A stretch of 64,000 nucleotides of DNA from the human T2T-CHM13v2.0 reference genome, Homo sapiens (GCF_009914755.1 NC_060929.1), one strand, 5' to 3'. Shown: positions 1 to 64,000, numbered from the stretch's first letter. Translations and numbers: made by a program. Notes: generated by a model not told the origin, from the sequence alone.

Positions 1-148
1 TGTGTGTACTGTAGGATGTTTAGCAGCATCCGTGACCTCTACCCAGTAGATGCCAGTAGCATCCCCTCCTTCCCCTCCAATTCTGACAACCCCAAATTGC
101 CAAATGTTCCCTTGGGGTTGGGGAATCACCCTCTGTTGGGAACTACTG
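1..148. mobile_element. MER20 (hAT-Charlie) fragment
   Basis: TGTAGGATGTTTAGCAGCATCC...CCAGTAGATGCCAGTAGC...GAACTACTG resembles MER20 consensus. Confidence 0.75.
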
Positions 149-191
149 TTATAACCCCTTGTCAAAACCACACTTAATTATTAAGGCTTGA

Positions 192-547
<356 letters not shown>

Positions 548-1613
548 ACGTTCTCCCATTTTCAGCTCCTTCTTTAGAATTGTATTGGCTATTCTTGGAC
601 TCTCATTTTCCCGTGTACATTTTAGAATCAGCATAGTATGATCATGAAAAAAATGCTTGGGATTTTGATAGGAGTCACATTAAATGTATAAATCAGTTTG
701 CAAATTACAGTGTCAAGTCTTGATCCGTGGACATACTAGGTCTCTGCATTTGCTGTTGTTACTATCTTTCATAAAGTTTTTAAATGTTTTCCATGTTTTG
801 TTAGATTTATTCTTTGGCACTTTACATTTCTTTTTTTTTTCTTTTAGAGAGAGAGAGATGGGGTCTTACTCAGTTGCCTAGGCTGGAGTGCAGCCTCAAA
901 CTTCTGGCCTCAAATGATCCTCCTGCCTTAGCCTTTCCCAAGTAGTTGAGATTACAAGCACGTGCCCCCATACCCTTTGGCACTTTATAGTCTTATAAGT
1001 ATTATAATAATGCTTATACTTATTTGTAATGATGTCTTCTTTAAAATTACATTATCTGTTTTTTGGTAATGTATAATTTGTAATTGATTTTGCATATTTA
1101 TCCAGCAACTTGCTGAACTCTCTTATTCCTTATAATCATTTGACTGACTCTACGTGTTTTTGAGTTCCATTTTTATCATAGTGTATCATCTGCAAATATA
1201 TATATGATTTTTGTTTCTTCCTTTATAATCCTCATATTTATTAGTTCTATTAATATGAATGATCTTTTTGCAAAGGCTGGGACCTTTGGTCAGTTTTTAA
1301 TGGAAACAAAGTTAGTCTCCAGGGACACTAGTACATCATATAAAGCCTCTGTGCAAATTGGAAAAAGATACTTCTATCTGGTATGAAATTGTCATACATA
1401 CTCAAATATATAATGTCTCTGATGTAAATGGTGCTTCCTGGGATTGTGCAGTGCACAGAGTGGTCCTGCAGGTATTCTTGCATTATTCTTTTTTTAAAGA
1501 GATGATTTGAACATATTACCATTGAGCACAGTATTTTCTGTAAGTTTATCAGGTTAAAAAAGTTCCTTTCTATTTTGACTTTGTTAAAAAGTAATTATAA
1601 TAAATGAATGTAA

Positions 1614-1989
<376 letters not shown>

Positions 1990-2661
1990 TAAAAAGTGAT
2001 TAATGTGGTAAATTACATTAATAGATTTTCTGACATTTAATTTTATATTCCTGAAATAAAGGAATATTTCATATTCCTGACACTTAATTTTATATTCCTG
2101 AAAGAAAGACATTACATTAGTTGTTATGTAATGTCTTTTTATACATGCTGGATTTGGATTTATAAAACTTTGATAACAATGTTTATGTCCACATTCATGA
2201 GTGAGTATGGGATCATAATTTTTCTTTCATATATTTTCCTCCTCTGACTTTCGTATGCTACATATTAGCTTCACAAAATGAGCTGGGAAATATCTCATTT
2301 TGTTTATTTTCTATAAGAGTTTATATATGTTTGGAATTATATGTGACCTGACACTTTAGAAGGACTCACCTAGAAAACTATCTGGACTTGGTGTATTCTT
2401 TCAAGAAAGATTTTAAATGACTGGTTTAATTTCTTTAGTGGTTCTAGATCTGTTTAGATTTTTCTATGTCTTCTTGCATCAGTTGTGGAAATTTATGTTT
2501 GTATTGGATACATATTTGTGTGCCTTCTCAGATTGCCCTCACTGCCTCCTATCTGTCTCTTTGTCAGCACCAACACCAACACAGCACCCTTAATTTCCAG
2601 GCATAGAAGGCAAGCAGAGCCTGACTTCAGGCTCTGCTTTCTGAAGAGACCTGGCTATGAC

Positions 2662-5370
2662 AATTAGTATCAGATGTAGTTTTAGGTAACAAACACTTGG
2701 AAATGGAACATTGACATTGGATTATTCACTATTTTAAAATAATATGAACCTATTGCTGAATATAAGTAGGTTGATAATAACTTCTGGCAGGCAGTGGCTT
2801 TGCAATTTCTTAAGCTTTTAGCTCTGGTTAATTTAGATGAGGGGCAGGTGGACAGCAAGACAATGAAAGATAAAATGACAGGGTTATATGAGAACAATGG
2901 TAATTATAAAGATTGCAGAGTACAATGACTCTTCTGACAGCACTGAAGACCTTACCAAAAGAAAATGATAGGCTCATGGCAATCTAATTCTAACTTAACA
3001 TATTCTCGGAATGCTCGACAACTCCCATGGCAACTTTAGAGGAGACTCTTATTTCCAGCAACTGCAGGGCAAACCGATCTGAAAATTAGGCTCAGGATCT
3101 GATTATTTGCAGCCTTTGAAGAGCTTCAAAGGAGAAGAGTGGATTTTGCACATTCTGTGTCAAAGTCAGGGCTCTTATGAGGAAAGGCTGGGACCATGAG
3201 ACCTGGGATAGAAACATTTGGGTGGACAAACCTAAAACTCTTGAACCTCCAAATTCTCTGAGCCCTCCTTAACTGGTAGAAGCAGACCTTTCCCCCTTGC
3301 CAGAGTAGACTAACTTCTCCTTGCCTGGAAACAGAATAACTATTTCACTTGAAACATATACTTCACAAGATGACATTTGTTCTGCCCACAACCCTCCCTC
3401 AACACCCCTTATTGCCTCAAGGCCAATAATTAAAGTCAGATCTAAGAACATCTTGTGTTAACTAGGCACCAACCAGGAGACACAAACTATACCAGTTATT
3501 TTAATAAGCAGAATTAAATATAAAGAACTGTTAGCCAGGTATTGGAAAACTAGGCAGGCAAAAAGGGAACAATAAGGTATCAAGGAGGTGGCAATTGTGG
3601 GAAGCAGCTAGCACTTCTATGTCTGGGAAGCAAAGGGAACAGGTGAAAATTATTAAAACTTATAAATTTGGAGGACGGGCTTTGTGGACCTGAAACTCAG
3701 ACATCTGTAGAGGGGACACTGCTCTGCATGCAGTGCAGTTCCTGAGCTCAGAAAAGGGGTCCTTTGGGAATGGGATCCAGACCTCTGAGGGGATGCTGAT
3801 TGGCTGTTGCTGGGGTCTCAGAGGGAAATGAGGTGTGCTAAGGTCGGTTCTATGAATGGTGGAAAAACTGCAAACTATAATCAAATGTTGCTACTAGAGT
3901 CAACTACTGCTGCCAGGGTTCATGTTAGGATTAGGATTAGGAATAGGAATATAAGAGGACAGGAACAGGAAACAAAAACAAAGAATAGGAAGCAACAGGA
4001 AGAAAAAAGTCCCCTTTTCTTCCTCCAGCCTCCTAGTCTACACCCTCCATTGACAGATCCTAACAGGGTTGCAGCTGGCAAAGGAGAAATTGGTTTGCAG
4101 AATCCCAGCTGCAGCAGAGTATAGTATAGTGGGCTTGAAGCTGAGAGACAATAGCTTCACAGCTGACATACAGTCTTGGCAGGGAAGTGTAAGGTGTGCA
4201 GGAGTTTACTAATATGTACTGTCAGAATCCAGAATCGAGTGCATCCTGCAGCTGTTTGTCCAGAAGAATATAGAGTTGAATGGGATTGGATTTATTGGTG
4301 TGGGTATACTTACGACTCAGAATTAAGTTTTCGCAAGAACAACTGGAGTTAGTCCTAATAGTTTGCTGGAGTGGCTCCTTGAAGCCTGATCCTGATGATG
4401 GTGTACAGAATATGAAGTGGAGACACCTGAACTTCCTCCCATAGTATTGAAGAAAAGAGCAGATAGCTCAGAGAAGCAGGAATACTAAAATGGATTTTTT
4501 GTATCTGGCCTGAGAACCTACTATCTGAGTATGTTCCTGGAGGACACAGAATATACTCCTTTTACTAACACAGCAACAGATACACTAGTGAAGAGAAGCA
4601 GGCATCATTGCAAACATTGGTGGTGGATGTCCCCTGTAAGCTGGGTTGAAGGTGAAAGATGCTGCCAATGACATGGACTCCCTAATATCAATAGGCAACA
4701 TGAGATCCCTAGAATGGCAGAGCTCAGGTTGGAAGCACTTAAACATTAGAGGCAAGGGGGACATAATTACCACCACAAACAGCAAGGCCATGGTGCCAAC
4801 CAGGGTGCCTTGACTCTTAACCTTCAGGGATCTATTGTGGTGGCTAAGAAATTAAAGTGTTCCTAGAGACAAGAAACGTTGATAATCAATTAGCATGTAT
4901 ATGTAATCAAGTGGTAAAGGGCTGACATCAGCCACCACAGTGGAAATGCAAGCTCTTCCTCCAGTTCCCACATCTAAGGCATTCATAAACCCAGTGTCCA
5001 TTGATTGAACAGGAGGACTCTATAATCCCACTACATATACATGCAGTAAACTTTCTTTAATCCTTTACCAAAGCGATCTGGAGCCATTCATCAGGATAAG
5101 TACACACTAGTATAGGAGATACCCAAACTTTTCAAACATTGTTAAATATGAGGTCTGAGCTAATACTGACACCAGGAAAACCTAAATCTGCCATGATTCT
5201 TTGGTAAGAATGGGACTTCCATCGGACAAGTGAAACATGGAGACTCCTAGGCTTGAGTCTTTTATACTCTGGAACTGTTTTTCTAGTTCTTTGTTGTATA
5301 AATGGAATAAACATTCTAAGCACCTGGTAGAACCTTCCTGTGGCTTTGAAACTTTTGTAACAGCTCGTTA
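2662..5370 (+). mobile_element. Degenerate ERVL-class internal region (gag-pro relic), interrupted at ~3455-4170 by an ancient LTR-like element
   Basis: 5124-5186 reads QTFQTLLNMRSELILTPGKPK, a decayed version of the ERVL protease motif LLDTGSELTLIPGDPK; gag-like segments upstream; no intact ORF. Confidence 0.6.
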
Positions 5371-5498
5371 CATTTATAGGCCTGTGCATTTTACTCTCTC
5401 TATGTCGTGATCCTGATGGTAAATGTACACAATGATATGAGACCATGAAAGCAGTAGGTCAGCTGGCCACAGGCAGGTACATTGAGATTAAAAAAACT

Positions 5499-6582
<1,084 letters not shown>

Positions 6583-6754
6583 AGAAGGAGGATATGGTGA
6601 ATGAAAACATCTAAAGGGCAATTACAAGTTTGTTGGGTGGGAAAGAAAAAAGATACTGAGACAGAGGGTATAGTGTGGACCAAGGCACAGAGGTATGAAA
6701 ATTCATGGATATTCTGTGAAGAATAAGAGCTAGCATTCTTTACAGATCATCTCT

Positions 6755-7213
<459 letters not shown>

Positions 7214-9253
7214 TAGGTTTATTCCACATATGATTAGTAGCAAATCAGCGTTCACAGAAGACAATCGGAAAGGCTCTGAATGTTAACTAAGGGGACGTGC
7301 AGCATGTTATACAGACAAAGCAACCATTATATTAACTGCTGAGTGATCAGGAAGTACTGTTTTAAATATCTTATATCCTTATTTTACTACAATTAAATAA
7401 ATAAATACAAAATATTTTGTTTAAATTTTTACACCCTAATGTGTTTTTTCCTTATATACAGGCATTTTACTATGTTTTATGTTTTAAGAAGTTGGTTGAA
7501 GATTTTGGGTTGAGACATAATGCATTAAAATTTTTCGCACTTAAAATAATGGGAATGAGGCACCTGGTTAATGTTTTCTTGCCAAGGTTGTTACATGGAT
7601 GATGCCTGTATTTCTGTATGTCAGGGGTCAGAGGGGGCAGAGGTCGACCTTGAATGACCTGTGAAGGAGCCTGGACTTCAGATGGTAGTGAGTCAGAGGT
7701 TTCTATGCACAGCAGTGACACGTGGACATGTGTGTGTGTTGTCAACAGGCTTGACATGAGTTCGAATCAAGTTTTATTTCAGTTAGTTGCAAACAGCCCT
7801 GATTGTTTTTAGCTTCTCTGGGACCTGGCAGATTGGTGAGGGCTCATTATTGGGGATTTAGATGTGATATTCCAGTCTTAAGTCCTTATTAACTATATTA
7901 GACCCTGATAAGAAAGAGGGGAAAGGAGCTTTTTTGAGAGGATATAAGTGTACAAGGGAAAGGATTTTGTCTGTTTTATTCACTGTTGAATCCTAGCCCC
8001 TAGAATAGTCCTGGAGTATACTGGAACTCAGTATCTGCCTAATTGAATCAAGTTGAGATTCAGTCTTTTTGCAAGTTGAGTTTCCTGTTTCCTGTCTCCT
8101 GTCTGTCTAGAGTGGTCAGCACCGTGCTGTCCTCATCCATCTTGCTCCCTCACTAGCTCTGCTCCTGATCCTGGGGCTTGGTGCATGCACAAGTTGGGGA
8201 CCTGGTCCACGGTCCTGACCACCATGCCTGGGTGTGTGCTGGAAGGAAAACACGTCTTCTTCCTCGGAAGGAGTTCCATTCTCCTGCCTGGGAATCTGTG
8301 TCCGACTGCTCTGACCCTTCTCCCATGCCCAGAAAGAGCAGGAGCAATTGCTTCACACAGCAGTGGAGCCCAACACTGCAGCAATCCATGCAGATAAAGC
8401 CCAGGATAGGAGTACTGGCCTCTAAGGACCTCCAGCACAGGCCCACAGCTGCATCCCACACCCAGCAGAGAGCCTGTGATCAATACAGATTTGTTGAATG
8501 AAAGAAAGAGAGAATGGATAATATAGCTGAATATTGTTACTGGGTCTCTCCTTTGGGTCTATATCAGTTTTAAAATATTTTAAAGAGCATATTTTCTGGA
8601 TCCTTGAGAAGTTTTCTCAAACAGAAGAATCTCTAGTGATGCTACTGATAGCCATAAGCAGGCAGAATGGAGTGTTGTGCGGCCTGGTGCTGCCCTGCCC
8701 CCGGGAATACGGAACTCAGTCTTTCTAATGGGACTGCCCTACCAGTGTCTCTCTGTTCCTTTTGTTATGGTGCAGGGTCAGGTGGGGTAAGAACCCCTGC
8801 AGGCCTTGGCAGAGAGGGTTTCTGGCTTCCTCTCTATACTGGCAATGAGATTGATCTGCCAAATTCTTCTCACAGGCTGGGCAGGAACCTAGTTACAGGT
8901 TCCCACACTGCCCTTCTTCCAGGGGACGCCTTACAACTCATTTTAGTTCTACAATCAGTCTTGGAAAGCACATTCATTCATTTATTCCCTACCATTTACC
9001 CTGCACCATCCCAGGTTCTGGATATACTGTAGAGAGAAAACCAGGTTCACCTCCTGCCTGTGTCCCTGCTCCCCACATCCCCACTAAGTCCTGCTAGATC
9101 ACTTCCACCTCTGGTGTGCCTTGCAACCTTGAGACTTCTCCAGAGAAATGGGGATGCTCAGCCACATGTGCTCAGACCCTTCCTCCAAACTGGGCATGTA
9201 CTCAATGGACTGTGCTAACTTCAATTGCTAAGACAGAGGCCAGCAGCAAATTG

Positions 9254-9619
9254 AACAGTTGTCTATTTTTGTTTTATTAGAACACAACATAACATTAAAT
9301 AAATACTAATTTACCAAATTCTTAACCATTTCATAAATACTATTAAGTTAACAGACATTTTACAGAATGTTAAGTTAAATAAGAAAAAAGTATATCAATT
9401 TTGCCTGGAGGAAAATACTTCAATGATTCTGATATCTGAAATATATTTTAAGAATTTTATGCTTTCTGGCAAAGTGTCAGTATGCCTGAAATATTTACTT
9501 TCCCTCTGAAGTTAAATTATACTGAAAATTAAGGCCTGACTCTTTCTTGGCCCTCATTCTCACTGCAGTAAAATGTCCTTCTCCTCCAAAATCTTTGGCT
9601 GCAACAAACCAGTTTAGTC
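9254..9619 (-). other. IL5: IL5 3'UTR with AU-rich elements
   Basis: ATTTA pentamers on - strand (TAAAT on + at 9296, 9300, 9334, 9376); 3' end approximate, placed ~20 nt past the poly(A) signal. Confidence 0.85.
9273..9278 (-). terminator. IL5: IL5 polyadenylation signal AATAAA
   Basis: TTTATT on + strand at the end of the AU-rich 3'UTR. Confidence 0.85.
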
Positions 9620-9760
<141 letters not shown>

Positions 9761-9763
9761 TCA

Positions 9764-9952
<189 letters not shown>

Positions 9953-10902
9953 CTAAATGAGGAAAATTTTTAAAATGCAAATAATCAAGACAAGGTATAA
10001 AAATTTGGTCCATTGTCCATTCTGCAATGTATACATACTTCAAAACATCATATTGTACACAATAAATATATATACTTTTTAATTCATCAATTAAAAAATA
10101 ATTATTAAAACAATTTTGGTCCACAAAGTTAGGCTTTGTTTTGTGGTATTTACATGAGTTCCCTTCTCCAAAGAGTTTTTTGTTTGTTTTCTAGGCAACA
10201 AACCACCACATATTAAGATAAAATTTTCAAAAAGTAGATGAAGCTTATATGATTACTGAGGAGTTTTATAAAGGATATAACTTAATTATGTAACTGGAAA
10301 AAAATGTTTTGGAAGTGTAATGCATTATACATTAAACTCATATCAATGTGTTTCTACAGTTCTAGCTGGTAGTTTTATTCTATTTAGACTAATAAAACTA
10401 TATATTTTACATTTTAATATGACCAGGACATATTCAAATGCATACAACACCATCATATAGTCATAATTATTTAAGTATGCAGAAATTATTAATATAGGGC
10501 ATTTGTTATATATTTTAATGTCTACTGATCATGGTTCTAAAAATATAATTCTGAGTTGCTAATACTTTCAGAAACACGTTAGAGTGAGAAAGAGTCAGAA
10601 CTGCACGGAGACTAGCACGCACCTCTCACTCAGTGTGGAATCCTTCTGGAAAGAATCCCTGACACGATGCTCTTTGGGAGGCAAACTAACAACATCACCA
10701 AAGAGCCTAATCCACTTGTTTAAAGGATTCTACTTGATAAAAAGTCATTCCTCATATTTATAAGTACAGACATTCACAGCCACCCATATGAAAACAAAAT
10801 ATAGAAAATTAAATAGTTCCAATGATAACTAATGATTTACAGCTTAAAACAGGAAATTTACTTATTCATGCCATCATTTTACTGAATCATAATTTAACTT
10901 AC

Positions 10903-10935
10903 ATTTTTATGTACAGGAACAGGAATCCTCAGAGT
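10903..10935 (-). CDS. IL5: IL5 coding exon 2, 33 nt
   Basis: TLRIPVPVHKN; acceptor after polypyrimidine tract (TTTCCTTTCCTCTCCAG); GTAAGT donor. Confidence 0.99.
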
Positions 10936-11143
10936 CTGGAGAGGAAAGGAAATACAATCATTTTTACAGCACACCAGCATTCATAACTTTTAACAGAATG
11001 TTTGCTGGTGATGTAGTTATCACCCATGTACTAATGTGCTCAGAATCTTATTATTTATAACAGATCTCTATATATAGTAAAGGAACCATCACAAATGATT
11101 ACCTATGCACTTTACAGACTGTAGGAATCATAAAGAAAATTAC

Positions 11144-11287
11144 CTCATTGGCTATCAGCAGAGTTCGATGAGTAGAAAGCAGTGCCAAGGTCTCTTTCAC
11201 CAATGCACTTGTGGGAATTTCTGTGGGGATGGCATACACGTAGGCAGCTCCAAGAGCTAGCAAACTCAAATGCAGAAGCATCCTCAT
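11144..11287 (-). CDS. IL5: Interleukin-5 coding exon 1 (signal peptide and helix A), 144 nt
   Basis: Translates [48 protein letters not shown]; ATG at 11287 in GCCATG context; GT donor at 11143-11142. Confidence 0.99.
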
Positions 11288-11330
11288 GGCTCTGAAACGT
11301 TCTGCGTTTGCCTTTGGCAAAGAAAGTGCA

Positions 11331-11450
11331 TAGTACAAGACTGCGTCCCCAGTCAATTTATTGTCTGTCTTTGAGGAAATGAATAATTTCTAACAATCAG
11401 ATAGAGAATGCCTAATAATGGCATATCGTGAAACTAAATGTTTCCAATGC
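11331..11450 (-). promoter_or_regulatory. IL5: IL5 proximal promoter: TATA-like box, CLE0, double GATA, NFAT (IL-5P)
   Basis: TSS ~11331; AATAAATT at 11362-11355; CLE0 ATTATTCATTTCCTC at 11387-11373; adjacent GATA sites CAATC/AGATAG at 11394-11404; TGGAAA at 11446-11441. Matches known IL5 promoter architecture. Confidence 0.9.
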
Positions 11451-11819
11451 CTTATATCTTAAAAAATAAATTTACTTTTATCTTTTAATAATAAAAATCC
11501 CTGTTTCCCCCCTTTAAAAACATTTTCTATTACGAAGAATCTTTGGGTTAATACATCATTGCCCCACATTTGCATTTCTTAAAATCAGAAAATTAACTTC
11601 CTCTTAAAAGATGTGTGCAAAACAAAGTATAAGGTAGACCACTAAACAGAATTTTATGCTAAAATACATAAATATTGGGAATGTTTTTTTCAGATCGGCT
11701 ATGTTCTACTATGACTGTGGCTAGATTAATCTGTCTTAAAAGAAATTGAAAATACTGGTGGGAAGACAGTGATTGAAATGGAAACTGCCAAGCCTTGGCA
11801 GGGTCGAGTTCTGTTCACT

Positions 11820-12300
11820 GGGGTCTTGATTAGGATCCTTTCTGTTGCCAGTGACTAAAAACCTAACCTAAAGTTGTTGAAGATAAAGAGGGAAGGTATT
11901 GGCTCATAGAACCAAACAGTCCAGGAATGGAGGCTCTTTTACATTTTGATGGCTTCAGTGACTCTTCCTTGACTCCATCCTTGGGCACCTTTCCCATTGA
12001 GGTCTCAAGATGATGTCCAGACTCCTGGATCTGTATGTATTCTGTTCATGAGCAGCAGGAAAAAGCAAGCTGTGCTTTTCTGATTGTTTAATCAAAAGCT
12101 TTCAAATTCAGTCTCTTTCTGACAAGGGTCACATGTTCATCCTTGAACTGTGACCAGGGTGTAGTATATACTGATTGGCTCTCCCTGGAGCTAGAGGTGA
12201 CCCTAATCCTACCTCAACTGCATAGCTTAGAAATGTGGGGTCCCAGTAGTAAGGGGGACACAGATTCTAGGAAGGCAACCAATAAATATCTGTCACAGAT
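11820..12300. mobile_element. Old MaLR LTR (MLT1K/L-like) upstream of IL5
   Basis: Diverged MLT1-type motifs (GGATCCTTTCTGTTGCCAGTGAC, GGGTCACATGTTCATCCTTGAAC, CTGATTGGCT); boundaries approximate. Confidence 0.5.
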
Positions 12301-13179
12301 ACATAATACATGGATGTGTCCTCTCCTTTATGTCCCATAAGGGTGGAGGTGTCCTTTCACACCTTGGGCGGGCCATGAAATTAGGGGAATCAGCCTTTGT
12401 TCCTTAGGCTCAGACCTGTAATCCCAGAAAGGTACAAATGAGGCCCCCTCCTAGATCACACACTTCCTTTTTCCCTGGCCTGAACACATATGATGGAGGT
12501 GTATGTGGCTCATTGTTTTTAATAGAGTGCTTCAGTGAGCATCCCAGAGTGGCTCTATGTTGCAGCCTAGAAGCCTGACTTCAGGCCTGTCTTGAGCGTC
12601 AAGAACAGATGGTACCAAACACAAACTGTTGCCCAGAACAGTTTTCCAAAGCTAGGTGCAGTTGTGTAGGAGAAGTAGAGGCAGCTGGGAGGTAGACACA
12701 CCTTTCATACATACTCAATCCCAGCTCTGCACTGGAAAGATAAAGACAGTCTTGGATTTCAGTGGCGGCCTTCTTGTACCACGTTTGGTTTTGTTTGTGC
12801 TGAAGTTTTGGACTCTTGGTTAGATGTGTCTGATTTGCGCACTTGAGAAATGTTTTCCTTGAGAAATGTTTCCTTGAGACTGCAGAAGTTTGGCTCACTT
12901 CAGAAAATCTATCGGGAGTGAGATTTTCGGGAGTAGGAATCACAATAGGCTTGGTCAAAGTGCTCTTAAAATGGTATTCTCAGAAAAGAAGCTGAGTTCT
13001 GGCAGGAGCTTTCTCTTCCCAGAGAATATGAGAGCGTTCTCTCTGATTCCCCCTGACACCTTTATGTTACACTGAGGAAGTTAGGGCTTAGGTGAAAGTT
13101 TCAGGGGAATTGCCAAATAACTTGTTATTTTAGTACCTTAAATACACAAAGTTCTGAGTGCTTAAATTCTATCATAGGA

Positions 13180-13827
<648 letters not shown>

Positions 13828-14552
13828 TCAAATGTTGGCAACTGTATAATGTACCATTTTGCAGCCTCTGTTTTACAGCAAAACTGTGGGTTCTTATTGG
13901 AAGGCTAGTTATAAAAAATACTTCTTATTCAAAATTGTATTTCTTTTAGAAATGTTTAATTGTGGCAAAATACACATAAAATTTACTATCTTAACCATTT
14001 TTTTAAGTGTACAGCTCAGTAGCCTTAAGTACATTCATAATGTTGTGTGACAAATCTCCAGGACTCTTTTCATCTTGCAAAACTGAAACTCTGTACCCAT
14101 TAAACAACAGCTCCCAACCCCCGCCCCCGTTCTCCCAGCACCTTGCAACCACGCTTCTACTTTCTGTCTTTATGAATTTGATGACTTTAGGTACCTGATA
14201 TACAGTACTTGGCTTTTTGTGACTGGCTTATATCATTTAGCATAATGTCTATTCTCAAGATTCATCCATGTTGTAGCATGTGTCAATTTTCTTCCTTTTT
14301 AAGGCTGAATAATATTTCATTGGATGTCTATACCATGTTTTGTTTATCCATGGTCTGTCGATGGACACCAATGTTGCTTCCATCCTTTGGCTATTGTGAA
14401 TAATGCTGCTATGAACATGGGTGTACAAAATTAAATTTCTTATAAAGTTTTCGTGTCATTAACTTTTCCTCTATAAGTGTGATCTCCCCAACCTGACTGT
14501 AAACTGTCTCGGAGTTGGACCTGTAAAATAATGTATTTGAAAGAGCTTTATT

Positions 14553-14909
<357 letters not shown>

Positions 14910-15596
14910 TCAAAATAATGTATGTAGCTACTACACCCTCAAGGAGATGGAACACAACCCCCTTTCATTAAGAGTGGGATATACAGAGTGACTTTTTAAA
15001 AAAGAGAACTGTATGGAAAGGGGAGAATAAGAGGAATAACTTCACAGTGGAGAAACCTGATCAAACACTACTTCAGCTAGGTGATCCCAGTCAATGGTGG
15101 CAGTGAAACATCATGTTAACAGCATGTACCTTTGATTTGATGTGATAAGAAAGGAACTTTATCCCTGTCATCTTCCTCCCCAAAACCAGTAACCTCTGCC
15201 TAACCATGACACAAACACTACACATACCCAAATGGAAAGACAAAATGCCTGACCAGTACTCCTTAAAACTGTTAAGGTCATCAAAAACAAGCACAGTCTG
15301 AGAAACTGACACAGCCAGAGAGGCCTCTAAGAGACGTGATGACTACATACAATGTGGTATCATGGATGACACTCAGGAACAGAATAAGGACAACGGGCAC
15401 AACTAAGGGAATTGGAAAAAGCCTGGAGTTTAGTAATGTACCAATATTAGTTCCTTAGTTGTGACAATTGTACCATAGTAATGTTAACAATGGGAAACTG
15501 GGTGCAGGGCACACTGGAATGCTCTCTAACAGTCTTGAAACTTCTCTATAAATCTAAAACTACTTAAAATAAAAAGTGTATTAAAAATAATACTGC

Positions 15597-15933
<337 letters not shown>

Positions 15934-16280
15934 TTACCATTATTATTTAAAAGGCTTTGCTCAGGAGGCTGAGGCCAGAGGATCAATCGGGCCCAAGAGT
16001 TTAAGACTAGCCTGGGCAACATAGTGAGACCCTGTCTCAAAAAAAAAAAAAAAGCAGAACTTTGAATTCCATGAGTGTAATGCAGTTGGCACCTTTTTAT
16101 TTCACCAGTAGACTATGAGCTCCTTGAGAATAAGGTTTTTATTGAATCGATCTCTTCATCCTTGAGGACTAGCCTATTGTAGACAGTAAAATAAAGATTT
16201 GTTAAATAACTAACTGAATGAACAAGCAGGCACTTACAACAACTTTATCTTTTGTTGTACTCGTTGAGTTAATGTGAATA

Positions 16281-16846
16281 CAGCAGGTCCTTGAATAACT
16301 TTGCTTAGTTCCACGTTATTTCATTATACTGTTGATAAGAAAAACAATCGCTTCCCAGCCAAAGCCATTGTCTATGTGGAGTTTGCACAATCTCTCACAT
16401 CCCAAAGATGTGCACGCGAGGTGAATTGGCATGTCTACACAGTCCCAGTCTGTGAGTGTGTGTGTGTGCGTCTGTGTGTGCGTCTGTGTGCTCTGCAATG
16501 GAATGACGCCCTATCCAGGATTGGTGCTCACCTTGTACCTTGAGCTACCGGGATAAACTCCAGCCATCTTCAACCTTCAACTGGAATAGTTGGGTAAGTT
16601 ATCTTACTTGTTTTTATGAATCTTTCTTAAATGTACATATAGCTCATAATTGTTTCAATGTTTAATATTAGAAGTGTTTGGTCTTTGTTTAGAAGTGTGA
16701 TGATATTTTTGTGGCCAGAAATATGCCATAGGAATGTAAGCTTTGTTCATATCAATTCACCTACGGTAAAATTGGTTTTGTTATACATCGTTTCCCTTAA
16801 AGTCTGTTTCCAAGAACCTATTGATGACATTAAGTGAGGATTACTA
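16281..16846. mobile_element. MER6/MER6A (Tigger-type non-autonomous DNA transposon)
   Basis: Termini CAGCAGGTCCT...GAGGATTACT flanked by TA; internal (TG)n and V-SINE-like core. Confidence 0.75.
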
Positions 16847-16868
16847 TACTGTGGAAACTCAAGAAGTC

Positions 16869-17184
<316 letters not shown>

Positions 17185-18076
17185 CTAGGAGCCTAAAGTA
17201 ACAAACAACAGGAGTTCTTTGGCAGAACTCCTGGGCAAAAGAGAGCAAAGCTTTAAAGTTCAGCTACAGAGACGGAGGCAATGTGAACTACCATTTAGAT
17301 TTTTTAAAATCCACGTTATTTTAGGGAAATAGAAAGAAATAAACAATTAGTACTTTGATTTTTAAATAATTACTGGTTGGTAATTTTATAATTTAAAAAA
17401 AGCACTTTGATTAATATTGAAAAGTTACATTGGCGGGTAACATCCATCCTTTTGCCCTAAAACTTTTATCTCTATTAGTGGGTAACACATTGGCAACATG
17501 TCTTTAAAACTGATAACTGTGGTTTTTACTGTGTAGTCCTTAAGGTCAAATGACTTTTCCATGAACTGATTCTAATCAACTGAGCATGATGCCTCGCAAT
17601 TTTCATGATGACTAAATGTAAATTGATAACATCTCTTTTTCTTCTTGACTCTATTCGAAATTCTATCCTTTCAATCTCCCTTTAATATGATTTTTTAATT
17701 GAATAAATAACATTATAGGAAAATAAACACAGAATTTCTTGGTATAGCAACTATCAGTTTTTTGAAATCATCTTCTAAACCTTACCAACACATAGACAGT
17801 TTTACAGTTTTAATCAGTGAATATATGCAGTTTGTATTTATCTTTTTTATGAGTATTTCTTTTTCACATATCTATACAATTTCCTACTTATTATTTTAGT
17901 GATAACCTGCTATTAGATGAAACTGATGTACCATAGTTTCCATCACCATTTCCCAACTTTTAGGCACTGGGGTTGTTTCTAGCCTTCCACAATTTTAAAC
18001 AATGCTACTATAAACACCTGTGTAAAATTTTAAAAATTTTCCTTATGCTAATGAACTTGTATAATCATGTTTATAG

Positions 18077-18430
<354 letters not shown>

Positions 18431-19159
18431 AGAAAAAAATAACTCTTATATTTTCACAGGGTTTTACAATTTATAAAGCATTTTCACAAAAATAGCTTTG
18501 TTTAATCTTGATATTAGCACCAGGAGATATATTTCTTTCTCTGAAGGTCCATTAGCACCAGGCTTTAAAGGTTTTGCTAATGGAGAGCGAATGAACCCAG
18601 AAGGAAGAAGTGACGCAGAAGCAGTGGGAATCAAAGAGTTTGATAAATATGCTGGTAAACCTAAATGAATAATGCTGGTTTAAAAATAACTGATTTCATT
18701 TGTTTTGTTTCTTATTTGAAGACAATGAGGAACAAAAATGCTAAATAGTGATAATGTGGAAGGTGGGGGGTGATCTTCTGGCACATTTTACAGTCCTTGT
18801 ATTGTTCAGAAGGATCCTAATGATATTAACTCTGGACTTCAAAATAGTAATGTGAAAAATTTAAGAGTGCCCAGTAAAAGAATAGAAATAGAATGTGTAT
18901 TTTCCAAATCAGTAGAGTAAAACAAGGAATAAAGAAAGCTTGGATATTCTACAAAGCAGGAAAGGAGACAAAGAAACAAAGAAAAAGCACAGGAATAAGA
19001 CATATGCCTAAATTTACCAGCAATCACAGTAATTGAAAACAGATGAAAGTCATTTATTAAAAGGCAAATACTATAAAATTGCATTAGAAATCATCTATCA
19101 GCTATTTTCAAGAGATACACAATGCAAAACAACATAGGAAGTTTGGATGCAAAGATACA

Positions 19160-19713
19160 TAGCAGGTCCTAGAATAACTTTGTTATAACATTCACGAGAA
19201 AACAATAATTAATTCTTGGCCAGGCTGTGTGGAGTTTGCACATTTCCTAATGTCTGTGTGGGGTTTCTCTGGGTACTCCAGTTTCCTCTCACATCCCAAA
19301 TATGTGCATGTGAGGTGAATTGGCATGTCTACATAGTCCCAGTCTGCGTGTGTGTGTGTGTGTGTGCATGCATGTGTGTGTGTTCTGTGATGGAATGGCA
19401 TCCTGTTCAGGGTTGGTGCCCACCTCGCACCCTGAGCTGATGGGAAAAGCTCCAGCCACCTGCAAACTTGAACTGGAATAGTTGGGCAAATACTTATTTT
19501 ACTTGCTTTTATGAATCTTTCTTAAATGTATCTATTGCTCACATTTGTTTCAATGTTTAATATTGAATAGAAGTGTTTTCATCTTTATTTATAAGTTTGA
19601 TGATATTTTTATGACCAAAAATATGTTCTACGAACTTGTCTCTTGTTTATATCAACTAGCCTATGATAAAATTGGTTTCACTTCCCTTAAATTGCAATTT
19701 CTAAGAACGAATC
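19160..19713. mobile_element. Second MER6/MER6A copy, same orientation, one end truncated
   Basis: Homologous to 16281-16846 but with different internal deletions. Confidence 0.75.
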
Positions 19714-19807
19714 CATACTAGTCAAAAGAAAGCTCATGTACCAATATTAATATCAGAAAAAAGGGAGAATTATGTTAGAAAGTATTGTAAGAATAAAGAG
19801 GTTCTCA

Positions 19808-20242
<435 letters not shown>

Positions 20243-20559
20243 TCACTGATTTGCCTTTTTATTTTAGGGATTAATCATTTTGATTACAAATCTTTTCCAC
20301 CCCAATCCTAGAGCTTTTATCTTAGTTTTATAGTTTCCATTGTTACAAAGTTGAAATTTTTTTGTAATGGAACCTGGTTACCTTGGCATGTCCATTTTTT
20401 TCCTTCAACTCACTATTTTTTTTCTGAAGTATTTTAAATTACAGACAACATGACACACTATCACTAATACTTCCATATGCATCTCAAAAAAGATCATTTT
20501 CTTACATAGCAAAATATTATCACACCAAATACAATGAAATTAACAAGAATTATTATTAT

Positions 20560-20797
20560 TTTTGAGATAGAGTCCTGCTCTGTCACCCAGGCTGGAGTGC
20601 AGTGGCGTGATCTTGGCTCACTGCAACCTCTACCTCCCGGGTTCAGCGATTTTCCTGCCTCAGCCTCCTGAGTAGCTAGGACTACAGGTGCATGCCACCA
20701 GGCCCGGCTAATTTTTTGCATTTTTAGTAGAGACGGGGTTTCACCGTGTTAGCCAGGATGGTCTCAATCTCCTGGCCTCATGATCCGCCTGCCTCAG
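20560..20797 (-). mobile_element. 5'-truncated Alu
   Basis: Antisense Alu lacking its first ~40 nt. Confidence 0.9.
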
Positions 20798-21464
20798 AGA
20801 ATTTTTTTATTATCTAATTTCCAGTCTACATTGAAATTTCCCTACTTATCTCCCAAATTTCCTTCACACATCTATGGCAAAACCAGTTTCCAAACTAGGA
20901 CCATGCATTCCATTGGGGTGGTATGTATCTCAAATCTCTTAATTTGCAACAAAATGTTTTTTAATAAGTCTTTTAAAATCTACAATAGTCTTTGCTTTAA
21001 TGATAATGATCTCCTGAGAGCCTGTGCCAGTGTCTTGTAACAGTTTCTAGCTTCTGGATTTGCCTTTTCCAACCCTGTGTTGCTGTTAGCTTAATCCTTG
21101 TAATTCCTGTGAACTGAAAGTTACATCTAAAGGTATGATTAGATTCAAGTTCAACTTTTTTCCGTTTTTAAGAAAGCAAAACTGCATAAGAGATAATGTT
21201 GGGTACTTCATGCTAAGACCAGAGACGAGCAATATCTTATCTCAGTGATTGCTAATTTCTTATGCTACTTTGGGTCATAAAATTCCCCTTTAAAAGTAGA
21301 GGTAATTACATTTCTTGCTTCTTCTTTTATTGCTTCCCGAAATATCTTTCTGAAATTTTATCCACCAGAACTTACAGTGGTAAGTAAAGTAAAGTGTAGA
21401 TTTGCTTTTTTCTTCCTACTGATATCCAAGTCTCCACAGTATTCATTTAAATGGTCTTGGTGGT

Positions 21465-21769
21465 GGCCGGGCACGCTGGCTCACGCCTGTAATCCCAGCA
21501 CTTTGGGAGCCCGAGGCGGGCGGATCGCGAGGTCAGGGGATAGAGACCATCCTGGCTAACACGGTGAAACCCCGTCTCTACTAAAAATACAAAAATTAGC
21601 CGGGCGCGGTGGCGGGCGCCTGTAGTCCCAGCTACAGTCCTCAGAGGCTGAGGCAGTAGAATGGCGTGAACCCGGGAGGCGGAGCTTCCAGTGAGCTGAG
21701 ATCGCGCCACTGCACTCCAACCTGGGCAACAGAGAGAGACTCCGTCTTAAAAAAAAAAAAAAAAAAAAA
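21465..21769 (+). mobile_element. AluY
   Basis: CpG-rich young Alu; TSD GGTCTTGGTGGT. Confidence 0.95.
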
Positions 21770-21891
21770 GGTCTTGGTGGTTTACACAAATGTTTATATT
21801 TGCCAAAACACATGGAATTGTACCCTGGAAAAGGGTGAATTTTACTGTATGTTAATTATGCTTCAATAAATCTGACTTAAAAAATGGTCTT

Positions 21892-23665
<1,774 letters not shown>

Positions 23666-24204
23666 GGTCTTTCGTCTTTTCCCATTGTTTTATTACATTT
23701 GCTTTGCCAAGTAAGACATTCCTATATAATTTTAATGTTTTGTTCCATTAGTTATTTTAACTATTTTGTAATAACTGACACTTTCCGGTTTTTTTAACCT
23801 GGTACAGCAAGAGACTATTTCTCACTGGTCTTCCCCACTTGCATCCTTTGGCACATACATTTATGTATTAGGTTCTGTAAATTATTTGCTTGGGATTGTA
23901 TGACTGGAGAAACATTTCCTACATTTTTCCAAGGCAGGCAGAGGCAAATTATACCACTACAGTAATTCCAAATTTGTGTTTCATTTAAATGTCCTCCACT
24001 ATTGTTTCAGTAATTTTTATGTATGTTTCTCTAGGCCCTTAAATGTGATATCCCTCCATTAAGTTTGTTTCCAAGAAAGCAATATTCTCAGTTACTTCTG
24101 AGACAGGTAACTTCTCTTTCCCTTATTTTTAAAGATATCTATTGCTGGGAGCACTGATCGGAATGGATTACCTCTACATTCTTCATATTTGCAGACTGCT
24201 TTTA

Positions 24205-24549
24205 GTTTTAGTTCCCAGACTTTTGGTCTTAAAGACGCCTTTACACTAAAAAATTACGGGGGACCTCAAAGAGCGTGTACGTGAGTTATAATTATCAACA
24301 TTTACTCAATTAGAAATTAAAATTGGTATTTCTAAGCGCAAGAATACACATGCGCACATTCCATTAACCGCCACTGCAATGGCGTCATCACATGTTATGT
24401 GATCACTGGAAATTACTACACGAACGTTAGAGAGAGAATGAGAATGAAAAGGAAAATAGTTTTGACATGAACTGACCCCGCTTCCTGGGTCTCCAATCCA
24501 CCCCACCACTACCCCCATTCCAGGAGTCCCAGGATCAAGCTTTGGGAAG

Positions 24550-24555
<6 letters not shown>
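24205..24555. mobile_element. Charlie1-like hAT DNA transposon remnant abutting the RAD50 CpG island
   Basis: TTCCCAGACTTTTGGTCT...CCTTTACACTAAAAAATTA and AAAATAGTTTTGAC...CTTTGGGAAGCGC resemble Charlie1 ends. Confidence 0.55.
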
Positions 24556-25520
<965 letters not shown>

Positions 25521-26230
25521 GAGTTCAGTTCCCACTGGATGCCCTTTGGTCTGTATTGATGTTTTTAACGCTGTCTCCTTGCTTTCAAAGCATAGCATTC
25601 ACTTCCCAGTAGTTGTCCCATACAAGAATTCCTTTAAAAGTTATAAAATGATACATACATGACTAAAGAGTTTCCAAGTATGCCAACTGTCCAGACATAA
25701 TACATGGAAAATAAATAAATTCAAAATGTAACTGATGTAGTGGGGCTTAACTTGGAAAACTTCTCTTCTTAAAACTCAGTCAAAAATTTAACGTTGGTGC
25801 ACGACTGACTTTTTTTTTTTTTTAAAGCCGTGGGAATATTTATAAATTTGAATGGAAAGAATAACCAAGAGGCATTCTGGTCAGGAATAGTGGCTTAAGA
25901 AAAAGCAAGACGATGTCAGTATAGCAGGGAGAAGAGTCTAAAGGAAGGATTTGTGAAGAGTGTAGAAAGAGAGAAGGTTGAGAATTGAATGCCAAACTTG
26001 TTTACTTTTGTTTTTGTAAAAATGTTATTTGTTGAATGCTTGTTATGTACTTAGGATTGTACTAAATACTAGCAGAAGGGAGAGTAGTACTGTATAGTGT
26101 TTATGAGGACTGGCTGCCTCAATACAGCTTTTTCGCTTCATTTATTAGTTGTCTGATTGTTTGCGAGTGACCTCACTGCTCTGTGCCTTAGTTTTCTCAT
26201 TTATAAAATGGAGATTAAAAATAGTTTCTA

Positions 26231-26720
<490 letters not shown>

Positions 26721-27085
26721 TTCCTACAGCCTGGAGTTAATGTGAGAATTAAATAAATGTATGTAAGAGTGCTTAGTACAATACAGTACTTAACTGTTAG
26801 CCATTCTTATTATTAACTTAAATTAGTTTAAAGGGTTTCAGTTGAAAATAATTATTTTTTTCCCAAGTAACAATTCTTCATATTAGGATAACTTCTTAGT
26901 TATATAGCATTTCTGTGAACTTACAGCATTAACACTTAATCATATTTTTATTACAGGTTTTATAATGTCAGATTTTATCTTTTATAGTTTCCATGATAAA
27001 TAATATTTTTGTAATGAATTCATATTTTATGGTAAACTTCTGTGGTTCTCTTATAACGAAATAATGTAATTTTCTATTTCTTTAG

Positions 27086-27253
<168 letters not shown>

Positions 27254-27853
27254 TAAAGAGAAATGAAAGTCAGCCCCACACAGTTTTAGCACCCAGTAGT
27301 AACCGTTGTTGACATTTTCATGTGTTTTCCTCCTCCTTTAAATACTGTTTTATATAGCTGATGTCATACTCTTAATTTTGTATTCTGGGTTTTTTTCCCC
27401 ACTTAACATTATCATGAAGTCCTATGTCATTAAAAAACTATCATCTGGGTGTTTGGTATGTAAGTGTTTCTTTTAATCTTTATACTGCTTTGTATGTCTG
27501 AGATATTTTCTACTTAAAGTGCATGAACACTTTAGTAGTTATGTAATTTTCTTACATTAGATTGCTTTCAGTTTTTCATTAAAATGTACCATGATAAGCC
27601 AGGCTTGGGGGTGTGTGCCAATACTCCCAGATAGCTCTAGAGGCTGAGATGGGAGGATTGCTTCAGCCCAGGAGTTCAAGGCTAGCCTGGACAATATAGT
27701 GAGACCCACTGTCTAGAAAAAAAAGTATCATGATAAAAATCTTTGTGTATGAATCATTGTTTGAATTATGGTGTTTATACTATTCGTATGTGTAAAGGAC
27801 ATAGAATTTGGTCTATAGGTTTGTTTTTGCACATATAGAAGTGAAACAACAAT

Positions 27854-27890
<37 letters not shown>
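27854..27890. repeat. Compound microsatellite (AC)13(TA)5
   Basis: Read directly. Confidence 0.95.
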
Positions 27891-27891
<1 letters not shown>

Positions 27892-29001
27892 TTTATTCGT
27901 TTTTAGTGGGGTCATGTGCCTCTCTAGCCGCTCCCTGACCCCAGTTCCACTATGTTTTCGTTACGTATTCTTCCAAGCTTTTTTCTGCTTATAAAACCAT
28001 GTCTACGTGAGCACATAAATGCATTCACACATACATATTTTAGCACATTAATATAATTTTATACTTCTATTTTATTGTTTTTAATTAGTAAATTGTATTC
28101 CATTGAGTTTATATCCTGTAGTTTATTAAATGACCCCCTGTTGATTATTATTTGTTTCTACCTTAGTGTGATTAAAGATAACTCTGTAATTATGAAAATA
28201 TTTATGAATTTTCCTCTTAGAAATGTAATAGTATTTAGTACATTTACTGAGTCCTCTCCATAATGACTGTTTCCCACCTTCTCTCTCCTTAAATCTACAA
28301 TCTACTTTCCTTAATTGATGATCTTGCTTTGTACTTTATTGAGAAATAGGAAGAATCAAATGAGAATTCCCTTATTTTCCAATCATCACATCTACGAAAC
28401 TACTGTACATACGTGCCCATACTGTTTTTTCTTGGATAAATTATTTGTTGTTTTATCTAAACATGAACCAGCTCCTTGGAGGCTAGATCTCATTGATCCC
28501 TCTTATCCACCCAAGGATTTTGCCCTTCAGTTTTTCCATCTCTCTCCTGGATCAGCAGTTTCTCTTGATGGATCATTCACATCAGCATATAAACATGCTC
28601 TGGTATCTCTAGTCTTCAAACAAAAAACTCTCCCTTTACTCCAATTTACCCTCTAGCCATTACCTTTTCTCTGTTCCAATATATTTCAAAATTCATAAGA
28701 TTTGTATGTCCTCATTGTCTTTACTTCATTGACTCCCATTTTTCCCTCAATCTACTCCATTCAGGTTTTCTTTTTTTCCTCCACTAAAAGTGCCTTTGTA
28801 AGGTCACCAATAATCTCAATGTGCCAGATAGAGTGGTCAGTTTCTAATTCTCATTAACATCTTGTCAGATTTGACACAGTTGGCTATTTCTTTTTTAAAA
28901 TATATTTCCTTCTTGGCTTTTGTGACACTATAATCTCATAGTTTCCTTCTTTCTCACTGGCTATACTTTAGTCTTTGTTGGGTCTACCTTTGCTTGATTT
29001 C

Positions 29002-29296
29002 TTTTTTTTTATGAGACGGAGTCTTGCACTGTTGCCCAGGCTGGAGTGCAGTGTGGCATGATCTTGGCTTACTGCAACCTCTGTCTCTCAGGTTCAAGCT
29101 ATTCTTGTGCCTTAGCCTCTTGAGTAGCTGGGATTACGGGTGTGCCACCACACCCAGCTAATTTTTGTATTTTTAGCAGAGACGGGGTTTCATCATGTTG
29201 GCCAGGCTGGTCTCAACCTCCTCACCTCAGGTGATCCACCTGCCTCAGTCTCCCAAAGTGCTGGGATTACAGATGTGAGCCACTGCACCCAACCTG
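29002..29296 (-). mobile_element. AluS within an L2 fragment
   Basis: TSD TGCTTGATTTCT. Confidence 0.92.
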
Positions 29297-31532
29297 CTTG
29301 ATTTCTAAAAGCCAGTGTGACACAAGAGTTGGCCATCTTTGCATTAACCCTCTTCCCTATCTCTCTTGGATGAGCTTATTCAGTCTAACGGCTTTAAGTA
29401 CTGGTTATGTGCTGGTAACTACCACATTTATATATTTGACCCTGACTTCTTTCCTTAACTCTAGACATATATGTCTAGCTGTTTGTTTGGATATTTAATG
29501 GGCATCTCAAATTTAACATGTTCAAAACAGAACTCTTGATTCCTTGTACCCACTTCCTGCCTACATTCTCAGCTCTGTTACTACCTCAGTACCCCACCCC
29601 CGCCAGTTTTGTAAATGATGTCATCATCCCTACATAAGCAATTCTTACCTACCCTTCTAAAATATGTCAGAATTTGTCTACTTCATTCCATCGGCCACTG
29701 TGTTCCTGTTCCAAGCCACCATCATATTCCCTTTCAACTATTAGAATCGTCTCCTAACTTATTTTCCTGCCCTCATTCTTGAAGCTCTCTCTTTCTCACA
29801 GAGTAATCAGAGTTGTCTTTTAAATATTCATTCAAGAGGGAATGAGTTGTTCAAAATCTGGGAAGAAAACATTTCATTCAGTCTAGTTGCAGAGTCCCTG
29901 AGCATGGTTGGTGTGTTCAAGGAATGACAAGGAAGAACAAGGGAAAATGGTAGAAAATAAAGTTAGAAAGATAGGAGAGACTAGATCCTGTAGGTCCTTG
30001 GATTCTAGTCTTATTTAAATAGGAATCTGTCTATTGGGAGATTTTGAGCAGGGAAAGGACATGGTCTGATTTATCTTTTAAAGTGCTCAGTCTGGTTGCT
30101 GAGAGAAGACTGTCCGTAGGTAGCAAAGATAGGGCAGAGACAAATTAAGAAGATTTTGTGATGATCCAGGTGAGAAATATAGGTGGCTTCATTAAGGTAG
30201 TGGTAGAATGGTGAGAAATGTTTGGATTTAGGATGTATTTTGAAGATAGAACCAACAAATTAGCTAATGGTTTGGATAATGGTGTATGAAAGAAGTAAAA
30301 GCATCAAGCATAACTCCAAAGTTTTTGGCTTGAACAACTGGATAAAATAGTTTTGTCATTTATTATAATAGGGGCACTATGGAAAAAATATTTGGGTGGA
30401 TCTGGTTTAAACATGCAAATTAGGGATATGTGTTAAATATCCAAAGGAGATGTCCAGTTGGCAAGCAGAAGTCTGTTCAGGAAAGAGATTAGGACTGGAG
30501 AAAGAAAATTAGGAATCATTAGTGTATACAGGTAGTTCCACATAGTTAATTTTTAAAGCCTGATGAGATCAAATAGAGAGTGAATATGGAAAAGATATTC
30601 AAGACCTTAACCTAGAGCACTAGAGCCGATGATGCCTTTAGAAATTGGGAAGAGGAGGAGAAGCTAGTAAAAGAGCAATTCGTTAAGTAAGGAAAACTGA
30701 GAGAGTGGTGTCTTGGAAGACAAGAGAATAAAGTGTTATAAGGAGGAAATCATCAACTGTGTCAAATATGTTGATAGCTCAAGAAAGAAGAGGAGTGTTT
30801 GGATATGTGGAGTCCGTTGTTGCTCTTGACAAAACCAGTTCCAGTAATCAGAGAAAAGATAAAGAAGTGAAACAGAATTATTTTATGAATTTTGTTGTAA
30901 GTGGACACAGACATAGGACAGTAGCTGAAGAGGTTAACAGGATAAAGGAAAGTTTTGTTGTTGTTGTTTTATTGTGTTTTTAAAAGTGGGATATACTAGA
31001 GCATTTGTAGACTGTTGGGAATGACTCTGGACAGAAACATTGATGCAGGAGAGGGGATAATTACAGAGCACAATTCTTGAGTAGGCAAAAAGAGATAAGA
31101 TCCATTGCCCAACTGGAGGGGATACCAGGAACATCCACTGTTATCCATTGTAACAGGGATTTAGGCAGATTATATGATTGGAAACTTTAGTGGTGAAAGA
31201 ATGAGTAAGTTCTCTTTTGATTGCTTTTATATTCTCAAATGAAAAAAGAAATGAAGTTACTGGTTGAGAGTGGCAGAAGGGGTTGATTGAGCCTAGAAAA
31301 CATAGAATAGTTTTTAACCTCAGTAAGTAAATTGATTAAGGGAGGTGTTCTGGGATTACATGACAGTGTCAGGGGTTTTGTGAAAATTTAAAGAGAGACC
31401 AGCCATCATGGTTATGTATGTTTTTTCAGTCTTGTTCAGCCCAAGCACTGAATAAATTGGAAAGTTGCATTTATCCATGGTTGGGGATTTGGTAAATACT
31501 ATGAAGGTAATGAGAAGCAAGGAATTGAGTAC

Positions 31533-33131
31533 CGATATGGTTTGAATTTGTATCTGCCCAAATCTCATGTCAAATTGTAACCCCCATTGTTGGAGGAGGG
31601 GCCTGGTGGGAGGTGATTGAATCATGGAGGTGGATTTCCCCCTTGCAGTTCTTGTGATAGTAAGTTCTCATGAGATCTGATTGTTTAAAAGTGTGTAGCA
31701 CCTCCCCCTTCACTCTCTTCCTCCTGTTCTGGCCGTGTAAGATGTGCCAGCCTCCTCTTCACCTTCTGCCATGATTGTAAGTTTCCTGAGGCCTCCGCAG
31801 TCATGCTTCCTGTACAGCCTGCAGAACCGTGAGCCAATTAAACCTCTTTTCTTTAACCAGTTTCAGGTATTTCTTTGTAGCAGTGAGAAAACAGACTAAT
31901 GCAGAAAGTTGGTACCGAGAGTAGGGTATTGCTATAAAGATAGCTGAAAATGTGGAAGTGACTTTGGAACTGGGTAATGGGTAGAGGTTGGAACAGTTTG
32001 GAGGGCTCAAAAGAAGACAGGAAGATGAGGAAAAGTTTGGAACTTCCTAGAGACTTGTTAAATTATTTTGACCAAAATGCTGACAGTGATATGAATAATG
32101 AAGTCTAGGCTGAGGAGGTCTCAGATGGAGATAAGGAGCTTACTGAGAACTGGAGTAAAGGTCACTCTTGCGATGCTTTAGCAAAGAGACTGGCAGCATT
32201 GTGCCCCTGCTCTAGGAATCTGTGGAACTTTGAACTTGAAAGAGATGATTTAGAGTATTTGGTGGAAGAAATTTCCAGGCAGCAAAACTTTCAACATGTG
32301 GCCTGGCTGCTTCTAGCAGTATATGCTCATATGTGCAAGCAAAGAGATCTGAAACTGGAACTTATATTTAAAAGGGAAGCAGAGCATAAAAGTTTGGAAA
32401 ATTTGCACCCTGATCATGTGGTAGAAAAGAAAAACCCATTTTCTGGGGAGGAATTCAAGCCGGCTGCAGAAATTTGCATAAGTAAAGAGGAGCAGAATGT
32501 TTAATAGCCAAGACACTGGGGAAAATGGCTAGAAGGCATTTCAGAGATCTTCACAGCAGCCCCTCCCATTACAGGACACTACTCCCTGTGTTTCAGCCAC
32601 TCCAGCTCCAGCCATGGCTAAAAGGGCCCCAGATATATCTTAAGCTGCTGCTCCAGAGGCTGCAAGCTGTAAGCCTTGGCAGCTTCCACATGGTGTTAAG
32701 CCTGGGGTTGCGCAGAGAACAAGAGTTGAGGCTTGGGAGCCTCCACCTAGATTTCAGGGGATGTATGGAAACGTCTGGATGTCCAGGCAGAAGTCTGCAG
32801 GACTTGTTGCAGGAGGGACCTGGTTGGGGTGATTGGATCATGGGGGTAGATTTCCCCCTTGCTGTTCTCATGATAGTGAGTAAATTCTCATGAGATCTGG
32901 TTGTTTAAAAATCTGTCACAATTCCCCCTTTACTCTTTTTCTTCTGCTCCAGCCATGTAAGATGTGCCAGCATCCCCTTTGCCTTCTGCCATGATTGTAA
33001 GTTTCCTGAGGTCTCCCCAGTCTTGCTTCCTGTATAGCATGTGGAACTGTGAGCCAATTAAACCTCCTTTCATTATAAGTTACCCAGTTTCAGGTTTTTT
33101 TTTTATAGCAGTGCAAGAATGTACTTATACA
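31533..33131 (+). mobile_element. MSTA-type MaLR: LTR (31533-31903), partial internal region, 5'-truncated second LTR
   Basis: MSTA LTR consensus twice; MST/THE1 internal ORF relic (CPCSRNLWNFELERDDLEYLVEEISRQQ). Confidence 0.85.
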
Positions 33132-35855
33132 ACCATAATCTTAATATATTGACTTAATCAATCCTCCTGTATGTAATCAATGTCTCATCGTTGCATCAGG
33201 GCCCTAGCACCTCATATGGGCTGACTCCATCCCTGTATGCCAGTCTTCCTTATCCTGCGTAGGCTCTTGACTCTTCATTCTGACTCCCTCATGGGATGCT
33301 TTTCCATTCTGTATACACTTTGACTTCTGGTGCTAGATCATGTCCTCATTCCCCGCCCTTCTCTGATACCAGGTGGCCTCTTGCAGGGATGCCCACTGTA
33401 CTCTGACCTGAATCTCCCCAGATCTGTGTCACTGAGAGGGTCACTCTTCTCAGTCTGATACTTTATACCAGGTGGCTTCTTGCAAGAATGCCGTCTCTAC
33501 TCTATGATCTGACTTCCCCCTAGCCGACTTAACCCTCAGGTGGGCCCCCTTCTCATCATTATCAGGCTCTGAATCCCCACACTATTCCCTGGCGTGGACA
33601 CTCTGCTTCTGAGCTGGATCCCCCCTATTTGTGGATTCCTCTTTCATCCTGCTGGAACTCTGATACCATTGGACTCTTGAAACTCTGTCTATGCCAAGCT
33701 GTTTCCCCATGAGGGTACCCTTCTCAGCCTACTCAAGCTCATTTATTCCACTCTAGGCTGAGTTATAGGTGCCTTAACCTTCAGCTGGCATGAACACGCA
33801 CCTTCTTCTGCCCCACCTAATGGTTTTACAACTAGATTGTTTGGAGAAAGAAGGGTTTTTCTTATTTTTTATTTTATTCTTTTTGATAGAAATTGTTCTG
33901 AAGTATAATACACATTTCTTTGTTTTAATAATTCAATCTAAATTACACTTCACTTTTGAAGTGACTCTTCTTCAATAAGAGTGTCAACAACAATGTAGTG
34001 ATAGAAATGCTACAAGATAGCCCTTGCTTGAATTCTATTTACTAATTTGATGTTTGCCGGGTAGCTAGGTCCTCGAAAAGTAGATGCCATGGAGAAAGAG
34101 TATGTGTATTTGGCTTGCTACTCAGGAACACTGTAAACAAATTAATTTTTTGCTGCATAAATACATAGCTCCTTAGTTCAACTACTGTGGATTAAACCTT
34201 CAGCAGAATGCTCTCCTTATGATGAAATGACAGAGTCAAGTCTGGGCTTTCAAAGCTTTATACTGACCTCTGGCCACCTCCTCATTGAAATGTCTGTATC
34301 CTAAGAGGCTGTTTCTGAGTAGCCAGTTCAGCGACTTCTTCCTCTTTACCTCCATCCTCAACCCTTGTCCAGGCTGCCTTCCTATCTCTCCTCGATTATT
34401 CCCTGCTTCATGTCTTGTCTCAGTTCACTCTGTTCACCCTAAAGACAAAATAATTCTTCTAAAATGCATATCTACTTCATGCAATTCCCCTGGTTCAAAC
34501 CATTTAGTGCCATCACCTTAAATCCAAAAGCCTTACCAAGTTTAGAAGGCTGTTAATTTCTGAAACATTTTAGGTTGATACTCTTCTTTTCCCTACTTTC
34601 TATGCCAAACATTCTGAAATTTCTGTAGTCACGTAGTGACTCAGATCTTCTCATCTGGTTAACTTCTACCCAGATTGGTAGAAGTTTCATTTAAACATTC
34701 ACTTCCTTTAGACTACCTTCCCTGAGCTGTCCTAGATAGGTTAGATGCTCCTGCTTTGTACTCCCAGATTATCCTGTGCTTATGATGGTGTTTAGCACAC
34801 CTTGTCTACATTTAACCTATCTTGCATGCTTCAAAGGAAAAAAAGTCTGTCAGTTTGAACCAAAACAACACATGAAACCTACAAAGTGCCTGTAAATATT
34901 TGTTGAATGATTAATTGAATTAGTATCAAAGTTAAATTCATGCCAAGAAGTCATTAAAAAGTCAGCAAAGGATCTTTAATGATTTTTTTTTTTTAAAGCA
35001 GAATCCAGTACTTGTGATTTGGGTTGCAACAAAATAATGAGTATCACACTTATACTCGCAAGATGAATAACTGTAACACTGGAAAAGTATGTGAAACAAC
35101 TATTTTCAGGCATTGGACCACAGATAATGCAGGGCTATATTCTTTGAGAAAGGAGAAACATAAAAGGTGATTCTGCATTCATTCCAGCTTTCTACCTGGG
35201 AACACTTTGTAAACTTTGGCACATGGAATTGGAATCCAGTAGAGAGCTGGGCAGAATTGGGCATCACTAGGCAGATGAAACAAAGATAGGATTTTGGATT
35301 TGCTAAAGTGACTGGAAATTGTAGAGCAGAGTACTGAAGTAGGGTTGTTGTGCAGAGATGGTGTACCAGAAATCTGCATAAGGATCTTTTGAGTCTTTGG
35401 CCAAATACTAAGCTATCCATGTATAGGATGAGATTTAATGAGGGCTAGTAGAGAACAACTACCAAGGTGGCAAGTGGGGCTGTGAGTGTTGTATTCTAAA
35501 GGTCACACCATGCTGTGAGACATTTGAGTCCTGATGTGCCAGAATGGAGTGACCTTGTGGAACTCTCCAGTGTTCACTTGAGACCTCAGAAAGGCCCACC
35601 TAACAAATACTGAAACCAGGTTTTGATAGAATCAAGCTGAGTTGCCAGTAAATTAACTGGCTGCTAGAACAAAACTCAAGACTTTTTAAAGGAAGCCTAC
35701 TCAGTCGAAGCTCTCAATGTGGCATCTACAATGTGCAGAATATAATTTTAAAAATTAATGGGAATATGCAAAAGAAAATGTGGTCTATACCTGAGAAGGG
35801 AAAAGTGAGTAGAAGCAGATCCAGAGATGACAGATTTTGGAATTAGCAGACAAGG

Positions 35856-36184
<329 letters not shown>

Positions 36185-38156
36185 GGATTTTTTTAAAGCT
36201 ATGATAGATAAGCTCAAGGACTTAAAGGAAAAGATGGACATAATGTGTGGGAAGACATCTAAACAGAGTAATAAAAACTATAAAAAAAGACCCAAGAAGC
36301 TGAATGCATCACAAGCAGCATAAACATAACTATGTTGTACATTACATTCAAATTGTTCAAAACTAAATATAAAATCTTAAAAACAGGTGGAGGAAAAAGT
36401 AACACATCATGCAGAGGGAAAGAATAATGAGTATGATTACTTCTTAGGAAAAGCAATCTAAACCTGAAAACAGTGGGACAGCACCTTTAAGGTGCTAGGG
36501 AATAAAAGTTAAACTCCTATATCCAGCAAAAATATTCTTTGAAAATTGGAGGTGAAATGGAGGACATTTTCAGATTTAAAACAAAATGGTAGAGGTAATT
36601 TGTTACAGACAGGCTTGCACTATAGTAATTGTTAAAGAAAGTTTTTGAGGCTGAAGGAAAATGTCGAAAATGATTGTAAATTAGTCCTAGAGTAAAAGCT
36701 GCTCTAGGTCCCCCTTTACAGACCTTAACAACAAAGGTTCAAAAGAATCCAACTGTTTGTTGCTCAAAAAACTTAACTGCATGCCAGAACAAAGTTCAGT
36801 ACTCATTAAAGGAATAAAACAAAATCTTTCACCCAACAATACAAAATTCACAATCAAAAGTTAACAGGCATCCAAAGAAGCAGGGAAATAGGACCCATAA
36901 TCAGAGAAAAATCAATCATATGAACAGATCCAAAATGAAAGAAATAATAGAATTAGTAGATAAGAACCCTAAAACCTTATTATAACTCTTATAAATATGC
37001 TCATAGATATAAAGGAAAACATAAGCATAATGAGAAAAATGGAAAATAATTTTAAAAACCCAAATAAACGGAATAATGGTGTTTTGTATATAATGGTACA
37101 AATAGGTTAAAAGCAAAAGGATTGAAAAAATATACTGTGCCAGCTAATGAAAAGAAAGCTGAAGTGACCATATTAATACCAGACAGAAGACATCAGAACT
37201 AGGGAAAATGAAACATTTTATGATGAGAAGAGGTCAATTTAATGCAAGGACACAAAAATTCTAAATGTAAAACTTCCAAATATATGAGGCAGAAACCTAT
37301 GGAACAGAATGGAGAAATACACAAATCTGCAAGGTCAATTGGAGATCTCAATACCCCTCTCAGTAGAGAAAAGAAGCAGATGAAATATCAGTAAGTATAT
37401 GGAAAATTTTAACAACACTGTTAACCAAATCAACCTGATTGACATTTATAGGACATTCCATTGAACGATAGCAGAATACACTTTATTTTCAAGTGCATGT
37501 GGAACATTCTGTAAGATAGACCAACATTCTGGACTGTAAAACAAGTGTCAATAAATTTATAAGGAGTAAAGTCATAGATAATGTATTCTGTGACTACACC
37601 AGAATCAGTAGCAGAAAAGTATCCGGAAAATCCCCAAATAATTGAAAAATTAAGCAGCATACTTCTAAATATTACATGGATCAAAAAAGGAATCACAAGG
37701 GAAATTAGAAAAAATACTTTAAATGAATCAAAAATATAGCATGTAAAAATATGTGGGGTGCAGCTAGATAATGCTTAGAGAGATACGGTAGAAAAGAAAC
37801 CAATCAGTATAATTTGCCACATTAACAGAATAAAAAAGAAATATCATATGAACACCAATAGATACAGAAAACGCATTTCAATTTAATAGTCTTTCGTGGT
37901 AAAAACCCTCAGCATAACTGATGGAGGAATATTAATTCCTGAATAATTCAGTCCAAAATCCGTTAGGTGTGGCTGAGTGAGGAAGGCATCCACAAAAACA
38001 AGCTGTGACAGCCTGGTGGGGGATTGGAGCCCAAGTAAGGAATCTATGAGTTTATACTGATACAAGAAAATGGGGGGGGAAATGGAGAAAGAGCAAAGCC
38101 CCTTATACTAGAACCTTAACTAATATAAAAGGAATAATGGAACTAGAAAATTACTA

Positions 38157-39132
38157 TAGGCATACCTTAGATATTGCAGGTTAAGTTCTAATGGATGGCG
38201 GTCTTGTCTACATTGAAAATCTGTTGTTTAGTGTAGCTACCTTCATCAATTACCTGAGCTAGATCTTCTGGATAACTTGCTGCAGCTCCTGCATCAGCAC
38301 TTGCTGCTTCACCTCGCACTTTTATGTTGTGGAGACAGCTTCTTTCTTTAAGCCTCATGAACCAACCATTGCTAGCTTCCAACTTTTCTTTGCAGCTTCT
38401 TTACTTCTCTCAGCCTTCATAGAATTGCAGAGAGTTGGGGCTTTGCTCTGGATTAGGTTTTGGCCTGAGGGAATGTTGTGGCTGGTTTAATCTATCCCAA
38501 CTACTAAAACTTTCTCCATATCAGCAGTAAGGCTGTTTCACTTTCTTATCATTTGTGTGTTCACTAAAGTAGCACTTTTAATTTTATTCAAGAACTTTTC
38601 CTTTGCCCTCACAACTCAGCTAACTGATGAAAGAGGCCTAACTTTCAACCTGTTTTGGATTTTGACATGCTTTTCTCAACTAAGCTTAATCATTTCTAGT
38701 TTTTGATTTAAAACGAGATGTTTGACTCTTCTTTCGCTTAAACACTTAGGGGCTGTTGTAGGGTTACTAATTGGCCTAATTTCCATATTATTGTGTCTCA
38801 GGCAATCAGGTTCCAAGGAGAGGGAGAGAGACGGGAATGGCAGGTCAGTAAAGCAGTCAGGACACACACGTTAATGGATTAAGTTCACCTCTTATATGTG
38901 GATGGTTTGTGGCACACAAACAATTACAGTAGTAACATCAAAGATCACTTATCACAGATCACTATAACAGATACAATAATAATGAAAAAGTTTGAAATAT
39001 TGTGAGAATTACCAAAATGTGACACAGAGACACAAAGTGAGCACATGCTGTTGGAAAAATGGCACCGATAGACTTGTTAGATGCAGGGTTGCCACAAACC
39101 TCTGAAGAGCACAATAAGATGGGGTATGCCTG
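38157..39132 (-). mobile_element. Tigger1, internally deleted, both TIRs present
   Basis: TIRs (T/C)AGGCATACC...GGTATGCCTG with TA TSD; transposase relics [28 protein letters not shown]...[10 protein letters not shown] and LNQKLEMIKLS. Confidence 0.92.
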
Positions 39133-39321
39133 TATTTGATAGCTGTCATAATAATAATTCATTCAGGTAAGAAACAGTAGATGCTAAAACTAATGGAAGA
39201 AAGTTTGATGAAGTATGAGATAGTTGTATGGTCTCTGCATCTCTCCCTCAAATTATTAATTAATTGTAAAGAAAAATTTTTTGGTGAAGCTAGGAGATAC
39301 ACCTTTATCAAGAGATTGAAG

Positions 39322-39657
<336 letters not shown>

Positions 39658-41008
39658 CTAGTCGTGAGGAAATATTACCCAAATTTTGGGAGGTATTCTG
39701 CAAAATAATGGTCTGTACTTTTCAAAATTATCAGTCATGAAAGTCAAGGAAAATCTGAGCAACTATTTCAGGCTGAAAGAAAGTAAAGAGACATAACCAC
39801 CAAATACAAAGTGTAATTCTGAACTGAATCCTTTTGCTCTAAAGGACGTACTGGGACAAGTGAATTAGGCTGTAGAAAAAGAAAAAAACAATCAGTATAA
39901 TTTGCCACAGTAATAGAATAAAGAAGAAAAATCATATGAGCATCAATAGATACAGAAAAAGCTTTTCAATTTAATACTCATTCATGATAAAAACTCTCAG
40001 CATAACTAATGGATGAATAGTTATTCATTCCTGATTAATTCAGTCCAAAAGCCATTAGGTAGGACTGAGTGAGGAAGGCATCCACAGAAGTACCCTAGGG
40101 ATGAATAGATGATAGAATTAGTAGATAAGAACCTTAAAATCTTATTATAAATCTTATAACTATGTTCATAGATATAAATAAAAACATAAAAATAAAAACA
40201 TGAGAAAAATGGAGGACAATAACCAAAAAACCCTAAATAAAGTAAAAGGAATAACAGTGTTTTTATATATAATAGTACAGATGGGTTTAAAACAAAAGGA
40301 TGGAAAAAATATACCGTGCCAGCTAATGAAAAGAATGCTGAAGTGACCATATTAATATAAGACAGAAGACATCAGAAAAAATAGGTGATTATATGATATT
40401 TGAATGTCTGTTCATTGTTGGTCTTTTAGGTCTTATAAGATGATGGTCATTTTCTACTACTTTAAGGGAGCATATTAAATTTTTTTCAACAGACTTTAAA
40501 CTTTATTTTGTAGATCAGCTTCGGGTTTATAGCAAAATTGAGCAGAAAGTACAGTTTCTGTATATTCCCTGCCTGTACACACACAACCTCCTCTACTATC
40601 AGCATCTAACTTTTTGTAGATACTTTGCCTCATTCAAATAATCCAGGGTAATCTTTCTATTTTAAAGTCAAGTGATTGACACCCCAGTTCCATCTGTAAT
40701 GTTAATTCTCTTTTGCTGTGTAATGTAACATTCACAAATTCAAGGGATTAGAATGTGGACATCTTTGGAGAACCATTATTTTATATGCCACAGCTGAGTT
40801 AATGGTAACTTATCACATTTTGGAACAACTGGCAAAACTTGAATGGGATTTGTGGACCATGTGGTAATAATATATCAGTATCAGTTTCCTGATTTTTGTT
40901 GTTGAAAATGTCCTTGTTTTGTAGGAAATACTGGTGTTGGGACATCAGATCAGCAACTTACTCTCATGTGGTTTGGGGGGCAGGAAAGCTATGTATACTG
41001 TAGTTCTG

Positions 41009-43258
41009 TGTATTACTCCATTTTCACACTGCTGTTAAAGACATACCCAAGACTGGGCAATTTACAAAAGAAAGAGGTTTAATGGACTTACAGTTCCACG
41101 TGGCTGGGGAGGCCTCACAATCATGGTGGAAGGTGAAAGTCATGTCTCACATGGTGGCAAATGAGAGCTTGTGCAGGAAAATTCCCCCTTATAATGACCA
41201 TCAGATCTCGTGAGACTTACTATCATGAGAACAGCACAGGAAAGACCTGCCCCCGTGATTCAATTATCTCCCACCTGGTTTCTCCCACAACACATGGGGA
41301 TTCAAGATGAGATTTGAGTGGAGACACAGCCAAACCATATGATTCCACCCCTGGCCCCTCCCAAATCTCATGTCCTCACATTTCAAAACCAATCATGCCT
41401 TCCCAACAGTCCCCCAAAGTCTTATTTTAGCATTAATTCAGAAGTCCACAGTCCAGAGTCTTACCCAAGATAAGGCAAGTCCCTTCTGCCTATGCGCCTG
41501 TAAACTCAAAAGCAAGTTAGTTACTTCTTAGATACAATGGGGATACAGGCATTGGGCAAATACAGCCATTCCAAATGGGAGAAATTGGCCAAAACAAAGG
41601 GGCTACAGGCCCCGTGCAAGTCCGAAATTCAGTGGGGCAGGTGTATCTTAAAGCTCCAGAATGATCTCCTTTGACTCCATGTCTCACATCCAGGTCACTC
41701 TGATGCAAGAGGTGGGCTTCCATGGCCTTGGGCAGCTCCACTTCTGGCTTTGCAGGGTATAGCCTCCTTCCTGGCTGTTTTCACAGGCTGGTGTTGAGTG
41801 CCTGCAGTTTTTCCAGGTGCACAGTGCAAGCTGTCAGTGGATCTATTATTCTGGGGGATCTACCAGTCTGGAGGACAGTGGCTGTCTTCTCACAGCTCCA
41901 CTAGGCAGTCCCCTCCATAGGAACTCTGTGGGGTTTCAACCCCACATTTCCCTTCCATATTGCCCTAGCAGAGGTTTTCCATAAGGGCCCCACCCCTGCA
42001 GCAAACATCTGCCTGGGCATCCAGGTGTTTCCATACACCCTCTGAAATCTAGGCAGAGGTTCCCAAACCTCATTTCTTGACTTCTGTGCACCTGCAGGCT
42101 CAACACCACGTGGAAGCTGCCAAGGCTTCGGGCTTCCACCCTTTGAAGCAACAGGCCAAGCTGTACCTTGGCTTCTTTTAGTTGTGGCTGGGACACAGGG
42201 CACCAAGTCCCTAGACCGCACACAGCAGAGGGACCCTGGGCCTGGCCCACGAAACTATTTTTTCTTCCTAAACCTCTGGGCTTGTGATGGGAGGGGCTGT
42301 CACAAAGGTCTCTGACATGCCCCTGGAGACATTTTCCTTATTGTCTTGGTAATTAACATTTGGTTCCTTGTTACTTATGCAAATTTCTGCAGCTGGCTTG
42401 AATTCCTCCTCAGAAAATGGGATTTTATTTTCTATCACATTGTCAAGCTGCAAATTTTCCAAACTTTTATGCTGTTTCCCTTTTAATACTGCATCCCTTT
42501 AACAGCACCCAAGTCACCGCTTGAATGCTTTACTGCTTAGAAATTTCTTTCACCAGATACCCTAAATCATCTCTCTCAAGTTCAAAGGTCCACACATTCC
42601 TAGGGCAGGGGCAAAATGCTGCCAGTTTCTTTGCTAAAATATAACAAAAGTCACCTTTGCCCCAGTTCCCAACAAGTTCCTTATCTCCATCTGAGACCAC
42701 CTCAACCTGGATTTCATTGTCCATATCCTCATCAGCATTTTGGTCAACGCCATTCAACAAATCTCTAGGGAGTTCCAAACTTTCCCATATTTTCCTCTCT
42801 TCTGAGCCTTCTAAACTGTTCCATCCTCTGCCTGTTACCCAGTTCCAAAGTCGCTTTCACATTTTCGGATAACTTTTCAGCAGCACTCCACTCCTGGTAC
42901 CAATTTACTGTATGAGTCCGTTTTCACACTGCTAATAAAGATATACCTGAGACTGGACAATTTACAAAAGAAAGGGTTTAATGGACTACAGTTCCACCTG
43001 GCTTGGGAGGCCTCACAATCATGGTGGAAGGTAAGGAGGCGCAAGTCACATCTTACATGGACAGCAACAGGCAAAGAGAGCTTGTGCGGGGAAACTCCTT
43101 CTTATAAAACCATCAGGTCTCGTGAGACTTACTCACTGTCACAAGAACAGCATGGGAAAGACCTGTCCCCATGATTCAATTACCTTCAACTGGGTACCTC
43201 CTGCAACATGTGGAAATTCAAGATGAGATTTGGGTGGAGACAAAGACAAACCAAATCA
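41009..43258 (-). mobile_element. Full-length THE1 (THE1B-like) MaLR: LTR 41009-41342, internal region, LTR 42909-43258
   Basis: Two LTRs, ~1.57-kb internal region, 5-bp TSD TTCTG/TTCTA. Confidence 0.93.
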
Positions 43259-43548
43259 TTCTACCTTTCTATAAACTTGCAATTTTTAAGGATAAAAAAC
43301 ATTTTTGATGCTTACAGAGATAAAATTCATTTATTTGAAAAATCTGCATACCTGATCTCCTAATGATGCTGAATAAAGGAGGTAGATAGTATATCATTTT
43401 TGTAAATTAATTAAACAGTATTCTTCTATATTTTGGATAGCATGTAAAAATATCACTCATTTTGGATGTTTTTCTTTTTGTTCCCTCATTTTGGGTAAGA
43501 TTGCTTATGCCTTTTTCTCAGAACCAACACTGGTGCTTATTAAAGTAA

Positions 43549-43731
<183 letters not shown>

Positions 43732-44775
43732 TAGGTGTTTATATGATATTTGAATTTCTGTTCATTTTCAGTCTTTTAGGTCTGTAAGTTGATGGTTGTT
43801 TTCTACTATAAGTTTAGGGGAGCATATTAAATTTTTTTCAATAGACTTTAGACTTTATTTTTTTAGAGCAGTTTTGGGTTTATAGCAAAATTGGGCAGAA
43901 AGTACTGAGCTTCCATTTTCTCCCTACCCCCACGCACACACAGCCTCCTCCACTATGAACATTTGATTTTTTGTGGATACTATTTGTCAGTTAAATAGAA
44001 TGATCCCATGAAAGACTTAGGGTTATGTTCCATTCTCTTGAGTAATTTCTGAACAGTTGCTGAATTGAAAGCACATAATCACTCAAATACAGGTTGAATG
44101 AGTAAAAAATTCTAGTGTCATGTTTAAGAATGGGTGAGATGAGAAGCAGACAAGTAGGAAAGAATGATAAATTGTTCCTTTCAACCATTATCATTCTGTT
44201 AGAGGCAGGTATCATTTTCTAATGGATATGGATTTGGGGATTAGACTACCTTAGATTCAAGTCTCTGTCTTTGTTGAGCAAATTACTTGACTATTCAGCT
44301 TCTTCTCCTCCCTTTTATTTAACTAGCTAAGTAATTCCTTTATTTAACCAATAATGCACATCTACTATGTGCTGGAGGCACTATACTGGCTTCTCAAGCA
44401 GGTTTTCATCATTGCCATTTTAACACACTCAAGTATCTCTCATACCCTGGGATTTCATTCCACTCCAGTTACTACCTGTCTCCTTCTTCTCCTTTATAGC
44501 CAGTCTCTCAAAAGAGTTGTTGATACTGTCTCCATTTCTTCACCTCCTCTTCACTCCAATTGCAGTCCCATTCGTCCTTTGAAACACCTCTGACTAAAGT
44601 TACTAATAACTCTGTTTTTAATTAGGGTAATGCTGCTGCTATACAAAGTAGACCTAAGAGTGAGCCTCTGTTTATTTCATTTGTAAAGTAGGCATTCATT
44701 TTCACTGTGTGTATCTTAGATGTTGTCAAGGTTGAGCTAATGCATATAAAATGCTTAACATGTAGTAAGAGTTCA

Positions 44776-45287
44776 TGTATTAGTCTTCTATGACTGCTAT
44801 AAGAAACCACAAACTTAGTGCTATAAACAATACAAATTTATTATCTTACACTTATGTAGTTTAGAAGTCTGAATTGGGTCTCACTGGGCTAAAATCAAGA
44901 TGTTAGTAGGGTTACGTTCCTTTCTGGAGGCTCTAAGGGAGAATATGTTTCCTTGTTCTTTCCGTCTTTTAGAGGCCACCCATATTTTTTAGATCATGCC
45001 CTCTTACTCTGTCTTCAAAGCAAGCAATAGTGGGCAGAGTTCTTCTCATATCAAATCACTGTGACCTCTTCTTCTCTCTTCTTCTGCCTTCCTCTCTCAC
45101 ATTAAAGGACCCATGTGATTACATTTGCCCCATCCAAATAATCCAGGATAGTCTATTTTAAGGTCAAATGATTAACACCCTAATTCCATCTGTAATCTTA
45201 ATTCTCTTTTGCTGTGCAATGTAACATTCACAAATTCAAGGGATTAAAATGTGGACATCTTGGAGGACCATTGTTCCATGTACCATA
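44776..45287 (-). mobile_element. MLT1 (C/D-like) solo LTR
   Basis: TGTATTAGTC...GGGTCTCACTGGGCTAAAATCAAG...TTCTGGAGGCTCTAAGGGAGAAT. Confidence 0.8.
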
Positions 45288-45604
45288 GCTAAGTAAATGC
45301 TAGTTTATTACTTTTTATTTGAAAATTTCTTTTTCTAGACCTCCATGATACAATACTGTTCTCTCTTTCTATCACAGCTACATACTACTTCATTCACCCC
45401 ATCAATAAAGGTTGGAAGTCTCATTAGGCTCAGTCCTGTATCTTCTCCTTTTTTTTGCTCTGTATTTTCTTCCTAGGTAATCACATTCTTATCCATTGCT
45501 CAAACTACTCTGTGTTCATAGATGACTCACAGATTTATGTCATATCTCCAAACCAGACCTCTGTTTCCAGACCCATTTACCCAGACCTATTTACCCATTT
45601 CTGA

Positions 45605-46630
<1,026 letters not shown>

Positions 46631-47053
46631 CAGTGTAATATTTTCAAAATACAAATTGAAATGTATAAAAAACAGTAAAGACAGATATTGCCTCTGCTCA
46701 CCAGAGCAGTCTGTTACTGAAGAAAGAACCCCATTCTAAGATGTTTTTAACTTACCTTTGCCTGTCTGCTATTGATCATCATGTTTTGTTTTATTCTTTG
46801 TCTCTTATTTTTAAGACAGTTAATGCTCTATATAGTATCTCTAAGTATTCTAAATTATTATATTTAAAAGTCCAAATATGTAAAAAATAAATTCTGGCTT
46901 CCTTTCCTGAACTACTTTGTTTTACATATCTTTTCATCTGTGAACCGTTAAATAGTTTAAGAGTTACACTTTTTAGCATGATGAAGCCATTTCTAACGGG
47001 ATAGGTGAAGGGCCTTTTTTTTTATTCTTTTAAAGAAGTACAGTATGAATTGA

Positions 47054-47320
<267 letters not shown>

Positions 47321-47607
47321 TAGACTTTGTAGTCCATTAAGTTATTGAACTGTGTTTGCAATTTGGATGCTTCTTTTTAACAGAAAAAATTTAAAAAGCA
47401 GAAAGGTCATCAGTTACTACCTCTCATCCAGCAGCAACCATTGGGCATATTTTCTTTCACTTGTCTTTCTGTGCGTATATTTATTTACCTGATTGACAGT
47501 ATAAATGTAATTTTTTTCACTTACCATTATGTCATAGGCATTTTACAAGTTATTAAAAACTCATTGTAACTGTAATCTTAGTGACAGCATAATATCCCAC
47601 TGTATGA

Positions 47608-47874
<267 letters not shown>

Positions 47875-48899
47875 TGATTTTATTTTTAATTGACAAAAAT
47901 TGTATATCTTTATGGTATACAGCATGATGTTTTGATATAAGTATACATCGTGGACTGGCTAAATCAAGCTATTTAACGTTCATTACTTCAATTTTTTTAT
48001 GGTGAGAACACTTAAAATCTACTCTCTTAGCAATTATATATTGTTATTAACTAAAGTCACAGTGATGTACAGTAGTTAATTTCTTGTATACTAAATAGGT
48101 AGTCCTTTTTTTGCTATAGTAGCATTCTCCCCTTATTTGTATATGAAACTGAATGGCTTGTATATTTCTTGAATTATCAGGGAGCTAATGTTTTAGGTCT
48201 ATGTTAGTCTTTAAATTGCTGAAAGAGCTTGGATTTGAAAGAAAACAAATTTGTAGCATCACACTAAATTAGTAGTATAGATCACTAGGTGTTAAATAGC
48301 AATATCATTACCCAACCTTACAGTTCTGTATTAATATTTTTAAAAATTGACATCTTTCTAGAGAATTTTTAAAATTTGCAGAAAGTTTTTGAAGCATTCA
48401 AAAATTGCACAGAATTTGGAATTGATCCATAACATGTTCATATATTTGCAAATGAGTATACCTTCCTCAACCCGGTGATTTATAAGAAAGGCCTACAGGA
48501 AATTCCATTCATTCATTTAATAAGCATTTATTGGGTGTCTTCTTTGTACCAGGGTATACTGTGCTTGGGTACAAAGAGGACTACAACTGCACCCCTGTCC
48601 TTAAGGTATTCCTAGTCTAAATAAGAGCATTCTTAAAAATGGCTATTTGCTATGTTTTAGATAGTAGATTTTTTAAAGTCATTAAAAAATTTATTGATTT
48701 GGTTTTTAAAAAACTCACCTGTAAATACCAGTATAGATCTTTGAATCATGAAGTAGAAAATATATATATATTTTTAATGATGGCCATGCATAGAAATATA
48801 TTGCAAGGGCTTCTGGGAGGAGGTAGGGCTGAGGTGGGCCTTGAAGAATGGGAAGAAATCAAGTCAGCAAACTAGAAGACATTTTATACATGTTTGTAT

Positions 48900-49219
<320 letters not shown>

Positions 49220-51480
49220 AAATGTTTGTATTTATTTTGACTTTTCTTTTAAAAGTAATATGTGCCCCTAGTAAAAAAGTTATAAAAGGATATTAGGTGA
49301 AAAGTAAAAGATAGTCTTCCATTTCTCATCTCTAACCTTCCAGAGTATATTTTACCTGCAACTTTTTTTAACTGCATATATACAATACATATGTATATAC
49401 AAACATTCACTTGTATGTATGTGCATATTTACCTTTACAAGCTTAATCAGAACAGGATTATGAGAGGAAGAGTCTGGGTTAAGTAAATCAATATAAAAGG
49501 AGTAAATGACCAATATGAATCGGGGTCAGATTATAGAAAGCTAATGGATTTCAGACTTAGTTCAATAGACAGAAGAGTGGAAGACTATGTTATATTTTAG
49601 GATGAGTTGTCCTGATAACTCTGTGTGGGTCCCGTGGTAATTACCAAGATATTAGAACAGATTTCCTTTTTTTTTCTTCTTTCCCCCTTGCCCCACTCCA
49701 CGTTTTATTTTCTTGAGGAGCATCTTGGTTGGAGAGATGACAAGCACATGTAATGGTAAGGCAGAGAAAAAAACAAGACCTGTAGGAGCTCTGAGGATAA
49801 AGAAAGAGAATTTCTATCTGAGGTAGCCAGAGAGGATTTCATAGGACTGAATTTGGCCATGACTTTTTTGATCATAAATGAGTAAGTCATTGGAGACATA
49901 GAGACAGTAAAATCCAAGCTGTCTTTGAACACTGTCAAGGAAATCCATATTGTTGAAATGAAGCATTTATATTGGAAATGATGTCAAGGTAGGGCTAAAT
50001 GATAATACCTAGGATTTAGTGAGTGGTGCCAAGATTCTAACCAAGGCTGTAGCAGAGGTTGAGGTATTTATTTACTTGTTTGTGTTTAATTGTGAGTAAT
50101 TCTCCAAGGGTTTAATATTCTTCTCTGTATCCTCAGAGCCTAGCCTAGTGCCTGGCACATAGCAGGTGGTTCAATAAATGTTTATTAAGTAGATGACTTC
50201 CAAAGTCCTTTTTTTTAGCTCTGACATGTGAAGATTCTTCCCTTCATAGAACCCAATTAAAGTTTGGGTCAAATCACCTTCCCAGAAAAGACTACGTCCT
50301 TTCAACCATGCACTAGAATGCATCCTTTCCCATTTTTACTGATTCCCTTTATCTTCGGGAACTCTCACTCTCTCATAAACTACTTTATTACCATCCCACC
50401 ATATCCTGTCCTCTTTTTTTGGCCTACTTAGATCTGTTTTCCTTTCTTGCCTTAAATGGGAATTGCTAGAGGAATATGTTTCTAACTTTTTTTTTCTGCA
50501 CACAAGTTCATGGTCCTTCTATACTTGATAGCCCAGCTGCTCTATTTTTTTTATCTCATTTCACACTGGCACCTAAGCTTTAAACCCTTGGCTGTTTTTG
50601 TTATTGTTGTCTGCCTGCTTGTCCTAGCTCCTTTTACTAGGTGTGTACTCTGGGGATAGAACCTATGTTTTGTGCTCTGAGATTAGAACCAAAACACAGA
50701 TGTCAAAGAAGGAATTCAGGGGATCTGGTGACTGGCTGGATTTAAGGAATGAAGCAGGTAGAGATGTCATGAAAGATCCAAGCCCAGATGATTATCATAA
50801 TGTTTGTGCTACCAAGAGGCAGTGAAAACACTGATGGAAAGAAACTGAGCACTTTGTAGAGTATCATAGTAGAGCTGTTAGTATTCATTGCTCTTAAGTA
50901 TCCATCCAGTTATATTTGTTAGACTCTACTCAAAAGGTATTTTCTGAGTACAGAATTTTTTTCACAAGTGGTGCAAATGGTCTCATTAATTGAATGTTTA
51001 CTGCCTAACACTAACCCGAGTGCTTTAAAATGTATAATGTAAACTCCATAGTAACTGTGAGGTTGTATAGGCAGGAAAACTGAGGTACAGGTATTCACAG
51101 TGGAAATAAGGGTTAAAGGTAGGATTTGAGTCCTCTGATTCCTAAGTTTATACCTTTTTTTCTTTTTAAGTCAAGTTTATTAAGGTATAATATATATATG
51201 GTAAAATCCACCCTTTTTAGAGTATAAATTCTATGAGTTAGGACATATGCATACAGTAGCATAACCATCACTAAAATGAAGATGTAGAATATTTCAGTCA
51301 CTCCAAAAAGTTCTCTCAAAGTCCTTGCAGTCAGTCCTCTCCCCTGCTCCCATCCATAGTAACCACTAATTTGTTTTCTGTCATTATAGTTTTGCCTTTT
51401 CCAGAGAGTGGCACATATATAGAATCATACAGTATGCAGACTTTTGTGTCTGGGATTTATCTATGTTGCTGCATGTGTGA

Positions 51481-51889
<409 letters not shown>

Positions 51890-51900
51890 TAAGTTGTTTT

Positions 51901-52909
51901 TGGTTGAACTAGTTTACAGTCCCTCCAACAGTGTAAAAGTGTTCCTCTTTCTCCACATCCTCTCCAGCACCTGTTGTTTCCTGATTTTTATTGATCGCCA
52001 TTCTAACTGGTGTGAGATGATATCTCATTGTGGTTTTGATTTGCATTTCTCTGATGGCCAGTGATGATGAGCATTTTTTCATGTGTCTGTTGTCTGCATA
52101 AATCTCTTCTTTTGAGAAGTGTCTGTTCATATCCTTCACCCACTTTTTGATGGGGTTGTTTGTTTTTTTCTTGTAAATTTGTTTGAGTTCTTTGTAGATT
52201 CTGGATATTAGCCCTTTGTCAGATGAGTTGATTGCAAAAATGTTCTCCCATTCTGTAGGTTGCTTGTTCACTCTGATGGTAGTTTCTTTTGCTGTGCAGA
52301 AGCTCTTTAGTTTAATTAGAACCCATTTGTCAGTGTGGCGATTCCTCAAGGATCTAGAAATAGAAATACCATTTGACCCAGCCATCCCATTACTGGGTAT
52401 ATACCCAAAGGATTATAAATCATGCTGCTATAAAGACACATGCACATGTATGTTTATTGCAGCACTACTCACAATAGCAAAGACTTAGAACCAACCCAAA
52501 TGTCCAATGATGATAGACTGGATTAAGAAAATATGGCACATATACACCATGGAATACTATGCAGCCATAAAAAATGATGAGTTCATGTCCTTTGTAGGGA
52601 CATGGATGAAGCTGGAAACCATCATTCTCAGCAAACTACCGCAAGAACAAAAAACCAAACACCGCATGTTCTCACTCATAGGTGGGAATTGAACAATGAG
52701 AACACTTGGACAGACACAGGAAGGGGAACATCACACACTGGGTCCTGTTGTGGGGTGGGGGGAGGGAGGAGGGATAGCATTAGGAGATACACCTAATGTA
52801 AATGACGAGTTAATGGGTGCAGCACACCAACATGGCACATGTATACATATGTAACAAACCTGCATGTTGTGCACATGTACCCTCGAACTTAAAGTATAAT
52901 AAAAAGAAA
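51901..52909 (+). mobile_element. 5'-truncated, 5'-inverted L1PA
   Basis: 51901-~52332 is antisense ORF2; ~52331-52909 is sense ORF2 end plus 3'UTR and A tail; TSD TAAGTTGTTTT at 51890 and 52910. Confidence 0.95.
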
Positions 52910-53393
52910 TAAGTTGTTTTCGGCTTTGGGTTGTTACAGATAAAACTGCTATAAACTTCTGTATACAGGTCTTTGGATAACTTTAGGACTCGGGTTGCTA
53001 GGTCGTGTGGTAAATATATGTTTAACCTTATAAGTTACCAGATGGCTGTACCATCTGGTACCACTTCATAGTCCTACCAACAATATACCAACAATTTATG
53101 GGAATGTAATTGCTCTGCATTCTCATCCCCACTTAGTACTGTCAGTCTTTTTCATTTTAGCCATAACAGTAGGGGTGTGGTAGTGTCTCATTGTGACATT
53201 GTGAGGTTGTATTTCTTTATATTTTTAATTTGTGTTTTCCTAGTTGATCAGTCAATTGATTATTGATTTTGAGCATCTTTTCATGTATTTATTTGCCACC
53301 TGAATATCTTCGTTAGTAAAATATAAAAGTCTTTTGCCTATTTTTCAATGTTATTTATTTATTGGTCATTTTATTATTGAGCTGTGAGAGTTC

Positions 53394-53694
53394 TTTTTTT
53401 TTTTTTTTTTTTTCTTGTTTTTTGAGACAGGGTCTCGCTGTCTTACCCAGGCCAGAGTGCAGTGGTGTGATCTTGGCTCACTGCAACCTCTGACTCCCAG
53501 GCTCAAGTGATCCTTCCACCTCAGTCTCCCACGTAGCTGGGACTACAGGCACACACTCACCACACCGGTGAGACTTGTAGAGGCAAGGTCTCACCAGGTT
53601 ACCCAGGCTGGTCTCAAACTTCTGGGCTCAAGCAATCAGCCTGCCTCAGTCTCCCAAAGTGCTGGGATTACAGGTGTGAGCTACAGTGCCAGGC
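53394..53694 (-). mobile_element. AluJ-like
   Basis: Antisense Alu; GAGAGTTCT flanks. Confidence 0.88.
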
Positions 53695-55321
53695 AGAGAG
53701 TTCTAAATATGTTCTGGATACAAGCCCTTTATCAGATATTGGTTTTGCAGATATTTCTTAACTGCTTTTCAGAGGACAGGAGTTTTAAATTTTGATCAGG
53801 TACAGTTTATAAACTTTTTTCTCTTATGGTTTATACTTTTTGTTTATTATTTAGGAAGTCTTTGACCCAGTGTCACAAAAATATTCTTCAGTGTTTTCCT
53901 CTAAAAGTTTTATAGTTTGAGTTCTTACAATTAAGTATATGCTTCATTTCAGAATCTTAATATGATATGAGGTAAAAGTTGAGGTTTACTTTCTTACATA
54001 CAAATGTCCACTTCTTCTAGCACCCAGAGCCTAGTCATTATGATACCCTGCCTTCTAATCTTATTGTTATCTTGTCTCCCAATCTTAACTATACAATTTT
54101 GTACAAGTCAGTTAAGTCCTTTGAATTTCCTGCTTAGTATATACTTTTGTGAGGATTAGAGAGAATTTATAGCAGCACCTAGTACAGTGTCTGGAACATA
54201 GCAGACATTCAATCAGTGATACCTGTGACTGTTGCTCTTGGTAAAATTATTTTTTTCAAATCTCTCTTTCGTTTAGCTAACATTGAACACCTATTGCATG
54301 TTCTGGGGATACATTAGGGAACAAAGTAAACAAAGTTTCTGTTTTTAGGTTCATTTGTATATGAACGTTTACGTTCATATACAAATCACAAGCTATACTA
54401 TTAGTATAATTTTAATAAATTATGTTAAAGTCGAGGATGCATTTTGGTGCAATTATGAAAGCTTGCAATTGCTGTCTAAGCATTCCAATAACTTCATATG
54501 TTAGTTTAAAATTAGGTTCTGCTGGGCATGGTGGTACATACTTATAGTCTCAGCTACTTGGAGGCTGAGGTGGGAGGAACACTTGAGCCCAGGAGTTCAA
54601 GTTGTATTGCACTGTTATTGCACCTGTGAATAGCCACTCCAGCCAGGGCAACATAGCAAGACCTTGTCTCTGCATTTGAAATAATAATAATAAAAGTAGG
54701 TTGTAAAAATGTCTTAGAAGAAGAGTTGGTCAGTTTTGGAATCATAGAGGCAAACACTAGAAGAATATCCCCAGCATCATCCAATAAGAGAATGCCCCGA
54801 ACCAGATCCCAGTATTCCTGGGAGATGAGGCAACCAGCTGTCTCTGGAAGCGAGCCTCAGAGCAGGCCACTGAGCTCCCTTGTTGTACTTTACTTGCTCA
54901 GAGTCCTCTGTGGTTGAGCAAGCTTTGGATTAAAGTATACTCTTCATGTAAATTTGCCTATAGGCTCAGAATGCATTGGTAACTCACCATGAATTTCTAG
55001 CCTTCTCAGTAGTCCTGACTTAAAAAAATACATTAAATAGTTACCTTTTTAAGGATTAAGTAACTCTAAATGCCCAATGAATGAATAATGACTTTTGTGG
55101 CAGGTGTTGAGGACAGGACATGGTGTTTGGAGTTAGAAGTGGAATTTAATTCCTGCTTCTCTCTACTAGCTGTGAGGACTTGGGCCAAGTTACTTAATGT
55201 CTCTGAACTTCAGTTTCTCTAGGCCTGCTCTACAGTGTTATTGTTAGCCTTAAATGAGATCACTTTTACTAAATGCCTGGACCTGGAGTATCTTACTTGT
55301 CTTCATCTATCAGCCATGTAA

Positions 55322-55540
<219 letters not shown>

Positions 55541-55725
55541 TAATGAACTTTATTTGAATCCATTTTGCCATCCACATTGGAAAAAAACAAATACAGATCT
55601 TGTTACTTCTATGTATATGTTAAAATGAAGGATATTGAATAAGGTTTGGTTTATATTTGATACCTCAAAGTGATCATATTTTCTTATGTTTGTACATTAA
55701 AGCTTTTTATTTTGGTGTTACACAG

Positions 55726-55891
55726 GTTTTTCAAGGGACTGATGAGCAACTAAATGACTTATATCACAATCACCAGAGAACAGTAAGGGAGAAAGAAAGG
55801 AAATTGGTAGACTGTCATCGTGAACTGGAAAAACTAAATAAAGAATCTAGGCTTCTCAATCAGGAAAAATCAGAACTGCTTGTTGAACAGG
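55726..55891 (+). CDS. RAD50: RAD50 exon 7
   Basis: [55 protein letters not shown](G); 166 nt. Confidence 0.98.
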
Positions 55892-56457
55892 GTAGGACAA
55901 AATGTTTATTTGGTCGTTTTTCCTACTATGATGTTATACATTTTCTGTATGAATGAAGAATCTCCAAGGACTTATGCTGAGTGAAAAGCCAATCTTAAAA
56001 GGCTATACACAGTATGTTTCCATTTATATAACATTTTTATAATGTCAAAATTTTAGAAATAGTGGAGAAATTAGTGGTTGCCAGGGATACTGGGTAAGAG
56101 AAAGGACAGGAGGGAGCTAGGTATGGTTATGATTAGAACAAAAAGAGAGTCCTTGTAGTATTGGAACTGTTCAGTATCTTGACTGCCATAGTGGATATAT
56201 GAACCGACACAGGTGATAAAATTATATAGAACTTAATATACACACATCCACATGCTCAGGGGTACAAATAAAATTGGGGAAATTTGAATAAGATTGATGA
56301 ATTATATCAATATCAGTATTCTGGTTGTGATATTTTACTGCAGTTTTGCAAAATGTTATCATTGGGAGAAACTGGGCAAAATGTACAAGAGACACACTGC
56401 ATTATTTTTTATAACTCGTGAATCTGCAGCTATCTCAACTTTTTAAGCACCAGTTGA

Positions 56458-56736
<279 letters not shown>

Positions 56737-56994
56737 TGAATTGTTTTAATTTTTGGTTGGACTCCATTTTGGCATATTTTTCTATTAGTGTTAGGATAAA
56801 ATCTGCTACAAGGCAGAAAAACCTTTATTGAAGCAAATGTTCTTAAGTGTATAAAGATAAAAATATGAAGAAAATGTAAACCTACATTTTTTATTTGGTT
56901 TTAAGTAAAAATTTTTAAAAACTAATTGCAGAGAAAACATTTGCTCACAGTTAATGATTATCTCTGGGTAATGGTTTTGATTGTTTTTAAAATA

Positions 56995-57329
56995 CAGTCT
57001 TGAACCACATGTTTTGGTCAGTGATAGACCACATATTTGACATTGGTCCCATAAAATTATAATACTGTATTTTACTGTATGTTTTCTGTGTTTAGATATG
57101 TTTAGATACATAAATACTTATCATCATGTTACAGTTGCCAAAGTATTCAGTACAGTAATATGCTGTATAGGTTTGTAGCCCATAAACAATAGGCTATACC
57201 ATATAGTCTATGTGTGTATTAAACTATACCATGTAGGCTTATGTAAATACATTCTGATGTTCACACAATGATAAAATTGCCTAATGATGCATTTCTTGGA
57301 ATATATCCCTGCTGAGCAACACACGACTG
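56995..57329. mobile_element. Tigger3a/MER7A-like element
   Basis: TA|CAGTC...GACTG|TA termini; consensus-like interior. Confidence 0.8.
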
Positions 57330-57432
57330 TACTTTTTTGTATTTTCTTCAGTGTACATATATTCCTTTTGCAATTAAAAAACTTAAATTGTTTAGTAAAT
57401 TATTAATGCTCATTCTTTACATATGCATTTAG

Positions 57433-57729
<297 letters not shown>

Positions 57730-57976
57730 TAATAAAAACATCAACTTTGTCTTATTCTCATGTAAAATGAATTCATCTGAATATCTTGATCTTCTGACTC
57801 TTTGGTTCTACAACCCGATAGCCTGAAAATTAGAATCACATAGGGAGCTTTTTAAAGATACTGTACTCAGACCTTAAAGCTTCAGACCTTCCAAATCAAA
57901 ATCTCTGAGAATGGGGCATAGAAATGTACATTCAAAACACAACAAAACTGGCTAATTCTTATGAGCACCTTGATTA

Positions 57977-58330
<354 letters not shown>

Positions 58331-59025
58331 TCACACACGTTGTAATTCTAGATGATTTTTGCTGTATTATTACTTTTTCTGTGTTAAAAACTTTCTTAGC
58401 CAATCTTTTCAGGTATTTCCATATTTTCTTTCTTGCTTCTAGTCTGTCCTCCTTCTTCACATCTCCATTACCAAAGTAAGCATTCTAAAGCATGGCAAAC
58501 TTCTTAAAGCCCATCTTGATAATTTATGTAAACATTTATTTTTGCTCCATAACTCACCATTGTAGCATACATTTTTGTCAGTTTAGCACTTCATCAGTGT
58601 TGTCTTGTTGGGGTGGGGAGATACTTGGTCAGGGACCACATCACACTATTTTTATAGTTTCTACATACCAGGCAATATAGTGAATTACATGGGGACATAA
58701 TAAATATTTAATTGTTGACTGAGGACTCACTAATCTGTGTACTTAGACACATGTCTCCTAATTTTACAGTAATTCTCACATTTCTTTCCTGTTTGACCCT
58801 TCTAGGTTTATTTACTAATTCTCTACCATTATAACATAGTAAGGTCACTTTAATAAGATATACCTTAGAGCATATATAGTGCCTTATGTTTTTTTCTCTT
58901 GTTGGATGCAAACAGTAATATTTGGAACATTCTGAGGAGTAGTTAATTTCTAATACACTTTGTCATTATTTTAATTCTTGCACAAAATATATAACACCTT
59001 TGCATTTGTATGAATTATTGACTAG

Positions 59026-59211
<186 letters not shown>

Positions 59212-59678
59212 TGATTTTTCTTTTTGTTCTAATTATACTGTCTGGTACTTAAAATAGCCTACCTTGCACTCATAAGTCATAGACTATAAGGTATTAAGTT
59301 GGTATTGACTATATTTTAGAGGCTAAGTGAGCTTAGTACTCTATATAATAGACTTTCAAGCTTAAAAGTTATTGTTTAATTACAAAAAGTTAATACAGAA
59401 ATGTATATATATGTATATACACACATGCACATTACTGTTAACTTTTAACATACACAAATTTTAAAATTTTATATTGTTCGACTTGGTACTCCACTCTTAA
59501 GGCTTAGAAAGACCATCCCCACTTGAAGACTTTAAGAACTTTAAGAAATTTTATATTTTATTTTCATATTTTTATAGTTTTAAGCTTAGAACTTTAGTCA
59601 GTCTAGAATTTATTTTTGTTCTTGATATAATGTGGAGATATAGACTTTATTTTTAAAAGATTTTTTTTTTACCTATAG

Positions 59679-59837
<159 letters not shown>

Positions 59838-59960
59838 TAAGTTGCAACATTTGGAGATGTAATAGAAATCTCTTATTTCATGCTTACCTGTTTAATTGTT
59901 TTAAAATAATTTATTGTCATGAAATGGTATGTTATATTGATAAACTTTAGTTCTTACATA

Positions 59961-61225
59961 CAAGGAGACTTCAGAAAGTTCATGGAAAAATGGAATTAAA
60001 AGATAAAAATTTTAAATAAACTGTATTTCTCAACATAAGCTCCATCAAGTTCAAGACTCTTCTGAGCAGTGATACCAGCAATTTAGTTCAGTCCTAAAGA
60101 ACTGAGGGTCCTGGGAATTTAACCATGTCAGTGTAGTCTTTTTTACATTGCTAGCATAAAAATGGGTGCCCTTTAAAGATTTTTTTAAGATTAAGAAACT
60201 AGAAGACAGGAGGAGCCAAATCAGGACTGTAAGGTGGATGCCTAATGATTTCCCATCGAAACTCTTGCAAATGGCCCTTGTTTGATGAGAGGAATGAGCA
60301 GGAACATTGTTGTGGTGGAAAAGGACTCTCTGGTGAAGCTTTCCTGGGCATTTTTCTGCTAATGCTTTGGCTAGCTTTCTCAGAACACTCTCATAATAAG
60401 CAGTTGTTACCTTTCTTCGGCCCTCCAGAAAGTCAGCAAGCAAAATGCCTTGAGCATCCCCAACAACTGTTGCCATGACCTTTGCTCTTATCTGGTCTGC
60501 TTTTGCTTTGACTGGACCACTTCCACCACTTGTTAGCCATTGCTTTCATTGTGCTTTGTCTTCAGGATTGTACTGGTAAAGCCACATTCCATCACCTCCT
60601 GTTACAATTCTTTGAAGAAATGCTTTAGGAACTTGATCCCACTTATTGAGGAAGTTCTGCTGTTGTCTGCAGCTGATCTGGAAGCAGTGATTTTGGGCAT
60701 CCATCAAGTAGAACGTTTACTCAACTTTAATTTTTCAGTCAGAATTGTGTAACCTGAATCAATTGAGGTGTCTATGGTGTTGGCTATTGTTTCTGCTGTT
60801 AATCATTGATCTTCTTCAGTTAGGGCATGAAGAAGATGATTTTTTTTCCTCACAAATTGATGTGAACAGTCTGTCACTGTGGGCTTCATCTTTAATATCG
60901 TCTCATCCCTTCTTAAACTGAGTTATCCATTTGTAAACTGCTGATTTGTTTGGGGCATTGATCTCATAAACTTGTTGTAAAGTATCAATGATTTCACCAT
61001 TCTTCCACCCACACTTCACCATAAATTTGATACTTGTTCTTGCTTCAGTTTAATTGGGGCTCTTTTCAAACTGATGTCTTAACCTTGTTAGTGCCTTAAA
61101 CTAGATCCTATTCAGACATGTTATAACAAGTTAGTATGAGTTTGTTTCAGTGCAAAACATTTTGAACTTCATGCATAGTTTTTTTTATAATACACATTTT
61201 CCATGAACATTTTGAAGACCCCTCA
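59961..61225 (-). mobile_element. Near-full-length Hsmar2 mariner transposon (dead transposase)
   Basis: TIRs CAAGGAGACTTCAGAAAGTTCATGGAAAA / TTTTCCATGAACATTTTGAAGACCCCTCA with TA TSD; transposase relic MATVVGDAQGILLADFLEG...HHNNVPAHSS. Confidence 0.9.
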
Positions 61226-62670
61226 TATTTTGCAAATTAAGTAAAATGGTAACGGATAGTAATTTAGGCCTCTTGTCCCTTGAAAATTTGTAGACCTATG
61301 AAGATTAAAATTTAAAAATTCTATTTTCATTTCTGTGAGTAATCCATTATAAAAAGTGATCATGTTTCTCAGATGTTACCTTGGATAGTGGTTGGATAAG
61401 CGGGTCAAAAATTCCACACAGATTTTTGAGGAAAGTAGAAGGACTTGGCTTTGGTGGTGTTTAATCTGTGTTTCTTGTGGAAGTATCTGTGAGGGAATAC
61501 AATATTGGAGTTTGAAATTCAGGAGATTGGAAGTTGTTGCTATGTAAGGGATACTCAAAGTCATTAGTATGTCACCTTGAGAGAGTTATGCAAAGGGAAG
61601 GAGTTACAATTAGATTCCTGGGAAGCACAAACATTTAAAATGTTAGCAGGCAAAGGAAAAGGAGCAAGTGAAGGAAACTGGGATGTGCCCAGGGAACCAG
61701 GGTGAGAGCCAGATAGCTGTGGTGTCTAGGTGCCTTGGGAAAATAGTCTTCAAGGAGAAGGTCAACAGTGTTTGGTGCTACGTAGAGGTAGAGTAAGATG
61801 AAGACTGTACTTGGCACTTAGGTCACTGGTGATCTTGATGAGAAGTGCTCAAGGGAGTCTAGGATAATGAAAATATCATCATATTAGTTACTTTTTTCCA
61901 AATGTTTACTGTGACTCAGGATGGGTAGTCATGATGAAGAAGCATGTGTGCAGTCACACACATTTATCTGAAACAAATTTCTCAAAGTAGTACATATACA
62001 TACAGCCTACTCCAATATATTACCGTCTATTCTGTTTCATTTTTAAAAAATATGCTGAATACATTAAATTGATTACATGGTAGCTAATGCATCTAAACCT
62101 GCAAATTGAAAAACCATGTTATGTGTGAGTATTGAGGTTGGCTAGGATGATGTTTAAGAATTAAAGTGGGGATAAATTGTACTAGTAAGCAAAATCTTTG
62201 ATGAATGAGAGGGAATGACTGATCTGGACGCAAGTGGATGACAGCAACAAGGAGGGGGAGGATACAAAAGAAACAGTATTTACAGGAGAGTAAGGAAGTA
62301 GTATTTGTGAAAGGACTAAAGGGAATTACGGGGATGTTCTCTTGTCTTCTTTCTGTCCAATAGTCCTAGCAAGCATCTTGCTGAGGCTTAACCTGGGATC
62401 AAAGACCATGAACCCCCAGAAACCAGGCAGAATTCTGTGTACATTTTTCTGGGAGCAGGCCCATGAGTAGGACTGGCAGGTGAGTCAGTGTCCTAGGGGG
62501 AGAGTTAAGGCAGAAGTGGACTAGTCCCTCAACTTCTGAAAAAAATTATTTGGTCATACCAAACTCTTGTCATGATTTGTTGGCAGAATTTGTCTTGTTT
62601 TTGCCTACTCAAATTTTCAAACTAATTTCTCCTATTTTAAAATGAAAATCCATATTTGCTCTTATTTTAG

Positions 62671-62846
62671 CAAGGAACTAGCTTCATCTGAGCAGAATAA
62701 AAATCATATAAATAATGAACTAAAAAGAAAGGAAGAGCAGTTGTCCAGTTACGAAGACAAGCTGTTTGATGTTTGTGGTAGCCAGGATTTTGAAAGTGAT
62801 TTAGACAGGCTTAAAGAGGAAATTGAAAAATCATCAAAACAGCGAG
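62671..62846 (+). CDS. RAD50: RAD50 exon 12
   Basis: [58 protein letters not shown]; 176 nt. Confidence 0.98.
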
Positions 62847-63295
62847 GTAAGTTGTCTACTTTATATTATCAGGATACTTTGACACCTTTGAATTTTCATT
62901 CACAGGTAACTGTTAAGGATGGGGAATTTAAAAACCTGGTTATGGAGCCTAATGGCTTGGATTTCAGTCCTGGCTCTACAACTTACTCACTGTGTGACTT
63001 TAGGCAAGTTACTGAAACCTTCCTGTGTTTCATTGTCTATAAAATGAGGACACAACTACCACCTGTGGTACTGAGGTGTGAATGAGATTGTAATTATAAA
63101 GCCCTTAGAACAGTGCCTGGCACATAGAAAGCTCTCAGTAGGCATTTTGTTATACTTATAATGTGTTACCAAAAAATATTTATACAAATCTGAATGTATC
63201 ATGCTCTTTGGAAGCGAATATCGGAATTTTAAATATCAGAATTTTTATTTCTTTTATAATATATTTATAAAGCAAGAATAATCATATATTTATAG

Positions 63296-63613
<318 letters not shown>

Positions 63614-63789
63614 TAAGAATGGGATTTACCTTCACTGTACATGTAGCAGCACATTGTAAAAGGTACCCATCTCATGCCTGGGCAGATGGTAGTTACTCAG
63701 TAAGGACTCTGAGCTGGTATGCCCTGTCTTATATCACTTCTATGATAAGAAGATTCAATTATTTTGTTTAAAGATAAGCTTGTTTCCTG

Positions 63790-64000
63790 TCTTTTTTTCT
63801 TTTTCTTTTTTTTTTCTGAGACAGAGTCTCTCTCTGTCACCTAAGCTGGAGTGCAGTGGCATGATCTTGGCTCATTGCAACCTCCACCTCCCAGAAGCGA
63901 TTCCCATACCTCAGCCTCTTCAGTAGCTGGGATTACAGGCATGTACCACCACGCCCAGCTAATTTTTGTAATTTTTAGTAGAGATGGAGTTTCACCATGT
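63790..64000 (-). mobile_element. Alu (cut by window end)
   Basis: Poly-T tail followed by antisense Alu body. Confidence 0.9.

What the first reader, a model, noticed from the sequence alone, without database searches (positions are those of the whole stretch)
39872..40820. Four-piece patchwork insertion in RAD50 intron 2, copied from nearby DNA in scrambled order
Seen: this ~950-bp block is four consecutive same-strand copies, roughly 80-90% identical by eye, of short segments elsewhere in the gene. A 39872-~40088 matches 37788-~37995; B ~40101-40377 matches ~36935-37198; C ~40374-40627 matches 43723-43986 (RAD50 exon 3/intron 3 junction); D ~40624-40820 matches 45123-~45316. Source order is 37.8k, 36.9k, 43.7k, 45.1k: non-colinear and from both sides of the insertion point. 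The B/C junction has microhomology AGAA(C) and the C/D junction has (A)TTTG. The copies include locus-specific junctions (L1-to-flank in A, MLT1 LTR end plus flank in D, unique intron in C), so they are not independent transposon insertions. The block interrupts an L1MC-like 3'UTR, which reads ...GGACGTACTGGGACAA before it and resumes ACATTTTGGAACAACTGGC... after it. Inference: a fixed, ancient germline serial template-switch event (FoSTeS/MMBIR or Pol-theta templated insertion), here inside a double-strand-break repair gene.
Basis: partly seen in the sequence, partly recalled or inferred. Interest (0 to 1): 0.8.

Follow-up and report, generated by a model that had tools for sequence, protein, structure and literature searches.

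The report
Ancient four-piece templated insertion in RAD50
A 960-base stretch inside an intron of the human RAD50 gene is an old, harmless copy-and-paste scar stitched together from four nearby pieces of DNA, a tidy germline example of a kind of repair or replication error already known from patients and tumours.

Summary
- A' 39872/80-40089 from 37790-37997
- B' 40101-40377 from 36935-37198
- C' 40374-40627 from 43723-43986
- D' 40621-40821 from 45120-45316

Mismatches are 10-15% per piece, 114 of 927 pooled, and homogeneous (p=0.38). In the whole T2T genome the local sources are by far the best matches. The copies share locus-specific repeat-to-flank junctions and indels, so they are not independent transposon insertions.

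- The block is flanked by an 8-bp duplication of the host L1 target (TGGGACAA / TGGAACAA).
- Two untraceable fillers (12 and 11 nt) sit at the first two junctions.
- There is no poly(A) tail and no L1-endonuclease site.

B/C joins at AGAAC. C/D joins at about 14 nt of near-identity.

Best reading (0.6): one DNA-templated serial template-switch event of MMBIR/FoSTeS type, a small local germline "cycle of templated insertions", roughly 35-70 Myr old and neutral. RNA-templated or stepwise origins are not excluded. No non-human genomes were available, so orthologue dating was not done. This is a new example of a known kind, and its position in a repair gene looks coincidental.

The parts
39640..39859 (+). 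Host repeat, left part: the 3' region of an old L1-type element.
   Evidence: 163 candidate copies genome-wide, 40 scored, at 69-81% identity; colinear with 12 intact copies up to ...TGGGACAA.
39852..39859 (+). Left copy of the 8-bp target duplication, TGGGACAA.
   Evidence: 11 of 12 intact family copies carry this motif once, 1 has it deleted, and 0 carry it twice. In the window it occurs on both sides of the block.
39860..39871 (+). Filler 1, about 12 nt (up to 20 nt if A' starts at 39880). Its origin was not found.
   Evidence: no match in the 64-kb window on either strand at 4 or fewer mismatches; no significant similarity to the downstream host sequence (P=0.88).
39872..40089 (+). Piece A', a copy of 37790-37997. 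It consists of an L1 reverse-transcriptase-region fragment plus 86 nt of non-L1 flank.
   Evidence: 22 mismatches in 206; it shares the L1-to-non-L1 junction and two indels with the source, and is sister to the source against 10 of 10 outgroup copies.
40090..40100 (+). Filler 2, 11 nt (GTACCCTAGGG). Its origin was not found.
   Evidence: only chance-level hits at 2 mismatches; no convincing match to the target site.
40101..40377 (+). Piece B', a copy of 36935-37198. It is made of two repeat-derived parts that lie next to each other only at this locus.
   Evidence: 27 mismatches in 261; 37 of 37 candidates were scored; the local source gave 270 bits over 265 nt, and the next best gave 78 bits over 88 nt.
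40374..40627 (+). Piece C', a copy of 43723-43986. It covers the last 8 nt of RAD50 exon 3, the start of intron 3 and a repeat fragment. The exon-3 GT donor is lost in the copy.
   Evidence: the local source gave 232 bits over 243 nt; the next best gave 97 bits and covered only query 120-230. No other match covers query 1-102.
40621..40821 (+). Piece D', a copy of 45120-45316. It covers the last third of an LTR-type repeat plus about 31 nt of flank.
   Evidence: 26 mismatches in 196; the source LTR is complete at 44806-~45290. In the flank, 23 of 31 positions are identical between source and block, against a median of 33% for family copies. D' is sister to the source against 28 of 28 outgroups.
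40821..40828 (+). Right copy of the 8-bp target duplication, TGGAACAA. It has one mismatch to the left copy.
40829..41000 (+). Host repeat, right part, resuming at ...CTGGCAAAACTTGAATGGG.
   Evidence: 15 candidates, all 15 scored, of which 14 are non-self matches; alignment.
36935..37198 (+). Source of B', in RAD50 intron 2.
37790..37997 (+). Source of A', in RAD50 intron 2. The L1 continues upstream of it to at least 37603.
43723..43986 (+). Source of C', spanning the RAD50 exon 3 / intron 3 junction. The exon ends at 43730 in the hub's table.
45120..45316 (+). Source of D', in RAD50 intron 3. It covers the 3' end of a complete LTR-type repeat (44806-~45290) plus flank.

Best explanation
This is one ancient germline copy-and-paste event, templated on DNA.

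Proposed course of events (inferred):
1. A growing 3' DNA end left its template inside an old L1 3' region in RAD50 intron 2.
2. It primed at short homologies on four nearby stretches of the same strand, about 2.1 kb and 2.9 kb upstream and then 3.9 kb and 5.3 kb downstream.
3. It copied only 200-277 nt from each.
4. It returned to the original template 8 nt behind the point of departure.

The result is an insertion of about 960 nt flanked by an 8-bp duplication. In current terms this is serial template switching of the MMBIR/FoSTeS type, or synthesis-dependent break repair with template jumps. It is a small, local, germline 'cycle of templated insertions'.

Shown:
- The four copies and their local origin.
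- The direction of copying.
- The junction sequences.
- The target duplication.
- The similar divergence of the four pieces.

Inferred:
- That there was a single event.
- That the template was DNA.
- That a polymerase switched templates.
- The age, roughly 35-70 Myr.
- That the insertion is neutral.
For: 1. Four same-strand local copies, E 1e-57 to 1e-76.

2. Across the whole genome the local sources are the best matches for every piece.
- 40 of 2186 candidates scored; local sources gave 278, 244, 242 and 214 bits, and the next best gave 118.
- 37 of 37 scored; 270 versus 78 bits.
- 40 of 385 scored; 232 versus 97 bits.
- Control: an ordinary repeat next door at 41009-41349 behaves the opposite way. 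All 39 non-self hits listed are distant copies at 83-88%, while its local twin is only 80% identical.

3. The copies share locus-specific features.
- D and D' run about 31 nt past the LTR end. There they are identical at 23 of 31 positions, against a median of 33% for family copies.
- A and A' share an L1-to-non-L1 junction (76 of 86 identical beyond it, median 37% for outgroups) and two indels.
- In three-way comparisons the source and block group together against 28 of 28 outgroups for D and 10 of 10 for A.

4. The direction is source to block. The source LTR is complete, starting at a median of 44807 and ending at up to 45297 in 28 family alignments. The L1 continues upstream of source A. 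Source C is RAD50 exon 3.

5. The data fit one event. Mismatches are 22/206, 27/261, 39/264 and 26/196; chi2 3.09, p=0.38.

6. Junctions show AGAAC at B/C and about 14 nt of near-identity at C/D. The chance of 4 nt or more at a random junction is 0.016.

7. The strand returned to the host with an 8-bp duplication that 0 of 12 intact family copies carry twice. This matches the published definition of a 'cycle' (PMC7025897, passages read).

8. Microhomology of 2-5 bp, low-processivity synthesis with several switches and return to the original template are the stated features of MMBIR (PMC2621351, abstract and passages).

9. All sources lie within 8.4 kb of an 89-kb gene. If the templates were picked at random along the pre-mRNA, this would happen about 8e-5 of the time (my arithmetic from the hub table).
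Against: - No orthologous sequence could be examined, so all-or-none arrival of the four pieces is untested.
- A+B (about 10.5%) are less diverged than C+D (about 14%). Fisher p is 0.051 at non-CpG sites, 0.11 at all sites, and 0.07 after trimming the junctions. This is a hint of two steps or of uneven mutation rates.
- Two of the five junctions (host/A' and A'/B') show 11-12-nt fillers of unknown origin instead of microhomology.
- All four templates are sense-strand pieces of one transcription unit, which an RNA template would also give.
- A target duplication of 5 bp or more is also a criterion of L1-mediated (class 1) templated insertions (PMC5110952).
- Nothing in the sequence proves that replication, rather than repair of a two-ended break, was the setting.
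Confidence: 0.6

Rival explanations
1. RNA-templated patch. A reverse transcriptase, for example L1 ORF2p acting in trans, copied four fragments of unspliced RAD50 pre-mRNA while jumping between templates. The resulting cDNA filled a break in the intron.
For: All four pieces have the sense of RAD50 and lie within its transcription unit (hub table). C' carries an unspliced exon 3 / intron 3 junction. Templated insertions from intronic RNA with microhomology and non-templated nucleotides are described as class 2 TSIPs, and those with a target duplication as class 1 (PMC5110952, abstract and passages).
Against: There is no poly(A) tail, no polyadenylation signal at the 3' end of the block, and no TTTT/A-type site at either edge of the duplication. 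That fails class 1. An 8-bp duplication is present, which fails class 2 as defined. All templates lie within 4.6 kb of the insertion point, on both sides, rather than being spread over the 89-kb transcript. Three of the four templates are purely intronic and the fourth (C) is intronic apart from the last 8 nt of exon 3, so the RNA would be short-lived.
Confidence: 0.12
2. Two or more separate events at one spot, for example A'B' arriving at a different time from C'D'.
For: A+B are less diverged than C+D: 44/457 versus 64/458 at non-CpG sites, Fisher p=0.051; 49/467 versus 65/460 at all sites, p=0.11; p=0.07 after trimming the junctions.
Against: The four-way homogeneity test is not rejected, with p=0.38, 0.23 and 0.31. 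A second insertion would have had to land exactly at the edge of the first, at a 5-nt microhomology. Only one target duplication brackets the whole block.
Confidence: 0.12
3. The same templated synthesis, but started by a staggered break. One possibility is the footprint left when a cut-and-paste transposon with 8-bp target duplications excised, with the gap then filled from nearby templates.
For: The 8-bp duplication has no mobile element between its copies. Short unexplained fillers lie next to the left duplicate. That hAT-type elements make 8-bp duplications, and that excision gaps can be filled with nearby sequence, is recalled knowledge and comes from no call.
Against: No terminal inverted repeat remnant or transposon sequence is visible at either edge. 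A return 8 nt behind the departure point explains the duplication without any transposon.
Confidence: 0.06
4. Remnant of one colinear duplication of the 36.9-45.3 kb region, later eroded by deletions.
For: All pieces are direct copies from one 8.4-kb interval.
Against: The order in the block is 37.8k, 36.9k, 43.7k, 45.1k, which is not colinear and is not a rotation of the colinear order. This reading would need at least three deletions plus a transposition. Two of the internal junctions sit at microhomologies, and the block is bracketed by an 8-bp duplication inside an otherwise intact host repeat.
Confidence: 0.04
5. Independent insertions of the same transposon families, resembling the 'sources' only through family membership.
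For: Parts of A, B, C and D are repeat-derived. Two of 8 open frames from A-family copies match RVT_1 weakly, at 22.8 and 21.3 bits, below the 29.6 cut-off.
Against: The local sources are the best matches in the genome for all four pieces. Homology runs past the repeat ends into unique flank. The first ~100 nt of C' are unique sequence, including the end of an exon. The control repeat shows what true independent copies look like.
Confidence: 0.01

Closest known systems
[quoted passage not shown]
   Same: Several templates (2-7 in that paper, four here) are copied and strung together at one locus. The sources are kept. The string returns to the host and re-replicates a piece of it, here 8 bp, which is how the paper defines a 'cycle'. 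It is described there as a single copy-and-paste event.
   Different: Those are somatic events in tumours, usually with much larger segments and often from other chromosomes. Their local n-jumps mix inverted and direct joints. This one is germline, tens of millions of years old, with 200-277-nt templates all within 4.6 kb and all in direct orientation.
MMBIR / FoSTeS replicative template switching (PMC2621351, abstract and passages read)
   Same: Complex structure; junction microhomology of 2-5 bp (AGAAC here); low-processivity synthesis with several switches; final return to the original template.
   Different: That paper deals with switches over tens to hundreds of kb that cause copy-number variants in patients. 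Here the jumps are 1-6.5 kb and the product is a sub-kilobase neutral insertion. Two junctions carry fillers instead of microhomology.
Templated sequence insertion polymorphisms, classes 1 and 2 (PMC5110952, abstract and passages read)
   Same: Heritable insertion of sequence templated elsewhere in the genome, including intronic sequence. It has a target duplication of 5 bp or more as in class 1, and microhomology plus non-templated nucleotides as in class 2.
   Different: There is no poly(A), no polyadenylation signal and no TTTT/A site, so it is not class 1. It has a target duplication, so it is not class 2. The templates are local rather than distant. There are four templates rather than one.
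Short-range template switching in great-ape genomes (PMC7954356; only the search listing and start of the abstract were seen)
   Same: Germline template-switch errors to a nearby alternative template that became fixed in primate lineages.
   Different: From what I saw of the abstract, that work concerns small-scale events that look like clusters of point changes and indels. It does not concern a 960-nt string of four 200-277-nt copies.

Membership tests
Cycle of templated insertions (PCAWG definition) | Two or more templates from distinct places strung together within one locus | tested here: met
   Four templates from 36.9k, 37.8k, 43.7k and 45.1k are joined at 39860-40821.
Cycle of templated insertions (PCAWG definition) | The string returns to the host and re-replicates a host segment (a cycle), rather than leaving a gap (a bridge) | tested here: met
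   The 8-bp host motif is present on both sides of the block and only once in 11 of 12 intact family copies. No host bases are missing in that alignment.
Cycle of templated insertions (PCAWG definition) | Sources retained (copy gain, not cut-and-paste) | tested here: met
   All four sources are still in place, in native context.
MMBIR / FoSTeS | Microhomology of about 2-5 bp at breakpoint junctions | tested here: inconclusive
   Met at B/C (AGAAC) and C/D (about 14-nt near-identity). The D'/host junction shares 1-5 T's. The host/A' and A'/B' junctions have 12- and 11-nt fillers instead. About 12% later divergence blurs the exact junctions.
MMBIR / FoSTeS | Arises in one event during replication or repair of a broken fork | not testable with these tools
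   A single event fits the homogeneous divergence (p=0.38), but A+B versus C+D gives p 0.05-0.11. Dependence on replication leaves no trace in the sequence.
Class 1 templated insertion / L1 ORF2p-mediated retrocopy (criteria from PMC5110952) | Target-site duplication of at least 5 bp | tested here: met
   8 bp, with one mismatch between the copies.
Class 1 templated insertion / L1 ORF2p-mediated retrocopy (criteria from PMC5110952) | Poly(A) tail with an upstream polyadenylation signal | tested here: not met
   The block ends ...GGTAACTTATCACATTTT directly before the right duplicate. There is no poly(T) at the left edge either. The last 30 nt of D' are copied from the source flank.
Class 1 templated insertion / L1 ORF2p-mediated retrocopy (criteria from PMC5110952) | Insertion at a TTTT/A-type endonuclease site | tested here: not met
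   The target reads GTAC|TGGGACAA|CTGG. Neither edge resembles TT|AAAA or its complement.
Class 2 templated insertion (RNA patch joined by end joining; PMC5110952) | No target duplication; microdeletion, microhomology or non-templated bases at the junctions; template from a distant region | tested here: not met
   A duplication is present, there is no deletion of host bases, and the templates are local. Fillers and microhomology are present.
Polymerase-theta end joining with templated insertion | Short inserts copied from sequence close to the break (sizes recalled, not from a call) | tested here: inconclusive
   The four tracts are 200-277 nt and come from 1.9-5.5 kb away, which is longer and farther than I recall for this pathway. 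The 11-12-nt fillers are of the right size, but no nearby template was found.
Tandem or segmental duplication | The copy is colinear with its source | tested here: not met
   The order is 37.8k, 36.9k, 43.7k, 45.1k, with 0.6-5.7 kb of source sequence skipped between pieces.

The most novel reading that the evidence does not exclude
The block records RNA-templated break repair in the germline. Under this reading a reverse transcriptase jumped four times along unspliced RAD50 pre-mRNA near the break, and the resulting cDNA patched the intron. That would explain why all four pieces are sense-strand fragments of a single transcription unit, including an unspliced exon-intron junction. A milder variant is DNA-templated switching that used the single-stranded non-template strand exposed by transcription of RAD50.
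Probability: 0.1. Interest if true: 0.6.

Novelty: new member of a known kind. Interest (0 to 1): 0.35.

Why it matters
It is a clean natural example showing that multi-template copy-and-paste errors also happen in the germline at sub-kilobase scale and can drift to fixation. Such errors are best known from tumours and genomic-disorder patients.

All five junctions, the target duplication and all four sources are still readable after tens of millions of years. The locus could therefore serve as a worked example, or as a positive control for genome-wide scans for such events.

It also shows that repeat annotation alone would misread this block as unrelated L1 and LTR fragments.

I found no sign that it affects RAD50. 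The copied exon-3 splice donor is dead in the copy, and the position inside a repair gene looks like coincidence.

Tried and rejected
- Templates for the two fillers: no match in the window for filler 1 at 4 or fewer mismatches, and only chance-level hits for filler 2.
- A longer, gapped target duplication reaching into filler 1: not significant against shuffles, P=0.23 and P=0.88. A brief return to the target site as the origin of filler 2 was also unconvincing.
- Naming the repeats with Pfam from the window's own open frames: 0 of 22 frames gave a meaningful hit; four had chance-level hits at E 0.03-0.1. Open frames from 8 A-family copies gave 2 weak RVT_1 hits below the curated cut-off.
- The direct repeat next to the block (41009-41349 versus 42909-43265, 80%) was tested as a possible fifth piece and rejected. 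It is an ordinary high-copy repeat whose distant copies match better, at 83-88%.
- Lineage-specific rates from the three-way counts were dropped. The outgroups for A were picked with the block as query and those for D with the source as query, which biases the counts in opposite directions.
- A RAD50 deep-intronic splicing paper (PMC11785915, whole text read) concerns intron 21 and is unrelated.
- A search for RAD50 + 'intron 2' + 'templated insertion' (listing only) showed no description of this block. Searches gave background papers only.
- No supplements were opened.

Full report
**What is there.** A BLASTN of window 39700-41000 against the whole window returned four strong non-self matches and one chance-level one (25 nt, E 5e-4). 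All four strong matches are on the plus strand:

| Block | Source | Identity |
|---|---|---|
| 39882-40089 | 37794-37997 | 86% |
| 40109-40377 | 36944-37198 | 83% |
| 40374-40640 | 43723-43997 | 81% |
| 40624-40821 | 45124-45316 | 84% |

E-values ran from 1e-57 to 1e-76. The repeat finder gave the same pairs in pieces. Gapped local alignment with flanks fixed the limits:

| Piece | Block | Source | Mismatches / aligned |
|---|---|---|---|
| A' | 39880-40089 | 37790-37997 | 22 / 206 |
| B' | 40101-40377 | 36935-37198 | 27 / 261 |
| C' | 40374-40640 | 43723-43997 | 39 / 264 |
| D' | 40621-40821 | 45120-45316 | 26 / 196 |

A' may start at 39872, because its start is A-rich and ambiguous.

**The copies are local copies, not repeat-family look-alikes.** I searched the whole T2T assembly with the block (40 of 2186 candidates scored). 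After the self match, the four local sources were the top hits at 278, 244, 242 and 214 bits. The next best hit scored 118 bits and covered only a repeat-derived core.
- With B' alone, all 37 of 37 candidates were scored. The local source gave 270 bits over 265 nt, against 78 bits over 88 nt for the runner-up.
- With C' alone (40 of 385 scored), the local source gave 232 bits against 97. No other match covered the first ~100 nt, which hold the end of RAD50 exon 3 and the start of intron 3.
- As a control, the repeat just downstream (41009-41349) has a local twin at only 80% identity. All 39 non-self hits listed for it (40 of 8460 scored) were distant copies at 83-88%. That is how independent insertions look, and the four pieces behave the opposite way.

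**Shared private features, and the direction of copying.** For D I fetched 28 family copies.
- In the source, the LTR-type repeat is complete. It starts at a median of 44807 and ends at a median of 45263, at most 45297. D' holds only its last third.
- Past the LTR end the family copies run into unrelated flanks. Source and block stay alike there, at 23 of 31 positions against a median of 33% for family copies.
- In three-way comparisons over 162 columns, source and block shared a state against the outgroup at a mean of 37 sites. The two alternative groupings had means of 9.9 and 6.5. This held for 28 of 28 outgroups.

For A I fetched ten family copies.
- They continue as L1 beyond the point where source and block both switch to the same non-L1 sequence. 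Source and block are identical at 76 of 86 positions there, against a median of 37% for outgroups.
- Source and block also share two indels.
- Source and block group together against 10 of 10 outgroups, with means of 15.7 versus 2.4 and 8.3.
- The L1 continues upstream of source A, whereas A' is cut off at the junction.

Source C is the real exon 3 / intron 3 boundary. So the block is the copy and the four flanking sites are the originals. The outgroups for A were chosen with the block as query and those for D with the source as query. The asymmetries between the last two counts are therefore ascertainment effects, and I did not use them.

**The insertion site.** The left flank (39640-39859) and right flank (40815-41010) each match a dispersed repeat family. 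Eighteen fetched loci match both flanks. I aligned 12 of them across the junction. I left out L046 and L051, which are the same places as L012 and L013, and L042, L043, L050 and L052, whose left matches stop well short of the junction or are very short.

In the alignment, 11 of 12 copies read through the junction with a single ...TGGGACAA-CTGGCAAAACTTGAATGG.... One copy has a deletion there, and none has the motif twice. In the window, TGGGACAA (39852-39859) ends the left flank and TGGAACAA (40821-40828) opens the right flank.

So the block sits between two copies of an 8-bp target sequence, and no host bases are lost. A longer, gapped duplication was tested and is not significant.

**Junctions**:

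| Junction | What is seen |
|---|---|
| Host / A' | 12-nt filler (39860-39871), no template found |
| A' / B' | 11-nt filler (40090-40100), no template found |
| B' / C' | 5-nt microhomology AGAAC in the two sources |
| C' / D' | ~14-nt near-identity, TGTGGATACTATTTG versus TGTGATTACATTTG |
| D' / host | 1-5 shared T's |

The chance of 4 nt or more of microhomology at a random junction is 0.016. There is no poly(A) or poly(T) at either end. The target GTAC|TGGGACAA|CTGG does not resemble an L1-endonuclease site.

**One event, and when.** Divergence is homogeneous across the four pieces:
- chi2 3.09, 3 df, p=0.38
- non-CpG sites only, p=0.23
- junctions trimmed, p=0.31

Against this, A+B are somewhat less diverged than C+D. 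At non-CpG sites the figures are 9.6% versus 14.0%, Fisher p=0.051. At all sites p=0.11, and with junctions trimmed p=0.07.

Pooled divergence is 114 of 927, or 12.3%. The Jukes-Cantor distance is 0.134, which is 0.067 per lineage. At assumed rates of 1.0-2.2e-9 per site per year this gives 30-67 Myr. The rates are general knowledge and come from no call.

By the same reasoning, the D pair has about a third of the divergence that separates the source LTR from other family copies (12% versus a median of 30%). So the event is much younger than the repeats it copied and interrupted. A polymorphism could not persist that long, so fixation is inferred, not shown.

**Mechanism.** These features fit serial template switching by a DNA polymerase with return to the original template:
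- four short tracts of similar length (210, 277, about 254 and about 201 nt)
- all in direct orientation and all within 4.6 kb of the insertion point, on both sides of it
- sources retained
- microhomology at some junctions and short fillers at others
- re-entry 8 nt behind the departure point

This is the MMBIR/FoSTeS model (PMC2621351). In the vocabulary of the cancer-genome survey it is a 'cycle of templated insertions' (PMC7025897).

The block fails the criteria for L1-mediated class 1 insertions, because it has no poly(A), no polyadenylation signal and no TTTT/A site. It also fails the criteria for class 2 patches, because it has a target duplication and local templates (PMC5110952).

An RNA template cannot be excluded, since all pieces are sense fragments of one transcription unit. 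However, the tight clustering around the insertion point, and the fact that three of the four templates are purely intronic and the fourth (C) is intronic apart from the last 8 nt of exon 3, argue for DNA.

The 8-bp duplication could instead reflect a staggered initiating break, for example a transposon excision site. I saw no transposon remnant.

**Consequences.** I see none.
- The block lies deep in intron 2.
- The copied exon-3 donor (AAA|GTAGGT in the source) reads AAAATAGGT in the copy and is dead. That is one change among 39, so it is no evidence of selection.
- The hub table lists no functional element here.
- The literature searches (listings) turned up no description of this block.
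- The one RAD50 deep-intron paper found concerns intron 21.
- That the host gene repairs double-strand breaks appears to be coincidence.

**Verdict.** It is a new, well-preserved example of a known mutational class. The orthologue test that would settle single versus stepwise origin, and the date, could not be run here.

Noticed in passing
window 40374-40390 versus 43723-43740: C' copied the RAD50 exon-3 5' splice site. The source reads AAA|GTAGGT and the copy reads AAAATAGGT, so the GT donor is gone from the intronic decoy. It is one change among 39 in the piece, so this may be chance.
   Followed up: partly
window 41009-41349 and 42909-43265 (also 33038-33131, minus strand): These are direct repeats at 80% identity, starting about 180 nt after the block. 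They are ordinary copies of a high-copy interspersed repeat: 8460 candidates genome-wide, with distant copies at 83-88%. They are not part of the event. The family was not named by any search.
   Followed up: yes
window 39308-39534 (minus), 45605-45910 (plus) and 35857-36180 (plus): These are Alu-like elements in opposite orientations. One lies about 325 nt upstream of the insertion point, one about 290 nt downstream of source D, and one about 750 nt upstream of source B. The inverted arms are 75% complementary. Inverted repeats can stall forks, but whether these were present when the event happened is unknown.
   Followed up: no
window 36190-36245 versus 36977-37032: A 56-nt stretch just after the Alu at 35857-36180 is 73% identical to the start of source B (family D7). 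This suggests two fragments of the same L1 region lie within 800 nt of each other.
   Followed up: no
window 39860-39871 and 40090-40100: The two fillers resemble each other loosely: both begin GT and contain TAGG, with 7 of 11 positions matching by eye. They are too short to test.
   Followed up: partly
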